64,000 nucleotides of DNA, from the NCBI GenBank assembly GCA_902767375.1, contig CACXGV010000001.1:1080-65079 (forward strand), written 5' to 3'. Shown piece by piece: positions 1 to 64,000 of the stretch (position 1 is its first letter; every line of letters starts with the position of its first letter). The position numbers were made by a program, and so were the translations under genes. Origin of the DNA: an uncultured Erysipelotrichaceae bacterium (GTDB lineage Bacteria; Bacillota_I; Bacilli_A; RF39; UBA660). The notes beneath the pieces were generated by a model. The model saw only the letters and a program-made list of their open reading frames with translations. It searched no databases and was not told the origin of the DNA.

Positions 1-2225
1 TGAGTATAAGTTATACCATAATTACTATTTGTATCAAATGATGTAGTTTCATTATGATCACCATAACTTATATTATAATTCTTAACATGTTTAGTACCTG
101 TCTTAGATCCTGGAACAACTGAAGCTTCTGTTGTAACTTTAGGCCAATAATTTACAGCTTCCTTACTTATAGCCATATTAACAGTTTCTGTAATAGTTTC
201 AGTTCTTTCTGTTCCACCATAAACTTTTTGTTTATACTTAAAGTCTACTGTTGGAGCTAAATTATAATCCCAGAATGTTTCAATATCATTTCTTTGTTCA
301 CATTCTATTTTATATTTTTCAAGTGTTTTTCTATCTAAAACAGCAATATCATATAATTGTTTATCACCATCAGAATTGCTTTCTTTCCATGCTGTATAGG
401 CAGCTTTCTCTGCTTCAATAGCTGCTAAATAATCCTTTTCCCATTTTTCAACATTAGTATGCATAACTGCTTTAATATTACCTGTTACATATGGTTGTCT
501 AAAACAATTAGCTCCTGGATTGATACTATTAACACACTCTTCTTTATTAAGTTCATTGAAGATAAAGAATCTACCACTTGAAGCAATTGATGTACCAGGG
601 AAATATAAATTATTCTCTTCACTAGTAAATAACATACAATAATTATTCTTACCATCAATTGCAGGTAAAGTTTTACCTCCACCAGAAACTTCACTTCTTA
701 CATAAGTTTTATCCTGATAATTCGTAATACCTTCATTCTCATAGATTTTTCTTAAATTATCAGCATAAGCTCCATGTTCAGCTCTAGTTAAACGTTCCAT
801 TACTTTTTCCATTGGAAGTTGCCAAATATATGAGTGAGTATAATCTACATAAGATTCATTAGTACATGTAGTAGTTACTACTGAACCACTTGATGCAGTA
901 TCAATGACATTTTTACCTAACTTACTTCTTGTACCGCACTCATTTTCAAAGAATACAACATCATTTTCCATACAATAATTCTTATATTCTAAAATAGCAT
1001 CTTGATCTCTTAAATAGTTAGGATTTACTTCACAACATCCTGCATGTAAATATTCATATTCTGTAACTTCTTTACCATTTAAATTATATATAGCTTTACC
1101 ATCTACAACTTCATATTGGCAAGCAGAAGGAACTTCTGCAGTAACCGTAGCTGTTGCACTTAAAACTTTATCTTTATCTAAAATTACAAATCTTTGAGTT
1201 GGTAAATCTCCTTGACATACTCCACTTGTACCTGAACATCTAAGCATCGTTACAGATGAAATGTCATAAGGAAATTTATATCTATATTTAACTTTAATCT
1301 TAACTGACGTATCTTTTAAGATTAATTTATCACTTTCAATAATAACTTTTTGTTTCTTTGTTTCTAACAAATTACCAGAATTACCACTTAATCTGCAAGT
1401 AAAACCTTGTGCAGCTGAATCAGCATCAACTTCACAGCCTTGAACAGTCATACTAGCTGTATTCTTAAGTGAAGGAAAAGCTGCTAAAACTTTATCAATA
1501 TTTTCTGTTCCACTAACCTTAAATGTTAATTCCTTAGAATACTTTTTAGTACGATCAACTACATCTCTAGCCTCTGAAGTATCTTCAAACAATTTAATAT
1601 TAAAATTATCTAATTTAATAATGTTCATATCAATGCCAAGACTATCTATATAATTAGCGCAACTATTATAATGAGCACTTGGCCCTCCAGCAGCATAAAC
1701 TCCTGCACAGTACATTTTCTTAAGCATTCCCTTATTACCACCAGGATTAGAACTTAAAAAATCATTAGCATATCCCATAAAATATGGTGTTGGATTTCCA
1801 TAATATCCTCCAGAAATACCATTACCACTATTATGAATATATAATCTCATTGCATCATTAGCTAAATTAAATAATGTTGTATGATTTCCGCCTTCAGAAA
1901 CCTCTATTAAATATATACGATAAATAGCTGCAAGAGCTCTATCTCTTGAACTAGACATATCTAAACTTCTCGCTCTATCTATATATTTAGGATATTGGTT
2001 AGCAGCATCTATACAGAAAGCTGTTTGTCCATTAACAACATATTGCCACTCAGTAATACCATAACCTGAACTATTAGCGACATCTTTTATTACCCCAACA
2101 TCATATCTATTAGTATTACAAAAACCTTGTCCATCAGTTGATGAACTAGTACAAATATTAGGTACCGCATAAACTGTTGGAATAAATAATAACATTGCTA
2201 GAACAAATAATAAATACTTCTTCAT
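1..2225 (-). CDS. secreted cysteine-rich protein, function unknown (3' end lies beyond the left window edge)
   Basis: ATG at 2225. Hand translation of the minus strand gives MKKYLLFVLAMLLFIPTVYAVPNICTSSSTDGQGFCNTNRYDVGVIKD..., a Sec-type signal peptide. The frame stayed open for the ~170 codons I translated. The ORF is missing from the track, presumably because it has no in-window stop. Stop/start overlap TAATG with the upstream gene. Confidence 0.6.
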   Translation of the reverse strand, partial: MKKYLLFVLAMLLFIPTVYAVPNICTSSSTDGQGFCNTNRYDVGVIKDVANSSGYGITEWQYVVNGQTAFCIDAANQYPKYIDRARSLDMSSSRDRALAAIYRIYLIEVSEGGNHTTLFNLANDAMRLYIHNSGNGISGGYYGNPTPYFMGYANDFLSSNPGGNKGMLKKMYCAGVYAAGGPSAHYNSCANYIDSLGIDMNIIKLDNFNIKLFEDTSEARDVVDRTKKYSKELTFKVSGTENIDKVLAAFPSLKNTASMTVQGCEVDADSAAQGFTCRLSGNSGNLLETKKQKVIIESDKLILKDTSVKIKVKYRYKFPYDISSVTMLRCSGTSGVCQGDLPTQRFVILDKDKVLSATATVTAEVPSACQYEVVDGKAIYNLNGKEVTEYEYLHAGCCEVNPNYLRDQDAILEYKNYCMENDVVFFENECGTRSKLGKNVIDTASSGSVVTTTCTNESYVDYTHSYIWQLPMEKVMERLTRAEHGAYADNLRKIYENEGITNYQDKTYVRSEVSGGGKTLPAIDGKNNYCMLFTSEENNLYFPGTSIASSGRFFIFNELNKEECVNSINPGANCFRQPYVTGNIKAVMHTNVEKWEKDYLAAIEAEKAAYTAWKESNSDGDKQLYDIAVLDRKTLEKYKIECEQRNDIETFWDYNLAPTVDFKYKQKVYGGTERTETITETVNMAISKEAVNYWPKVTTEASVVPGSKTGTKHVKNYNISYGDHNETTSFDTNSNYGITYT

Positions 2226-2947
2226 TATAATTCACTCCTCTTTTTAGATATCACTAAGTAAGCAGCAACCCCAATTAAAACTACTCCACCACCAATTAAA
2301 ATATATAATTTATTTGCTTCAAAGAAATTCTCATTATCACGTGGTGTTATTTTAGAAGTTACATTAGGAGCCGTATTACCTGACTTATAATTCGTAACAT
2401 AATCATATAATGCAGACTCACTAACATTAACATCACTAGAAACATACTTTTGACAAACAGGTACATTTTGATGTTCTTGACATACTTGATAATCATAATA
2501 TGAATTTCTCATTGGCTTAACAAAATTAATTGATTTAATCTCCGTTAAACTACAATCAAGATTAGAATAAACTACAAATTTATAATTAATTAAATTATAT
2601 AAATCATCTACATCAAAACTATAATTACCATTAGTAGTATCACTATAATTAATTGTCTTTTTATCACTATTTATATCGTTAGATTGAAGTAAAAACATAT
2701 TCTTCGTAATATTATAAACTGTAATTCTAATTTTATCTTTAACTACCTCAGTTTCAAATCCAGAAGGATTAAACTCATCTTCTCCTTCACTTTTATACTT
2801 TGTTTTTTCTTCAATTATTTCATAATTGATTTTAATATTCTCTGCTTCCTTATTAATCTTACTTATTTCATCAGAAGTACATGTTCTAGCATTAACACTT
2901 AAAACACCAAACACTAATGAAAACAACAATACCAATACCTTTTTCAT
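2225..2947 (-). CDS. surface protein with signal peptide and C-terminal TM anchor, function unknown
   Basis: 240-aa ORF. N-terminus MKKVLVLLFSLVFGVLSVNA; C-terminal hydrophobic LYILIGGGVVLIGVAAYLVI followed by KKRSEL; 4 Cys in the ectodomain. Confidence 0.6.
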   Translation of the reverse strand: MKKVLVLLFSLVFGVLSVNARTCTSDEISKINKEAENIKINYEIIEEKTKYKSEGEDEFNPSGFETEVVKDKIRITVYNITKNMFLLQSNDINSDKKTINYSDTTNGNYSFDVDDLYNLINYKFVVYSNLDCSLTEIKSINFVKPMRNSYYDYQVCQEHQNVPVCQKYVSSDVNVSESALYDYVTNYKSGNTAPNVTSKITPRDNENFFEANKLYILIGGGVVLIGVAAYLVISKKRSEL

Positions 2948-3043
2948 ATATTCTCCTTATCATTCATAATAAGTATAACATAACAAACTATTTTTTTAAA
3001 CAATTTATTTTCAAATATGATAAAATTAAACTAGGTGAAATAC

Positions 3044-3895
3044 ATGACAAAACAAAAAGAAAAGAAAAATATCTTTAAAAAGTTCATAACTATAATATTT
3101 GTCCTTGGAGTTTTAACTATTCTTTATAGCCATTTTATTGGAACTAAAGGATTATTTATAAGAGAATATCCTATAATAAATAATAACATTCCAGAAAGCT
3201 TTAATGGTTTTAAAATAGTTCACTTCACTGATCTTCATTATGGTACAACTTATAAAAAGAAAGAAACTAATAAACTAGTAGCAACTATCAATGAATTAAA
3301 ACCTGATTTAGTCGTCTTTACTGGTGATTTATTAGACCAATACACTGATATGTCTGAACAAGACATTAAAGATTTATCCGATGCTTTAAATAGTATTAAC
3401 GCTACTGTAGGAAAATATATTGTAAGTGGAAATCATGATGGCGTAAATAAATCATTTAATAAAGTAATCGAACAACTAAACTTTACTTTCCTAGATAATA
3501 AAAATGAATTTATCTATTATCAAGATAAAACTCCAATTATTCTAGTAGGTTTATCTGATTATCTAGAACTACATACAGATATAGAAACAGCTTTTAATTA
3601 CGAAAATGAAGAAAACTATTACACTATCTTACTAGCTCACGAACCAGATTTAATTGATTCACTAGCCGATAAAAAAATAGATTTAATTCTTTCAGGTCAT
3701 TCTCATAATGGTCAAGTAAGAGCACCTTTTATTGGTAAAATTTATACTCCTGTAGGTTCTAAAAAGTATTATGATGAAAAATATGAATTAGATGATAAGC
3801 TATTATTCATCTCTGGTGGTCTTGGCACCAGCACTGCTGAATTTAGATTATTCTGTCATCCATCATTTAACTTCTATAGATTATATTCTAATTAA
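3044..3895 (+). CDS. metallophosphoesterase (calcineurin-like, YkuE/YaeI type), membrane-anchored
   Basis: Motifs HFTDLHYG, TGDLLD, SGNHD, SGHSHNGQ. ATG 3044 sits 6 nt after AGGTGA; the track start 3035 is a GTG inside that SD. Confidence 0.85.
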   Translation: MTKQKEKKNIFKKFITIIFVLGVLTILYSHFIGTKGLFIREYPIINNNIPESFNGFKIVHFTDLHYGTTYKKKETNKLVATINELKPDLVVFTGDLLDQYTDMSEQDIKDLSDALNSINATVGKYIVSGNHDGVNKSFNKVIEQLNFTFLDNKNEFIYYQDKTPIILVGLSDYLELHTDIETAFNYENEENYYTILLAHEPDLIDSLADKKIDLILSGHSHNGQVRAPFIGKIYTPVGSKKYYDEKYELDDKLLFISGGLGTSTAEFRLFCHPSFNFYRLYSN

Positions 3896-3901
3896 CAAAC
3901 C

Positions 3902-3939
3902 AAAACTCCTCTCATAAAATATTATGAAAGGAGTTTTTT
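3902..3939 (+). terminator. intrinsic terminator of the metallophosphoesterase gene; its 3' arm contains the SD of the next small ORF
   Basis: AAAACTCCT (3902-3910) pairs with AGGAGTTTT (3929-3937) across an 18-nt loop, followed by a T-run. Confidence 0.5.
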
Positions 3940-4140
3940 ATGTATAATAATTATCCAACCCAAGATAGACAATTCTTAGTACCTTTTCTCTTAGGCGGAA
4001 TTGGTGGAGCTGCTCTAAATAGTATAACTAGACCAAGACCAGTCTTTGTTAACTCTCCCTATCCACCATATCCAAGACCTACTTATGGCTACAACTACTA
4101 TGGAGGATATAACTATAATCCATACCCCTATTATAGATAA
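3940..4140 (+). CDS. small Pro/Tyr/Gly-rich protein
   Basis: 66-aa ORF with a strong SD (AGGAG 6 nt before the ATG). Low-complexity tail YGYNYYGGYNYNPYPYYR. Confidence 0.4.
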   Translation: MYNNYPTQDRQFLVPFLLGGIGGAALNSITRPRPVFVNSPYPPYPRPTYGYNYYGGYNYNPYPYYR

Positions 4141-4143
4141 GTA

Positions 4144-5157
4144 TCATTCGATACTTTTTTCTTTTAAAAGAAAACCAATTAAAATCATCATAGAAACTAA
4201 GGAAGAACCACCATAACTTAAAAAAGGAAGTGTTATTCCCATAATTGGAAATAATCCCACATTCATTAAAACATTAACAACATATTCAAAAAGAATAATT
4301 ATTACTACTGGTAATAATATATTTTTATCTACTTTTAAATTACATATTAAAACAAAAAGCAAATTATATACAAATAAAAATACTCCTGCTCCTATAATCC
4401 CTATATTAGCTATTAAACTTGTAAAAGCAAAATCAGTCGCACCTTCCGGAAAATATACTCTATCTCTAATTCCAAATAAACCCGAATTACTAATTGACTT
4501 TAAAGCCTCACCTATCTGATAACCCTCACCTTTAAAAAATAATGTAATTCTATCCATTCTATAAAAGAAAGATGTTCCAAATATCTTAATAAATAAATCT
4601 TGATTACCATAATATAAACCTAAAAATACTCCACCCAAAATAATTATTAATCCTAAAGGAACAATATAATAAAACTTGTTTAATCTTCTTAAAACTAAAA
4701 ACACTAAATAAATCATAAAATAAACTATAACTGCTCCTGTATCTGGTTCTAAAAAAGTTAGTATAGAAGGAATCAAAACAATTATAAAACTAATTAAAAA
4801 ATACTTTAAATCACTTATATTTTTTTTACTAAATTCTCTTAAATATAGAATTAAAAATATTTTCATAAACTCTGATACTTGTAAACTAATACTACCTATT
4901 TTAAGCCATATTTTAGCCCCATTAATACTACTTCCAAATAAAAGCGTTACTAAAAGTAATATATTTCCTAATACATATAAATAAATACTCTTATCCTCAA
5001 TATAATTAGTATTAATCTTTGATATAAAATATATACACCCAAAACCAACTACAAACCATATAATCTCCTTAATATAATAATCTCCCCCTATCATATATAA
5101 ATTACTAACACTAAAAAGCATAATTAAAATTAATAATATAATAATATATTTTTTCAT
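4144..5157 (-). CDS. SEDS-family cell-wall polymerase (FtsW/RodA/SpoVE)
   Basis: Polytopic membrane protein with the C-terminal family signature GITLPFLSYGGSSLV. Confidence 0.85.
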   Translation of the reverse strand: MKKYIIILLILIMLFSVSNLYMIGGDYYIKEIIWFVVGFGCIYFISKINTNYIEDKSIYLYVLGNILLLVTLLFGSSINGAKIWLKIGSISLQVSEFMKIFLILYLREFSKKNISDLKYFLISFIIVLIPSILTFLEPDTGAVIVYFMIYLVFLVLRRLNKFYYIVPLGLIIILGGVFLGLYYGNQDLFIKIFGTSFFYRMDRITLFFKGEGYQIGEALKSISNSGLFGIRDRVYFPEGATDFAFTSLIANIGIIGAGVFLFVYNLLFVLICNLKVDKNILLPVVIIILFEYVVNVLMNVGLFPIMGITLPFLSYGGSSLVSMMILIGFLLKEKSIE

Positions 5158-5204
5158 ATTAATATTTTAAACTTTAAAGAATATATTATACTAAAGGAGA
5201 ATAT

Positions 5205-5441
5205 ATGAAATTACCAGAAATATTTAAAAATAAAATTAAAAATCCCAATAATAATCAAAATGTTTACATATCTAAAGAAGAATCTAATCCCTTAGATAAT
5301 CTTCCTTCAAAAGTATTAATAACTACTAATGAAGGAGAAACATTTAAAACAACTATTATTAATCGAACTACTAATTATCTTATAACCAAAGATCGCAGAG
5401 TATTATCACTTAGTGACATTACCGATATTAAAAAAATATAA
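5205..5441 (+). CDS. hypothetical small protein
   Basis: 78-aa ORF with SD AAAGGAG upstream, followed by a bidirectional terminator. Confidence 0.4.
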   Translation: MKLPEIFKNKIKNPNNNQNVYISKEESNPLDNLPSKVLITTNEGETFKTTIINRTTNYLITKDRRVLSLSDITDIKKI

Positions 5442-5451
5442 CTTAAATAAA

Positions 5452-5475
5452 AAACATTCAATTACATGAATGTTT
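5452..5475. terminator. bidirectional terminator between convergent genes
   Basis: AAACATTCA / TGAATGTTT 9-bp stem with loop ATTACA. A-run on the left, T-run on the right. Confidence 0.6.
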
Positions 5476-6092
5476 TATTTTAGTTTTAAAATCTTTTCTT
5501 CGTAATCATCTGCCATACATACATATGAACCCGATACCACAATATCACAGTTTTTAGCATCTTCTACTGTCTCATTATTAATGCCACCATCAGCTTCAAT
5601 AACAAAATTACTTTTAATCTTCGCAAGTTCATCAATCTTATTAGTCATCCCTTTAATATAAGATTGACCTCCCTTTCCAGGATAAACTGTCATAACTAAA
5701 ACTGTATCAATTTTATTTAAATAAGGCATTAACATACTTATTGGTGTATCTGGATTAATAGCAAGACCACACTTAATACCATTATCATGAAGTAAATCTA
5801 TAAGCATTAAAGGATTTCTAACAGCTTCAATATGAAATGTAATATTATATGGTTTTAATTTAATATAATCTTCTATATAACTTAAAGGATCTTCTACCAT
5901 TAAATGAACATCTAATGGTAAATGATTATCTTTAACAAACATTTCAATATCATCAAAATCATAATTCTTATTTTCAACAAATTTTCCATCCATAATATCA
6001 ACATGTAAAAAATCTGCACTAGTTTGATTAATAATATCAATAGTTTCTTTTTCTAAATATTTACTTTTTATAAATGATACGGCTACTTTCAC
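5475..6092 (-). CDS. rpe: ribulose-phosphate 3-epimerase
   Basis: Motifs HVDIMDGKFV, DVHLMV, VMTVYPGKGGQ, EADGGIN. GTG start after GGTGA; overlaps the rsgA 3' end. Confidence 0.9.
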   Translation of the reverse strand: MKVAVSFIKSKYLEKETIDIINQTSADFLHVDIMDGKFVENKNYDFDDIEMFVKDNHLPLDVHLMVEDPLSYIEDYIKLKPYNITFHIEAVRNPLMLIDLLHDNGIKCGLAINPDTPISMLMPYLNKIDTVLVMTVYPGKGGQSYIKGMTNKIDELAKIKSNFVIEADGGINNETVEDAKNCDIVVSGSYVCMADDYEEKILKLK

Positions 6093-6912
6093 ATTCCATC
6101 ACCAACTTTAAATAATTCTCATATCTTGATTCTAAAATATCTTTACTATCTACTCTTTCTTTAACATTGCATCCTTGTTCATTTTTATGATAGCAGTCAC
6201 TAAACTTACAATCAAAACCAAATTCAATAAATGAATCTCGGATATTTTCTTTAGTTAACCCTTCCAAATCCAATGAACTAAAACCAGGAGTATCTGCTAT
6301 TAAAGATGTTTTATACTTAAATAATTCTGTATGTCTTGTCGTATGAACTCCTCTACCTAATGCTTTACTAATCTCATTAGTATCTAAATTAAAATTAGGA
6401 TTTAATCTATTTAATAAACTAGATTTACCTGCCCCTGTTTGACCAGTAAGCACTAAAGTCATACCTTTAGTTAATTCTTCTAACTTTTTAAGTTCACTAT
6501 TAGTAACTGCACTAATACCAATTCTATTATAATAATCATATATTTTATTAAATTCATTTAACTCATTTTCATTTAATAAATCTACTTTTGTAAAACATAT
6601 AATCGGTTTAATATTATTACTAATAATTAATGTTAATAATTTATCAAGTAGAAATAAACTTAAATTAGGTTCTTTAACTGATGTTACAATAATTGCCCCA
6701 TCAACATTCGCTATCGTTGGTCTATGTAAACTATTCTTACGAGGAAGAATATCTAATATATACGCATTTTCTTCATCAATAATTACTTTATCACCAACTA
6801 AAGGGGTAAGTTTTTGATGATAAAACTTACCCCTTGGTTTACAATTTATAAGTTTATCCCCCACTTCAACTGTACATAAATTACTAATAATTCTAACTAT
6901 CTTACCTTCCAT
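6061..6912 (-). CDS. rsgA: ribosome small-subunit-dependent GTPase A
   Basis: P-loop GQTGAGKSSLLN, circularly permuted GTPase order, C-terminal zinc knuckle CKFSDCYHKNEQGC. ATG at 6912, directly after the prkC stop. Confidence 0.9.
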   Translation of the reverse strand: MEGKIVRIISNLCTVEVGDKLINCKPRGKFYHQKLTPLVGDKVIIDEENAYILDILPRKNSLHRPTIANVDGAIIVTSVKEPNLSLFLLDKLLTLIISNNIKPIICFTKVDLLNENELNEFNKIYDYYNRIGISAVTNSELKKLEELTKGMTLVLTGQTGAGKSSLLNRLNPNFNLDTNEISKALGRGVHTTRHTELFKYKTSLIADTPGFSSLDLEGLTKENIRDSFIEFGFDCKFSDCYHKNEQGCNVKERVDSKDILESRYENYLKLVMECESSRIIYKK

Positions 6913-6913
6913 G

Positions 6914-8656
6914 TTAATCAATTATTTCTTCTCCATCTTCTTCTTCCGCAATATAAATTTTTAAAGTCATACCACGAATTATTTCAGTACCTGGAGTTTT
7001 ATTTTGTCTAAAGATAGTTCCTGGTTCATAACTATTATTTTGTTCATAAATAGTATCTAAAATTAATCCATACTTATCACAGAACGCTTCAATATCACTT
7101 AAACTATAATCTCCTGTTGTAAAATCAGGATAAGAATTTGAAATATTAGGAATATATAAAGTTATTGTATCTCCCTCTTTAACTTTAGTTCCAGCTTCTG
7201 GTTCCATTTTCATTATTTGACCAGCTTCAACCTTAGTAGTATCCTCAACCTCTTCATATTCAATAATAACGAATAATTTATTAACTTTTTCTAAAATAGT
7301 TTTAACTTCAATATAATTTTGACCAACATAATTATCTAATGTAATCGCATTTTCTCCACTAGATTCATAAATAACAATAGATGATCCTTTCTTAACTGTT
7401 CTACCTGCTCCTGGATCTGTTTTAACAACATCTCCCTCTTTAACTGTATCAGATTGAGCCGTTCTTCTTTCTGCCGATACCTTTAAACCATTTTCATTAA
7501 GTATCTCAATAGCTTCATTTAATGTCTTACCTGAAACATTAGGAACAGTTACATCATCAGTAGAAGTAAGTTTAGGAAGTAATAATACTATACAAGTAGT
7601 TACAATTGCTAAAGCAGCAAATATAAATCCTAAAATTAATAATATTTTATTTTCTTTTTTCTTTTCCATAGTATCATCCGAAATCTTCTTTACCTCAATT
7701 GGATTAGTATCCTCTGGCTTTACAAATTCCATTGTCTTTTCAATTTGTTTTTCTTTCTTTAAAGTATCAGTTTGATCAAACTCAGGATATTTATAAACAT
7801 ATTTAGCTTCATTTGCTCTAGATTCATCTAAACAAGTTGCTAAATCTTCATGCATTGCTCTAGCATCAGGATATCTATTCTTAGGATTTTTAGCTGCTGA
7901 TTTTAATATGACATTTTCTACCGCTTGAGGAATATCAGGAAGTTCTTTTCTAATACTTGGTAGAGGTTCTTTTAAATGCTTAAGCGCTATTTCTACTGCA
8001 TTATCTCCTCTATATGGTAAAGTCCCTGATAATAACTCATACATTAAAATACCCATTGAATAAATATCACTTTGTATTGTTGATCCTTTACCAGAAGCTT
8101 GCTCTGGTGGTAAATTATGAACACTACCCATTACACTATTAGTTTGTGTAAGCTGAGTACTATTAAGTGCCATTGCAATACCAAAATCAGTTATTTTAAC
8201 AATACCATTATCAAGTATCATAATATTTTGTGGTTTAATATCTCTATGAATTATATAAGAATCGTGAGCACAAGCCATTCCATCCGTAAGTTGTAACATA
8301 ATATCAACAACTTCATTTAAAGATAATTTTCCACGTTTCTTAAGTAATTGTTTAAGATGTTTACCATCAATATATTCCATTACAATATAGTAAATTCCAT
8401 TATCTTCTCCTACATCATAAACTTCCACAATATTGGGATGTGATAATGAACTAGCACTAAGTGCTTCTCTTTGGAATCTTCTAACAAACTTTTCATCAGT
8501 AGCTAAATCTCCTCTTAAGACTTTAACTGCTACATTTCTTTCTAAAATAGTATCATAGGCTAAATAAACATTAGCCATACCACCTTCACCAATCGTTTTT
8601 ATAATTTGATAACGATCATTTATCTTTTGACCCTTAGTTATCACTACTATCACCAT
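6914..8656 (-). CDS. prkC: Ser/Thr protein kinase with TM segment and extracellular PASTA repeats
   Basis: Hanks kinase motifs (GEGGMANVY, HRDIKPQN, DFG), a central TM segment, and three PASTA-like repeats at the C-terminus. Confidence 0.9.
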   Translation of the reverse strand: MVIVVITKGQKINDRYQIIKTIGEGGMANVYLAYDTILERNVAVKVLRGDLATDEKFVRRFQREALSASSLSHPNIVEVYDVGEDNGIYYIVMEYIDGKHLKQLLKKRGKLSLNEVVDIMLQLTDGMACAHDSYIIHRDIKPQNIMILDNGIVKITDFGIAMALNSTQLTQTNSVMGSVHNLPPEQASGKGSTIQSDIYSMGILMYELLSGTLPYRGDNAVEIALKHLKEPLPSIRKELPDIPQAVENVILKSAAKNPKNRYPDARAMHEDLATCLDESRANEAKYVYKYPEFDQTDTLKKEKQIEKTMEFVKPEDTNPIEVKKISDDTMEKKKENKILLILGFIFAALAIVTTCIVLLLPKLTSTDDVTVPNVSGKTLNEAIEILNENGLKVSAERRTAQSDTVKEGDVVKTDPGAGRTVKKGSSIVIYESSGENAITLDNYVGQNYIEVKTILEKVNKLFVIIEYEEVEDTTKVEAGQIMKMEPEAGTKVKEGDTITLYIPNISNSYPDFTTGDYSLSDIEAFCDKYGLILDTIYEQNNSYEPGTIFRQNKTPGTEIIRGMTLKIYIAEEEDGEEIID

Positions 8657-9386
8657 TTTCCTTTACTAAATAAGCAATTGAAATGTTGTCCGTTCCCCCT
8701 CTTGAATTGCATTTCTTAATAAGTTTAATAAGTTTTTCTTCTGAATTAATATCATCTTCTACTAATACAGCTTCGATTTGATCTTTAGTAAGCATATTAG
8801 TTAGTCCATCAGAACATAACATAATAGCATCTATATTTGGATCTACATCAAATATATCTGCATCTACCTTTTCTCCAGCTCCTAGAGCTTTCATTAAAAC
8901 ATTTTTCTTTGGATGATTAACTGCCTCTTCAGCTGTTAACTCACCCGTATCAACTAAAAAGTTAACTAAAGTATGTTCTTTTGTAATCTTATGTAACTTT
9001 TTATCTTTTAAAACATAACCTGAAGAATCTCCAATATTAACAAACATTAAAAATTCTTTAGTAAGTAAAGCCATAACTACAGTTGTTCCTAATCCTTGAC
9101 TATCAGGATTTTCTTCACCATACTTTAAAATATTATCATTAACTTCATCAATATTTTCTTTAAGCCAATTAACAGCATCTATCTTACTGCCTAAAGTTTG
9201 AGTTTCTGCAAAACGAGTTCCAATTTGAGTTACTACCATTGAAGAGGCTACCTCACCTGCACGATGTCCACCCATCCCATCAGCAACAATCATTAAATGC
9301 TCACCAGTAGCATTTTTTACAATTGTAACTGAATCTTCATTATGACTTCTTACTCTTCCTGTATCAGTTAAATAGAATGACTTCAT
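8634..9386 (-). CDS. prpC: PP2C-family Ser/Thr phosphatase
   Basis: Motifs RSHNEDS, ADGMGGH, GGTDNIS. ATG 9386 overlaps the rlmN stop. Confidence 0.9.
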   Translation of the reverse strand: MKSFYLTDTGRVRSHNEDSVTIVKNATGEHLMIVADGMGGHRAGEVASSMVVTQIGTRFAETQTLGSKIDAVNWLKENIDEVNDNILKYGEENPDSQGLGTTVVMALLTKEFLMFVNIGDSSGYVLKDKKLHKITKEHTLVNFLVDTGELTAEEAVNHPKKNVLMKALGAGEKVDADIFDVDPNIDAIMLCSDGLTNMLTKDQIEAVLVEDDINSEEKLIKLIKKCNSRGGTDNISIAYLVKENGDSSDN

Positions 9387-9387
9387 A

Positions 9388-10407
9388 TTAATCACCTTCT
9401 CTAGCTCTTAATTGACCACAAGCTGCATCAATTAAAGAACCAAATTCTTTTCTTATTGTAACATTAATCCCTTTTTTCTTTAAATAATCATAAAATGATC
9501 TAATTTGATCTTTTGATGATTTCTTAAACTCTATATGACTTGTTTCATTATAAGGAATTAAATTAACATAAGCATTCATTCCTCTTAGTAAATTAGATAA
9601 TTCTTCAGCACACTCTAAACTATCATTTACTTCTTTAAGCATAACATATTCTATAGTAATTCGTCTATTAGTTTTTGCAATATATTCCTTTAAAACTTCA
9701 ATTAAATCTTTAAGTGGATAAACCTTATTAATAGGCATTATCTTACTTCTTAATTCATCATTTGGTGCATGTAAACTAATTGCCAAATTAACTTGCAAAG
9801 GAAGCATCATAAATTCTCTAATCTTAGGTATTAACCCACAAGTACTAACAGTTATATGTCTAGCACCTATCGCTAAACCAAATGGATTATTAATAATCTT
9901 TATAAATCTTATAATCGCATCATAATTATCAAAAGGTTCCCCTATTCCCATAACTACAACACTATCTATTCTCTCCCCAAGATCTTTTTCAATCAACATT
10001 ATTTGTTCAACTATTTCATAAGCATCTAAATTTCTAACTTTTTTAAGCCTTCCACTTTCACAGAACTTACATCCCATATTGCATCCAACTTCAGAAGATA
10101 CACATATGCTAAGTCCATAATCATGTCTCATTAAAACTGTTTCTATAAAGTTACCATCTATAAGTTCAAATAAATATTTATTAGTTAAATCACTTTCCTG
10201 TTTAGTTTTAAGTTTAATATAATCAAAACTTACTTTATCATTTAATTTACTAATTAAATCCTTACTTAAATTTGTCATATCACTAAAAGAAGTAACCTTA
10301 TGTATATAAAGCCACTCCCAGATTTGCTTAGTCCTAAAAGATTTCTCTCCTAGTTCAAGTATTAATTCATTTAATTCATCAAATGTATAATCAAATATAT
10401 TTTTCAT
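9388..10407 (-). CDS. rlmN: 23S rRNA/tRNA (adenine-C2)-methyltransferase, radical SAM
   Basis: CNMGCKFCESG radical-SAM cluster motif, conserved C-terminal CGQL, and the usual position upstream of prpC-prkC. Confidence 0.9.
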   Translation of the reverse strand: MKNIFDYTFDELNELILELGEKSFRTKQIWEWLYIHKVTSFSDMTNLSKDLISKLNDKVSFDYIKLKTKQESDLTNKYLFELIDGNFIETVLMRHDYGLSICVSSEVGCNMGCKFCESGRLKKVRNLDAYEIVEQIMLIEKDLGERIDSVVVMGIGEPFDNYDAIIRFIKIINNPFGLAIGARHITVSTCGLIPKIREFMMLPLQVNLAISLHAPNDELRSKIMPINKVYPLKDLIEVLKEYIAKTNRRITIEYVMLKEVNDSLECAEELSNLLRGMNAYVNLIPYNETSHIEFKKSSKDQIRSFYDYLKKKGINVTIRKEFGSLIDAACGQLRAREGD

Positions 10408-10456
10408 AATACCTCATCATAATTATATCATAATACTAAAAAAACTGACAATAATA

Positions 10457-10881
10457 TCAGTTTTTTAATGTAAAATAACCTGGATTACTTGTTCCACCAT
10501 CTATATGGGCATATTCACGGTTTACGTGATGTGAATCATATGTGGTACCTGCTCCACCCACTAGTTTAGTATCATTATAAAACACATGATAGCTACCTGT
10601 TGGAGCAACAGTTGAACTTCCGGCAGCCTATGCTTCTAAAGATGTTAATACAAATTTATCTGAAACATAAATTGTTGTTAGATTACTACAATAATTAAAC
10701 ATATTAACCATACTAATAACTTTTGAAGTATCAAATGAACTTAAATCTAAACTCTTAACTTTACTACCAATAAACATAGCTGACATATCAGTTACATTAG
10801 TTGTATCTAAGCCTTCAATAGTAAGAGTAATACTAGTGCTATAACTGATACTAACATAGTATTTCTAGATTTCTTATCCAT
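10457..10881 (-). pseudogene. remnant of a TasA-like/BspA-LRR surface-protein paralog
   Basis: Hand translation starts MDKKSRNTMLVSVIALVLLLL, then changes frame straight into two DUF285/BspA-type repeats (LDTTNVTDMSAMF, FDTSKVISMVNMF) and a C-terminal ...GGAGTTYD...NPGYFTLKN. There is an in-frame TAG at 10628-10630. The N-domain is deleted. The family leader hairpin is retained. Confidence 0.75.
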
Positions 10882-10886
10882 AAAAA

Positions 10887-10909
10887 AATCACTACCTTCT
10901 ATAGTGATT
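10887..10909 (-). promoter_or_regulatory. family leader hairpin retained upstream of the pseudogene
   Basis: On the mRNA: AATCACTA-TAGAAGG-TAGTGATT, 5 nt before the ATG. Confidence 0.4.
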
Positions 10910-10937
10910 TTAACATATAAATTATAATTAGTTAAGA

Positions 10938-12164
10938 CTATTTTTCAAGTTCAACAGTCTTTTTAGTTTTACAATTTATTCTATCTAAATTTAAATAATC
11001 TGAATTCTTAGTAGGAAGTTCTCTTCTTTTTAATGATAAAGTTATTTGATGATCTAAATGACCATAAATAAGTGCAAATAAAGGAACTCCAATAAGCATA
11101 CCAACTACGCCAAATAATCCACCAAAGAATAAGATTGAAGCAAGTACCCAGAATGATTTTAAACCAATTCTAGAACCACATAATTTTGGCCCAATAACAT
11201 TACCATCAATTTGTTGTAATACTACAATAAAGATACCAAATATTAAAGCTTTAGTAGGATCATCCATTAATACTAATAATACAGCCGGAATACCACCAAA
11301 CCAAGGTCCAAAATAAGGAATTGTATTAGTAATACCAACCAATACTGCTATTAATAAAGCATAAGGGTACCCAAATATAGATAAGAATGCAAAAGTAATA
11401 CATCCGATAACTAAACCATCTAATAATCTACCAACTATAAAATTACCAAAAATATCATCAGTATGTCTTGCATTTTCCATAATTCTATTAGATACCTTTA
11501 TTGGGAATATAGTATATATAATCTTTTTAAATCCTCCAATAAAATTATCTTTATCAGCTAAGAAATATATTGCAATAACAAATCCAAGTAGAATATTAAA
11601 TAATGTTTTAATTACACCTATTAAACCAGTAGAAAGAGACACTAGCCATCCATCTATCTTAGGAATTAAAGATACATTAACAACATTATTAATATAATTA
11701 TTTATAGCTTCATAATTATATAGAATAACTTCTCTTAATTCTCCATCACCTAACTTAGTTAATAAATAATTCTTTATTTCTTCGATATATCTTGGAGCAT
11801 TTACAGCAAGTTTCTCTACACTCTTTAAAAGTTCTGGAATAATAATACTAAATAGTAAAACTACAATAAAAATAAATAATACACATGTAATTAAAATGCT
11901 TAAATAATTAATAGTTTTTTTATCTTTACTCTTAACCCATTTAGAAACTACATTCTTATCAAAAAACTTAACAATTGGATTTAATAAATATGCAAAGACA
12001 AAACCTATTATAAAAGGATTTAATAATTTAAAAAGTCCTACTATAAGCTTCCAAATATCCCCAATCTTAAATAATAAGAATCCTACTAAGATACTAGCAA
12101 CAATTACCAAAAAAGCAGTAAGTCCTATATGAAAATATTTATTTTCTTTTAAATCTCTAAACAT
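10938..12164 (-). CDS. AI-2E family transporter (PerM/UPF0118)
   Basis: 408-aa polytopic protein with a family-typical C-terminal half (IPYFGPWFGGIPAVL, QQIDGNVIGPKL). Confidence 0.8.
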   Translation of the reverse strand: MFRDLKENKYFHIGLTAFLVIVASILVGFLLFKIGDIWKLIVGLFKLLNPFIIGFVFAYLLNPIVKFFDKNVVSKWVKSKDKKTINYLSILITCVLFIFIVVLLFSIIIPELLKSVEKLAVNAPRYIEEIKNYLLTKLGDGELREVILYNYEAINNYINNVVNVSLIPKIDGWLVSLSTGLIGVIKTLFNILLGFVIAIYFLADKDNFIGGFKKIIYTIFPIKVSNRIMENARHTDDIFGNFIVGRLLDGLVIGCITFAFLSIFGYPYALLIAVLVGITNTIPYFGPWFGGIPAVLLVLMDDPTKALIFGIFIVVLQQIDGNVIGPKLCGSRIGLKSFWVLASILFFGGLFGVVGMLIGVPLFALIYGHLDHQITLSLKRRELPTKNSDYLNLDRINCKTKKTVELEK

Positions 12165-12227
12165 ATTATCATCCTTCCAAGTAATATCTACATATATTTT
12201 AACATTTTAATCTATTTGGTGCAACCA

Positions 12228-12255
12228 ATAAAAAAAGTCTTAATAATTAAGACTT
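12228..12255 (-). terminator. intrinsic terminator after the SPFH gene
   Basis: AAGTCTTAA / TTAAGACTT 9-bp stem (12235-12255). The stop codon lies in the stem. A-run on the plus strand, so a U-run on the transcript. Confidence 0.6.
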
Positions 12256-13336
12256 AATTTAATTTAGTTCCACAATTAGCACAGAAATTACCAGTTGCAG
12301 GTGTTCCACAATTAGGGCAGAACTTTCCAGCTGGTGCTGCATTACTTGCTTGAGCATTTTGACTTGCATTTGCTGCAGCCATTCCGAATGCATTACCAGA
12401 AGCCATGTTCATCATACCAACACCCATCATACCAGTAGCTGCTCCATTAGCATTTTTGGCTGCATCTTTAACAGCTTCGGCATAAGCACCAGTAAGTGTA
12501 CCTTGTTGCATGTGAGCATTAGAAGATAGTTCGTAATTATCAATTTTCTTATTAGACTCTTCATCTAAAGTAACAGATTCAATAATAAATCCTTCAATCT
12601 TCATTCCTCTATCACGAATCTTTTGGTCAAATACTTTTTCGTCCATCATTTCTTTGATTTCATCAGTTTGACTAGGAAGTTCTAAAACAGGAGCTTTATG
12701 TTCACTATTTCCAAGTTCATTTAACACATTTTGGAATGTGCTTTGAACTTCACTTCTCATTTGTTCACAAATATCTTCTTTAGTATATACATCAGCAGTT
12801 CCAGCTATTTCTCTCATAAATACAGCAGGATCTTCAATTTTAAATGTATATTTACCAAAACATTTAACAGATACTCTTAAAGGAGTTGTTTCCCCTGTCA
12901 TTTGATTTGGAATTGGATGAGACCAATCTTGGAATGGAACAGGAGCTGGAGTTCCAAACTTATTATCAATTATTTCTTTAACATTAATAAAGAATACTGC
13001 TTGATCTTTATTAACTGCTCCATTATATGTGAAACGAGTCCACATTTCTTTAAATACATCTCCAAAATCACCAGCAAAAAATGATGGAGATACACTTTCA
13101 TCAAAAGTATAAATACCTTCTTCAGCCGTAGCATCTAAAATTTGTCCATTTTGAAAAATAACTGCTACTTGCCCAGGTTGTACTTCAATCGCACTACCTT
13201 TACTAATTACTCCATTTGGTGTACTTTTTCTTACCATTAGAGTATCATTGTCTAAACTCTCACATCTAATGAATTCTTTCCATTGATCATGAAGAGTACT
13301 TGCTGCAGCACTTACAGCTGCTTTAATTAATCCCAT
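12254..13336 (-). CDS. SPFH-domain protein with C-terminal double zinc ribbon (B. subtilis YdjI-like)
   Basis: N-terminus MGLIKAAVSA..., an Ala/Gly/Met-rich linker, and C-terminal CPNCGTPATGNFCANCGTKL. Confidence 0.7.
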   Translation of the reverse strand: MGLIKAAVSAAASTLHDQWKEFIRCESLDNDTLMVRKSTPNGVISKGSAIEVQPGQVAVIFQNGQILDATAEEGIYTFDESVSPSFFAGDFGDVFKEMWTRFTYNGAVNKDQAVFFINVKEIIDNKFGTPAPVPFQDWSHPIPNQMTGETTPLRVSVKCFGKYTFKIEDPAVFMREIAGTADVYTKEDICEQMRSEVQSTFQNVLNELGNSEHKAPVLELPSQTDEIKEMMDEKVFDQKIRDRGMKIEGFIIESVTLDEESNKKIDNYELSSNAHMQQGTLTGAYAEAVKDAAKNANGAATGMMGVGMMNMASGNAFGMAAANASQNAQASNAAPAGKFCPNCGTPATGNFCANCGTKLN

Positions 13337-13361
13337 AAACTTACCTCTTTCCTTTTATATT

Positions 13362-13895
13362 TTAAACTTCTATTGAAGTTAAAATCCAATCATAATTTTC
13401 TGCATTAAATATTGTTCCACAATATTCACATTTACCATTTTTATTTACATCAATATTAGCGCCACACCCAGGACATTTCTTATCCATTCCATACCCTTTG
13501 GCCCCAATTTTTTTCGTAAACTCTAAATGATTAGTTTTCTCTATCCGATGATCTTTAATACCAGTAACATAATCACCAGTATCTTTCTTAATCAGATACT
13601 CAATCGCTCTGGAAACAATATCCACTTTAATTATAACACAATCATCTTTTATTTCTACATCTTTTATAGTAGTAGTTTTAACATTTAATTCATCATACAT
13701 TTGTCTAAGATTTTGTTTATTTAATTTCTTTAATTCTTTTTCATACTTTTCATTTACTTCATCACTTATAAAATGTCTAACCCTATTTAAATTATCCATC
13801 ATAAATGCTGAAAGAAGCATTACAAATATATTATTAACTTTAGTAATAAACATTCCTTCATTAAATGTAGGATCTATCTTTAATAATTCATCCAT
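13362..13895 (-). CDS. Tim44-like domain protein with C-terminal zinc ribbon
   Basis: 177 aa. C-terminal CPGCGANIDVNKNGKCEYCG. Paralogous to the C-terminal half of the upstream 290-aa protein. Confidence 0.6.
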   Translation of the reverse strand: MDELLKIDPTFNEGMFITKVNNIFVMLLSAFMMDNLNRVRHFISDEVNEKYEKELKKLNKQNLRQMYDELNVKTTTIKDVEIKDDCVIIKVDIVSRAIEYLIKKDTGDYVTGIKDHRIEKTNHLEFTKKIGAKGYGMDKKCPGCGANIDVNKNGKCEYCGTIFNAENYDWILTSIEV

Positions 13896-13896
13896 C

Positions 13897-14769
13897 TTAT
13901 CTCATCCTTTGCCCAACACAAGTTTTCTTACTCATAACAAAATCTTTAGCATCAATTACAACTGTACTACCACAATAAGGACATTTACCTGAAGCATTCA
14001 TTTCCATCTTAGCACCACAGTTTGGACAATAAGTATCTTTCCCACTCTTTAAAGATTTTACAAAAGTAATCGTATATTCAATATCAATTTTTCTCTTATC
14101 TGTTCCTCTTAAAACTGTACCCTTATCATCTACTACATAATCATACATTGTTACTCTTAAATATGTTTTAACATTTAACATACCATTTTCTTCAGTAACA
14201 CCATAAATCTTACAATTGATAAGATCAAAATCACTCATCATATTTTTTTGCTTTTTAAGTTTTAAAGCATCTAATTGCATTAAATATGTATTATAAAGTT
14301 CATCAGTTAAATTTTGTTGTAATCCGTCATAATTAAAGTTAGTCCAATCATTTTGAATCTTAACATATTTTTCATATACCATTTTCTTAAATGCTTCTTT
14401 ATCAATACCATACTTAGCTAATATTTCATCTGAAATATCTACATAACTACTAAAATTACTACTTCCTGATGATTTACTATTTCTAGTTATAGCAATTATT
14501 ATGATAATAATAATTAAAAATATTATTAAACCAACAAATGGATTACCATCACCTCTAGATGAACTGCTACTTGATGATGACCAACTGCTTCCTGAATCCC
14601 AGCTACTACTGGAATCCCAACTACTACTGGAATCCCAACTGCTGCTAGAATCATAAGAAGAATCCCATCCAGAATCAGCTATTGGCCTAATTGGTCTATA
14701 AGCAAAGACACTAAGAGAAAGCACCCCAGCTACTAATAAATATATTAAAAATTTCTTATTTGTTTTCAT
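13897..14769 (-). CDS. membrane protein: signal/TM, Ser-Trp-Asp repeats, TM, Tim44-like domain, zinc ribbon
   Basis: 290 aa. Contains the DSSSSWDSSSSWDSSSSWDSGSSW repeat, the TM segment LIIFLIIIIIIIAI, and C-terminal CPNCGAKMEMNASGKCPYCG. Confidence 0.6.
   Translation of the reverse strand: MKTNKKFLIYLLVAGVLSLSVFAYRPIRPIADSGWDSSYDSSSSWDSSSSWDSSSSWDSGSSWSSSSSSSSRGDGNPFVGLIIFLIIIIIIIAITRNSKSSGSSNFSSYVDISDEILAKYGIDKEAFKKMVYEKYVKIQNDWTNFNYDGLQQNLTDELYNTYLMQLDALKLKKQKNMMSDFDLINCKIYGVTEENGMLNVKTYLRVTMYDYVVDDKGTVLRGTDKRKIDIEYTITFVKSLKSGKDTYCPNCGAKMEMNASGKCPYCGSTVVIDAKDFVMSKKTCVGQRMR
14581..14670 (-). repeat. in-frame 18-bp tandem repeat encoding (S)SSSWD units
   Basis: The plus strand reads tgaatcccagctactact / ggaatcccaactactact / ggaatcccaactgctgct, with degenerate flanking copies. 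Confidence 0.7.
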
Positions 14770-15376
14770 TTCCTACCTCATAATCTAATTCATATGTAAT
14801 TTCATTATCAAGTATTATTATTTTTTCTATATTTTTATTATTTAAATATGCTGTATAAGCAACATTATCTATATTATAACTATAAGAAAGTCCATCACTA
14901 CCTTTAATACTAATATTTTTAGGATCATCTAATATTTCTATAATCTTACTAGGTAAAAAATACTTAATATTTATATCTGTAAATAAATCATTTTTCAAAG
15001 ATTCTTCTTCTTTTTTTATTTGATAAATATTTTCCCCATCATATTTAAATTTAATTAAAGAATCACTTTCATCTTCTAAAGTAGCAATTAATACTCCATC
15101 ATTTATTTCTCCACTAATATAATAATCACCTACTTTATATTTAATATTTAGATTATTACTAACTAAATCCTTTTTCATTTGTTGATAAGAAACTATAATA
15201 TCCTTTTTTTCATTACTTGAATTATTATTATAATTATTACCCATACTATTAGATATAAAGACACCTAAATAGATTAGTATAAAAAACACTATCCAAAGTC
15301 CCATTTTGATAACAGCATTATAAAATGGATTTTTCCATAATACTTTAAAAGGTATTCTTTTATTATCTTTTTTCAT
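14756..15376 (-). CDS. hypothetical membrane-anchored protein
   Basis: 206-aa ORF with one N-terminal TM segment. Overlaps both neighbours, which suggests it belongs to an operon. Confidence 0.5.
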   Translation of the reverse strand: MKKDNKRIPFKVLWKNPFYNAVIKMGLWIVFFILIYLGVFISNSMGNNYNNNSSNEKKDIIVSYQQMKKDLVSNNLNIKYKVGDYYISGEINDGVLIATLEDESDSLIKFKYDGENIYQIKKEEESLKNDLFTDINIKYFLPSKIIEILDDPKNISIKGSDGLSYSYNIDNVAYTAYLNNKNIEKIIILDNEITYELDYEVGNENK

Positions 15377-16314
15377 TTAAGCACCTTACCTACTAAAGAA
15401 TCATGATATCCATTTTTAAAATCTCCGACATTCATAACATTTTTACCTACTGGCTTAATCTTTAACACCATTAATCCTTCATCTTTAGTTTTAACTATAA
15501 ATGAATTTCTAGATTCCCAAATAATTGTCCCAGGAATAGCATCTTTATCCTTAATATCTATCTCAATTGGGCTTCCCTCTACTAATTTATATTCATTATC
15601 ATCTAATATAAAATTAACATAAGGGCTAGGACTAAAAGCTCTTATTTTATTATAAATATTAACTGATGTATCATCAAAACTTAAATGTTCATCTTCTCTT
15701 TTAATAAGACCAACATAACTAGCTAAAGAATCATCTTGAACTATTCTATCATTAGTTCCATTTACAATACTAGGAAGTTCTTTTATAATCATCTCACTAC
15801 CTAATAAACTTAATTTATTAGATAAAGTTTCTAAATTATCATTATCTTCAATTAAAACTTTTTCTTCTTTAATAATATCTCCAGTATCTAAACCTTCTGC
15901 CATATACATTAAAGTAATCCCTGTTTCTTTTTCCCCATTCATAATAGCACTTTGAATAGGACTAGCACCTCTATATTTAGGAAGTAAAGAAGCGTGAATA
16001 TTTATACATCCAAGTCTTGGAGCATCTAACACTTCTTTAGGTACTATTTGACCATAAGCACAAGTTATTATAATATCTGGCTTAAGTTCTAATATTTCAT
16101 CATATTCTTCCCTAAGTCTTCGAGGGCTTATTACTTTAATACCATTATCTAGTGCTAATTGTTTAACTGGACATGGAGTAAGAATCTTTTTACGACCAAC
16201 ATAAGCATCCGGTGCTGTTACTACCCCAATTACATTAGTATTATTAATTAACGCTTCTAATATAGGTACGCTAAATAATGGAGTACCCATAAATATAACA
16301 CTCAAATTCTTCAT
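15373..16314 (-). CDS. fmt: methionyl-tRNA formyltransferase
   Basis: Motifs HASLLPKYRGASPIQ and FMGTP, with a C-terminal Fmt domain. Confidence 0.9.
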   Translation of the reverse strand: MKNLSVIFMGTPLFSVPILEALINNTNVIGVVTAPDAYVGRKKILTPCPVKQLALDNGIKVISPRRLREEYDEILELKPDIIITCAYGQIVPKEVLDAPRLGCINIHASLLPKYRGASPIQSAIMNGEKETGITLMYMAEGLDTGDIIKEEKVLIEDNDNLETLSNKLSLLGSEMIIKELPSIVNGTNDRIVQDDSLASYVGLIKREDEHLSFDDTSVNIYNKIRAFSPSPYVNFILDDNEYKLVEGSPIEIDIKDKDAIPGTIIWESRNSFIVKTKDEGLMVLKIKPVGKNVMNVGDFKNGYHDSLVGKVLK

Positions 16315-16358
16315 GTTACCACCAATTTAATTTTATCATATTAATATAAAAAAATCTC

Positions 16359-16385
16359 TAAAAAAAGAAAGTATTTCTACTTTCT
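16359..16385 (-). terminator. intrinsic terminator after the 748-aa surface-protein gene
   Basis: AGAAAGTA / TACTTTCT 8-bp stem with loop TTTC, and a 7-nt U-run on the transcript. Confidence 0.6.
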
Positions 16386-18632
16386 TTAATCTTCAAAAAC
16401 AGGATAACCATTAACTGAATCTAATTTCCATGTTTTCAATGTATAATCTGCTAGTAAAGGGTCAATACTACTTAAATTAATACCACCTCTACTATTATTC
16501 AATAAATATGTTACCGACGTATTAGTTAAAGGATCACCAGCAAATAATGCAGCTGTTTTTGCTGTTGTTCCTGATTTATTAGAACCAGTAGGCCCAGATA
16601 AATAATATGAATTAGTCAAAGTATAAGATGGATTAGTAGCAAAATAAGCTATTCCATATTTTCCACCTGATCCAGTTATACTACCATAATTGTGAACATT
16701 ATTTATTACTGCTGTATTTATACCTTGAATTCTGCCTACTATTCCACTTGCATATCTACTACTTGTTGAGGCACTTATTGTTCCCGTATTATAAGAATTT
16801 AATACAATTATAACATTGTCATTTTGTGCTCCACCACCAACTATACCACCAGCACATTGCGTTTGTGCAGATTGGGTACCCATATTATAACTATTTAATA
16901 CTATAGATTTACCAGTATTATTAGAAGAACATCCAATTATACCTCCAGCATAATCATGCCCTGTAACAGCACCTGTATTATAAGCATCATCAATTATCGC
17001 AATCGAAGCTGAAGTATTCCAACCAAGTATTCCAGCAGAATGCAGCGTAGAAGTTATGGTGCCGGTATTTTTAGCATTTTTAATAGTAACAATACCACCT
17101 GTGCTATTACCATATATACCACCAGCCGATTGAGCAGTCGCAGATACATCTCCATTATTTGTTACATCTTCCATATCGACGTTGCATCCAAAGATACCTA
17201 ACACACCACCACTAGCATCACCTGAACCTGTAATATCCCCATTGTTAACAAACTTATTAATAGTTATACCTTTAATCCCATTACCAGCTGCTACCACACC
17301 AGCAGCTCGATTGCCTGAAACATTACCATTATTTTTACAATTATTAATTACTATATATGCATCATCATTCCAACCAGCTCCTATGAATCCTGCAGAACTT
17401 CCTCCTGTAATATTACCATTATTCTCACTATTATTTATTTCTACTGTGCCACCATTAATTGATCCCACAAAACCTCCAAGGCTACCACCATTACCGATAT
17501 TACCATTATTATTACAATTATTAATAGTCAATTTACCGCCATTAGCAGAGCCTACAAAACCACCCTCACTCCACTCAGAATTATCATTTATAACAGTAAC
17601 ATCAACAATGACATTTTCAATTAAAACATCACCCCTTACTTCTCCAATTAAACCTGCCGAATTACTTTTAGATAAATTTGAAGTTACATTACCAGTTAAA
17701 GTTAGATTATTAAAAATTGAGCCTTCACTAGAGCAAAATAATGCTACACACGAAGATTCATCAGTATTTATATATAGATTACTAAGAGTATGACCTAGCC
17801 CATTAAAACTACCTTTAAATACAGCATTAACCCCAATTGATTCGAAACCTTGGCCAGTGGTTAATTCCGTAATTAAAGCTTCTACTGAACCATTACCATT
17901 TATATCACCATAATCAGTTCTTGTTGAATCTTCATAACTATTAGCAGTTTGAAAATCTAAATCTCTCATTAGCATAAAATCATATTCTTCAAAATCATTT
18001 CCATCATTATTCATACTTTTTGAAAGTTCTAATAAATCTTCAATATTTTGAATAGCAATAAATTTTCTTGCTTTACCATTATCTTCAACACTTATATGAG
18101 CTGCATATAATGCTCTCATATCTACACTTTGATCTACTCCTGTATCTGGGAAATATATTTTTAAGATATATGTATGAACTAAATTATCCCCTGTTGTAAA
18201 ATATCCTGTACCAAGATTTACTGTCTCTGATAATGGTGTTTTATTTTCTACACTTGGTATTGTAAGTCCATTATTTGAATTATTAATTGCTTCTAGTGTA
18301 TATACCATTGGTGTTGTTACAAAGGTATTATTATCTACTACTATACTAATTTTATATGACATTGATAAAACTTCCGTATTATTTTTACCAGTTAAAGTTA
18401 TAGTTTTAGTTACCCACGGATTATCATTATCTGGTATTAGATTATTAGCTACTATATCTGGCCCACCATCGATGTCTATCCACATTTCTCCACCATCTAA
18501 GCTTATTACTGATGCATTTTCAAGGCCCGTTACCCTAGCACTGAAAGCTGCATAAGTGACTCCAAATGCCATCACTATTAAAAGGGCAAATAAGCCAATT
18601 ACAGCAACTGTTCTTCTTGAATTTTCTACCAT
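16386..18632 (-). CDS. surface protein: TasA/camelysin-like N-module with SipW-type signal peptide, plus GLUG-type Gly/Asn-rich repeats
   Basis: N-terminus ...GVTYAAFSARVTGLENASVISLDGGEMW...HTYILKIYFPDTGVDQ, shared with three other genes in the window. The C-terminal half carries many GG(F/I)(V/I)G / NNGN repeats. Confidence 0.65.
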   Translation of the reverse strand: MVENSRRTVAVIGLFALLIVMAFGVTYAAFSARVTGLENASVISLDGGEMWIDIDGGPDIVANNLIPDNDNPWVTKTITLTGKNNTEVLSMSYKISIVVDNNTFVTTPMVYTLEAINNSNNGLTIPSVENKTPLSETVNLGTGYFTTGDNLVHTYILKIYFPDTGVDQSVDMRALYAAHISVEDNGKARKFIAIQNIEDLLELSKSMNNDGNDFEEYDFMLMRDLDFQTANSYEDSTRTDYGDINGNGSVEALITELTTGQGFESIGVNAVFKGSFNGLGHTLSNLYINTDESSCVALFCSSEGSIFNNLTLTGNVTSNLSKSNSAGLIGEVRGDVLIENVIVDVTVINDNSEWSEGGFVGSANGGKLTINNCNNNGNIGNGGSLGGFVGSINGGTVEINNSENNGNITGGSSAGFIGAGWNDDAYIVINNCKNNGNVSGNRAAGVVAAGNGIKGITINKFVNNGDITGSGDASGGVLGIFGCNVDMEDVTNNGDVSATAQSAGGIYGNSTGGIVTIKNAKNTGTITSTLHSAGILGWNTSASIAIIDDAYNTGAVTGHDYAGGIIGCSSNNTGKSIVLNSYNMGTQSAQTQCAGGIVGGGAQNDNVIIVLNSYNTGTISASTSSRYASGIVGRIQGINTAVINNVHNYGSITGSGGKYGIAYFATNPSYTLTNSYYLSGPTGSNKSGTTAKTAALFAGDPLTNTSVTYLLNNSRGGINLSSIDPLLADYTLKTWKLDSVNGYPVFED
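16652..17732 (-). repeat. coding Gly/Asn-rich GLUG-type repeat array
   Basis: Reiterated NNGN(I/V)xGxxxxGG(F/I)(V/I)G units in the 748-aa protein. They also generate the spurious antisense ORF 17182-17793. Confidence 0.6.
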
Positions 18633-18637
18633 AGAAA

Positions 18638-18662
18638 AATCACTCTACCTTCTAGAGTGATT
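18638..18662 (-). promoter_or_regulatory. SD-sequestering leader hairpin of the 748-aa gene
   Basis: On the mRNA: AATCACTCTA-GAAGG-TAGAGTGATT. Perfect 10-bp stem with a 5-nt loop, ending 5 nt before the ATG. The SD-like GAAGGTAGAGTGAT lies in the loop and 3' arm. Confidence 0.5.
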
Positions 18663-18675
18663 ATATCATATTTTT

Positions 18676-19872
18676 TTAATATCTTGAATACCAATATGTA
18701 CCTTTACTAGGAAGTTTTAACACATCCTTGGCATTTTTTAGTTTTGATACAAATGTTGAATAAGATGTATAATTCTTTCCATACCATCCATCGGCTATCA
18801 TATAATGTAAGTGTGCGCCAGTTGAACAACTATCCCAAGGAGTTTTAGACCCTCCTCCAACAGTCCCTATAACTGTTTGATTAGTTACCTGATCACCAAC
18901 CGATACTTTAATATCTAATAAATGCATATATCCAGTTGTATATTGTTTACCACCAATTGTATGATAAATATATACTTGGTTTCCACCACAACTAGCTTTT
19001 CTAATTATTTTACCTACCATACCATTAGCACTTGAATACACTGGTGTACCTTGTTTATTTCCACCAATATCTGTTCCCGTATGGAATTTATATTTTCCAG
19101 TAATTGGATGATAACGATAGCCAAAAAGACTAGTAATTGTCCCATAAGGAAGTGGTTTTAGAAGTTTAGTATCTCCTTTAACCTTAACACATTCATCTAA
19201 ATCTTCATCATCTCTACAACCTAAGTTCTTATAATAATTAACAAGTTCTTGGGTAGATGCTATTTCATCTTTAATATCCATTGCTTCATCAATTAATTCT
19301 TCTAATTGATCTCCAAGTGAATCAATACTCTTTTCTAAAGAAGAAATTCTATTATTAAGTTCAACTTCTTTTTTTCTTAAATCTTCTTGTAAATCTAAAT
19401 TAGTTTGAATATCATCATTCATCTTATCTATTTGTTCTTCAGTAAAATCTGCAAGTTGTTTAATAATTGTATATCTATAAATAAATTCTCCATAACTTTT
19501 AGATTCAAATAAATACTCTAAGTAAATATTATCTCCTTGATTCTTTTGATAAGAATTCATTAAAGTCTTCATTTTATCTTTCGAAATAACTATTTCTTTA
19601 TCTAATCGTTCTATTTCCTTTTTAGCTTCTTCAATTTGATTTTGTCCTTTAGTTATTTCCGTTCTTGAATAACTTATTTCATTTCCTGCTGATTCAATTT
19701 GATTTCTTGTTTTTTTCTTCTTATATTCATAAGAACTTTGTTTATCCTTTAAAGCTTGTAATTCCTTTTTTAATTCTCCCAATGTTCTTGCTTTTGTTGA
19801 AGCATTAACATTTAAAAAACTTAAAAGCATTACAGGAATCATTATTATTAATAAAAACTTAATCTTTCTCAT
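18676..19872 (-). CDS. coiled-coil M23 (LytM) peptidase, probable FtsEX-controlled cell-wall hydrolase
   Basis: Signal peptide, long coiled coil, M23 motifs HTGTDIGG and GAHLHYMI. Overlaps the ftsX stop. Confidence 0.85.
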   Translation of the reverse strand: MRKIKFLLIIMIPVMLLSFLNVNASTKARTLGELKKELQALKDKQSSYEYKKKKTRNQIESAGNEISYSRTEITKGQNQIEEAKKEIERLDKEIVISKDKMKTLMNSYQKNQGDNIYLEYLFESKSYGEFIYRYTIIKQLADFTEEQIDKMNDDIQTNLDLQEDLRKKEVELNNRISSLEKSIDSLGDQLEELIDEAMDIKDEIASTQELVNYYKNLGCRDDEDLDECVKVKGDTKLLKPLPYGTITSLFGYRYHPITGKYKFHTGTDIGGNKQGTPVYSSANGMVGKIIRKASCGGNQVYIYHTIGGKQYTTGYMHLLDIKVSVGDQVTNQTVIGTVGGGSKTPWDSCSTGAHLHYMIADGWYGKNYTSYSTFVSKLKNAKDVLKLPSKGTYWYSRY

Positions 19873-20774
19873 ACGGTTAAATGCTTTCTAACTGCTAAAC
19901 CAGATGCAAACATCCCAACTACTGTTCCAAGAAGTAGTAAGAATAATGAAGCATTATAAACTATTCCATCTGGACTTGCTAGTTTAATTACCCCAATTAT
20001 ATTTGATACTGTTAAACCAGTAAATTTCTCATATAACATAGTATAACCAAATATTGTAAATAATATTGGCAAGATAGATCCAAGTATCCCAATTAAAGCT
20101 CCTTCAATTAAATAAGGAAGTCTAATAACTGTATTACTTGTACCAACCAATCTCATAATATCTATTTCTCTTTTTCGACTAAAGATTGTAATCTTAATAG
20201 TATTAGTTATAAGAACTACTGTTACAAGAACAAGTCCTCCTACTAAAACGATCGTACCTATCTTTATTCCATCAAAGATACTAACCAATTCATTAACTGA
20301 ACTTTCACCATACTTAACCATTTCAATATGTTCCATATTTTTGATAGTTGTAACTGTTTCATTAATATCTCTAACATCTTTTATAACAAGTTCAAATGAA
20401 TCTTGAAATGGATTATCAGTTTCAGATAAAGTATTAACTATACTAGCCCATTTTTCATCATTTTTAAACTCATTTTTAATATCCTCTTTACTTCGATAAA
20501 TAATGTTTTCAACATTATCTATTTTTTCTAAATCTTCTCTAGTTTTTTGAACATCTTCTTTTTTAGTATCCTTTTCCATAAATATTACAATAGTTAATTC
20601 TTTTTCTATATTTTCTGTTATATCTTTAACATTATAAGATAGAAGTAATCCAATTGATACTAAAACTAAAGTAATAATGGTACATATAATAGAAGCCATA
20701 GTTAAACTAAAATTTCGAATTAAACTTTTAAAAGCATTAGTAAAGCTTCTACCAAGTATTCTAAACACTCTCAT
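19869..20774 (-). CDS. ftsX: cell-division ABC transporter permease-like protein FtsX
   Basis: 4-TM FtsX topology with a large first extracellular loop; overlaps ftsE. Confidence 0.85.
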   Translation of the reverse strand: MRVFRILGRSFTNAFKSLIRNFSLTMASIICTIITLVLVSIGLLLSYNVKDITENIEKELTIVIFMEKDTKKEDVQKTREDLEKIDNVENIIYRSKEDIKNEFKNDEKWASIVNTLSETDNPFQDSFELVIKDVRDINETVTTIKNMEHIEMVKYGESSVNELVSIFDGIKIGTIVLVGGLVLVTVVLITNTIKITIFSRKREIDIMRLVGTSNTVIRLPYLIEGALIGILGSILPILFTIFGYTMLYEKFTGLTVSNIIGVIKLASPDGIVYNASLFLLLLGTVVGMFASGLAVRKHLTV

Positions 20775-21462
20775 CTACTTTATAACTTCCTTTCAAATAA
20801 TCTCCATCCAATAATCCATCTTTGATAACAATTACACGTTTCTTCATTCTATTAACAATGTCTTTATCATGAGTTGCCATTACTACTGTAGTACCTAATT
20901 CTTTATTAATCTTTTCAATTACATCCATAATTTCTTTACTTGTTTTAGGATCTAAGTTACCAGTTGGTTCATCACAAAGAAGAAGTTTAGGACTATTAGC
21001 TATTGCTCTAGCAATGCAAACTCTTTGTTGTTCACCACCAGAAAGTTCAGATGGAAAACTTCTTGTCTTATGAGAAAGACCAACTTGTTCTAAAGCTGCT
21101 AATACTTTAGGTCTAATTTCTGCTCCCGATAAACCATAGCTTTCTAAAGGATAAGCAACATTTTCATATACTGTAAGTTTAGGAAGTAATTTATAATCTT
21201 GAAATACAATTCCAATCTTTCTTCTAAGCTTATATATTCTACTATTACGAAGCTTAGCAACATTTATACCACCTACAGAAACACTTCCTTTAGTAGGTTT
21301 TTCTTCTCTATATAAAAGTTTTATTAAAGTACTCTTACCACTAGCAGTATTACCAATAATAAAGACAAAATCTTTCTTCTTTATCTTTAAATTAATACTA
21401 GCAAGAGCTGTAACACCATTTTTATAAACTTTATAAACATCTTTAAGTTCAATAAACTCCAT
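20761..21462 (-). CDS. ftsE: cell-division ATP-binding protein FtsE
   Basis: Walker [13 protein letters not shown] signature LSGGEQQR, Walker B LLLCDEPT. Confidence 0.9.
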
Positions 21463-21486
21463 AACTACTCCACCTTTATAATATAC

Positions 21487-21495
21487 ATTATAACA
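21487..21495 (-). promoter_or_regulatory. extended -10 promoter element for ftsE
   Basis: The minus strand reads TGTTATAAT (TGnTATAAT) between the terminator and the ftsE SD (AAAGGTGGAG). Confidence 0.45.
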
Positions 21496-21497
21496 TA

Positions 21498-21532
21498 AAA
21501 TCCATCTATTTTCTTTACCAATAGATGGATTT
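21498..21532 (-). terminator. strong intrinsic terminator closing the rmuC / two-HEPN operon
   Basis: Perfect 13-bp stem AAATCCATCTATT / AATAGATGGATTT with a 9-nt loop. The stop codon abuts the stem, and the transcript continues UUUUAUGUU. Confidence 0.75.
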
Positions 21533-23154
21533 TACATTAATTCATTAAATTTACTACTCTTTTCCACTTCAAGATGTAATTCCTTACATATATCTTTTAT
21601 CATTTCTAAGAACTTATCCAAACTTATATTCATATTAAATATAACTGGACTATCACCTAGTTCTTTTTCTTCCCAAGTTCTTTTACTCTTACTAAATTTA
21701 TAATAATACCTTTTAATATCTCTATCATATAAAGTTATATCGCTTTTAGATGCCTTAGAATAACCATGAGCAAAAATATTACGAAGCTGAGTAAAAAATA
21801 CTTCTGGATTTTCTCCCTTATTAATAGAATCTATCTTATTTTCTAAAAGTAAAACTCTATCTTTCATTTTATTAAGTTCAAAACGTTTATCAAAAGGAAA
21901 ACCATTCTTTTTACTATCTTCTAAAGCATTTAATAACTTCTTCAAATAATCCTTATAATAATTTCTTGCATGCCCAAAATCCATATTAATAAAAGCTTTA
22001 TACTTTCTATAAATATTATTAGAAAGAGTTTTATATCCTTCTAAATTACTTAAACAAACATTAAATACCAAATTTCCAAGCGATTTAATCAAGAAATTAA
22101 AACTATCATCTAAATATATTTCATATCTAGGATTAAGTTCTTGATTATTAGTTATTAAATTTAAAATATCCATTAAATACTTAAAAGATAAAGTATTATC
22201 TAGTTCAGCAAAATAAGATCTTTTAAAATGATTAAATAAAATATCTATTTGTTCCTTATAATTTGTAATTTTACTAAATGCAAGATTATCTTCCATATCT
22301 TTAGCAAAATCTAAAGTAAAAGGAATAAATTCTAATTTAAAACATCCATCTAATTTAGTATTTAACTCTTTTAAAACACTATTGGTTGCATAATTAAACT
22401 TTTTAGCATCTATTTCCTCATCACCTTGAGGTAAATATTTAACTAAAGAACTTTGAAAAATATCTTTAATATGCAAAAAAATTGTATAAAACTTTAAATC
22501 TTCCACATATTTAATACTTAAACTCTTACAAGCTTTTTCTAAACTATTAGTTGTAAGTGTTACCTTAACAATCCCATTAGTTTGATCTTTTAAAGTATTA
22601 TTTAAATGTTCTATAGCATTATCACCTGAAGTATTTAAAGACACTAAAAAAGAATCATATAATCCTGATTTAAATTGATAATTCCTATTTGACAAAGAAC
22701 ACACTATTGCACTTTCAAACCATTTATAATCAAAAATAACCTCAAAATTATATTTATCATTTTTAATATGAATTAAACCATCATCTGATATTTCATAATC
22801 ATTATGGGCAATAGAGTTTCTAATTAACTTAAATTGTACTCTATAATCTAAACTACTATTAGTCTTTATTCCTGCTCCATAATCATATATTGAACCATCA
22901 TCAAATAATAATTCACTAGAATTCTTCCTTATGGGATTCATCTTAAATAGATCATTTAAAGTATCATTATCAACTTCATCAAATATTAAATCATGGTTAT
23001 TTTGCATTAAAGTAACAAGCATCCAAAATTTAATATAAACACTATTATCTTTAATAATACTTAAATCATTAACATCTCTACTTCTAGCATAATTAATTAA
23101 ATGATAAAGACCAGTTAATCCTTTACTTTTATAAATATTATTTACTATCTTCAT
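21532..23154 (-). CDS. two-HEPN-motif protein (predicted RNase), otherwise unrecognised
   Basis: RNSIAH is encoded at 22804-22821 and RNIFAH at 21766-21783; I verified both on the DNA. ATG 23154 follows SD AAGGA and lies 17 nt inside the rmuC 3' end. The track start 23172 is a TTG. Confidence 0.6.
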   Translation of the reverse strand: MKIVNNIYKSKGLTGLYHLINYARSRDVNDLSIIKDNSVYIKFWMLVTLMQNNHDLIFDEVDNDTLNDLFKMNPIRKNSSELLFDDGSIYDYGAGIKTNSSLDYRVQFKLIRNSIAHNDYEISDDGLIHIKNDKYNFEVIFDYKWFESAIVCSLSNRNYQFKSGLYDSFLVSLNTSGDNAIEHLNNTLKDQTNGIVKVTLTTNSLEKACKSLSIKYVEDLKFYTIFLHIKDIFQSSLVKYLPQGDEEIDAKKFNYATNSVLKELNTKLDGCFKLEFIPFTLDFAKDMEDNLAFSKITNYKEQIDILFNHFKRSYFAELDNTLSFKYLMDILNLITNNQELNPRYEIYLDDSFNFLIKSLGNLVFNVCLSNLEGYKTLSNNIYRKYKAFINMDFGHARNYYKDYLKKLLNALEDSKKNGFPFDKRFELNKMKDRVLLLENKIDSINKGENPEVFFTQLRNIFAHGYSKASKSDITLYDRDIKRYYYKFSKSKRTWEEKELGDSPVIFNMNISLDKFLEMIKDICKELHLEVEKSSKFNELM

Positions 23155-24214
23155 TTTTATCCTTAGTTTCAATAGTTACATTACTAATAGATGCAAATCT
23201 CTTACTAATCTTATCAGTTGTTGTATGTATTTCTTCAACATCCTTAGATACCGTATTAATACTTCTAGATAGTTTATCCCATCTTTCTTTATATCGACTA
23301 AATTCAATTCCTAATTTATTTAATTCTTCATGAATAACCTTAGCATATTTATCTCTTTCCATATTCTTTAATATCATACTAATAATTGTTAAAGTACTCA
23401 TTAAAGTAGTCGGACTCGCTATCCATACTTTAGACTTATATGAATATTCTATTAAATCTGGATGATAAGCATTAATCTCAGCAAAAATAGCCTCTGCTGG
23501 CAAAAACATAATTGCTTCCATCGCTGTTTCACCTGGAATAATATATTTTTCACGTATGGCATCTATATGCTTTTTAACATCTGCTTTAAAAGCTTTACTA
23601 GCAGCATCTCTTTCACTTTTCTCTCTAGATCTATCAGTCATTATTTGATAATGCTCTAGTGGAAACTTAGAATCAATTGCTATTGTACCAAGTGGTTCTG
23701 GGGCAAAAACTACTGCATCAGCAATTGTTTCATTACTCATAGTATATTGTAGTCTATATATCTTATCATTAACCCCAAATACACTATTTAAAATATATTG
23801 TAAATTTGTTTCTCCAAATATTCCTCTAGTCTTTTTATCTGTTAAAACACTTTGAAGTGAAATTATATCATTAGAAAGACCATCAATCTTCTTTTGAGCT
23901 TCATCTATCTTACTAATTCTTTCTAATATAGATGTAAAAGTTTTATTAGTCTTTTCAAAATTAGCATCTAATCTTTCATTAACTTTTTCATTTAAATACA
24001 TTAATCTTTTTTCAATTACTTCATTGGTTTCTTTAAAATCTTTTTCTATATCTTTACTAAAATCATACTTAAAATCTCCTAAAGCTTTAGTAATATCTGT
24101 TTCAAACTTACCAAGTTTTAAAGTAATTTCTTCATTATTATTCTTTTTAACAAGTAAAACTATAAGAAGTATTATAACTACTACTAATAATCCTATAACG
24201 ATATATATCTCCAT
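23138..24214 (-). CDS. rmuC: DNA recombination protein RmuC
   Basis: N-terminal TM, coiled coil, and an RmuC-domain core (IAIDSKFPLEHY...). Confidence 0.85.
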   Translation of the reverse strand: MEIYIVIGLLVVVIILLIVLLVKKNNNEEITLKLGKFETDITKALGDFKYDFSKDIEKDFKETNEVIEKRLMYLNEKVNERLDANFEKTNKTFTSILERISKIDEAQKKIDGLSNDIISLQSVLTDKKTRGIFGETNLQYILNSVFGVNDKIYRLQYTMSNETIADAVVFAPEPLGTIAIDSKFPLEHYQIMTDRSREKSERDAASKAFKADVKKHIDAIREKYIIPGETAMEAIMFLPAEAIFAEINAYHPDLIEYSYKSKVWIASPTTLMSTLTIISMILKNMERDKYAKVIHEELNKLGIEFSRYKERWDKLSRSINTVSKDVEEIHTTTDKISKRFASISNVTIETKDKNEDSK

Positions 24215-24217
24215 AAA

Positions 24218-24802
24218 CTACTCCAATCTAAATCTTTTATTAACCAATTTACTTATTATAAATACCACCATAAGTATTACTGCAATTTTAATTAAAATAT
24301 AAGGATTTTTAAAACTTTCAATTAAACTAGTTCCTATATAAGCCCAGAAATAAGCCATAAAGAATTTCCCAATTATAAGCCCAAATACAAACTTTTTAGT
24401 ACTCATATTAGATAAACCAGCTGCTATATTAACTAAAAAAGCTGGTGTAAAAGGTATCGCTATAAGTAAAGCAAGTTCTGAAAGGTTAATATCATTAAAT
24501 AATTTCATCATCTTTTTAAGTAACTTATGTTCTTTTTTATCCATCATCCCATCAAAATGCTTCTTTAATTTACCTCTACATAATCTATAAGAAATAAAAC
24601 ATCCAACACAAGTTAATACATAACTTATAATAAATCCCAGTATCCCTAAATAATAACAATTAACTGTAATAAATAAACCTAAAGGCAAAACCGGTAAGAT
24701 AGACTCTACTGTTATTAATAAGCACGCAAGTAAAGGAGCAAAAGCTCCCAATGAATTAAGTATACCTGTAATTAAATTGTCTAAATTATTAAAAAATTCC
24801 AT
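24218..24802 (-). CDS. TVP38/TMEM64 (DedA-related) family membrane protein
   Basis: 194-aa polytopic protein with the family-typical layout. Its stop is 3 nt before the rmuC start. Confidence 0.65.
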   Translation of the reverse strand: MEFFNNLDNLITGILNSLGAFAPLLACLLITVESILPVLPLGLFITVNCYYLGILGFIISYVLTCVGCFISYRLCRGKLKKHFDGMMDKKEHKLLKKMMKLFNDINLSELALLIAIPFTPAFLVNIAAGLSNMSTKKFVFGLIIGKFFMAYFWAYIGTSLIESFKNPYILIKIAVILMVVFIISKLVNKRFRLE

Positions 24803-24840
24803 ATCATTATTATATAAAAAAAAAGACTATTTTTAAAGCC

Positions 24841-25059
24841 CTATTTATTTAAAACTAAGGTTGTATTATAACCATATGCTTCCAATATTAAAGCAACTCT
24901 TTTAGCCTTTTTTCCACTTTTACAATAAAAATAATACTTATAATCCTTATTTAAGTATTTATAATGATTATTTAAAAGATTATCATATGGAACAAATTCC
25001 TTATCTAAATCAATAAACATTCCATCATTCTTATAGTCTTTTTTGTTAATAACTTTCAT
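24841..25059 (-). CDS. short rhodanese-like domain protein
   Basis: 72 aa. The active-site-loop region YFYCKSGKKAKRVALILEAYGY resembles single-domain rhodaneses, but the protein is shorter than usual. Confidence 0.45.
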   Translation of the reverse strand: MKVINKKDYKNDGMFIDLDKEFVPYDNLLNNHYKYLNKDYKYYFYCKSGKKAKRVALILEAYGYNTTLVLNK

Positions 25060-25073
25060 ATTATATTATATGT

Positions 25074-25096
25074 AAAAAAAAAGAGTTGTTACTCTT
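25074..25096 (-). terminator. intrinsic terminator after the stand-alone TasA-like gene
   Basis: AAGAGT / ACTCTT stem with loop TGTT, followed by a 9-nt U-run on the transcript. Confidence 0.5.
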
Positions 25097-25649
25097 TTCC
25101 ATCAGTTATATTTATTTTAGCTCTAATTTCCTTTTCCTGGTCAGTATTTTGATCAACCCCAGTATCAGGGAAATATATCTTTAATACATAATTATGAATA
25201 ACTCCATCAGCTTCCGTAAATTTACCAGAGCCAAGTAAAAGAGGCCCTAAAGTATTAGGAATAGGAGTTTGATTACTTACATTAACTACATCTTGATTTT
25301 CTGTTGGACTATAACCATTTAAAGTATAAGTTAAAGCGTTATTCGAAAAAGTATTACTCTCAACATTTAAATAAATATTATATTCCATATCAAGTTCAGT
25401 TGTATTGGTTCCTGTTAAAGCGAATCTCTTAGTAGCCCATTCTTCTTCTCTTGGATAAATATTCCTAACTTCTAAAAAATTATCTTCTGCATAAGAAATA
25501 ACCATTCTACCCGCACTTAAACTAATTGTTGAAGCATTTTCTATTCCAGTAATATTAGCTGTAAAGTATGCATAAGATACACTAACAACAGTTACAACTA
25601 AAACTATAACAGATAAAATTCCTATATATAATTTCTTTCGCTCAGTCAT
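25089..25649 (-). CDS. stand-alone TasA/camelysin-like module with SipW-type signal peptide
   Basis: MTERKKLYIGILSVIVLVVTVVSVSYAYFTANITGIENASTISLSAGRMV...HNYVLKIYFPDTGVDQ. This is the N-domain only, with no C-terminal cargo. ATG 25649 follows GGAGAGTGAT; the track start is a GTG. Confidence 0.65.
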   Translation of the reverse strand: MTERKKLYIGILSVIVLVVTVVSVSYAYFTANITGIENASTISLSAGRMVISYAEDNFLEVRNIYPREEEWATKRFALTGTNTTELDMEYNIYLNVESNTFSNNALTYTLNGYSPTENQDVVNVSNQTPIPNTLGPLLLGSGKFTEADGVIHNYVLKIYFPDTGVDQNTDQEKEIRAKINITDGKE

Positions 25650-25708
25650 ATCTATCACTCTCCAATATAATTTTACTAAATATTTATAAATAATTCAAGA
25701 ATAATAAT

Positions 25709-25728
25709 AAGAACACCTAAGTGTTCTT
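25709..25728 (-). terminator. hairpin at the end of the T4SS operon (after the coupling-protein gene)
   Basis: AAGAACAC / GTGTTCTT 8-bp stem with loop CTAA, overlapping the stop codon. The downstream tract is U-rich but interrupted. Confidence 0.5.
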
Positions 25729-28042
25729 ATTCATCTTCATTAAAGAAGTCATCATAATACTGATCATCAGTAACATCACCAACAATGACACTATCTTTAT
25801 CAATATTAACTACTGGTTCATCTGTAGTAGTATCATCATTCTTCATAAAATCATCAAACTTCTGAACAACAGTATTATCTAAAGTATCATAATCAACTTC
25901 ATCTTTAGGATGTACCTCTGTTTTTACTTCTTCTGAAGCATTTTGTTCTTTCTCTAAACGTTCTTGTTCTTCTAATTCAGCAATTTTAGCATCAATTCTT
26001 TTAACTAAACTATCAATATCAAATTTAGGAGTAACAGTCTTATTTTCAATAATCCTTTCAACTGGTTTTGCAGGTATATCCTGAACTACCGGACTAATCT
26101 TTTCAGTTTCTTCCACAGGTTCTTCATTTGCTACCTGTTGTTGTTCACCCGCAAAGTTAAATGGATTAAATAAATTAGCAAATGGTGAATTGTCTTCTTC
26201 TTTATCATTTATTAAAGATACAGGAGGAGCAATTGGAGTATCATCCTTTATTTCCTCTCTTTCAGGTTCAATAGTTGGTTTAGAATCTAAATTCTTATTA
26301 CCATCTAAAGCCTCAAATAACTTATTTCTTTTCTTAACTTTAACAAATTCTTTAATATCAAACATCTCAATTGGACGTTTTTCTCTTGCAACAAGTTCAC
26401 CTTTACCAAAAGCTGAAGTCCCCCAATCAATTTCATAGCTTGGTTTTAACTTAGTTCTAAAAGGATTTAATCTACTATGAAGGATAATAACTTCATTCAT
26501 CTCTAATTTTTGTAAATCACTAACTGTAATAAGTGGCGTAGATGCTGTTTTTTCTTTATCTTTAGATTTAACCTCACCACATAACTTACTAATTTCTTCT
26601 AAAGCCGCAAGTTCCGTCGTTAATAGATAAATTAAATTACCACAGTTACTTCTAATAGTTTCAGCATCTTCTTTACCATAAACATCATTTAACTGAGCAA
26701 AGTTCTGAACTATAAAAGTAAATCTTATTGAACGGCTTCTTGCTGCTGTAACCATTGTAGTAACATCTTTAAGTGGAGGCATATTTGCAAACTCATCTAA
26801 AATAAAATTAGTACGATATTTAAGTCTACCATTTGGTTCTTTTTGTGCAACTCCAATTAAAGTTTCATAAACTTGTTTAATGAAAATAGTAGCAAGCGCA
26901 TGATAGGTTGTTTTTTCATCTTGAACTATCATAAACACTGCTGTTTTTTCATTACCAATATCATTCATATTAAAATCACTATAAGAAAGCATTTCTGACA
27001 AATTCTCTCTTGTAGCAAATTGTCTAATCTTTGATCTAAATACTGATAAAATACTTCCCTTTGTTTCATTAGGAGCATTTATTGTATTATTAGCAAATGT
27101 ATAAGGAGTAGACTCCTCACCTTTTAAAGTAAAATATTCTTTAACATAATTACTAGTTGCAAAAGTATCTTCTCCTACAGTTGACATATAATTAACTGAG
27201 TTAATATTTATTTGTTCTTCCTTAGCATCTTCAAATAAACCTAATACTAAACCAGAAAAATAATCTGAAGAAGATTTTTCCCAGAATGGATCATTCTTAT
27301 TTTCTGGATCATACATAATATTTAAAGAAATATCTTCTAAAAGCTCAATTGCTTTATCAACATTTCCTGATTTATATAACTTATAAGGTAAAGTTAAAGG
27401 ATTCCAAGAATTCCCATATGCTGGATCTCTAAAGTTTAAAACAACTATTTTATATCCCTTAGCTCTAAGCATTTCTGAATGATTACGATAAATCTCACCC
27501 TTAGGGTCAGTCATAATCATACTTTCACCCTTCTTAGATAAACTATAAATTAAAGGATCTACTAGAGCCGTAGTTTTACCTGAACCAGTTTGCCCAACAA
27601 CTAAAGTATGATGATGTGCATTATCAACATACATATCTTTACCATCATTTATAACTACAATACCTGCTCCATCAGCAGTTTCAGCTTTAATTGGAACTCT
27701 TACTATTCCCGGAGCTTTTTTCATCTCTTGTGGTTTTAACCACCTACTATAACCCTTTTCTTCTTTTTCCTTAAAAGTAAGACCAAACCCCTTTGATCCC
27801 TTATCTCTTTCAAATATATAAGAAGAAACACTCATAAAAATTGCAATTAAAACTGCAAAGAATACCACTAAAGTTGGTATTAAATAAGGAGGTAAAAATC
27901 CTGCGAAAAAATTAAGTCCAAAAAATTCTGTAGAATCTAATAAAGATGTTACATTTAAAACTGCCAAAGATGACATAATAAGTAAAAAGATACAAAATAT
28001 AATAAATATTATTAGATCTTTAGGGGCTACTCTAAATTTCAT
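25727..28042 (-). CDS. type IV coupling protein (VirD4/TraG/TcpA-like ATPase)
   Basis: Two N-terminal TM segments, Walker A VVGQTGSGKTT, Walker B-like FILDEFANM, and a long acidic C-terminal tail. Confidence 0.85.
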   Translation of the reverse strand: MKFRVAPKDLIIFIIFCIFLLIMSSLAVLNVTSLLDSTEFFGLNFFAGFLPPYLIPTLVVFFAVLIAIFMSVSSYIFERDKGSKGFGLTFKEKEEKGYSRWLKPQEMKKAPGIVRVPIKAETADGAGIVVINDGKDMYVDNAHHHTLVVGQTGSGKTTALVDPLIYSLSKKGESMIMTDPKGEIYRNHSEMLRAKGYKIVVLNFRDPAYGNSWNPLTLPYKLYKSGNVDKAIELLEDISLNIMYDPENKNDPFWEKSSSDYFSGLVLGLFEDAKEEQININSVNYMSTVGEDTFATSNYVKEYFTLKGEESTPYTFANNTINAPNETKGSILSVFRSKIRQFATRENLSEMLSYSDFNMNDIGNEKTAVFMIVQDEKTTYHALATIFIKQVYETLIGVAQKEPNGRLKYRTNFILDEFANMPPLKDVTTMVTAARSRSIRFTFIVQNFAQLNDVYGKEDAETIRSNCGNLIYLLTTELAALEEISKLCGEVKSKDKEKTASTPLITVSDLQKLEMNEVIILHSRLNPFRTKLKPSYEIDWGTSAFGKGELVAREKRPIEMFDIKEFVKVKKRNKLFEALDGNKNLDSKPTIEPEREEIKDDTPIAPPVSLINDKEEDNSPFANLFNPFNFAGEQQQVANEEPVEETEKISPVVQDIPAKPVERIIENKTVTPKFDIDSLVKRIDAKIAELEEQERLEKEQNASEEVKTEVHPKDEVDYDTLDNTVVQKFDDFMKNDDTTTDEPVVNIDKDSVIVGDVTDDQYYDDFFNEDE

Positions 28043-28095
28043 CTAATCCCTCCTTGCACTACTAATTATATACTAAAATATGATTTTTTTCCACA

Positions 28096-28809
28096 TTAAT
28101 TATTAGAATTCTTTACTTTACCTAAAACAATTATTACCCCAAATAATAATGTGGCACCCAAAACCATAAAAACGATGTTAATAATACTATTTGATAGTTT
28201 ACTATCCCTTAACTTAGAATATTTACTTGTCTTATCAACTACTATATTAATAGTTTTATTCTCATAATTATTCTTAGTAAAAACCCAAGTATAAGTTTGA
28301 TCATTAACCGCATCAGCATTACTCTCTATTACTTGATAATAAGAAGTAACATTTATTGTTAACTTATCTAAATCAGGATAAGATTTAAATAAAGAATTAC
28401 CTTCTGGATTTCCACTACTAAAACTAAATCTATCCTTACTATTAGTAACACTACGATAATTAAAAGGTAGTAACAGATAAGTCTTTTCATACTTATCCAT
28501 ATCAAATGTATAAGTAAACCTTAATCCATATGCATCACTATTATCAATTTTTTCTTTATTATAATAATTATATCCATCTAATCTAGAAAACAACTCTGGA
28601 TATCCAGGAGTATCAGCATCAACTGCCAAATTAAAATTCTCATAATTATAATCTATCATTGCTTTATTAGTTATTTCACCATATTTTTTATTTAAAGCAT
28701 TAATAACTAATTCATCACTAATTGTTTTCTCATCAATTTTAACATTATAAACCGCTTCACAACCAGATAAAAGAAATACACTTATTATTAATAATAAAAT
28801 CTTTTTCAT
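28096..28809 (-). CDS. lipoprotein with additional C-terminal TM anchor (T4SS-associated)
   Basis: Lipobox LLSGC at residues 13-17; C-terminal IINIVFMVLGATLLFGVIIVLG. Confidence 0.6.
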   Translation of the reverse strand: MKKILLLIISVFLLSGCEAVYNVKIDEKTISDELVINALNKKYGEITNKAMIDYNYENFNLAVDADTPGYPELFSRLDGYNYYNKEKIDNSDAYGLRFTYTFDMDKYEKTYLLLPFNYRSVTNSKDRFSFSSGNPEGNSLFKSYPDLDKLTINVTSYYQVIESNADAVNDQTYTWVFTKNNYENKTINIVVDKTSKYSKLRDSKLSNSIINIVFMVLGATLLFGVIIVLGKVKNSNN

Positions 28810-28810
28810 A

Positions 28811-30676
28811 TTAACAATTCCTATCTATATATCCTTGTAAAGACATAATCTGATAACTACTAGCAGATCCTGGAGTATATTGTCCAAAAACAAGACCCAT
28901 TTGTCCACCAGCTGACTCTAATGTTACCAAATAACCACCTTTATTCTCTACTACTAAAATAACATGACCTTCATTAACTAAAATATCTCCGGGACCAGCT
29001 TCTTGGAAAGAAATCCTTGTTCCAATAGACATAAAACCAGTTGTAATATATCCTCCAATATCTTTTCCCATTGCATTACCTAATGCCCAAGAAACAAATC
29101 CTGAACAGTCAAATCCATAATAATTATAGCAAGTACTTGGACTACAACTGGCACCAACCTGCGATCCATGTTTTGGATTGACTCCCATATAAATAGAGCC
29201 TTCGTGGCCACCACCCCAATAATAAGGTAATCGATAACCTGCTTGATATAAACCATAAGCAAGAGTTACTCCTGCAGCTGCTACTGCCGCCCTTGTACAT
29301 TTTCCTGATGCGTTTACATTTTCCGTAACAGCCGCGTGTAAAGACTCATAGGCATCATCACCTAAAGCTGTTCTAATTGGAGTTGTTAATAAATTTGTAC
29401 CAGCAGTCCCACTAGGATAACTATCTAAAAGATATGGTACTCCCGTATGGAAATGTTCTTTAATATAAGCAAGAACCATTGCATGAATCTTACGATAAGT
29501 AGTATCAGTATAACTAACTCCATCAATTACTTCTGCCCTATTTACCATTCCATATATATCTATAAAATTATCACCAATTTTAGATTTTAACTGGTTATTA
29601 AAAATTTGAACCTTTTGATTAGTAGCACCAGGCACTACCGTTTGACCATCTGCTATAGGCCCCAATCCCAAAAATAAGAAATGAACATCAGAATTACTAC
29701 TAGCCATTGCATTATAAGCATTATAATAACTAGCATAATTATTTAAATCATTTAATCCTAAATTAATAACAACAAATCTAATCTTAACATTTGGATCAGC
29801 TATTTTACTATTTATTTCAGCCCTAGCCGAACCCATAAACCAGTTATAATTACCTTGATCATTATAAATAAAAGTTAAATCATCAGCACTAATAATATGG
29901 CTCATTTCCTTTATACGACTATCTCCAACATATATCATCATACGTTGAATATCCGCCTCAGTAAGCACTCCTGGACCTTGAGTACCTACAGTATCTTTCG
30001 GAGTTGGCTTATAAATATCCTCAGTTAAATCTAAAAGACCACCCAAAGCCGGACCTAAAATAGCAACAAAAAGAATTAAAAAAATAGCACCAAAACCAAA
30101 TATTGAAAAGATAATACTACGAACTAAAATCTTCTTAAGAAAACCTTTTCTCTTTTCCTTCTTTTCCTCTTTTTCTTCTTGTTCAGTTTTAACTTCTTCA
30201 TCTTGAGGAATTTCTTGTGGTGCTTTGCTACCACCTTTACCAGTTACCTTATCTTTAGCCCACTGTTTGCCAGTTTCCTTGGCAAGATCTTTAGCCCCTT
30301 CCTTAGTAAGACTTTCCTTACTTACTCCACCAGCAACTGTATCCGCAGCGTTAATTAAACCAGTATCATTTGCCGTATTAATAACGCCTTGTAATTGTTT
30401 ACCACCTAGCGAATATTTATTAGCTTGAGTAACAGCTTTACCTGCCGTGTTTATTACAGCTTGACCAGTTTTTGTACTAGCAACAATATCAACTGCTTTC
30501 CCACCAGCTTTTCCAAAATAAGCAGTTGCAACAGCTTTACCTGCAACTTTTACTGCTTTAGCATTGGACTCATCGGCATGGGCTTTTTCAGCTGCTTTTT
30601 TTTGTTTTTCTTTTTGCTCTGGACTTAATTCTTCACGAGGCTCAAGTTCATCTTCTCTATCAAACCCATCATCCAT
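28811..30676 (-). CDS. membrane-anchored bifunctional cell-wall hydrolase: SGNH/GDSL-like esterase plus NlpC/P60 endopeptidase
   Basis: Cytoplasmic N-terminus with GKAV repeats, then a TM segment. GDS block YVGDSR and GxND block NLGLND. NlpC/P60 Cys in FDCSGFVSWA and His in GHVILVV. Confidence 0.7.
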   Translation of the reverse strand: MDDGFDREDELEPREELSPEQKEKQKKAAEKAHADESNAKAVKVAGKAVATAYFGKAGGKAVDIVASTKTGQAVINTAGKAVTQANKYSLGGKQLQGVINTANDTGLINAADTVAGGVSKESLTKEGAKDLAKETGKQWAKDKVTGKGGSKAPQEIPQDEEVKTEQEEKEEKKEKRKGFLKKILVRSIIFSIFGFGAIFLILFVAILGPALGGLLDLTEDIYKPTPKDTVGTQGPGVLTEADIQRMMIYVGDSRIKEMSHIISADDLTFIYNDQGNYNWFMGSARAEINSKIADPNVKIRFVVINLGLNDLNNYASYYNAYNAMASSNSDVHFLFLGLGPIADGQTVVPGATNQKVQIFNNQLKSKIGDNFIDIYGMVNRAEVIDGVSYTDTTYRKIHAMVLAYIKEHFHTGVPYLLDSYPSGTAGTNLLTTPIRTALGDDAYESLHAAVTENVNASGKCTRAAVAAAGVTLAYGLYQAGYRLPYYWGGGHEGSIYMGVNPKHGSQVGASCSPSTCYNYYGFDCSGFVSWALGNAMGKDIGGYITTGFMSIGTRISFQEAGPGDILVNEGHVILVVENKGGYLVTLESAGGQMGLVFGQYTPGSASSYQIMSLQGYIDRNC

Positions 30677-30700
30677 AGCTATTACTCCTTTCTAAAAATA

Positions 30701-31180
30701 CTAATAAATTCTAACTTTATAATTCATAATTGAAGATTCAACAAAACCATATTCATTGCCTATTGAATCCATCGCAAAATAAACTCTTTTACCATCTACC
30801 ATTTCATTAGAATAATTTCTAACTGTTGTAGTATAAAAACCTTTCTTTTGTTTTAAAGTATCTAAATAACTTTTAAAACTTTTATAACTATCAAACTTTT
30901 CAATTAAAGTTTCATCATCAAGCATTGTAAATGCTTTTTCTGGATCATTAATTAAAATATCCATAAATTCACTATAATATTTCTTAACAAGTTCTTCATC
31001 GGTAATATACACCGGTATTACTTCATTTACTTCATAATCTTTAAATTCAAAATCCTGTTTTAATACTCTTCCATTACTTCCATCATTTTCTTTAAATATA
31101 AATGATATTATTAATGGAACAAGTATAATAATAAGCCCGATTAAGAGAGGCCTTAAAGAGTTTTTTGAAAGTTCTTCCAT
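30701..31180 (-). CDS. TM-anchored T4SS-associated protein (VirB8-like position; unverified)
   Basis: 159 aa with an N-terminal TM and a ~120-aa soluble domain. TAATG overlap with the upstream gene. Confidence 0.4.
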   Translation of the reverse strand: MEELSKNSLRPLLIGLIIILVPLIISFIFKENDGSNGRVLKQDFEFKDYEVNEVIPVYITDEELVKKYYSEFMDILINDPEKAFTMLDDETLIEKFDSYKSFKSYLDTLKQKKGFYTTTVRNYSNEMVDGKRVYFAMDSIGNEYGFVESSIMNYKVRIY

Positions 31181-31692
31181 TATAATGCCTCCTTAAAATA
31201 CTTACCATCATATGGTTCAACACTAAATAAATTTTTTTTATTATCAATATTAACTATTAAATAATAATCTGAACCACCATCATATTCATTTATAAATTCT
31301 TTTTTCAATAATCCATAAATATAATACTTTGTAATACTTCCATTTTTAGAATAATACATCTTCCTAGCATTAAATGAATATAAATCATCTAATTCACCTA
31401 AATTCTTAATTAGATTACTTTTATTAAGATTATTATTATTAAGATATTGATTATCCACAATTTTCATTAAGTTATCCACATTTTTTTTGCTTAAATTTAA
31501 AATATATCTATTAGCACAACTTTCAACTGTAAAAAAAGTTGATTTTTCACTAACAAGAGCATATGATTCTTTAGTATTTTGCTGTTCTACAGCAAGTTCC
31601 TCTGCATCGCCTTTTCTTATTACAAAGAATAGACCGATAGCTAAAAGGGTGATAATCCCTATTAAAATATAATCTGTTTTATTTAATTTCAT
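31180..31692 (-). CDS. TM-anchored T4SS-associated protein (VirB8-like position; unverified)
   Basis: About 170 aa with an N-terminal TM and a ~130-aa soluble domain. ATG 31692 follows AAAGGTGAT. Confidence 0.4.
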   Translation of the reverse strand: MKLNKTDYILIGIITLLAIGLFFVIRKGDAEELAVEQQNTKESYALVSEKSTFFTVESCANRYILNLSKKNVDNLMKIVDNQYLNNNNLNKSNLIKNLGELDDLYSFNARKMYYSKNGSITKYYIYGLLKKEFINEYDGGSDYYLIVNIDNKKNLFSVEPYDGKYFKEAL

Positions 31693-31707
31693 AATTATCA
31701 CCTTTTT

Positions 31708-33759
31708 CTAATAAGAACCATCATAGATGCCTTGTAAGAAAGTTAAATTACATTCCTTATATCTTCTAGTTTTTAATCCCCCTAAAACAGTACCACTACC
31801 ATCTCTAATATAATAATTGTTCCACCAACTTGAACATAATGATTGAGAATTACCATATCTACTATAAGCTGATAAAAAATCATCCATACGATAACCAGCA
31901 TTATAACAAAGATCTGTAAGAGCATCTATTTGATTTTGACTAAATGAAAGTCCAGCACTGGCAAGTTTTCCACGTACGTATTCAGCCCATTTTTCAACTT
32001 CAACGGCAAACACTTGCTCAACTACTGATTTAGGAATTGTACTACCACAATAATTACTATAAGGTGGACTACCTACTAAAGGATAACCCACACTAGCAAA
32101 TGTAGCTGCATTATGTGTAAGCGTAACCCCAGGTCCAGCCGTTGGAACATCACCTGAATTACAATAAACTACATAACTATCTCCACTAGCTGGTCCTGCT
32201 CCTTCAAATCCAATTAACATTCCAATAAGTTCACCTAAACTAGATAAACTAGAAGGTCTAGGATTATTTGGATCAATATAATCAAGTGGATCTACCGCTG
32301 TAGATTGGCTAGTACCAGTACGCACTTCAAAATGTAAATGGGTTCCTGTACTTACTCCACTAGTTCCCATCTTACCAATTACCTGCCCTTGAACAACTGA
32401 TTCTCCTTCATGAACAGTAATTGAGTTTTCATGCATATGACCATAGAAAGTATATAAACCATCACTATGTTGAATTTGAACGTAATTACCATATCCACCA
32501 CCACAATGGTCTTCTTGATTAGATGTTGAAAAACATCCTGTATTTACTGCTACAACAGTTCCATTTTTTGCCGCAATGATATTGGTATTACCATTACCTC
32601 CAACACCTGCTAAATCAACCCCATAGTGTTTACGTGTAGTCCCATAAACTGGATGAACTCTAACTCCATAATTACTTGTAATTGTAACAGAAACTGGATC
32701 TCCAGCTGCAAAAACTTTCCCATTTTGCTCTGTTACTTCCGCACTACCTATTGGCCACCAATAATTATCATTATTAGAAGCACCTAAATATCCAGGATTA
32801 GTTCTTCCCTTATTGTATTCTTCTAATAATTCCTTAATTTCTTTAACAATTTGTTTTCTAACTTTAACTAAATCTTCCGCATATTTTTCTTTATCTAATT
32901 GATCTAAACTTTCAACCCCAGCCTTTTCTAATACGGCATTATATCTATGCCATAAATGAGGCTTACGATCAAAATAATCACCTTGTTCTAAGAAATCCCA
33001 GTACCCATCAACTAAAACTTTCTTTTGAGCACTTACTGATTCATCTGATACTGTAAAACCTTGTTCATAAGCTTTAGCTTCACAATCAGATTGTTTATGA
33101 GAAAATAAACCAAAGAAAGATTTAACTCCACTGGCAAACTTTTCCCAGAAAGATAATGACTCACTATAAATTAAAGTATAACATTTTCCATCTTCATTTA
33201 ATGAACCTGAATCACATATTGAAGTAGTAACTCCACTTTCATCTGTTACTTCATAAGAATCTTGAATCCCATAACAAGTCTTTTCATATCCAATCATAGC
33301 ATTAATTAATAGCTTTAATGAATCTCTTTCTTGTTCAAAATACTCTGCTGTTGCATTATCTCCATCATCACCATTATCATCAATATTATAAGCATTACTT
33401 CCATCATTAAAAAATGAAAGTTCATACTCAAAGAATATCGTTGCTATAATAATTGAATCTTCTATAAAATAACCTTTTCTTTGTTTACTAGCTAGTATTT
33501 TATATAACTGAGTATAGAATTTTCTTTGTTGTTTAATAATTTTATCAACACATCTATCTCTATCCTCTTCTTTTTCACCCATACAAGCTCTAATCCAATA
33601 ATCTTTTGTTTGCTCTGCAAATTCATCAAAATCAAAATCACTATACTTTTGAATATCTGCATTTACAGGTTTTACCGCAAACGAAAAAACTATTAAAAAG
33701 ATGAATAGTATTTTCATCATCTTATTTAATAATTTATGTTTGTTATTTCTATAATTCAT
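31708..33759 (-). CDS. secreted bifunctional cell-wall hydrolase: M23 peptidase plus GH24 phage-type lysozyme
   Basis: Signal peptide. M23 motifs HYGVDLAG and GTHLHFEVR. C-terminal lysozyme motifs FEGAG, QNQIDALTDLCYNAG and GLKTRRYKE. Confidence 0.8.
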   Translation of the reverse strand: MNYRNNKHKLLNKMMKILFIFLIVFSFAVKPVNADIQKYSDFDFDEFAEQTKDYWIRACMGEKEEDRDRCVDKIIKQQRKFYTQLYKILASKQRKGYFIEDSIIIATIFFEYELSFFNDGSNAYNIDDNGDDGDNATAEYFEQERDSLKLLINAMIGYEKTCYGIQDSYEVTDESGVTTSICDSGSLNEDGKCYTLIYSESLSFWEKFASGVKSFFGLFSHKQSDCEAKAYEQGFTVSDESVSAQKKVLVDGYWDFLEQGDYFDRKPHLWHRYNAVLEKAGVESLDQLDKEKYAEDLVKVRKQIVKEIKELLEEYNKGRTNPGYLGASNNDNYWWPIGSAEVTEQNGKVFAAGDPVSVTITSNYGVRVHPVYGTTRKHYGVDLAGVGGNGNTNIIAAKNGTVVAVNTGCFSTSNQEDHCGGGYGNYVQIQHSDGLYTFYGHMHENSITVHEGESVVQGQVIGKMGTSGVSTGTHLHFEVRTGTSQSTAVDPLDYIDPNNPRPSSLSSLGELIGMLIGFEGAGPASGDSYVVYCNSGDVPTAGPGVTLTHNAATFASVGYPLVGSPPYSNYCGSTIPKSVVEQVFAVEVEKWAEYVRGKLASAGLSFSQNQIDALTDLCYNAGYRMDDFLSAYSRYGNSQSLCSSWWNNYYIRDGSGTVLGGLKTRRYKECNLTFLQGIYDGSY

Positions 33760-33778
33760 AGAAAACCACCTCTAACTA

Positions 33779-35569
33779 CTATAATCCTCCACCAGAACCA
33801 AAAGAGTCTAATTCTTCTGGAGTTAATACAACATTAATTCTCATACGTCTAGATCCACATACAAATAATGCTTCTCCTTGACTATAAGTCTTAATGCTTT
33901 CTTTTTCGTTTTCATTTAAATCTATAAGTCTAGATAAATCTTCTACTGCTTGTTTTCTTAACCCCATTACTAAATAGTAAGAAGCATTATCAAAAATAGC
34001 TTTACCATGAACAAATACATTCTCAGCAGCAAAATCTGTAGGTTGTTGAGTAATAATAATTGTACCTGTATTATACTTACGACTTCTTCTTTGAACTTGA
34101 GCTAAGAATTCCGCTCCTAATTCATTTTTAGCAGATAAAAGTACATGTGCTTCATCCACATACATTACTGTATTAATAGATTTATCTAAGCATAAACCCC
34201 AAGCATATTTCAAAATATTAAAGAAAAGTGCATTACGAATATTTTCATCACTATTCATAAGCTCTCTAATATTAAATACAACAAAATTACTATCAGTTTC
34301 AATTGTAGTATGTCCATTAAAATAATATCTAAGTTCTAAAGTAAATGGTTTAATTCTAAGAGATAATCTTTCCATTACATCTTTTTCTCTAGTAGCTTCA
34401 GGCATAGATAATAATCTACCCTTAATAGTTGAGAAAACATCATCAAATGTTGGATAATCCGCAGATGTAAAAGTACTAAAATCTGTATCAAAATCTATAC
34501 CAAATCTCTTATAAGTTTCTAAACAAACTTCACTAAACATTTGAAGTACATCATCTTCAATAGAAGGATAATAATACTTAATAAATGCTTTTAAACTTTG
34601 AAGTGTTCTAGTTAAAACAGAATGAGCAGCTCCATCCTTAATTTCTTCTTCATCAGCATCAAAAATAACCTCAAGTGGATTAATCATTCCAAAGTCTCCA
34701 CCCTTACCTAAATCGATAAAGTTTCCACCATAATTCTTAACCATATCCTCAAGCTCACCTTCAGGATCGATAGCAATTATCTTACAATTATTTCTAATGT
34801 GAGTACGAAGTAATAACTTAGCAGCAGTTGATTTACCAGAACCGGATGTACCTAAGATAATAATATTTGCATTATTTCTATTAAACTCTTTTCTTGTTTG
34901 ATATAAGAACTGATTAAATAAAACTACTCCACCAGAGAAATCTATACCAAGAAGAGTTGCACTTCCAGGATCTTTTATACTATCAAATACAAAAGGATAC
35001 ATAGCCGCTATAGTTGGACTTGGAATAGGTGTTCCTACTCTCTCTTCAATATCTTGTTTAGGGAAAATAGGAATCATTGATTTAAGAACTTTTTCTTGTT
35101 CAAACATCATTGGAATTCCACGCATTTCCATTGCATCTAAATAATTTCTAACTTGAATCTTTTTACTTTCTAATTCTTCTTTAGTATCTGCTGTAATCAT
35201 AATATGCATTTGAAAATCATATATCTTTGATTGTGTAGCAGCAAGCATTTGAACAAAAGATTCTAAAGATTCATAATCTTGACGTATTCTTTCTTGAATA
35301 GTTCTTTCATGTTCATTTTGATACCTTTGTTTTAAATCAGCAACTTCCTTATCTATCATTCTACTCATTGTAGAAAAATTAATTGGAATATGTTTAACAA
35401 CAACTTTAACCCCTGGAATATTAGTAACATTTGCTAAAAATCCAGGACCTATAACTTTAGGGAAACTAATAATAGTAAGAATAGTAGCATATTTATCACT
35501 AATCATAAAATCATTAATATTAAAGTTAATTCCTTTAGGAGCTATTTCACTTTTAAATGTACTACTCAT
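33779..35569 (-). CDS. VirB4-like T4SS ATPase, C-terminal 596-aa part (split gene)
   Basis: Walker A GTSGSGKST and Walker B VMYVDEAHVLL. Separated from the N-terminal part by a 7-bp tandem duplication. Confidence 0.85.
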   Translation of the reverse strand: MSSTFKSEIAPKGINFNINDFMISDKYATILTIISFPKVIGPGFLANVTNIPGVKVVVKHIPINFSTMSRMIDKEVADLKQRYQNEHERTIQERIRQDYESLESFVQMLAATQSKIYDFQMHIMITADTKEELESKKIQVRNYLDAMEMRGIPMMFEQEKVLKSMIPIFPKQDIEERVGTPIPSPTIAAMYPFVFDSIKDPGSATLLGIDFSGGVVLFNQFLYQTRKEFNRNNANIIILGTSGSGKSTAAKLLLRTHIRNNCKIIAIDPEGELEDMVKNYGGNFIDLGKGGDFGMINPLEVIFDADEEEIKDGAAHSVLTRTLQSLKAFIKYYYPSIEDDVLQMFSEVCLETYKRFGIDFDTDFSTFTSADYPTFDDVFSTIKGRLLSMPEATREKDVMERLSLRIKPFTLELRYYFNGHTTIETDSNFVVFNIRELMNSDENIRNALFFNILKYAWGLCLDKSINTVMYVDEAHVLLSAKNELGAEFLAQVQRRSRKYNTGTIIITQQPTDFAAENVFVHGKAIFDNASYYLVMGLRKQAVEDLSRLIDLNENEKESIKTYSQGEALFVCGSRRMRINVVLTPEELDSFGSGGGL

Positions 35570-36119
35570 TACTCATCACCGTCCCAAACTCATTTGAAGC
35601 ACCGCCATTTAGGAAGTTTTGTAGCAAGAATTTCAAATCATCATCACTTGTTTGTCTACTAACTAGTCCTATTTGTGCTAAATTACTAATTAAATTTTGA
35701 ATTCTCTTTTGACATATTTCTAACTTTTGATGTCTAAACATAATAAAATATTCTGTATCAACAACATTCATAGCTGTCGAAGTAAAACTCTCAGCTTTAG
35801 CAATATCTTGACTAATTAACTTTCTAACAGCCTGAGAAGGTGCTTGATCAAATTGTAATTGTAACTCAGATAAATATAGATTAATATCTACTGGTCTATC
35901 AGCAACCATCAACCAGAACTCATAATCAATTGTGTTATAAAAGCTTCTAAAGTTAAATATAATATTATTTTGAGTTTGCTGATCTAAAATAAAGATATTT
36001 TTTGGCTCAACTTTAATACCAGTAACATACCAATTATTATCTAAAACTATCATTCCATTTTGAATAGCCTTAATTGGTACCCAATCTTCACTATACTTAC
36101 TTTGACTCTTCTTTGCCAT
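35562..36119 (-). CDS. VirB4-like T4SS ATPase, N-terminal 185-aa part (split gene)
   Basis: WVPIKAIQNGMIVLDNNWYVTGIKVEPKNIFILD... resembles N-termini of Firmicutes VirB4 (TcpF / Tn916 Orf16 type). Removing one copy of ATGAGTA fuses it in frame to the 596-aa ORF. Confidence 0.7.
   Translation of the reverse strand: MAKKSQSKYSEDWVPIKAIQNGMIVLDNNWYVTGIKVEPKNIFILDQQTQNNIIFNFRSFYNTIDYEFWLMVADRPVDINLYLSELQLQFDQAPSQAVRKLISQDIAKAESFTSTAMNVVDTEYFIMFRHQKLEICQKRIQNLISNLAQIGLVSRQTSDDDLKFLLQNFLNGGASNEFGTVMSNE
35563..35576 (-). repeat. 7-bp perfect tandem duplication splitting virB4
   Basis: The plus strand reads tactcat tactcat, so the minus strand reads ATGAGTA ATGAGTA. Confidence 0.9.
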
Positions 36120-36426
36120 AGTTTACACACCAACCTTTCCAAAAATATGTTCTTCTATTTGTAAAATATTCATATACTATCTTTATAAGCGTCCTAACAT
36201 TATGGACATTAGGAAGCGGTATAACTAAAAAGGAACAAATAAGTACTGGTGTTAAAATAAATAATATTCCTTTTATTGAAGTAGTATTAAAATTTGCTAG
36301 TATTAATATAAATGTTGCAAGTATTCCACTACCAAATATTATTAAATCTGTTCTATTAAATAAATTTAAATATAACATAGATTTTTTTGAATTGGCTGGA
36401 ATTAAAAACGTATTATTATTCCCCAT
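36097..36426 (-). CDS. small 2-TM protein, VirB3/PrgI/TcpE-like
   Basis: 109 aa with two hydrophobic helices. Lies immediately upstream of, and overlapping, virB4, as in Gram-positive T4SS loci. Confidence 0.5.
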   Translation of the reverse strand: MGNNNTFLIPANSKKSMLYLNLFNRTDLIIFGSGILATFILILANFNTTSIKGILFILTPVLICSFLVIPLPNVHNVRTLIKIVYEYFTNRRTYFWKGWCVNYGKEESK

Positions 36427-36436
36427 TTATTCCTCC

Positions 36437-36856
36437 TTATTTTAATATATCCCTTCTAAAATCAGCTTCAGCTACTCTTTGTAAAGCAATTTTATAATTT
36501 GTATAAAAATCATCTATCTTTCTTGCTTGAACTATCATTCCAAGCCTAGATGCAAAATCACTATTATCCATTAATAGTTTTCTTAATGATGATATTTTTT
36601 CATTAAAGAATCCAGGACTTACCATAGCTACTTTTTCTTTAATGAAATCAAATATTTTTTTATCATAATCATCATTAACTTCTTTAACATACTCATCATA
36701 GAATGGAGAGTCTTTAAATTCTCTTCTTAAATCAATTAAGGCATATTCTCGATAAGTTTCAAACATTTCAATATCATCACTATCATCAGAATAATTAACT
36801 ATTGTTAAAAACTCTCCCACATATGAACTACAAAACTCATATTCTTTAGTTTCCAT
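36437..36856 (-). CDS. hypothetical acidic cytoplasmic protein (T4SS-associated)
   Basis: 139-aa ORF with a TAATG overlap onto the virB6-like gene. Confidence 0.45.
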   Translation of the reverse strand: METKEYEFCSSYVGEFLTIVNYSDDSDDIEMFETYREYALIDLRREFKDSPFYDEYVKEVNDDYDKKIFDFIKEKVAMVSPGFFNEKISSLRKLLMDNSDFASRLGMIVQARKIDDFYTNYKIALQRVAEADFRRDILK

Positions 36857-39735
36857 TATTTGCTACCTCCTTTGCCTTCAGCAGCCTTATCAGCGGCAGC
36901 ATCAATTTTATCAACAAATTTTGCTCTAAACGCACCACGAACTTCCTCTTCTTTGATACCATCTAAGAAGCCGCGGATTTGTTTTAATTCTTCAACTGTA
37001 TATTTTGTACTATCATCCTTAGAACGAACAATTTGACACAATTTATTAAATTCCTCACCCAAATTAAGAGGAACAGGTGATCCATCTGGATTCATAGTAG
37101 TTACTCCAGCTCTTTCTAAAATCCTTCTTTGAGAAGCTTCAGTTAAAGCTGTGAATTCATCACGAAGTTCGCCACTATTAGCAATCATATAAGCACGAAG
37201 ATCATCCTTAACCTTTTCTAAGTTGCCAATAATCTTTTCATCTACTTCACGCTTAGTTCTATCATCAATTTCTTTCTTTTCTTCTTCATATATGGTCTTA
37301 AGTTCAGTTTTGCGTCTTTCTAATTCAGCAAGTTCTTTACCAATATCAGTTTTTTCAAGTTCTTTTTTCTCAGCTTCTAGTACCATAGCCTCACGAGCAC
37401 CAGAATCAATCTCTAACGCAGCTAATTTAGTATCAATGTCATTAATTTTAGCACCAAATTCAGTAGCATTTAATTCATCTCTTCTAACTTTCATTTCAGC
37501 AGTAAACTTAGTTTTTTCCGTTTCTAAATCAGATAATTTAACTTGAGCTGCAGTTATTTGCGAATCGAGTCCTTTAATCTGTAAATCTTTTTTTTCTGCA
37601 GTTAAAGTAGTATCTTTCCCGATTGCGACTTTTTGTGCTTCTAATGCACTAATTTCAGCAGTAATCTTAGATTTATCTACTTCATATCTAGTTCTGAAAT
37701 TTCTAGCATCAGTGCCAATAGCCTCATTAGTTCTTTTCCAAGCTTCAGCTTCAGGTGTGGCCATTAATCTAGATCTTTCAGCATTTAAAGTCGCAGCCTT
37801 TTCAGAAAAAGATTTATATGCCTCGCTACCATAAATCCTACCTAAATCTTCATCAATCTTTCTAAATCTTGTAGCATGCTCTTCATAGCCTTCTTGACTA
37901 CGTATCCTAGTCTCTTCTCTTCTTAAATTTAATCTTTCATTGTTATAGTATTCCGTAAGACTAGCTTTTTCATTTTTAGCACGATCTTTAATTTCTTGAA
38001 CACCTTTTTGAATAGAATCAGAATTAACAATTGGATTAATTTTCTTTCTAAATTTACCGGCTTTATCAGCATTTTCACCTACACTAGTATAATTAATTCG
38101 GTTCCCAAAATAATTTTGTGGTCCGCCCTCTTGAGCAATTGCATCACTAAAATCATCAAATTTAAGTGCAAGCCCTCTTAAACCAGGAACACGATATGCC
38201 ACATTACCTGGATGTTTACTACTTGCTTCAGCAAAACGTTTTCTTTTAGCATCTCGTTTATCTATAGCCTCAAAAGTTTCAGATGAAGATTTCTTTATTT
38301 CTTTACCTAAATTTTTCAAATCTCCTCCGCTATTTTGCCATCCACGGTATCCACCATGTAAAACAGTTCTTGGAAGGTTACCTATTGCACGGCCAGCTTG
38401 TCTCCATCTATCTTTTACTGGTCGAGAAGAATATGTTCCATCAGCATTTCTTTGATTAAAAATATTAAATCCTTCTCTACCTAGATTTCTAGCTGCGGTG
38501 CCAAGTGCACCAATTCCACGTCTTGCATATTCATAATCTTCACCATTAAGTTTTTTGCCAATTCTCCATTCACCCTTAGCAAAACCACCAACAATACTGT
38601 CTAAAAGTTTAGGGGCAGTTTTGGCAAATTGTAAAATACTTATATACATAATTGCTTTAACAATTAATCTTGTTAAAGAAATATTTGATACATAATCTTT
38701 ATCAATCATGTTCCAGAAATGTCCATTATCTCTAATAAAAGACATTGTATATATAGCAAAATAAATAGTTGCAACACGGACAAATACTAACAAATAAGTA
38801 CTTTTAATTTCATTAAACCACTTAGTAAATATACCACCTGTTGGTTTTGTAATTCTTAAAATAATTGGTATTGGAGCAACAATTTCCAATACTGCTAATT
38901 TAACCGCTCTAGCTCCTACATCAAAGGCAAATGATAAGAATAAATATGCCGAAAATAGACCTAAAGCCATTGCCCATAGCCAGTGATATTCCATCGTCCC
39001 ATCAGTAACTGCTTGATTTAGTTCAGGATCTAGGAAGAATAAACTTAAAAATCCATGATCCATTGCTAAATCATATTTTTCAATATAGTGATCACATAGA
39101 GTTTTTAAATCTCCTTCAATTCCTTCTCCTGAACGGCACTCTGCAGGAGTAACGGCAATTTTAACATCCGGATTATCTGGATCTTGAGATACAGGATGAA
39201 AGAAGGTTGAAAATATTGAAACTGCTACTCTAAAACCTGCATCTTTTGTATCAATCTTTCCGTTTTTCTTAAAATCGTTGTGACTATCTTCTTCTGTCGT
39301 ACTACTCATTAAAATAATATTACCAATGATATTAGATTCTAATATACGATTTTCAACTCTATCAATTGTATCATAAATAAAAGGTAAGAGTGCAATTAAT
39401 ACAATTGAAATAACTGTATTCTTAGCAAGGCCCTTTAATGATTTATCATCATTTGCTCCTACTTTATCTGGATCAGCAATTAATCTTAATACACTAATAG
39501 CAAGAACAAATAACATTACAACCCCTAAGACAACGTAAATTCTCTTAGTAATTGCCCCTATTCCATCTGGATCATTAACATCAAAAATTCTAGCTCTTGT
39601 AACAATATAAAAAATACGATACATATAACCAGTAATATTATAAATAAGTGCATTTATAAGTAATGTAATTCCTCTTAAAGTATTTAAGACAAAATCACCT
39701 ATGTTAAATAATTTTAAAGCAACAATATTTGTCAC
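36856..39735 (-). CDS. VirB6-like polytopic membrane protein with long C-terminal coiled coil (TcpH/ConG/PrgH analog)
   Basis: 959 aa. Multiple TM helices in the first ~400 aa, then a charged coiled-coil region. Its position next to the VirB3/VirB4 genes supports the call. Confidence 0.6.
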   Translation of the reverse strand: MTNIVALKLFNIGDFVLNTLRGITLLINALIYNITGYMYRIFYIVTRARIFDVNDPDGIGAITKRIYVVLGVVMLFVLAISVLRLIADPDKVGANDDKSLKGLAKNTVISIVLIALLPFIYDTIDRVENRILESNIIGNIILMSSTTEEDSHNDFKKNGKIDTKDAGFRVAVSIFSTFFHPVSQDPDNPDVKIAVTPAECRSGEGIEGDLKTLCDHYIEKYDLAMDHGFLSLFFLDPELNQAVTDGTMEYHWLWAMALGLFSAYLFLSFAFDVGARAVKLAVLEIVAPIPIILRITKPTGGIFTKWFNEIKSTYLLVFVRVATIYFAIYTMSFIRDNGHFWNMIDKDYVSNISLTRLIVKAIMYISILQFAKTAPKLLDSIVGGFAKGEWRIGKKLNGEDYEYARRGIGALGTAARNLGREGFNIFNQRNADGTYSSRPVKDRWRQAGRAIGNLPRTVLHGGYRGWQNSGGDLKNLGKEIKKSSSETFEAIDKRDAKRKRFAEASSKHPGNVAYRVPGLRGLALKFDDFSDAIAQEGGPQNYFGNRINYTSVGENADKAGKFRKKINPIVNSDSIQKGVQEIKDRAKNEKASLTEYYNNERLNLRREETRIRSQEGYEEHATRFRKIDEDLGRIYGSEAYKSFSEKAATLNAERSRLMATPEAEAWKRTNEAIGTDARNFRTRYEVDKSKITAEISALEAQKVAIGKDTTLTAEKKDLQIKGLDSQITAAQVKLSDLETEKTKFTAEMKVRRDELNATEFGAKINDIDTKLAALEIDSGAREAMVLEAEKKELEKTDIGKELAELERRKTELKTIYEEEKKEIDDRTKREVDEKIIGNLEKVKDDLRAYMIANSGELRDEFTALTEASQRRILERAGVTTMNPDGSPVPLNLGEEFNKLCQIVRSKDDSTKYTVEELKQIRGFLDGIKEEEVRGAFRAKFVDKIDAAADKAAEGKGGSK

Positions 39736-39750
39736 TAAACAGCCTCCTTT

Positions 39751-40647
39751 CTATTGAACGCATGTTGTATAACTTGGATCTATAAATGATAAGAATAAAT
39801 TAATTAATATTGGTAAGAAGAACAATAAAACAATTAAGAATATTCTTGTAAGCAGTCTCTTATTTGCCTTAGTTAAAGCTTCAGCATCTTTATTAGCAAC
39901 AGCCTTTAAATAATCTAAAACCGTAAAGAAACCAACCATAATAGGACCAATAATTCTAATTGCATCCATAGCAGATTGTAAATCTTCACTTATCCCCGCT
40001 AATACTCCATCACAATCTGCTTCAACAGTTTGAAGTGTTGGGTCGTCGGTACTACCATAACCAGACATATTTACTGATTGGGAAACCGAACCATTACTTG
40101 AACGAGTGAATCCTGCAGCTGAAAGACTATAACATGCTCCTGAAGCAGCATCCCAAGCACAAGTATCACTTTTCTTTTTACACTCAGTTTTTTTTAAACT
40201 AGAGCATGTTGAATTATCAGTAGCTTCGGTATTATGACTAGCTCTTTGACTAGGTGTGTCGGCCTTGTTATAGCATTTCTTTGTTACAGTATCAAAAACG
40301 CAATCCGTAACTGAATTACATTTACCCTTATCGGTATACTTTGTACAACTAACATTTTCATCAACTTGTTCTTCTTTAATGCAAACAGCTTCCGCATTAT
40401 AAATATCAAATTTCGCACCAATACCTAAAAAACCAGACTTTGATTTAATCCAGCATTGAGAGGTAATATCGCTTTGTTTTTTAACCTTAGTGCCACACTT
40501 CTTACCTACTTTTTTGTTATAAGATTCATTTACTAAATCACTACTTTGAAGTTCCCATTGTTTACATATTCCAACAGCACTAGCATCTATCTTAAAAAGT
40601 AAAAATATACTAAAAAATAAACATATTGATATTAATATTTTTTTCAT
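39751..40647 (-). CDS. Cys-rich secreted domain fused to a VirB2/TrbC-like 2-TM module
   Basis: ATG 40647 (MKKILISI...) follows GAGGT. About 14 Cys, including repeated C-x4-5-[DT]C-x2-D-x4-5-CY units. The C-terminal 2-TM module (DYLKAVANKDAEALTKANKR between the helices) is paralogous to the 126-aa protein. Confidence 0.55.
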   Translation of the reverse strand: MKKILISICLFFSIFLLFKIDASAVGICKQWELQSSDLVNESYNKKVGKKCGTKVKKQSDITSQCWIKSKSGFLGIGAKFDIYNAEAVCIKEEQVDENVSCTKYTDKGKCNSVTDCVFDTVTKKCYNKADTPSQRASHNTEATDNSTCSSLKKTECKKKSDTCAWDAASGACYSLSAAGFTRSSNGSVSQSVNMSGYGSTDDPTLQTVEADCDGVLAGISEDLQSAMDAIRIIGPIMVGFFTVLDYLKAVANKDAEALTKANKRLLTRIFLIVLLFFLPILINLFLSFIDPSYTTCVQ

Positions 40648-40685
40648 ATTAACTACCTCGAATTTCACACAATTATACATTAAAC

Positions 40686-40694
40686 ATTATATCA
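40686..40694 (-). promoter_or_regulatory. extended -10 element upstream of the Cys-rich virB2-paralog/virB6 operon
   Basis: The minus strand reads TGATATAAT directly after the terminator. A second TGTATAAT lies 9 nt further downstream. Confidence 0.4.
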
Positions 40695-40721
40695 TAAAAA
40701 AAAACAACCTACAAGGTTGTT
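40695..40721 (-). terminator. intrinsic terminator directly after the 126-aa VirB2-like gene
   Basis: AACAACCT / AGGTTGTT 8-bp stem with loop ACA, and a 9-nt U-run on the transcript. Confidence 0.7.
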
Positions 40722-40738
40722 TTCATACATATTTTTAA

Positions 40739-41119
40739 TTATTGAATGCAGCCGTCGGCACCTTTAGTCCAAGGTCTTAAAATGCAAGCTTCACATACAT
40801 TGAAATCCATTGATTCTTCTAGACCGTTTCTTTCAGAACTATAATTACTTACAGCGCCGAAAATAAACATTACGATACTAGGAATAAAGAAAATAACAAT
40901 ACCTGCTATAGCTCTCCACATTAGACTCTTAACAGATTTTTTAATTTCATCGTCTTTAGCTGCAGTAACTGCCTTACCAAAATCAAAAATACCATAAACA
41001 ATAATTAATAATGGAATAGCAATTTTAAATACAGTTAATATCCAACCTACTAATTGAAGGATTCCTGAAGCTTCTGAACAAAAATTACTTACATCAATAC
41101 CATCTAATATAGTAAACAT
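40739..41119 (-). CDS. VirB2/TrbC-like small 2-TM protein (candidate pilin/major subunit)
   Basis: 126 aa with two TM helices flanking DFGKAVTAAKDDEIKKSVKS and a Cys-containing tail. It has its own consensus promoter and its own terminator. Confidence 0.5.
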   Translation of the reverse strand: MFTILDGIDVSNFCSEASGILQLVGWILTVFKIAIPLLIIVYGIFDFGKAVTAAKDDEIKKSVKSLMWRAIAGIVIFFIPSIVMFIFGAVSNYSSERNGLEESMDFNVCEACILRPWTKGADGCIQ

Positions 41120-41142
41120 AATCCCACTCCTTACATATATTC

Positions 41143-41171
41143 ATTTTATATTATTTCCGCGTCAAAGTCAA
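41143..41171 (-). promoter_or_regulatory. sigma-A-type promoter dedicated to the 126-aa VirB2-like gene
   Basis: The minus strand reads TTGACT, a 17-nt spacer, then TAAAAT, followed by SD AAGGAG. Confidence 0.55.
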
Positions 41172-41173
41172 CA

Positions 41174-42205
41174 TTATTTGAATAAACCAAATAAACCTCC
41201 ACCGCTCTTAAATTTATCAAAACCTAGTTTAATTAATAACTCATCAACGGCTTTATTTCTACTACTTCTTTCATCGATATTTCCTAAAATATGAAAAACT
41301 TTTAATTTAGTCTCATATTCAAAACTAGGTATATCAGTATCAATCAAAGAACACCTATTAAGTACAATTCTTGCATTATCTCCCATAATTCTAGAATAAT
41401 CCTGATTACTAGTTAATAGTTTAGTTAAACTAACTATCCCGGGCTCCACTAAAAATAATACAAAATCGCATAAATCATTTGCCTTAATAGTATTTAAATC
41501 AATAATCACCGCTTGTTTATCTTTAAATGATTTAATCTTAAATTTCAAATCATCATATGATGTACTTTCACAAATATCTGGATCTCTAAAATATAATGCA
41601 TCTTGGTTAATCATCTCAACCCCTACTGCACTATAATAATTTCTTAACTCTTTAACCATCATATACATCAAACTAGTAGCCCCCGCATGAGGAGTTAAAT
41701 CCTGAATTCCAATAATTATCTGATTAGGATTTTTAACAACTTTATTTTCATTTACATTAGTACTTTTACTAATATCTCCAAACGGATTAAAAGAACTACT
41801 AGTAGTATCTTCTGTTAATGGATTTTGAAAACTATTAACAATAATATACTTTTCTACATCTTTTAAAGTATTAGGATGCGTAGTTAAAAAATTAATACCT
41901 CCGACATTCTTAGTAAAATCATAATATCCATTTTGCACTAACTTAGAAATACATTCCTTAGTAGTATTATTATCTAAAAGTAAGATAACTTTTTCCTTTT
42001 CAAAATAACTTAAAAAATCAAAAAGTATATCAAAATCAGTATAATCTTTAATCGCCGTAATATCTATTATAACTTTACTATAATATAAATTTACTAATTG
42101 ATCATCTAAATCACCCTTGGTAAATTCACCATGTAAAGTTTTAATAACATTAACATCAATTCTATTTAAAAGAGCACTATTTAAATTTTCAATTAATAAA
42201 TTCAC
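41174..42205 (-). CDS. MinD/ParA-fold protein with degenerate P-loop and N-terminal receiver-like domain (TadZ/CpaE-like)
   Basis: IIIGIQDLTPHAGATSLMYMMVKEL sits where the deviant Walker A would be, but there is no Lys. Later FVLFLVEPG and RIVLNRC blocks are typical of the fold. GTG start. Confidence 0.35.
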   Translation of the reverse strand: MNLLIENLNSALLNRIDVNVIKTLHGEFTKGDLDDQLVNLYYSKVIIDITAIKDYTDFDILFDFLSYFEKEKVILLLDNNTTKECISKLVQNGYYDFTKNVGGINFLTTHPNTLKDVEKYIIVNSFQNPLTEDTTSSSFNPFGDISKSTNVNENKVVKNPNQIIIGIQDLTPHAGATSLMYMMVKELRNYYSAVGVEMINQDALYFRDPDICESTSYDDLKFKIKSFKDKQAVIIDLNTIKANDLCDFVLFLVEPGIVSLTKLLTSNQDYSRIMGDNARIVLNRCSLIDTDIPSFEYETKLKVFHILGNIDERSSRNKAVDELLIKLGFDKFKSGGGLFGLFK

Positions 42206-42219
42206 GCCATCATCTTCCT

Positions 42220-42654
42220 CTATAATTTGTCATTTGCAAAATACACTGCTTTACTCTCACCAGTAACAGGGAAAGTAAATAAACTACCAAATATTGGTAA
42301 ATCTAATTTAAAATAAACTGTAACATAATAATAAGTCTTTTTAAATGTTCCTTCACCTTTAGCTTTGGTAGAAACACAATATCTATACTTTTTTTGTCCA
42401 CCAACAAGTTCATCATAACCCTTGGCATCTTTACAGTTACCATAAACAAAATAACCATAACCGTCTAAATACTCACTAATTTCAGTTCTAGCTTTACTAT
42501 TCATACCTTCATTTTGTTCAATAATATTAATAATACCATTCTTAACTCTAAATGCTTTTGAATAGTTTACAGATACAGCTAAATAACCAGAAAAGAGCAC
42601 TATAAATACGATAACTATGGTAAATATCCACGCTCCACCAATTGCTTCTCTCAT
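42220..42654 (-). CDS. pseudopilin/TadE-like membrane-anchored protein
   Basis: MREAIGGAWIFTIVIVFIVLFSGYLAVSVNY: a short charged N-terminus, a Gly, and a ~20-aa hydrophobic helix. Confidence 0.3.
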   Translation of the reverse strand: MREAIGGAWIFTIVIVFIVLFSGYLAVSVNYSKAFRVKNGIINIIEQNEGMNSKARTEISEYLDGYGYFVYGNCKDAKGYDELVGGQKKYRYCVSTKAKGEGTFKKTYYYVTVYFKLDLPIFGSLFTFPVTGESKAVYFANDKL

Positions 42655-42666
42655 CTATAAGACTCC

Positions 42667-42915
42667 TTATTTATTATTTTGATTACATTGAACTGTGCCA
42701 GTTTTTGTACAAGCTTCATCTTCACAGTATTTGCAAGTACACATACCAGTACTAGCATTACAGTTATTACATTCGTAAGCTTGAGAACAATGAGTACTTC
42801 TTAGAATGTTTGCCTTAATTGATGGCCATACTAATGTTGTAAACACCACCCCTATAGCAGCAATTGCTACAACTGCAATAGCAGTCATACTTAATTCTCC
42901 AGATGCTTCTTTCAC
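42667..42915 (-). CDS. Flp-like small pilin candidate with Cys-rich C-terminal knot
   Basis: MKEASGELSMTAIAVVAIAAIGVVF resembles Flp leader/core sequences (ESG..TAI..). The C-terminal 40 aa hold 8 Cys. GTG start 9 nt after AGGAGG. First gene behind a consensus promoter. Confidence 0.35.
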   Translation of the reverse strand: MKEASGELSMTAIAVVAIAAIGVVFTTLVWPSIKANILRSTHCSQAYECNNCNASTGMCTCKYCEDEACTKTGTVQCNQNNK

Positions 42916-42950
42916 TTTTACATTCCTCCTATTCTTATAATCATAATATC

Positions 42951-42979
42951 ATTATACCTCATTAATTTCAATCTATCAA
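42951..42979 (-). promoter_or_regulatory. consensus sigma-A-type promoter of the Flp-like/TadE-like/TadZ-like operon
   Basis: The minus strand reads TTGATA, a 17-nt spacer, then TATAAT, followed by AGGAGG and the GTG start. Confidence 0.6.
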
Positions 42980-42990
42980 TTATCTTTTTA

Positions 42991-43015
42991 CAAAAAAATA
43001 GCACCAAAGTGCTAT
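42991..43015 (-). terminator. intrinsic terminator after the cadherin-like surface-protein gene
   Basis: ATAGCAC / GTGCTAT 7-bp stem with loop CAAA, and a 7-nt U-run on the transcript. Confidence 0.6.
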
Positions 43016-44607
43016 TCATAATCATAGTTTTTATCACTCTTTGCAGGTACTACTTTTCCTAATAATTTAAAGCCAAATACTGCTGCAATGCCTAAAACAA
43101 TTGCTCCGATAACATACAATATTACATTAGTTGATTTAATAATATTTATAGTATATATGTTTTCTTCCCCGTTTAAAGCTGTGACTTTTATTCTAACTGT
43201 TGATTTATTCTTAAGATGGGCATTTCCTAAAATAACATATTCAGCTTCTTCATTATCTAATTCAACCTCAATATTTAATTTATCATCACGATTCTTAAGT
43301 TTTAATTTATAATCATTTACATTAGGATTAAAATTAATTTTATATCCATCAATCTTAATACTTTTAATTAAATTATTTCCTTCTTCTTCCTCATTGATTC
43401 CAAACTTAATATTAATAACATAAAGTTTAGTACTTCCATCTTCAGCTGTAACTGTAACTGTAATTGGTTTGATATCTGAAATATCCTTATTATTAGCAAT
43501 TTCAACCTTAGCTTTTTCAGATTCAGCAGTAGCCGTTACAACAATATCTTTAGTACCTTTTGGTACTTCAATAGTATAAGTAGTAGTATCTTTATTAAAC
43601 TCTAACTTACCAATATCTACCTTTAATTCTTTTAAATAACTATTAGTATCTAAAACTGGTCCATTATACTTAATATTAATAGTATATGTTCTAGATGATC
43701 CACTTTCAGATGTAACAACAATTTTAATCGGATTTTCCTCATTAAAATTATCATTATTTAAAACAGATACTTTTGCTTTACTAGATTCAGCCTTAGCATT
43801 TACATCTATTTTAGTAACATCTCTATCAATATTAATAGTATATTCAGTAGTATTTTTATTAAATTCAATTGTTCCTTGAGACAAACTTAAACTACTTAAA
43901 TAATTATTAGTATCTTTACTTGGAGTAGATGAACCACCACTACTCTTAAATTTAACACTAATTAAATATGTTCTAGTAGAACCATTTTCTGCAATAACAG
44001 TTACAGAAATTGGAGTATTTTCACTAATATTTTTATTATTATTAATTGAAATAGTAGCTCTATTGGATTCAGCAGTTGCTGAAACAGTAACATTCTTAGT
44101 TCCTTTTGGTACCTCTATTTGATAAGCAATCGTATTCTTATTAAATCTAATAGATCCAGGAGATACCTTTAAACTCTTTAAATAATTATTAGTATCTAAA
44201 GTACTGGTTCCTCCACCACCACCCATATAAGTAGTACCATCTTTATTCTTATCGCAATCATACATAACAACTAAAGAGCAGTATTTAACATCTGTTCTAG
44301 GAGTACATGATCCGCTATACTGATCACAACCACTTCTAATTGTCTTAACATAATAATTCCTATTTCCATTAGAACATGAAACCATATCACTAGATATATA
44401 ATATTCTTGTTTCCATTCTCCTGTATAACAACTAGCTCTCTTACATTGTCCGATATATCCTTGACCAGAAGCATTAACTAAATTATCTTGAAAATTAATA
44501 CATCCATTATAACCAATATCATTTCCAACTGGTGTACTAGAATTAGCACCCCAAACAACAACAGGCCACATAAAAGCAAGGCCTAAAACTATCCATAATT
44601 TCTTCAT
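43012..44607 (-). CDS. surface protein: Cys-rich N-domain, four cadherin-like beta-sandwich repeats, C-terminal TM
   Basis: Repeats of the type NNYLKSLKVSPGSIRFNKNTIAYQIEVPKGTKNVTVSATAES...STRTYLISVKF. ATG 44607 follows AGAGGTG. Confidence 0.7.
   Translation of the reverse strand: MKKLWIVLGLAFMWPVVVWGANSSTPVGNDIGYNGCINFQDNLVNASGQGYIGQCKRASCYTGEWKQEYYISSDMVSCSNGNRNYYVKTIRSGCDQYSGSCTPRTDVKYCSLVVMYDCDKNKDGTTYMGGGGGTSTLDTNNYLKSLKVSPGSIRFNKNTIAYQIEVPKGTKNVTVSATAESNRATISINNNKNISENTPISVTVIAENGSTRTYLISVKFKSSGGSSTPSKDTNNYLSSLSLSQGTIEFNKNTTEYTINIDRDVTKIDVNAKAESSKAKVSVLNNDNFNEENPIKIVVTSESGSSRTYTINIKYNGPVLDTNSYLKELKVDIGKLEFNKDTTTYTIEVPKGTKDIVVTATAESEKAKVEIANNKDISDIKPITVTVTAEDGSTKLYVINIKFGINEEEEGNNLIKSIKIDGYKINFNPNVNDYKLKLKNRDDKLNIEVELDNEEAEYVILGNAHLKNKSTVRIKVTALNGEENIYTINIIKSTNVILYVIGAIVLGIAAVFGFKLLGKVVPAKSDKNYDYE
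43138..44199 (-). repeat. four cadherin-like beta-sandwich domain repeats (~83 aa each), coding
   Basis: Repeat boundaries at about residues 140-223, 236-317, 322-405 and 413-493 of the track ORF. Confidence 0.65.
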
Positions 44608-44624
44608 AAAAAACACCTCTAAGA

Positions 44625-44855
44625 TTAAATTTCTTGAAATACGTTCTTTTTATTAAGAATATATAAAACTGCTCCTAAACTAACTGAAACAGCACCTAAA
44701 GTAATAAAATAATCTTCTACCCCTGTATCTGGACTCTTTTCTATATTAGAAGTTGTCGTAGTTGTACTTGTAGTAGTATTTTCATCTTCTTCAGCTGCCA
44801 TAACCATTATAGGCATCATAAACAATACTAATATCATCACTAATATTTTCTTCAT
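44625..44855 (-). CDS. 76-aa mini sortase substrate (signal peptide, ~24-aa acidic/Thr-rich segment, SPDTG sorting signal)
   Basis: MKKILVMILVLFMMPIMVMA / AEEDENTTTSTTTTTSNIEK / SPDTG followed by a hydrophobic stretch and KKN. Has its own consensus promoter and SD AGGAGG. Confidence 0.55.
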   Translation of the reverse strand: MKKILVMILVLFMMPIMVMAAEEDENTTTSTTTTTSNIEKSPDTGVEDYFITLGAVSVSLGAVLYILNKKNVFQEI

Positions 44856-44882
44856 TTTATATCCTCCTAATTATCTAAATTA

Positions 44883-44911
44883 ATTATAATTTATAATTAG
44901 ATTAAAATCAA
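44883..44911 (-). promoter_or_regulatory. consensus-like promoter of the 76-aa sortase-substrate gene
   Basis: The minus strand reads TTGATT, a 17-nt spacer, then TATAAT, followed by AGGAGG. Confidence 0.6.
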
Positions 44912-44936
44912 GAAAAAAGAATAAGCACCTTATTCT
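44912..44936 (-). terminator. intrinsic terminator after dnaI
   Basis: AGAATAAG / CTTATTCT 8-bp stem with loop CAC, and a U-run on the transcript. Confidence 0.6.
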
Positions 44937-44972
44937 CTATTTCTAAATATAAAGCAAAACTAATATCTAATA

Positions 44973-45881
44973 TTATTTTCTTCTGTTTTCACCGATTAAT
45001 ATCTCCTCATCAGTTAATTGTTTTATTCTTTCCATTATTCTTCTAGCTTTAATTTTTTCTTCAGCTGTCTTATTCATAAGTAAATGATTTTCAAATTCAT
45101 CTAAACTTAAATTAGATGTAAAAAAAGTACATTTTTTATTATCCATACGATATTGTAGAATAGTCCCCAGTATCTCATCTCTATTCCAAGTACTAATTGT
45201 TTCAGCTCCAATATCATCTAATAAGAGTAAATCACATCTCTTAATTTCTTCTATTCTTTCAGGATAATCTTCACTATTAAAATTTTCCTTTAAACTTCTA
45301 AGTAATTCTGGATAATAAACGACTATAACACTATAATCTTTAGATAATTCATTTAAAAAGGCACTTACCAAATAAGTTTTACCTGAGCCAAAAGATCCAT
45401 GTAAATATAATCCCTTACATTTAGAATCTTTCTTAAAATTATCATAAAACTTTTGTAACCATTTTATAACCTTAGTTCTACTCTTATCAACTTCAATATC
45501 ACTTACTCTAGCCATTTTAATCTCATAAGGCATTTTATAAAACTTACTTTTAACTTCTTCCTCTTCTTTAAGATGTTTCTTCATATATTTACAAGCAACA
45601 TAATTAAATTCTAACTTATCATTATTAACAGTAGGATAATAAACCATACCTTCTACTTTATTCTTACATACAGCTAGTGACTTACAATTTTGACAATTAT
45701 TAAGTTCCTCTATAGTTCTTTCCAATTTAGAAGTATATTTATAAGCTACATTATCTTTAATCTTTAAAGTATTGACTAATTTTTTAAAATTTTCATTCTT
45801 TATCGCACTAGCATATGCACTTTTTAAATCATGATCTAAATCTCTAGATTTAAAACTAATACTATCATTAATATCTTTCAT
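44973..45881 (-). CDS. dnaI: primosomal helicase loader DnaI
   Basis: N-terminal Cys-rich zinc module (CQNCKSLAVCKN), Walker A LHGSFGSGKTYL, Walker B LLLLDDIGAE. Confidence 0.85.
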   Translation of the reverse strand: MKDINDSISFKSRDLDHDLKSAYASAIKNENFKKLVNTLKIKDNVAYKYTSKLERTIEELNNCQNCKSLAVCKNKVEGMVYYPTVNNDKLEFNYVACKYMKKHLKEEEEVKSKFYKMPYEIKMARVSDIEVDKSRTKVIKWLQKFYDNFKKDSKCKGLYLHGSFGSGKTYLVSAFLNELSKDYSVIVVYYPELLRSLKENFNSEDYPERIEEIKRCDLLLLDDIGAETISTWNRDEILGTILQYRMDNKKCTFFTSNLSLDEFENHLLMNKTAEEKIKARRIMERIKQLTDEEILIGENRRK

Positions 45882-45883
45882 AA

Positions 45884-47170
45884 TTATCTAAACTCCTTTA
45901 AATATGCCTCTAATGCCTCAAGTTCAGCCTTTTCCTCATCACTAATTGGTTCTTCAGGTTTTGTATTTTTATCAAACCAAGATGGAAGTTTAACATCTTT
46001 ATCGCTCTTCTTATTAGTTCCCTTCTTCCATTCTTTTAATGCTTGATTCATCGCTCCTGAAGCAGTCTTAATGCCAAGTCTAATCCACTGTCCTGCAATA
46101 GTTTCTATATAACTTTTAGATAACTTATTATCATTAGTCTTTAAAACATAATCTATTAAAACATTTATAACTGCCGGCATCATTCCTAAATCAACTGCCA
46201 AATACTCAAGTAATCTTAAATCTCTAGCTGTTGGACTTACATTCTTATACTTACTCTTTAAGAAATCATAAGGAGTAGTATTTTCAAAAATATAAATCAT
46301 TTTGCCTCTATTAGAAATATCTCCTTCTGGACTCTTTAAATAATCAGGTTGAGAACGATATATTAAAGTAGGTAAATTACCTCCATTATTATATTCATAA
46401 TACTTTCTAACTTCCCTAACTAATGCATCCTTATCAATCATCCCATTTTCATTAATAGTAAGTCGTACTATTTCTGATAATTTTAAAGTATCTAAATTAT
46501 ATACAAAAGCAAGTGAATTAATTAACTCTTTCATCTTCTTATTTAACGCTTTATCACTTAAAACATGATTAGGGATACTTTCCTCCAGCAAATCAAAATC
46601 AATTAAAGAATTAATCTCAACCTTAGCTTCCTTCTTACTTTTAATATCATCATTATTAAAAATATTCCCCATTGTAGTCTTAAAAGTATCATTTAACTTA
46701 GAACTAATTTCCACATAATCATCATATCTACTAATAGGTTTCTTATATTCCTTAATTAAATCTTTATATTCATTTTCTCCAATATTATTATATAAAATAA
46801 TATTTAAGACTGGGTGATTAAAAAACTCATAAGCACTTATCGGACTAAATAACTCATAAATATAATGATTAATATCCTTTTCCTCTTTCAAATAAGTCTT
46901 AATAAGCCCTACTGCCTCTAAAGCTTCTCTAGCCTCTCTAATATCCTCTAATTTAGTCTTTAAAAAAGTCATAAGATGATGATGAGTAAAATCCTTGCTC
47001 ATAACCTCACTACGATCTAAATCACCCCACAAAGTTAAATAAAGACTTATCGGAAGAGGACCTATAATAGGTTCATATAAATTAATAAGATTCTTCTTAT
47101 CCTCTTCAGTTAGTATGCTTTTATTTACCACAATATAACTATCTGCCGGAAGTAAACTTACCTTTTTCAT
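45884..47170 (-). CDS. dnaB: replication initiation and membrane attachment protein DnaB (Firmicutes DnaB/DnaD family)
   Basis: The N-terminus LLPADSYIVVNKSILTEEDKKNLINLYEPIIGPLPISLYLTLWGDL closely parallels B. subtilis DnaB. The gene is followed by dnaI. Confidence 0.8.
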   Translation of the reverse strand: MKKVSLLPADSYIVVNKSILTEEDKKNLINLYEPIIGPLPISLYLTLWGDLDRSEVMSKDFTHHHLMTFLKTKLEDIREAREALEAVGLIKTYLKEEKDINHYIYELFSPISAYEFFNHPVLNIILYNNIGENEYKDLIKEYKKPISRYDDYVEISSKLNDTFKTTMGNIFNNDDIKSKKEAKVEINSLIDFDLLEESIPNHVLSDKALNKKMKELINSLAFVYNLDTLKLSEIVRLTINENGMIDKDALVREVRKYYEYNNGGNLPTLIYRSQPDYLKSPEGDISNRGKMIYIFENTTPYDFLKSKYKNVSPTARDLRLLEYLAVDLGMMPAVINVLIDYVLKTNDNKLSKSYIETIAGQWIRLGIKTASGAMNQALKEWKKGTNKKSDKDVKLPSWFDKNTKPEEPISDEEKAELEALEAYLKEFR

Positions 47171-47191
47171 ACTAACACCTTCTTCAAATAT

Positions 47192-47220
47192 ATTTTAACT
47201 TTAATATAACCCTAAATCAA
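47192..47220 (-). promoter_or_regulatory. promoter of dnaB-dnaI
   Basis: The minus strand reads TTGATT, a 17-nt spacer, then TAAAAT, followed by GAAGAAGGTG and the ATG. Confidence 0.5.
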
Positions 47221-47249
47221 GAAAAAAGATAAACTTTAAAATTTATCTT
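47220..47249 (-). terminator. intrinsic terminator after the 595-aa BspA-type gene
   Basis: AAGATAAA / TTTATCTT 8-bp stem with an 8-nt loop, and a U-run on the transcript. Confidence 0.5.
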
Positions 47250-47278
47250 TAAATATTAAATATATACCAATTATCTTC

Positions 47279-49066
47279 CTACTTTACTGTAAATGTTAAA
47301 GTATTAGGAATAGAAGTATTCGGATTATTTCCATTGGAAAGTGTTCCTACATTATTAAATCTATCAGCATCAACCTGTGTCCTAGCATAACCAACCGTTG
47401 CTCCATTATTAGAAAACATTGATTCCATTGTAGTTACATTAGAAGTATCAAAGGAACTTAAATCTAGAACTGCTGCATCACACCATTCAAACATGTGCTC
47501 CATACTAGTTACATTCGATGTATCAAAATTGCTTACATCTATTGATGTAGCATAACTAAATGCAAACATCGAATACATATTGGTTACTTTTGATGTATCA
47601 AAATTGCTTACATCCAAAGATGAAGCAAGTGTATAAAAAAACATAGAACCCATAGTTGTTACATTTGAAGTATCAAAACTACTTACATCAATAGTTAAAG
47701 CCTCACTATAATAGAACATTGCTCCCATATCAGTTACATTTGAGGTGTTGAAATTACTTAAAACCAAACTTTCTGCTTTACTGCCGGAAAACATCCAACT
47801 CATGTTAGTTACTTTGGATGTATCAAAACTGCTTACATCCAAGCTCGTTGCCTCACAGTATTGAAGCATATATGACATATCAGTTACATTTGAAGTATCA
47901 AAGGAGCTTAAATCTAAACTGGTTGCCTTAGAACTTCTAAACATCCTCTGCATATCCGTTACATTAGATGTAGAAAAAGACCCAACCTCTATGCTGGTTG
48001 CTACACTATCTTGGAACATACCATTCATATTAGTTACATTTGATGTATCAAAGGAACTCAAATCCAGACTAGTAGCTGATGAACTCGAAAACATATATTG
48101 CATTGTAGTTACACTTGAAGTATCAAAACCACTTAAATCTAAAGATGTTGCAGATGTATTGAAAAACATACCCTTCATAGTCGTGACATTTGAAGTATCA
48201 AAACTACTTAAATCCACTGAAGTTGCTTTACTATGTGCAAACATATAAGACAACGCCAGAACAGGCTTATCATCTATATATGCACAAAACTCAGTTGCTA
48301 CTGGATCTGTTAATGTCTTATCTGTTAACATTACTCCCCATCCATTTTGTAATGGTGCTGAATTCCAAGTACTTATACCGCTACCATACATATTATACTT
48401 ATAAGTATATTGACCATCTACATAAGCTGTGCCATTTGCTGGAGTTGCTCCTTCAACATAATCATTAGTATAACAATGTTTACCATTATGATTTTGATTA
48501 GCAGTTGCTATTGTAGTTCCATACTCTCTTACATCTACTTTAGCATTAAATACTGCTTCTTGATTCATATTTTGATCTTTGCCATTATCTTTAAAATATA
48601 TCTTTAAGGTATATACATGGGTTTCTCCATCTGATTGTAAGAATATTCCTGTTCCGAATTTAAAGAATCCACTTGTTTTTGTTATTGATTTACCAGTAAT
48701 ATCTGCTATCTTTGTTCCATTTGTTCCTACTCCAGTTAAATCAAATGTTAATTGTCCTCCTTTAAAGGTATTTGATTCAATATTTAAACCTAGTTCATAT
48801 TTCATTTCTTGATTAGTCGTATTCCATCCTGTTAAAGTTATTTGTTTTGTTATCCAGGCTTCTTCCCTTGGATAGATATTACTTACACTTACAGTAGCAT
48901 CATCTTCTGAATACTCAATTCCCATTCTTCCTGCTGTTAAACTTATTGTACTAGCAGACTCTAAGCCAGTTATTCTTGCACTAAAGTAGGCATATGTTAC
49001 TCCGATTAAAACTAATGCAAGCGCTATAACCGATACTACACCCACATTTTTACTTTTTTTATCCAT
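47279..49066 (-). CDS. surface protein: TasA/camelysin-like N-module with SipW-type signal peptide, plus 11 BspA/DUF285-type leucine-rich repeats
   Basis: N-terminus ...IGVTYAYFSARITGLESASTISLTAGRMGI...HVYTLKIYFKDNGKDQ, followed by 11 copies of a 25-aa repeat (LDLSSFDTSNVTxMxxMF). Confidence 0.7.
   Translation of the reverse strand: MDKKSKNVGVVSVIALALVLIGVTYAYFSARITGLESASTISLTAGRMGIEYSEDDATVSVSNIYPREEAWITKQITLTGWNTTNQEMKYELGLNIESNTFKGGQLTFDLTGVGTNGTKIADITGKSITKTSGFFKFGTGIFLQSDGETHVYTLKIYFKDNGKDQNMNQEAVFNAKVDVREYGTTIATANQNHNGKHCYTNDYVEGATPANGTAYVDGQYTYKYNMYGSGISTWNSAPLQNGWGVMLTDKTLTDPVATEFCAYIDDKPVLALSYMFAHSKATSVDLSSFDTSNVTTMKGMFFNTSATSLDLSGFDTSSVTTMQYMFSSSSATSLDLSSFDTSNVTNMNGMFQDSVATSIEVGSFSTSNVTDMQRMFRSSKATSLDLSSFDTSNVTDMSYMLQYCEATSLDVSSFDTSKVTNMSWMFSGSKAESLVLSNFNTSNVTDMGAMFYYSEALTIDVSSFDTSNVTTMGSMFFYTLASSLDVSNFDTSKVTNMYSMFAFSYATSIDVSNFDTSNVTSMEHMFEWCDAAVLDLSSFDTSNVTTMESMFSNNGATVGYARTQVDADRFNNVGTLSNGNNPNTSIPNTLTFTVK
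47387..48259 (-). repeat. eleven 75-bp (25-aa) BspA/DUF285-type LRR repeats, coding
   Basis: F of the FDTSNVT motif recurs every 25 residues from residue 289 to residue 539. Confidence 0.85.
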
Positions 49067-49071
49067 AAGAA

Positions 49072-49094
49072 AATCACTACCCTCTATAGTGATT
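49072..49094 (-). promoter_or_regulatory. SD-sequestering leader hairpin of the 595-aa gene
   Basis: On the mRNA: AATCACTA-TAGAGGG-TAGTGATT (8 bp, or 9 counting a U-G pair), ending 5 nt before the ATG. Confidence 0.5.
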
Positions 49095-49109
49095 ATCTCA
49101 TAATTTTTA

Positions 49110-49781
49110 TTAATTTGTAAAGAACTCTGTAAATTTTAATTCTTCGTCTATTAATACTTCATCTGTTAATTCTTCAATAGAGCTTTCTTGCTTATCAGAT
49201 AAGCCAGTTGTTAATTTTTTAGCTAATCCTTTTTCAATATAAATAAATGTTGGAGCATAAATTCTTTTTTCTCCTACCTTAACTTCCTTACCTTTATCAT
49301 CAGTTAAAGTATAATCAGATAGTAAATCTTTAAATACCTTAAGTAATGAATAATAATCATCTGTAGCAGGGATTTCTAATTCTGGAAGTCCTTTTTTATT
49401 TAATTGATATTTACTTCTAAGAATTTCTTTCCCATCTTTATCCCATATTTTAACATAATATATTTTTTCTATATTATTTTCCTTAGCAACTTTAACCGCT
49501 TCTTCTAAAACGCTTCTGCACCAAGGACATAGTGGATCCCCAAAATAAACATATACTGATTCTTTATTATTAATCTTTTCTAATAAAGATTTAGTAGTTA
49601 TACTTTCAAAAGGATTATCAATATCAATACTTATTTCTCTAATCTTTGAACCATTAGTATTAAGTTTTCCATTAAGTGATTCATATTCTAGTTTAAAAGC
49701 CATCGCATTCTCATTAGTTTCTTTTTTATTACATCCAAATAAACAAATAATCAGTAAAAATACAATTAATATTCTTTTCAT
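49110..49781 (-). CDS. thioredoxin-fold lipoprotein (extracytoplasmic thiol-disulfide oxidoreductase candidate)
   Basis: Lipobox LFGC and the CxxC motif GDPLCPWCRS. Confidence 0.7.
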   Translation of the reverse strand: MKRILIVFLLIICLFGCNKKETNENAMAFKLEYESLNGKLNTNGSKIREISIDIDNPFESITTKSLLEKINNKESVYVYFGDPLCPWCRSVLEEAVKVAKENNIEKIYYVKIWDKDGKEILRSKYQLNKKGLPELEIPATDDYYSLLKVFKDLLSDYTLTDDKGKEVKVGEKRIYAPTFIYIEKGLAKKLTTGLSDKQESSIEELTDEVLIDEELKFTEFFTN

Positions 49782-49832
49782 ATTACCACCAATTAAATTA
49801 TAACATAATTAAAAAAGCAATCAAATGATTGC

Positions 49833-52184
49833 TTAATTAAAATCATAAAAATATTTCTTTCTATTAATAACTAGATATGTAGTTCCTATAATGGCAATAG
49901 CGCCTACAAAGTATAATAAATAATCAGTAATACCCGTACTTGGGTTTTGATTATTAGAATCTGTTGTAGATCCTGTATTATTATTTACTGGTGTAACACC
50001 ATTACCTTCTTCTACATTAATATCAATAACTTTTACTTTAAGAGTTCCTCTTATTCCACTACCATCTTTAGCAAGGGCATAAATAGTTACTTCTCCTTTT
50101 TTAAGGCCTGTAACTACTCCATTTTCATCTACCGTAGCAACTGAAGTATCTGAACTACTCCACATAACTTCTTTATTATCTGCATCAGCTGGAGATACTG
50201 TAGCAGTTAAATTTAATGTTCCTCTTACTGATACTTCATCTTTACCATTAATCGTAATTGCAGTTACTAAAACTGGTGCTGGACTACTTACTGTAATATT
50301 TTGGGTAGTAACTATATCTCTATAAACAAATCTAATAGTATAATTCCCAGCATTTACGCCTTCTTTTAACGTTACTTTATAACCTTCTTGAAATAATGTA
50401 ATATCAAAATTACCTGTTACATCATTACCTCTAGAATCTAACACAGTTACAGCTACATCAGATATATCATCAATATTACTTACTGTAAGTGGTACATAAT
50501 AATATTCTCCATCATCTTCGGTAGTTATTTTTTCAATACTAGCTTGAGGTGTACTAGAAGATAAATTATAACCAAGTGGTGTTGAGAATACATGCATAAT
50601 AGGTAAGAATTTAGCTTCACTATTAGTTGTTGTATCAATCCATTGAATACCATTTACACTATAATATGAAACAGAACCTGGAAGTGTTGCCATCGCATAC
50701 ATATTATCTGATTCAGAAGTAAAATCTTCATAAACATTTACTAAATATGCTGTATTAGAAGATCCAGGAAGGCCTTCAGAAGGTTCTAAATCATATGTAT
50801 TACCAGATGTATATTTCATATATACATAAATATTTGGACCACTTACAACATATGGATTATCTAAAGGAACTGTAACATATCCTTCATACTCTCCTTCATA
50901 AGTTGCAACAACAGTAGCTTTTCCAAAATCATCTTCACTACCAATATATAATTCTATTCTATCATCAGGTGATAAATATACATTAATTCTATCAATAATT
51001 TCTGCATCTGTATTTGCTCTTCTAAATATTTGTTTAAAATAAATTGTATTTCCTACTGGAATAACAATATTTGAATTAATTCCTAATGTATCATAATAAT
51101 ACGCTTTTTCTGGTACATTAGTTGAAACTTCATCAACTGACATATTAAACACACATGAGTAAACATCATAATAACTCATATAATGATATCCCTTGCCAAT
51201 TGTGTCATTACCAATAAAATCCGGATAAGTATTTTTAACAATCCATGCTCCATTAGCAGGTGCAGGTGTTGCAAAATTTTCTTTAGGATAATTATCATCC
51301 CATCCTACAATTGTAATAGCATGATTATACATTTCACCAGAAACACCATCATAATAACTATTTAAATAGTTAGTATCAAAACTTTCACTATACATTAATG
51401 ATGTTAAAGCGCCCCTTGTAACAATTAAATATTTCATTGTTTCAATATCATTTGGATCTCCGCACTCACCGCCAAAATGATATAACACATCTGCTACATT
51501 ATAATCTGCTTTTAAACCATAAGAATTAGAAATCTTTGGAGTATATTCACTAAATGGAACCTTAGATTCTAAAACTGGACCTCTACCTTGAGCTAGATAT
51601 GTTCCGCTCATAAAAGATGTTCCACCAGTATCTACTCCAGTTTCACTTGTTTCATGTCCCCTATAACCATAAGGATTTACCACCATTCCAGTTGGCATAG
51701 GTCTTCCATCAGATATACTTCTTGTTACACTAAAACCTAAATGTCTTTCTGATAAATCAAGTGCTTCCCCAGTAGAAAGTAAATAATTTGATTCAACTGC
51801 AGCCATAGTTGCAAAGCTCCAACATAAATTACTATCTACTATATTACCAGTCGCTATATCCATTGAAATAATTTGATTTTTAACTGGTGTAACATAATTT
51901 TCACCATCAACATTTCTTAAATCAAATGCACTTTTATCCCATGGATACCCAGTACTACCAGATCCTACATTTTTAACATTGAATTTATTACTAGTATCAA
52001 TAAATTCTTGACATCTTACTGGTTCTGGAGTTTTCTTTCTCAAAGCAGGTTTTAAAGCTGCCCACTTTTTATGCAAAACCGTCTCTGTACAAACCGTTCC
52101 ATCGTTTCCTACATACTCTAGAGCTAAAACATCTCTAGCGCCAAATAAAAACAATAGACTCAAAAATAAAAATACTTTCTTCAT
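49833..52184 (-). CDS. cell-wall-anchored papain-family (C1) cysteine peptidase with Big_2 domain
   Basis: Catalytic Cys in NLCWSFATMAAVE, His in YNHAITIVGWD, Asn in WIVKNTY. Ig-like Big_2 segment (LNLTATVSPADADNKEVMWSSSDTSVATVDENGVVTGLKKGE). C-terminal NPSTG, then a hydrophobic stretch and RKK. Confidence 0.8.
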   Translation of the reverse strand: MKKVFLFLSLLFLFGARDVLALEYVGNDGTVCTETVLHKKWAALKPALRKKTPEPVRCQEFIDTSNKFNVKNVGSGSTGYPWDKSAFDLRNVDGENYVTPVKNQIISMDIATGNIVDSNLCWSFATMAAVESNYLLSTGEALDLSERHLGFSVTRSISDGRPMPTGMVVNPYGYRGHETSETGVDTGGTSFMSGTYLAQGRGPVLESKVPFSEYTPKISNSYGLKADYNVADVLYHFGGECGDPNDIETMKYLIVTRGALTSLMYSESFDTNYLNSYYDGVSGEMYNHAITIVGWDDNYPKENFATPAPANGAWIVKNTYPDFIGNDTIGKGYHYMSYYDVYSCVFNMSVDEVSTNVPEKAYYYDTLGINSNIVIPVGNTIYFKQIFRRANTDAEIIDRINVYLSPDDRIELYIGSEDDFGKATVVATYEGEYEGYVTVPLDNPYVVSGPNIYVYMKYTSGNTYDLEPSEGLPGSSNTAYLVNVYEDFTSESDNMYAMATLPGSVSYYSVNGIQWIDTTTNSEAKFLPIMHVFSTPLGYNLSSSTPQASIEKITTEDDGEYYYVPLTVSNIDDISDVAVTVLDSRGNDVTGNFDITLFQEGYKVTLKEGVNAGNYTIRFVYRDIVTTQNITVSSPAPVLVTAITINGKDEVSVRGTLNLTATVSPADADNKEVMWSSSDTSVATVDENGVVTGLKKGEVTIYALAKDGSGIRGTLKVKVIDINVEEGNGVTPVNNNTGSTTDSNNQNPSTGITDYLLYFVGAIAIIGTTYLVINRKKYFYDFN

Positions 52185-52207
52185 TTTACCTCACCTATTC
52201 TAAAAAA

Positions 52208-52237
52208 ATAATATCAAAAATAGGCTTATAATGTCAA
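52208..52237 (-). promoter_or_regulatory. promoter of the C1 peptidase gene
   Basis: The minus strand reads TTGACA, an 18-nt spacer containing TG, then TATTAT (extended -10 TGATATTAT). Confidence 0.5.
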
Positions 52238-52287
52238 TAATTGATAAAATAAACACACCAAGAGTTTTTATTCATTGTCAAATAATA

Positions 52288-52320
52288 GTAAAAAAATAAT
52301 TTGCCTTAAAGCAAATTATT
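52288..52320 (-). terminator. intrinsic terminator after the adhesin gene
   Basis: AATAATTTGC / GCAAATTATT 10-bp stem with loop CTTAAA. The stop codon lies in the stem, and a U-run follows on the transcript. Confidence 0.65.
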
Positions 52321-54067
52321 TTTTATTGATAGTTTTAACTTTTTCTTTACCTTTTTTTCTATTTTTAGCAATTACTGTAATTCCAGCTGTTGTACCAGCA
52401 GCAGCTATAAGTAATAATAATCCATTTTCTAAATTAAATGTCTTATCTCCAGTATCTGGAATAACTCTTGCATTTGGATCAACTGTAGGTGTTGGTGAAA
52501 CAACTACTACGCTACCATCAGTATTTGAATAATCACCTTGTTCAATGTTTCCATCTCTTTCATCTACTACAGTTACAATAGTCTTAATACCATCTTCATA
52601 TGGATCATACCATTTAACACCTAAGAAGTTTTGATAAATCTCTTGATCTTCTTCACTTTTAGCTCTATAAATGTATAAATGCATATCAGCTGGATGTTTA
52701 TCTAAATCACTAACTAAATAACGGAATAAAGAAACATATTTTTCTGGGATTCTAATTCCATGTTGTGTATACCAGTGTTCAGCTAAAAGTCCAAGGCCAT
52801 CTCCATTACCTGGATCTACAACATATCCTTTAGGATCATTTTCATCATATCTATAATATTTTAAATATTTAATTTGATCATAAACAATATTACCATTTGC
52901 ATCTCTTACAATATTACCATTTGCATCATGTCTAGCTACTTCTGTAGCATCTTCAGCAGATGTATATGTTTTAAGAGCAAGTTCAGTAACTAATCTAATT
53001 TCAGTCTCAGTAAGTTCTGGGAATACATCAGATACAATAGTTCTATGATAAATAATATCTAATAATTTATTATATAATTCTGCATCAGAAATTGCTGGTT
53101 CAGCAAGTGGAGCATAATCTCTAATATTTTCATCAGTTAAGATTAAACCATTATAATAAATACGATCTGGTTCTCTTAATTCTCTATTAATACAATAAGC
53201 TTCTTGTTTTAATCCTTTACTTTCTAAATAATATAAAGCAACTCCTCTATTATGCCAGCATACAGCACGACTATCATCATGATCTACACCAGCAATAACA
53301 TCTTCTTCTTCAATAACTTCAGCTTTAACTGTAAACTGTTGATCTGGTGCTAAAATATATCCTTTTGGAGCATATTTTTCATGTAAAGTATAAGTACCTT
53401 CATGAAGTAATAACATATGATCAGATCCATCTGTAATCCATTCATCAATAACTTTTCCACATGGTCCAATAATTTGTAATATAGCACCAATTACAGGTTC
53501 ACCTTCATCATCAACTTTTTTAACAATTACAGGTACTTCAATTTCATCCTCTGGTTCTTCACAAGGATCAGTTGGTCCCGGTGTTGGAACTGGTGTTGGC
53601 TCTGGTCCAACTGGAGGATTTGTAGGTACTGGTGTTGGTTGTGGTGTTGGTTGTGGTGTTGGTGTAGGATCATCTTGTTCATGGAATTCTTCCTCATCAA
53701 TAATATCCTTATGAGGCATTTCATCACTTTCACCATCATCACCAAACGTAATAGTATCCCCTGAATCACTATTACTTGTATTTGACCTAGATGCTGGAGC
53801 AGCTGGTGCAGCTGGAGCTTGTACAACTGGTGCTTCTACAACAGGTTCACTAAAATCAATAGAAACTGTTTCATTTCCCCCATTACCATCACTAACTACA
53901 ATTGCAGTATCGCCTGGTTCATCTAATAATTCTCCAAATTGAATTTGGTCAACTATAACATCATCATCGGCATAAGCACGAGTTTGTAGGGAAAAACCTA
54001 CATGACTAGTCATTAAAAATGATAATGCATAAGATACAAATTTTATGGTTCCTCTTTTCATTCTCAT
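52316..54067 (-). CDS. cell-wall-anchored adhesin: Pro/Thr linker, SpaA/CnaB-type fold, thioester-domain-like region, IPDTG sorting signal
   Basis: Signal peptide and PTPTPQPTPQPTPVP linker. VKKVDDEGEPVIGAILQI...GTYTLHEKYAPKGY is prealbumin/CnaB-like. YCINRE motif. C-terminal IPDTG, then a hydrophobic stretch and NRKKGKEK. Confidence 0.6.
   Translation of the reverse strand: MRMKRGTIKFVSYALSFLMTSHVGFSLQTRAYADDDVIVDQIQFGELLDEPGDTAIVVSDGNGGNETVSIDFSEPVVEAPVVQAPAAPAAPASRSNTSNSDSGDTITFGDDGESDEMPHKDIIDEEEFHEQDDPTPTPQPTPQPTPVPTNPPVGPEPTPVPTPGPTDPCEEPEDEIEVPVIVKKVDDEGEPVIGAILQIIGPCGKVIDEWITDGSDHMLLLHEGTYTLHEKYAPKGYILAPDQQFTVKAEVIEEEDVIAGVDHDDSRAVCWHNRGVALYYLESKGLKQEAYCINRELREPDRIYYNGLILTDENIRDYAPLAEPAISDAELYNKLLDIIYHRTIVSDVFPELTETEIRLVTELALKTYTSAEDATEVARHDANGNIVRDANGNIVYDQIKYLKYYRYDENDPKGYVVDPGNGDGLGLLAEHWYTQHGIRIPEKYVSLFRYLVSDLDKHPADMHLYIYRAKSEEDQEIYQNFLGVKWYDPYEDGIKTIVTVVDERDGNIEQGDYSNTDGSVVVVSPTPTVDPNARVIPDTGDKTFNLENGLLLLIAAAGTTAGITVIAKNRKKGKEKVKTINKK
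53575..53670 (-). repeat. Pro/Thr-rich linker with 12-bp tandem units, locally GC-richer
   Basis: The plus strand reads ggtgttggttgt ggtgttggttgt ggtgttggtgt, encoding PTPQPTPQPTP. Confidence 0.7.
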
Positions 54068-54104
54068 ATAAATCACCTTTTAATTCCTTTCAAATTAGTT
54101 TCCT

Positions 54105-54133
54105 ATTCTAGTACATTTTTCCCATTTTGTCAA
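54105..54133 (-). promoter_or_regulatory. promoter of the adhesin gene
   Basis: The minus strand reads TTGACA, a 17-nt spacer, then TAGAAT. Confidence 0.55.
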
Positions 54134-54142
54134 TATTTCACT

Positions 54143-54166
54143 AAAAAAGAAGTCCTTAGACTTCTT
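54143..54166 (-). terminator. intrinsic terminator after rnj
   Basis: AAGAAGTC / GACTTCTT 8-bp stem with loop CTTA containing the stop codon, and a U-run on the transcript. Confidence 0.6.
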
Positions 54167-55790
54167 GAATAACTGCAATTATCATTGGTTTACATTCAGT
54201 TTCAACATAGAAATACTTACTTAATCTCTCTCTTATTTCAGTTTTAATACTATTAAAATCAACATAATTATTATTAATATTATTATTTATAACCTCTAAA
54301 GATATTCTCTTAATCTCATCAATCATTTCCTTAGAATCTTTAACATAAATAAACCCTCTAGTAGTTATTTCTGGCCCTACTAGTAAATGTTTATCTTTTA
54401 TAGATACTGTCGCACTAATAGGTACAATACCATTTTCTGAAAGCATTTCACGATCTTTAATTACTAAATCTCCTACATCTTCTGAAGAAGAACCATCAAT
54501 TAATACATCTTCAACTGAAATATGTTCAAAATCATCCTTTAATTCTTTGTCTTCAATCGAAATAACATCACCATTTTGTTTTAAAAGAATATTTTCAGGT
54601 TTATATCCTAAATTACTGGCTAAATCAGCTGCACCTACCATAAAACGATACTCTGCTTTAACTGGTATAAAATACTTAGGTTTTAATAAATCTATCATTA
54701 TCATGATATCTTCGGAAGATGCATGCAAACTAATACACTTTTCTTTAGGCATTTCTGTTTCATTAATACCTAAAATAGCAAGTTCATTTTGAATCTTAAC
54801 AAATGCTTTTTCATTTTCATCATATTTTGGTTCTGCAAAACAAATAGTATCAGTATTATTAAGTTTAATATACTTATCATTACCAGACATTATCTTTTCA
54901 ATGGCATTATAAGGTTTAGCTCTATCATCACATATTAATAATATAGCATTACTATCATGTATATTAGATAAATCTCCTATTAAATCATCTGGAATATTAA
55001 TATATCCCTCTTTTACAGCCATATGAATAATATTTTGTAATTTTTTACCCATAACTACAACCTTACGATGAGAATCTCTAGCTGCATTAAAAATACCTTC
55101 AATCGTATATAAATGAACATGTAAAGCGCTAAATATTATTCTTCCTTGGGCTTTATTAATAATATTCTTAAAGAAAGAAGATAAATGATGTGTTGGAGAA
55201 GTATGTCCTTTATTCTCAGAAAAAGATGATTCACATAAAAGTGCTAATACTCCTTGTTTACCAACATAAGCAATTTTTCCTAAATCCATATGATATGCTC
55301 CCATCATAGATGGATCTATAATAAAATCACCTGTATATACAATTGCCCCATCTTTCGTATTTATAACATACATAACACTATCAGGTACTGAATGATTAAC
55401 ATTTATTGGAAAAACCGAAACATCCCCAAAATTAATCTTCTTATGAGCTTCTATCATAATTAAATTATCTGGATTAATTCCATCTAATATTAAAGTATTA
55501 TAAGTATACTTTGTAGCATAAATCTTAATATCAGGAACATTATTAATTAAATCTGCAATCCCACCATAACTCTCTGGATGAGCATGAGTAATAAAAACGC
55601 CCTCAATTCTATCACTATTTTCTTTAAAAAAACTATAATCAGGAATAATATAATCTATCCCAAAATTAGAATCAGTAGCGTACTTTAATCCTGCATCTAA
55701 TATAAATAACTTACTATCTACATCAACTACATAAGTATTCTTACCATTTTCATCTAATCCACCCAAACCAAAAATTTTAATTTTACTCAT
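54156..55790 (-). CDS. rnj: ribonuclease J family protein with degenerate catalytic motifs (J2-like)
   Basis: Collinear with B. subtilis RNase J1 from start to end (...PMIIAVIQEV). However, HGHEDHIGG reads HAHPESYGG, and the PIHGEYR His reads PVKAEYR. Confidence 0.8.
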   Translation of the reverse strand: MSKIKIFGLGGLDENGKNTYVVDVDSKLFILDAGLKYATDSNFGIDYIIPDYSFFKENSDRIEGVFITHAHPESYGGIADLINNVPDIKIYATKYTYNTLILDGINPDNLIMIEAHKKINFGDVSVFPINVNHSVPDSVMYVINTKDGAIVYTGDFIIDPSMMGAYHMDLGKIAYVGKQGVLALLCESSFSENKGHTSPTHHLSSFFKNIINKAQGRIIFSALHVHLYTIEGIFNAARDSHRKVVVMGKKLQNIIHMAVKEGYINIPDDLIGDLSNIHDSNAILLICDDRAKPYNAIEKIMSGNDKYIKLNNTDTICFAEPKYDENEKAFVKIQNELAILGINETEMPKEKCISLHASSEDIMIMIDLLKPKYFIPVKAEYRFMVGAADLASNLGYKPENILLKQNGDVISIEDKELKDDFEHISVEDVLIDGSSSEDVGDLVIKDREMLSENGIVPISATVSIKDKHLLVGPEITTRGFIYVKDSKEMIDEIKRISLEVINNNINNNYVDFNSIKTEIRERLSKYFYVETECKPMIIAVIQEV

Positions 55791-55871
55791 AATTATCTTT
55801 CCTTTCTAATAATAAATTAAAAGACTCGAATTGCTAAATAATTATAACAAATAATCTTAATTTTATCAAAC

Positions 55872-55902
55872 AAAAAATAAATAGAACCATTTTGGTTCTA
55901 TT
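55872..55902 (-). terminator. intrinsic terminator after the 254-aa gene
   Basis: AATAGAACC / GGTTCTATT 9-bp stem with loop ATTTT, and a U-rich tail. Confidence 0.6.
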
Positions 55903-56662
55903 CTTTTATAAGATCACTTAAATATAAAATATCTAAATCCATTTTTTTAATCTCACTTAAAACAAGTTTTAAAGTATCTATTGAAGTATAACTATTAATA
56001 AGTATAATATCTCCACTATCTATATTACTAATTAAACTATACTTATCAAAACTATTTAATGAATAAGTTACTAAATAATATTTATTCTTTTGGCAGTAAT
56101 TTAAATTAGAATAATTAAGAAAACATATTTTATTATTAATTTTTTTCTTATTTAGTAAAGCATTTAAATCAGAATATTTTTCTATTAAAGATTCACTATT
56201 AATATATTCTCTAGTTTTATCATCCAAATTAGTATCTAATTTAGCTAAAATATCATACTTAATATTATTATCACTTAAATAATCCTCTAACTCTTCATTT
56301 TTCTCTAAAATAAGACTAACTCCTCTTTTTAAAGGATTACCTTTAATTATTATTTTATCAATATTATTATTAATACTTACCACAGGATTTATAATATCAT
56401 ATATAAGCAGATTTTCATTAAATGATCCATTTTCTTCCATTTTAATAAGTGATTTTCTTTTATTTATTTCTCTCCCATTAACACCTGGAATAATCGTATT
56501 ATCTTTAACTATTGCATTAACTGCTTCTACTTTATATTTATCTTTTAAGCTAACTATTTCTTTCATTAAAGGACTATTATTATCAATAAATACCATTACT
56601 CTATCCGTAATATAAAAAGAACAAATTAAAAATATACTAAAAAATAAATATTTAATTTTCAT
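55898..56662 (-). CDS. hypothetical membrane-anchored protein
   Basis: 254-aa ORF with an N-terminal TM segment and no motif I can name. Confidence 0.45.
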   Translation of the reverse strand: MKIKYLFFSIFLICSFYITDRVMVFIDNNSPLMKEIVSLKDKYKVEAVNAIVKDNTIIPGVNGREINKRKSLIKMEENGSFNENLLIYDIINPVVSINNNIDKIIIKGNPLKRGVSLILEKNEELEDYLSDNNIKYDILAKLDTNLDDKTREYINSESLIEKYSDLNALLNKKKINNKICFLNYSNLNYCQKNKYYLVTYSLNSFDKYSLISNIDSGDIILINSYTSIDTLKLVLSEIKKMDLDILYLSDLIKE

Positions 56663-56699
56663 TAAATCACCATTAAAATATATGACCTATTTGGAAGGA

Positions 56700-57044
56700 T
56701 TATTCTACTACCTTTTCATCATTACTTTTAGTTGATAAAAAGACTAGTTTATCTACTATTACTTCTACCGAGTATTTTTTTTCTTCTTTATCATCTACAT
56801 AACTAGAAGTTCTAAGTTGTCCTCTAACAGCTACTAAATCACCCTTATGGCAATATTCACATGCTCTAGTTGCAATTTGGTCCCATAAAGAACATCTAAT
56901 AAAATCTGCTTCATAAATACCTTCTGAGTTTTTAAAGTTTCTTTGAACTGCTAAATTAACATTACAAACCTTCTTTCCAGAGTCTGTTTCCGCAATTTCA
57001 GGATCTTTTGTTAATCTTCCAATTAATTGAACTAAATTATACAT
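56700..57044 (-). CDS. ssb: single-stranded DNA-binding protein (short form, no acidic tip)
   Basis: The OB-fold N-terminus MYNLVQLIGRLTKDPE...VAVRGQLRTSSY is typical of SSB. At 114 aa it lacks the usual Gly/Gln-rich tail and DDDIPF tip. Confidence 0.8.
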   Translation of the reverse strand: MYNLVQLIGRLTKDPEIAETDSGKKVCNVNLAVQRNFKNSEGIYEADFIRCSLWDQIATRACEYCHKGDLVAVRGQLRTSSYVDDKEEKKYSVEVIVDKLVFLSTKSNDEKVVE

Positions 57045-57149
57045 TTTTTACCTCCCTTCCAAATGATTTTTACATACTTTTTCTTGAAAAACAAAAAGCT
57101 AAATATTAAAAACTGACACCATATTCAGACAATTTTTTATTATCTTTTT

Positions 57150-57191
57150 AAACAAAAAAAATAATCTGAATATCAAATCATTCAGATTATT
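57150..57191 (-). terminator. intrinsic terminator after sufB
   Basis: Perfect 12-bp stem AATAATCTGAAT / ATTCAGATTATT with an 8-nt loop, and an 8-nt U-run on the transcript. Confidence 0.7.
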
Positions 57192-57207
57192 TAATTCATA
57201 TATATAT

Positions 57208-58491
57208 TTAACTTTTTAAAAGTCTATTAAGTTCAACTGCATACTCTAAAGGAAGTTCTTTTTTAAAATCACTTATAAATCCTAAGATTATTAACTCCTT
57301 AGCTGCATCTTCATCCAAGCCTTTACTCATCAAATAAAATAATTTCTCTTCACTAACCTTTGATACTGTAGCCTCATGTTCTAAAGTACTATCACTATTT
57401 AAAACTATATTCTTAGGGATCGTATCGCTTTTAGATATATCATCAAGTAGTATCGTATCACATTTAATAATAGCTTCTGAACCAGTTGCATTACCACCTA
57501 TCTTAACAGTTCCTCTATAGTTAGCAATACCTCCACCTTCAGCAATACTTTTAGATAATATATTACTCTTGGTATTTTTACCAATATGAATCATTTTAGC
57601 TCCAGCATCTAAATTCTGCCCTTTTTTAGCATATGCAATTGATACTGAATTTGCTCTAGCATTATCTCCTTTTAAGATACATGATGGATACTTCATCGTT
57701 ACTCCTGAACCTAAATTACCATCAACCCATTGCATATAACCATCTTCTTCAACAATCGCTCTTTTCGTAACTAAATTATAAACATCAGTACTCCAGTTTT
57801 GAATCGTACTATATTTACATTTACCGCCTTTTTTAACAAAGATTTCAACTACTCCAGCATGTAAAGAATTTTCCGCATAACTTTCGGCTGTGCAGCCTTC
57901 AATATAAGATAGTTCTGCTCCTTCATCAACAATAATAATTGTTCTTTCAAATTGTCCCATTGTAACACTATTAATTCGAAAATAACTTTGCAGTGGTCTA
58001 TCAACCTTAACACCTTTAGGAACATAAATAAATGAACCACCACTCCATAAGCATCCATTTAAAGCTGTATATTTATTTTCACTGTATTTAACTAAACTAT
58101 TAAAATATTCTTTAAATAAATCTGGATATTCCCTTAAAGCCTCATCGGTAGATAAAAATATAACTCCATCAGCACTTTTCATATTATGATAAAAAACTTC
58201 ACTATCAAGCTGATTAGATACTCCGCATAAATAACTCTTCTCAGCATTAATAACCCCTAAATCATTAAAAGTCTTTCTAACATCAGTATCTACCTTATCC
58301 CAATCATCAGTAAGTTCTAATCCTTTTTTATAATAATTAATCTTATCAAAATCTATCTTAATTTCTGGTCCAAAATCAGGATTCTCAAGTTCTAAAAACT
58401 TTTCAAAAGATTTTAATCTAAAATCTCTCATCCACTCGGGCTCACCTTTTAACATAGATATTTTAGTAATATAATCTTTCGTTAATTTCAT
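57208..58491 (-). CDS. sufB: Fe-S cluster assembly scaffold protein SufB
   Basis: EPEWMRDFRLKSFEKF at the N-terminus and EHEATVSKVSEEKLFYLMSKGL...ELPLEYAVELNRLL at the C-terminus parallel Firmicutes SufB. Confidence 0.85.
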   Translation of the reverse strand: MKLTKDYITKISMLKGEPEWMRDFRLKSFEKFLELENPDFGPEIKIDFDKINYYKKGLELTDDWDKVDTDVRKTFNDLGVINAEKSYLCGVSNQLDSEVFYHNMKSADGVIFLSTDEALREYPDLFKEYFNSLVKYSENKYTALNGCLWSGGSFIYVPKGVKVDRPLQSYFRINSVTMGQFERTIIIVDEGAELSYIEGCTAESYAENSLHAGVVEIFVKKGGKCKYSTIQNWSTDVYNLVTKRAIVEEDGYMQWVDGNLGSGVTMKYPSCILKGDNARANSVSIAYAKKGQNLDAGAKMIHIGKNTKSNILSKSIAEGGGIANYRGTVKIGGNATGSEAIIKCDTILLDDISKSDTIPKNIVLNSDSTLEHEATVSKVSEEKLFYLMSKGLDEDAAKELIILGFISDFKKELPLEYAVELNRLLKS

Positions 58492-58535
58492 AAAACATCA
58501 CAAACGTATTATAACACAAAAAAAGATATAATAAA

Positions 58536-60098
58536 CTAATTATTATATCCCGAAAATTCAATTATTTTTCCCATTTTCTTTTCGCTTTGAGTATAACTAT
58601 TAATACTACTAACTCCCATAGTTTTAGCTACATCGGATATACAATCACATATTTCAATTGCTTCTGATAGATATTTAGCCCCAACTACTTCTGAATTATC
58701 ATAACCAGCAAGTCCAAAAGCCATCTCTATAATTGAAAGAGATAAAGCTGGATTATATCTATATTCATAATAAGAACGATGATTCTTACTTGTAATATCT
58801 AATAAAACACTAATTAAATGATGTTTCATATCTTCATCGTTTTCAAATACTAAACCAGTTTTAATTTCATACTTTTCAATATTACTTATAAGCACTTCTC
58901 TTAAATATTTATCATCTAGTTCTTTTATAGTCATACAATCAAATCTTCTTGTAAAAGCTGGATCTTTTTGTAAATAAGTATCATATTCTCTAATAGTAGT
59001 AGCCCCAATTATCTTAACACTACCATCTTCAATATATGGTTTTAAAATATCTAATAAATCGATACTTGTTCCTTCAGCACTTCCTGCTCCTAAAGCTGTA
59101 TGAAGTTCATCCATATACAAAATAATACTACTATTTTCTCTTAAAAATTTAACTAGTAACTCCATCTTTTTTTCAAAATCTCCACGATATCTACAACCAG
59201 CAACTAAAGAAGATGGTGATATTTTTAATATTTTTTTACTATTTAAATAATTACCAACATTACTATTTTGAATCTCATAAGCAAGCCCTTCAACTACAGC
59301 AGTTTTACCAACCCCAGGTTCTCCAATTAATATTGAACTAAATGATGGACTCATCATCGTAGCACCTAATCTTCTAATTTCTTTTTCTCTACCAACTGCC
59401 GGATTAACTAAAAATGTTTTATCATCAATAAACTCAAAATTATGAGTTATACTTTTTAATATATTAAGATTACTTAATACTGTTCTTGGCTCATTATTAG
59501 TAACTATTCTATTTTGAATAATCTTTCCTTCTCGATTACCTTTTTCATCTCTTAAGGTTACTAAAGCATCTTCTTTATCGGTAATCTCTCTACATATTCT
59601 TAAATAATAAGAATACTTTTCTCTTATTTCTTCTAACAATATATTTAAATTTTCATACTCTCTAGGTTGATATTCTCTATAAATAAGCTTGCACATCTTA
59701 CTAAAATCTTCTCCCAGTAATACTTCTTTAATTGCCAGTCTATCTACAAAAAGTATTGAAGAATAAATATTAACTAAAGTACATGCTGCTTCTATATTTC
59801 TTTTATTATCTCCTGCTTGAATAGGCATAACCAAATATGGCCTATCTTTAATAAGTCTTCCATTAATTCTATTAAATAAACTATACTCAACAATATTTAA
59901 AAGTTCATCAATACATTGAGAAGACTTAATATCAACTGTTTTTTCCTCATAACTAGTCCCATTAAAATGTCTAATAATTATTTGATTCTTTTTAAAACCA
60001 CTACCAACTAAAATATCTATTTTATCTTTTCCATCAGTAAAACTAAATCCCCCATTAGTAAACATATAAGTTACAGTTTGTTCTAATATACTATTCAT
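58536..60098 (-). CDS. AAA+ ATPase: novel ~230-aa N-domain plus a single ClpA/ClpB D1-like module
   Basis: GREKEIRRL, Walker A IGEPGVGKTAVVEGLA, CRYRGDFEKK, Walker B ILYMDELHTALGAG, GATTIREYDTYLQKDPAFTRRF. No second AAA domain and no Clp N-domain recognised. Confidence 0.75.
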   Translation of the reverse strand: MNSILEQTVTYMFTNGGFSFTDGKDKIDILVGSGFKKNQIIIRHFNGTSYEEKTVDIKSSQCIDELLNIVEYSLFNRINGRLIKDRPYLVMPIQAGDNKRNIEAACTLVNIYSSILFVDRLAIKEVLLGEDFSKMCKLIYREYQPREYENLNILLEEIREKYSYYLRICREITDKEDALVTLRDEKGNREGKIIQNRIVTNNEPRTVLSNLNILKSITHNFEFIDDKTFLVNPAVGREKEIRRLGATMMSPSFSSILIGEPGVGKTAVVEGLAYEIQNSNVGNYLNSKKILKISPSSLVAGCRYRGDFEKKMELLVKFLRENSSIILYMDELHTALGAGSAEGTSIDLLDILKPYIEDGSVKIIGATTIREYDTYLQKDPAFTRRFDCMTIKELDDKYLREVLISNIEKYEIKTGLVFENDEDMKHHLISVLLDITSKNHRSYYEYRYNPALSLSIIEMAFGLAGYDNSEVVGAKYLSEAIEICDCISDVAKTMGVSSINSYTQSEKKMGKIIEFSGYNN

Positions 60099-60106
60099 CT
60101 TATCAC

Positions 60107-61063
60107 CTATACTCCTGGAAACTTAATTATATTTCCATTATTTTTATTATTACTTTTCTCTCTTAGTTTTCTAAGAATACTATCTTTAATATTATCATCT
60201 AAATAACATACTTCTATAGCTTCTAAAAAGTCTCCTAAACTTACTTCTGTTCTATCATCCATACAACATGCTGAAAAAGCACATTTAACTAAATAAATAA
60301 TATCCATAACATCTACTTTTAAATCATATAAAGACATTAATATATTAAGTATTCTAAACTTTTCTAGTTCTCCACCTTCAATACTTACCATTAAGTCATC
60401 TTCTAATTTATTAGTTCTTTCAAATAATATTCTTAAAACCTCATCTTTTGTAAAATAACTATCATGATTAGCATCTATATTATTTTCTAGTTCTTCCCAT
60501 CTAATACGAGCATATTCATTTAAAGGATCATCTTCATCAGTAGTTATCATTTCTTGATATAAATTATCATAGTATTCATATCTTCTAGCAAAATAATAAG
60601 CATAACTATCTATTCTATCTTTAATTAAACTAAACTTTAACTTACTTTCTTCCTCACTTATCTCATCATAAGCATAATCAAGCATAACCCTATCTAAAGC
60701 CCCTGGATCTTCATCAGATAATGCCTCTGCTAAATGCTCTCCATCCATCATAAGCATCGTCTTATATATTTCATAAACCCTATTTAATGCTTTTAAATTA
60801 TTTAAAGAAACATTTTTATCTTTACATAACGCGATAGTTGTTCTTTGATGAGAAGAATACATATCACAAAATATTAAAAATGCAAAAAATTGATAAATAT
60901 CCGGTTCACCTTTAAACACAGTCTTAATATGATTATTAATACTAGTTACTTCAATCTCTCCATCTTTTCTAACTCTAAATTCAAATCTTTGATATCCTGT
61001 AATTAAATCAAAGCCACCGTTATAATATAAATAATTAACTGAATCTTCTATAAAATTATCCAT
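60107..61063 (-). CDS. paralog of the AAA+ protein lacking the ATPase core
   Basis: The N-terminus MDNFIEDSVNYLYYNGGFDL matches MNSILEQTVTYMFTNGGFSF, and the tail GNIIKFPGV matches GKIIEFSGYNN. No P-loop. Gaps of 8 nt to both neighbours. Confidence 0.6.
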   Translation of the reverse strand: MDNFIEDSVNYLYYNGGFDLITGYQRFEFRVRKDGEIEVTSINNHIKTVFKGEPDIYQFFAFLIFCDMYSSHQRTTIALCKDKNVSLNNLKALNRVYEIYKTMLMMDGEHLAEALSDEDPGALDRVMLDYAYDEISEEESKLKFSLIKDRIDSYAYYFARRYEYYDNLYQEMITTDEDDPLNEYARIRWEELENNIDANHDSYFTKDEVLRILFERTNKLEDDLMVSIEGGELEKFRILNILMSLYDLKVDVMDIIYLVKCAFSACCMDDRTEVSLGDFLEAIEVCYLDDNIKDSILRKLREKSNNKNNGNIIKFPGV

Positions 61064-61071
61064 AAACCCTC

Positions 61072-62157
61072 CTAAAAACTAATCTTACTAATTGGATGAA
61101 CTATTTCTCCCGGATAATCAAAAGATACCCTATCATTCATCTTTCTTTTAGCTTTCATTATCTCTAATTGTTTAATCCCTCTATCTTTAACCTTAACAAT
61201 ATTAGGATTATCACATAAATATCTATTATCAACTGCATATTCAAATGTTTTATTACCATATAAAATATATTCAGAATTAAATTTTAATGGTTTAATTGCT
61301 TTAGGGAATTCTCCTTTACTCCTTGTAATATTCCATGTATTATCTAAAAAATAATACTCACCATCAAACTTAACTATATTAAATGCATGATTTCTATTAA
61401 ATATCGTTCTTGCATCTATTTTAAACTCTGGATTATTTAAAAGAAGCATTGTACTATTGGCTATTCCTGTGCATAACCCATATCTTTTAAACAAAACAGT
61501 CTCCACAAGCCCTACTTCTTCATCTAATCCATCAACTGGATTATCCACCTTAGCAATATATTTACCACTCTTATCAATATTTTCCGCTAAATATTCCACA
61601 TTTTTTTGCAAATAATTACTAACCAATATAATTATTTGTAAATCACTAAATCTACCTTTACTCTTTAATTCTAAAACTATATCTCTTATTCTTTTAAGAG
61701 TATCTTTATCCATATATTGATTACCATTGTAATTAAGAGCATTTTGATGATAACTAACCCCACTAACAAGCATTAAATCATCAAAATCAACACCCCACAT
61801 TATATAAGAAAGAGGCACTGCAAACTTACATTTATCTATTTCAAAAGTTCTAATCTCACTACGATCCTTAACCTCATAATCATCTAATATTCTAATCACG
61901 ATATCTTTCTTATCAGGTAAATTATCATTTATAAACTTAACAGTTTCAAAACTATCAACATTAACTGTATCAAAACCATTAAGTTCCATAATACTTAAAA
62001 CTCTTAAAAAGAAATCAAAATTATTCTTTACTGTTTCATAATCAACATATAAACAAAATACTTTATCATATATTTCATCATCACTATAATTTAAAATATC
62101 TTTTAAATTAACTGCCTCAGTAAAGAAGTTTGTTTTATTCCAGTCTTTTCTTTCCAT
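61072..62157 (-). CDS. transglutaminase-like cysteine protease-fold protein
   Basis: Cys in KRYGLCTGIANSTMLLL, His in RNHAFNIVKF, Asp in YFLDNTW, in the Cys-His-Asp order typical of the transglutaminase-like superfamily. Confidence 0.65.
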   Translation of the reverse strand: MERKDWNKTNFFTEAVNLKDILNYSDDEIYDKVFCLYVDYETVKNNFDFFLRVLSIMELNGFDTVNVDSFETVKFINDNLPDKKDIVIRILDDYEVKDRSEIRTFEIDKCKFAVPLSYIMWGVDFDDLMLVSGVSYHQNALNYNGNQYMDKDTLKRIRDIVLELKSKGRFSDLQIIILVSNYLQKNVEYLAENIDKSGKYIAKVDNPVDGLDEEVGLVETVLFKRYGLCTGIANSTMLLLNNPEFKIDARTIFNRNHAFNIVKFDGEYYFLDNTWNITRSKGEFPKAIKPLKFNSEYILYGNKTFEYAVDNRYLCDNPNIVKVKDRGIKQLEIMKAKRKMNDRVSFDYPGEIVHPISKISF

Positions 62158-62163
62158 AATAAA

Positions 62164-62182
62164 AACCCCTTTTGTAGGGGTT
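62164..62182 (-). terminator. GC-rich hairpin between the 547-aa gene and the three-gene operon (terminator or leader structure)
   Basis: AACCCCT / AGGGGTT 7-bp stem with loop TTTGT. The transcript continues UUUUUAUU and then the ATG of the 361-aa gene. The only SD-like element (AAGGGG) lies in the 3' arm. Confidence 0.55.
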
Positions 62183-62229
62183 ATAATAACATAAAATATC
62201 CAAAAAAGAAAGACTTATTTAATCAAGAA

Positions 62230-63873
62230 CTAATCAACAATAAATGGATTAGATTGGGTGCCTGTTCCACTAGATATACTTACCGCACTCTTTAGAGAAA
62301 CTGCGGGACGAACAGCACCATTGACGCCATCCACGTAGCCGCCGCCCAAAGTACCGACCCCGCCCACGCCCCACACGATAGCGTATCTGCCAACGAAAAC
62401 GTAAGGCGACAAAGACCAATAAAATTCTCCGCTTGCATTATTATATAAATAATATGAAGTATTACCATCGCTTTCGCCTTCTCGTAATTTATTATTACCA
62501 GCAAATGCTATTTCATCTGCGGTAAGAAGTCCTATTTTATACTCTTTATTGTTACTATATAATTTGGCATTTCCATTTACTGTATCTCTCGCTGTAAATT
62601 TTGATAACTTTCCATCACTTCCAGCATTTGGACATACTAAACTTGGGGCTGCTTCACTAGTTGGATTTAGTCTTCTGGCTGCTTGATAGTATGTTTTTGC
62701 GGTTCCTAAACCGGTGCCCGCTAGTGTTATACCCAATGGATCGTATGTTGTATCAGTTACTACTCCCTTATCATTACACCATATGACATCGGCAAGCATG
62801 TCGTTATAACTTCTTAATTTTTCATCATACCAATTTTTTAAGATTGTTAGTATTGTACTATCATTATCATTGGCATGGGCTATATTAAAATCACTTGAAT
62901 CAGGATTATTTGAATACATAAATCCTATATATGTATTTTTATTAATATTAGTATTAAATGCACTTTGATATGAATTGTTATACCTTGCAAATGCATTAGT
63001 TGTTCCATCTTCAGTGCTAACACATGGGTTTTGAACATTATTTGGATTATAATTATATAATACTAATTTAGTATTGCCCGCTCCATCTACTCTTACTATT
63101 CTCCAGCACATTCCTGCAAAGACTACATAATTGTTTTCTACTGCTCCTCTATAATAGTAGCTTGTTCCATAATCATCAGTAGTACTTCTTAGTCCTTCAT
63201 TAGTTGTAGCATAAGCTCTTCCTGGAATTGTCATTCCACTATCATTATCATTATGCACTGTTCCTCCTGTTGATTTTATACTAGCAAGAAGTGTTCCTGT
63301 TCCAGGATTATCCCATGGATCAGCAGTTGCTTCTTCTATATAGATTTTAGCATTAAATACTGCTTCTTGTGCATCATTTTGATCTAATCCATTATCTTTA
63401 AAATATATCTTTAATTCATAATTATGTGTATCATTCGTGGCATCGGTAAATGATCCTTTACCAAATTTTATCTTTCCTGTTCCATTTATTGATTGATTAG
63501 TTTTAGTTGCGATAGATGTTCCATTTGTACTACTTACTAATGTTAAATCATATGTTAAATAATTATTGGGAAAATTATTTGTTATTACATTTAGTCCTAA
63601 GTCATAATACATTGTTAAATCTGTTGTATTATTGGCTGTTAAAGTAAATGTTTTTGTTACCCATGGATCATTTTTAGGATAAATATTATTAAATGATACT
63701 TCTTCATTTCCCTCGGTATATACTATTCCCATTGTTCCGGCTGTTAAACTTATGGTACTTGCGCTTTCTATTCCAGTTATTCTTGCTGAGAAGTATGCAT
63801 ATGTTACGGTTATTAGTACTAGTGCTAATGCTACTATTGATAATATTATTGTATTTTTAGCTTTTTTATCCAT
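62230..63873 (-). CDS. surface protein: TasA/camelysin-like N-module with SipW-type signal peptide, plus an uncharacterised C-terminal domain
   Basis: N-terminus ...ITVTYAYFSARITGIESASTISLTAGTMGI...HNYELKIYFKDNGLDQ. The C-terminal domain contains GMCWRIVRV, LLTADEIAFAG, YWSLSPY and RPAVSLKS...GTQSNPFIV. Confidence 0.65.
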   Translation of the reverse strand: MDKKAKNTIILSIVALALVLITVTYAYFSARITGIESASTISLTAGTMGIVYTEGNEEVSFNNIYPKNDPWVTKTFTLTANNTTDLTMYYDLGLNVITNNFPNNYLTYDLTLVSSTNGTSIATKTNQSINGTGKIKFGKGSFTDATNDTHNYELKIYFKDNGLDQNDAQEAVFNAKIYIEEATADPWDNPGTGTLLASIKSTGGTVHNDNDSGMTIPGRAYATTNEGLRSTTDDYGTSYYYRGAVENNYVVFAGMCWRIVRVDGAGNTKLVLYNYNPNNVQNPCVSTEDGTTNAFARYNNSYQSAFNTNINKNTYIGFMYSNNPDSSDFNIAHANDNDSTILTILKNWYDEKLRSYNDMLADVIWCNDKGVVTDTTYDPLGITLAGTGLGTAKTYYQAARRLNPTSEAAPSLVCPNAGSDGKLSKFTARDTVNGNAKLYSNNKEYKIGLLTADEIAFAGNNKLREGESDGNTSYYLYNNASGEFYWSLSPYVFVGRYAIVWGVGGVGTLGGGYVDGVNGAVRPAVSLKSAVSISSGTGTQSNPFIVD

Positions 63874-63921
63874 GAAAAAATCACTACCTTCTAAATCTAT
63901 TATATTAAGAATTCAAATTCA

Positions 63922-63947
63922 AATAAAAAAGCCAATTACTTGGCTTC
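63922..63947 (-). terminator. intrinsic terminator of the gene entering from the right edge
   Basis: AAGCCAA / TTGGCTT 7-bp stem with loop TTACT, and a U-run on the transcript. Confidence 0.55.
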
Positions 63948-63957
63948 TACAATTAAT

Positions 63958-64000
63958 TTAATAGCAGTTTTTTGCACTCCATCTATTAAAATATCCGAAA
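63958..64000 (-). CDS. 3' end of an unidentified gene (5' part beyond the right window edge)
   Basis: The frame reading ...FGYFNRWSAKNCY ends at TAA 63958-63960 and is followed by a terminator hairpin. Only 13 codons are visible. Confidence 0.3.
   Translation of the reverse strand, partial: FGYFNRWSAKNCY

What the first reader, a model, noticed from the sequence alone, without database searches (positions are those of the whole stretch)
58536..62157. Tight three-gene operon: transglutaminase-like protease, AAA-less paralog, single-ring ClpA/B-D1-like AAA+ with a novel N-domain
The three genes are separated by only 8 nt each.
- The 361-aa protein has a transglutaminase-like Cys/His/Asp core (GLCTGIA, NHAFN, LDNTW).
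- The 520-aa protein has a bona fide Clp D1-type AAA+ module (GREKEI, GEPGVGKTA, RYRGDFEKK, YMDELHT, DPAFTRRF). It has no Clp N-domain, no second ring and no recognisable ClpP-docking loop. Instead it has a ~230-aa N-domain.
- The 318-aa protein repeats that N-domain (..V.Y.(F/Y).NGGF..) and the C-terminal lid/tail (G(K/N)II(E/K)F(S/P)G), but the ATPase core is cleanly missing.

An ATPase plus an ATPase-less mimic plus a cysteine protease/transamidase looks like a self-contained system for regulated unfolding, cleavage or protein modification. I do not recognise the combination.
Basis: partly seen in the sequence, partly recalled or inferred. Interest (0 to 1): 0.6.

Follow-up and report, generated by a model that had tools for sequence, protein, structure and literature searches.

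The report
Transglutaminase-like enzyme with ATPase-less Clp partner
An uncultured small-genome gut or rumen bacterium carries a rare accessory gene cassette of unknown function: a cysteine enzyme of the transglutaminase fold, a one-ring Clp-type protein-unfolding motor with a new front domain, and a conserved copy of that motor with the ATP-burning part cut out.

Summary
Three intact minus-strand genes lie 8 nt apart. They encode a transglutaminase (TGase)-fold protein with an invariant Cys229/His257/Asp272, a 318-aa protein, and a 520-aa ATPase whose core is a ClpC-D1 module with all motifs. Profile comparison shows that the 318-aa protein is the ATPase's N-domain plus lid plus C-terminal tail, without the nucleotide-binding subdomain (98.3%, E 2.5e-14).

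- The full trio occurs only in this species and one other lineage.
- The conserved unit is TGase plus the 318-aa protein (at least 16 protein clusters, always adjacent).
- One lineage has TGase plus ATPase without the 318-aa gene.
- Both the TGase and the ATPase type also occur alone elsewhere.
- The 318-aa gene is not decaying: dN/dS is 0.27-0.56, its length is constant, and it forms one old clade.

The cassette fills a variable slot between spoVS and sufB that is empty in sister species. A strain with 99% identical flanks carries a TGase/318 allele only about 77% identical.

The N-domain family is very rare: 15 clusters among 1.84 billion proteins. It has no Pfam, PDB, phage or plasmid match.

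Function is unknown. My best reading is a TGase enzyme with a dedicated adaptor or regulator and an optional unfoldase.

The parts
61072..62157 (-). 361-aa cytoplasmic transglutaminase-fold enzyme. Residues about 15-150 form an N-terminal alpha/beta domain of unknown kind. Residues about 170-300 form the TGase core with Cys229/His257/Asp272.
   Evidence: The ORF is. It matches Pfam DUF553. The triad is invariant in alignment A3.
60107..61063 (-). 318-aa ATPase-less member of the N-domain family. It consists of the novel N-domain (about 1-185), a helical AAA+ lid remnant (about 206-301) and a disordered Lys/Asn-rich tail ending in IIKFPGV.
   Evidence: The ORF is. hhalign against the ATPase family is. 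The AF2 model has pLDDT 83.5. Only the lid matches solved structures (RuvBL1/2 lids, about 95 residues).
58536..60098 (-). 520-aa single-module ClpC-D1-type AAA+ ATPase. It consists of the same novel N-domain (about 1-177), a linker, the D1 core (about 231-412), a divergent lid and a tail ending in KIIEFSGYNN.
   Evidence: The N-domain HMM scores E 8e-48.
61064..61071 (-). 8-nt spacer between the TGase and 318 genes. The GGAGG Shine-Dalgarno sequence overlaps the TGase stop codon, so translational coupling is plausible.
60099..60106 (-). 8-nt spacer between the 318 and ATPase genes. The AGGTGAT Shine-Dalgarno sequence overlaps the 318 stop codon.
62164..62182 (-). Terminator-like GC hairpin of the upstream 547-aa gene. 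It ends 6 nt before the TGase ATG and marks the left edge of the cassette.
60143..60342 (.). Recombination breakpoint inside the 3' part of the 318-aa gene. In strain contig L071, sequence to the right (lower coordinates) is at least 99% identical. Sequence from about 60243 up to 62237 is only 60-84% identical.
57208..58491 (-). sufB, the conserved right flank of the variable slot, 44 nt downstream of the ATPase gene. It has its own extended -10-like TGTTATAAT at 58508-58516 and is followed by a hairpin plus T-run.

Best explanation
This is an accessory cassette, exchanged by recombination. It sits in a variable slot between the core genes spoVS and sufB in a genus of about 1-Mb uncultured rumen and gut Bacilli.

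**Components.** The working core is a cytoplasmic Cys-His-Asp enzyme of the transglutaminase fold. It could be a protease, deamidase or transamidase; which one is not known. Its dedicated partner comes from a very rare protein family built from a novel N-domain, an AAA+ lid and a short basic-hydrophobic C-terminal tail. That family exists in two forms:
- a complete, apparently active ClpC-D1-type single-module ATPase;
- a derivative from which the nucleotide-binding subdomain has been removed.

This species carries both forms.

**Inferred mechanism.** The parts the two forms share (N-domain, lid or tail) bind the TGase enzyme or its target. The ATPase-less form would then act as an ATP-independent adaptor or regulator of the enzyme. 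The ATPase form would assemble into a ring that uses its conserved pore-loop tyrosine to unfold or present the same target. Where both are present, they would compete or cooperate on the same site.

**Shown:** domain homology, intact motifs, purifying selection, gene linkage and cassette exchange.

**Inferred:** any physical contact, the chemistry of the enzyme, and the biological role.
For: **Homology and integrity**
- The 318-aa family aligns to the ATPase family as N-domain plus lid plus tail (hhalign 98.3%, E 2.5e-14).
- All ATPase motifs are intact and the core aligns without gaps to ClpC1 D1.
- The TGase triad is invariant and the fold is confirmed.

**Linkage**
- The 318-type gene lies directly after the TGase gene in every locus where the upstream DNA is visible. 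These are the window, L040, L041, L071, L072, L047, L048, L037 and L038, plus L039, where the contig starts inside the upstream TGase ORF so only its C-terminal part is visible.
- An ATPase-type member (P0007, 570 aa) directly follows the TGase in another lineage that has no 318-aa gene.
- The trio recurs in a divergent lineage, L072, with the ATPase N part 53% identical and the same 8-nt spacers.
- In the window, the SD sequences overlap the preceding stop codons.

**Selection**
- dN/dS is 0.24-0.35 for the TGase and 0.27-0.56 for the 318-aa gene.

**Accessory nature**
- The slot is empty (spoVS directly followed by sufB) in G021 and G007.
- Only 3 of 24 genus genomes have the N-domain, and 6 of 24 have a clear TGase homologue, with a further weak hit in G009.
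- TGase plus most of the 318-aa gene were replaced as one block between strains whose flanks are at least 99% identical.
Against: - No interaction was tested, and no multimer prediction was available.
- All TGase-linked cases may go back to one or two ancestral events, so the linkage is not many independent observations.
- ATPase-type members occur without a TGase in four contexts. These are: after a TtcA-like gene with a convergent clpP; after Lon_C/DUF3841 genes; after rimM-trmD; and one uncharacterised context.
- More distant TGase homologues occur alone in about 17 genomes.
- The conserved tail is also present in ATPases that have no TGase neighbour, so it cannot be a TGase-specific docking peptide.
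- In one metagenome contig (L038) the TGase reading frame is broken while the 318-aa gene is intact. This could be an assembly error.
Confidence: 0.42

Rival explanations
1. Conflict cassette (toxin-immunity or anti-phage defence). The TGase-fold enzyme is a toxic effector, either a protease or a deamidase. The 318-aa protein is its co-evolving inhibitor. The ATPase, where present, is a sensor or trigger that removes the inhibitor.
For: - Distribution within the genus is patchy.
- The cassette sits in a variable hotspot that is empty in sister species and elsewhere holds other cargo: a reverse transcriptase in strain L071, and a ~345-aa protein of unknown family with an XRE regulator in G011.
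- The enzyme-plus-partner block was replaced by a ~77%-identical allele within one species.
- Both genes evolve 2-4 times faster than sufB.
- The family is extremely rare.
Against: - There is no PADLOC match beyond generic AAA hits.
- There is no phage or plasmid homologue.
- There is no secretion or trafficking domain.
- TGase homologues stand alone, without a 318-aa gene, in many genomes. A toxin should not do this, unless other neighbouring genes serve as immunity.
- dN/dS is well below 1 across the whole genes.
Confidence: 0.2
2. Only the TGase/318 pair is a functional unit. The 520-aa ATPase is an independent stand-alone chaperone or unfoldase of the same family. It happens to lie in the same insertion hotspot and works on its own substrates, as its relatives next to ttcA/clpP or rimM-trmD presumably do.
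For: - The ATPase is absent from the syntenic locus in G019, G001 and the P0134 and P0136 lineages.
- ATPase-type members occur without a TGase in four other contexts.
- In strain L071 the recombination tract replaced TGase plus 318 but left the ATPase untouched.
- This genus holds several other D1-only Clp-like ATPases with other N-domains: Clp_N, ankyrin, and a short acidic N-terminus.
Against: - The ATPase shares its rare N-domain with the 318-aa protein and with nothing else among 1.84 billion proteins.
- It follows the TGase directly in the P0007 lineage.
- It follows TGase-318 with the same 8-nt coupled spacing in two divergent lineages.
Confidence: 0.25
3. The 318-aa gene is a decaying partial duplicate of the neighbouring ATPase gene and has no function of its own.
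For: It lacks the whole ATPase core and lies next to a full-length paralogue.
Against: - Eighteen sequences of 314-323 aa, 50-99% identical, all have open frames.
- dN/dS is 0.27-0.56.
- They form one clade, separated by a long branch from all ATPase-type members, and that clade is not sister to the adjacent 520-aa gene.
- The gene is retained in lineages that have no ATPase gene at the locus.
- It has its own set of 36 invariant residues, including C66, D67, C80 and D82, which the ATPase family does not share.
Confidence: 0.02

Closest known systems
D1 module of class-I Clp/Hsp100 ATPases (ClpC, ClpC1, ClpA, ClpB)
   Same: Residues 231-412 align without gaps to ClpC1 D1 (E 8e-42). Walker A (GEPGVGKT), Walker B (DE), the pore-loop YRG, sensor-1 (GATT) and the Arg finger (RRF) are all conserved.
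   Different: - It is a single module with no D2, so it lacks the region that carries the ClpP-binding loop.
- It has no Clp_N domain and no M-domain.
- Its lid is too divergent to hit Pfam AAA_lid_9.
- It has a novel ~177-aa N-domain and a conserved K-I-I-E-F type tail.
ATPase-less paralogues that regulate Clp-related machines. From my own knowledge: plant ClpT1/ClpT2 (Clp N-domain-only proteins), and LAP1/LULL1 (AAA-like activators of Torsin that do not bind nucleotide).
   Same: A relative of the motor has lost ATP binding yet is conserved. It presumably acts as a regulator or adaptor.
   Different: Here the whole nucleotide-binding subdomain is deleted, so the protein cannot take a subunit's place in a ring as LAP1 does. 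It keeps the lid and tail as well as the N-domain. Its constant neighbour is a TGase-fold enzyme, not ClpP or the motor. This is a resemblance only; nothing was tested.
p97/Cdc48 with PNGase (from my own knowledge): a TGase-fold enzyme recruited to an AAA+ unfoldase through the motor's C-terminal tail.
   Same: A TGase-fold enzyme is combined with an AAA+ protein that has a conserved, disordered C-terminal peptide. PNGase is among the weaker structural matches of the TGase model (rank 6).
   Different: The two are not homologous beyond the fold. No PUB domain was detected. The tail is also present in family members that have no TGase neighbour.
MoxR-DUF58-transglutaminase operons: TgpA of Pseudomonas (from my own knowledge), and the PFNA cluster of bifidobacteria, whose abstract lists five core genes (PMC8430577). 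Also the Anbu operons that include TGase-like genes (PMC3235984; operon content from my own knowledge).
   Same: A bacterial operon that joins an AAA+ ATPase with a transglutaminase-like protein.
   Different: Those operons use MoxR-class ATPases, DUF58/vWA partners and membrane-bound TGases. Here the ATPase is Clp-D1 class, all the proteins are soluble, and there is no DUF58.
Streptococcus pyogenes TglA (PDB 9crn), and the putative cysteine protease 3isr of Cytophaga hutchinsonii
   Same: These are the best structural matches of the TGase core (Foldseek E 2.4e-5 and 8.9e-5, probability 1.0). 9crn is also the best sequence match around the His-Asp motif.
   Different: Only about 160-230 columns align, with TM about 0.25 and 11-13% identity. 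The N-terminal ~150 residues have no match. No paper on 9crn was found in the library, so it gives no functional lead.

Membership tests
Class-I Clp/Hsp100 (ClpA/ClpB/ClpC) | Two AAA+ modules (D1 and D2) in one chain | tested here: not met
   TIGR02639 matches only model positions 116-365 of 734, at 169 bits against a cut-off of 993. PDB alignments cover D1 only. The protein ends about 108 residues after the D1 core.
Class-I Clp/Hsp100 (ClpA/ClpB/ClpC) | D1 catalytic and pore motifs: Walker A, Walker B, pore-loop Tyr, sensor-1 and Arg finger | tested here: met
   The motifs are invariant or nearly invariant in alignment A2. The core aligns without gaps to ClpC1 D1.
Class-I Clp/Hsp100 (ClpA/ClpB/ClpC) | Clp_N (PF02861) N-terminal domain | tested here: not met
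   There is no Pfam hit before residue 235. By contrast, the genus's 566-aa ClpC-like protein does hit Clp_N.
Class-I Clp/Hsp100 (ClpA/ClpB/ClpC) | ClpP-docking (I/L/V)-G-(F/L) loop | tested here: inconclusive
   In known members this loop lies in D2, which is absent here. The only FGL triplet lies in a conserved lid helix. Whether the K-I-I-E-F tail docks on ClpP is unknown. ClpP is encoded elsewhere in the genome and is convergent with the ATPase gene in one other lineage.
AAA+ superfamily (Pfam PF00004) | Score above the Pfam gathering threshold | tested here: met
   The 520-aa protein scores 49.2 bits against a cut-off of 21.2. The 318-aa protein has no hit.
Transglutaminase-like / papain-like cysteine enzymes (Pfam DUF553, PF04473) | Cys-His-Asp triad in order on the TGase core fold | tested here: met
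   The protein scores 24.3 bits against a cut-off of 20.5. C229, H257 and D272 are invariant in 15 sequences. Foldseek matches TGase-fold structures with probability 1.0.
MoxR-DUF58-TGase (TgpA / PFNA type) operon | MoxR-class ATPase, a DUF58/vWA partner and a membrane-anchored TGase | tested here: not met
   The ATPase is Clp-D1 class. There is no DUF58 or vWA protein in the locus. I saw no N-terminal signal peptide or hydrophobic stretch when reading the sequence; no predictor was run.
Known anti-phage defence systems (PADLOC 2.0) | Match of the component proteins to a system's models | tested here: not met
   The TGase and the 318-aa protein have no hit. The ATPase has only weak generic AAA hits (IetA E 1.7e-4, TRIP13).
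MAG6410-family transglutaminase-related lipoproteins (NF045980) | Full-length match and a lipoprotein signal | tested here: not met
   The score is 28.7 bits against a cut-off of 450, covering only the catalytic core (residues 221-306). There is no lipobox at the N-terminus.

The most novel reading that the evidence does not exclude
The cassette encodes a new kind of ATP-dependent protein-processing machine. In it a transglutaminase-fold cysteine enzyme takes the place that ClpP has in Clp proteases. The D1-only ring unfolds substrates chosen by its novel N-domain and hands them to the TGase enzyme. The ATPase-less paralogue binds through the shared N-domain, lid or tail, either as a pseudo-subunit or as a competitive brake. 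Because enzyme and brake are swapped together between strains, the machine would be a diversifying component, possibly used in conflict.
Probability: 0.1. Interest if true: 0.8.

Novelty: new variant of a known kind. Interest (0 to 1): 0.5.

Why it matters
**For the AAA+ field.** Clp/Hsp100 motors are textbook two-ring or ClpX-type machines that work with ClpP or as disaggregases. Here a ClpC-D1 module works as a free-standing platform.
- In this group of tiny-genome gut and rumen bacteria it carries exchangeable N-domains: Clp_N, ankyrin, a short acidic N-terminus, and the new domain described here.
- In one branch it has produced a conserved derivative with the ATPase cut out. That derivative has stayed next to a TGase-fold enzyme across deep divergence.

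**If the proteins interact.** It would be a new way of coupling an unfoldase, or its ATP-free shadow, to a non-ClpP hydrolase or transamidase. It would also be a natural example of how pseudo-ATPase regulators arise.

**Strain-level replacement.** The replacement of the enzyme-partner block within one species points to selection for diversity, which is typical of conflict systems.

**Limits.** The system is very rare, is known only from uncultured organisms, and has no functional lead yet.

Tried and rejected
- **Known families for the 318-aa protein and the N-domain.** Pfam, NCBIfam, PHROGs and PADLOC gave nothing credible.
- **PDB profile search with the 318 family.** Only chance-level hits.
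- **Foldseek of the 318 model.** Against the PDB, only local lid matches to RuvBL1/2. Against viral structures, nothing.
- **Phage and plasmid tblastn.** The TGase query (phages only) and the 318 query (phages and plasmids) gave no match.
- **HExxH-type neighbours.** I tested whether the 344-aa neighbour of the TGase in G011 is related to the 371-aa gene upstream of the ATPase in L020. There is no similarity, so I dropped the idea.
- **S. pyogenes TglA (9crn).** I found no paper on it. The "TglA" hits in the library concern the unrelated 3-thiaglutamate peptide.
- **P0161.** This 2161-aa hit of the N-domain profile is a PKD-repeat protein that matches only profile positions 8-37 ten times. I treated it as spurious.
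- **Wider genome searches for the N-domain.** Searches of 399 genomes at class level and 401 at family level found it only in the window's own genome.
- **Fe-S link.** A TtcA-like gene lies upstream of distant ATPases and sufB lies downstream here. I considered a link to Fe-S metabolism, but sufB is simply the conserved flank of the slot, even when the slot is empty. I did not pursue it.


Full report
**1. What is in the sequence**

Each junction is 8 nt long. In each, a Shine-Dalgarno sequence overlaps the stop codon of the preceding gene: TAG-GAGGGTTT-ATG and TAG-GTGATAAG-ATG. A terminator-like GC hairpin at 62182-62164, belonging to the upstream 547-aa gene, ends 6 nt before the first ATG. 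sufB follows 44 nt after the third gene. It has its own TGTTATAAT element and is followed by a hairpin plus T-run. The window is 24-33% G+C. It comes from a 1.05-Mb, 76-contig genome. Related records are titled as uncultured Erysipelotrichaceae or Bacilli MAGs (metagenome-assembled genomes) from rumen, human gut and rabbit.

**2. The three proteins**

*361-aa protein.*
- It passes the Pfam DUF553 (transglutaminase-like) threshold over residues 171-297.
- In an alignment of 15 homologues down to 29% identity, Cys229 (YGLCTGIAN), His257 and Asp272 (DNTW) are invariant. So are several residues of the N-terminal ~150-residue region (D92, D93, R99, W121, N144-G145-N146).
- The AlphaFold2 model (pLDDT 82, pTM 0.86) matches TGase-fold structures best: S. 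pyogenes TglA 9crn, a putative cysteine protease 3isr and TGase 4xz7. Arylamine N-acetyltransferases and PNGase match more weakly.
- The N-terminal domain has no match.
- I saw no N-terminal signal peptide when reading the sequence.

*520-aa protein.*
- It matches ClpA, ClpB and ClpV models only over their D1 part.
- Residues 231-412 align without a gap to ClpC1 D1 (E 8e-42). Walker A, Walker B, the pore-loop YRG, sensor-1 and the RRF arginine finger are all conserved.
- It has no Clp_N domain, no M-domain and no second ring.

*318-aa protein.*
- It matches no family in four libraries.
- Pairwise BLASTP against the 520-aa protein is weak.
- The comparison of a 16-sequence alignment of its family (A1) with a 12-sequence alignment of the ATPase family (A2) is strong. 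Probability is 98.3%, E 2.5e-14, with 314 aligned columns and a single long gap that removes the nucleotide-binding subdomain.
- Its AlphaFold2 model (pLDDT 83.5) shows a helix plus a four-stranded sheet, then a helical region, then a C-terminal helical bundle, then a disordered tail.
- Only the bundle matches solved structures: the lids of RuvBL1/2, about 95 residues, at rmsd 4-5 Å.

*Shared tail.* Both families end in a Lys/Asn-rich linker followed by a (K)-I/V-I/L-x-F/L motif.

**3. How rare the family is**

A profile of the N-domain alone (A4) was scored against 1.84 billion representative proteins. It found 15 clusters with E ≤ 0.001. They show only two architectures: about 316-323 aa without an ATPase, and about 500-570 aa with one. 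One hit (P0161) is a spurious repeat protein and another is a 92-aa fragment.

Among species-representative genomes, the domain occurs in 3 of 24 genomes of the genus. It occurs in no other genome of 401 sampled from the family or 399 sampled from the class.

**4. Is the trio conserved?**

No, not as a trio.

*Contexts found*

| Arrangement | Where |
|---|---|
| spoVS - TGase - 318 - sufB - ssb (no ATPase) | G019, G001, contigs carrying P0134 and P0136 |
| TGase - 318 - ATPase | this species (L040, L041, L071) and one divergent lineage, L072 (TGase 68%, 318 67.5%, ATPase N part 53% identical, same 8-nt spacers) |
| spoVS - TGase - ATPase (570 aa), no 318 | P0007 lineage |
| ATPase after a TtcA-like gene, with a convergent clpP; no TGase | P0006, P0010, P0013 |
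| ATPase after Lon_C/DUF3841 genes; no TGase | P0012 |
| ATPase after rimM-trmD; no TGase | P0003, which has two N-domains |
| ATPase in an uncharacterised context; no TGase | P0008 |

- More distant TGase homologues (28-42% identical) stand without any N-domain partner in about 17 genomes.
- The constant association is therefore TGase plus the ATPase-less protein. The ATPase is either an alternative second component or an added third one.

**5. The 318-aa gene is not a decaying copy**

- Eighteen sequences of 314-323 aa, 50-99% identical, all have open frames.
- dN/dS (Nei-Gojobori) is 0.27-0.56 for the 318-aa gene, 0.24-0.35 for the TGase and 0.09-0.14 for sufB. dS is near saturation in this AT-rich DNA, so the ratios are if anything overestimates.
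- On a tree built from N-domain plus lid, the ATPase-less proteins form one clade (100% support) on a long branch. The adjacent 520-aa protein is not their sister.
- The ATPase-less form therefore arose once and long ago. It has its own invariant residues, including C66, D67, C80 and D82.

**6. An accessory cassette in a hotspot**

- In G021 and G007, spoVS is followed directly by sufB, so the slot is empty.
- In G004 the slot holds a ~345-aa protein of unknown family.
- In G011 and G006 it holds the TGase plus that protein. G011 also has an XRE-type membrane regulator and a 183-aa protein there.
- In this genome a TasA-like adhesin gene lies between spoVS and the TGase.

Contig L071 comes from a strain whose ATPase, sufB, ssb and downstream genes are 99-100% identical to the window. 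It nevertheless has a TGase only 75% identical and a 318-aa protein only 72% identical.
- Nucleotide identity falls from at least 99% to 60-84% at about position 60243, inside the 3' part of the 318-aa gene. It stays low up to 62237.
- Beyond that point L071 has a 370-aa reverse transcriptase instead of the adhesin gene.

Enzyme and partner were therefore exchanged as one block.

**7. Interpretation**

*Shown:*
- two homologous partner forms, one apparently an active motor and one without the motor;
- a TGase-fold enzyme with an intact triad;
- persistent linkage of the enzyme with the ATPase-less form, and recurrent linkage with the ATPase form;
- purifying selection;
- accessory status and block replacement.

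*Inferred:*
- the shared parts of the two forms contact the enzyme or its target;
- the ATPase-less protein is an adaptor or regulator;
- the ATPase is an optional unfoldase for the same target.

A role in conflict (toxin-immunity or defence) fits the hotspot, the patchiness and the allele replacement. It has no direct support: there is no PADLOC, phage or plasmid match, and the TGase occurs alone elsewhere. The ATPase may equally be an independent chaperone that shares only ancestry with the 318-aa protein.

I could not test interactions.

**8. Context among Clp-like proteins of this genus**

The genus also carries three other D1-type proteins:
- a core, syntenic 327-341-aa D1-only ATPase after tuf and a YitT-like membrane-protein gene;
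- a 566-aa ClpC-like protein with Clp_N, D1 and a lid but no recognisable D2, lying next to cysS;
- in G012, an ankyrin-D1 protein followed by a 962-aa protein of unknown family.

The D1 module is thus used as a platform with exchangeable N-domains. The protein studied here is one more variant of it.

**9. Verdict**

This is a new variant built from known kinds of parts, very rare, and of unknown function. Interest is moderate.

Noticed in passing
L071:37-1149 (strain contig of the same species, directly upstream of its TGase gene): A 370-aa reverse transcriptase stands where this genome has the TasA-like 547-aa gene. Its matches are Pfam RVT_1, a generic PADLOC RT model, UG17 DRT and partial group II intron RT. 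Its type (DGR, defence RT or intron remnant) is not resolved.
   Followed up: partly
G000:C54 = L015:1292-2275. Orthologues are at L014:6656-7654 and L016:6077-7102.: A 327-341-aa protein made only of a ClpA/ClpC D1 module with a short acidic N-terminus. It is a core, syntenic gene of the genus, in the order fusA - tuf - YitT-like membrane protein - this gene.
   Followed up: partly
L078:3309-5009 (G004:C1): The ClpC-position gene, next to cysS, encodes only 566 aa. It has two Clp_N repeats, D1 and AAA_lid_9, followed by about 170 residues with no recognisable second ATPase module. ClpC therefore seems reduced to one ring in this genus.
   Followed up: partly
L011:7001-11482 (G012:C2): A 522-aa D1-only ATPase with an ankyrin-repeat N-domain is followed, after 24 nt, by a 962-aa protein with no family match. 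This is another candidate two-gene module built on the same ATPase platform.
   Followed up: no
L034:5475-6509, L084:1894-2940, L085:3772-5929: A ~340-348-aa protein family with no Pfam, NCBIfam or PADLOC match occupies the same spoVS-sufB slot, with or without the TGase. The G011 member has an HELSH motif. G012 has two tandem copies.
   Followed up: partly
L019, L020, L042 (metagenome contigs of a spore-former that carries a gerA operon): ATPases with the same N-domain lie 57 nt after a TtcA-like PP-loop gene. They are convergent with clpP, and the two genes' ends overlap or nearly touch. This may bear on whether the K-I-I-E-F tail has anything to do with ClpP.
   Followed up: partly
L038:4881-5992: In one metagenome contig the TGase frame is split by a frameshift with a short duplicated stretch, while the downstream 318-aa gene is intact. 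This is either an assembly error or a lineage that is losing the enzyme.
   Followed up: partly
L074:5105-7261 (P0003): A 718-aa family member carries two tandem copies of the novel N-domain in front of the ATPase.
   Followed up: no
window 58508-58516 (minus strand): An extended -10-like TGTTATAAT lies only about 16 nt before the sufB ATG, with no visible Shine-Dalgarno sequence. A similar TGTTATTAT lies before the hairpin upstream of the TGase gene. Short or leaderless transcripts may be common here.
   Followed up: no
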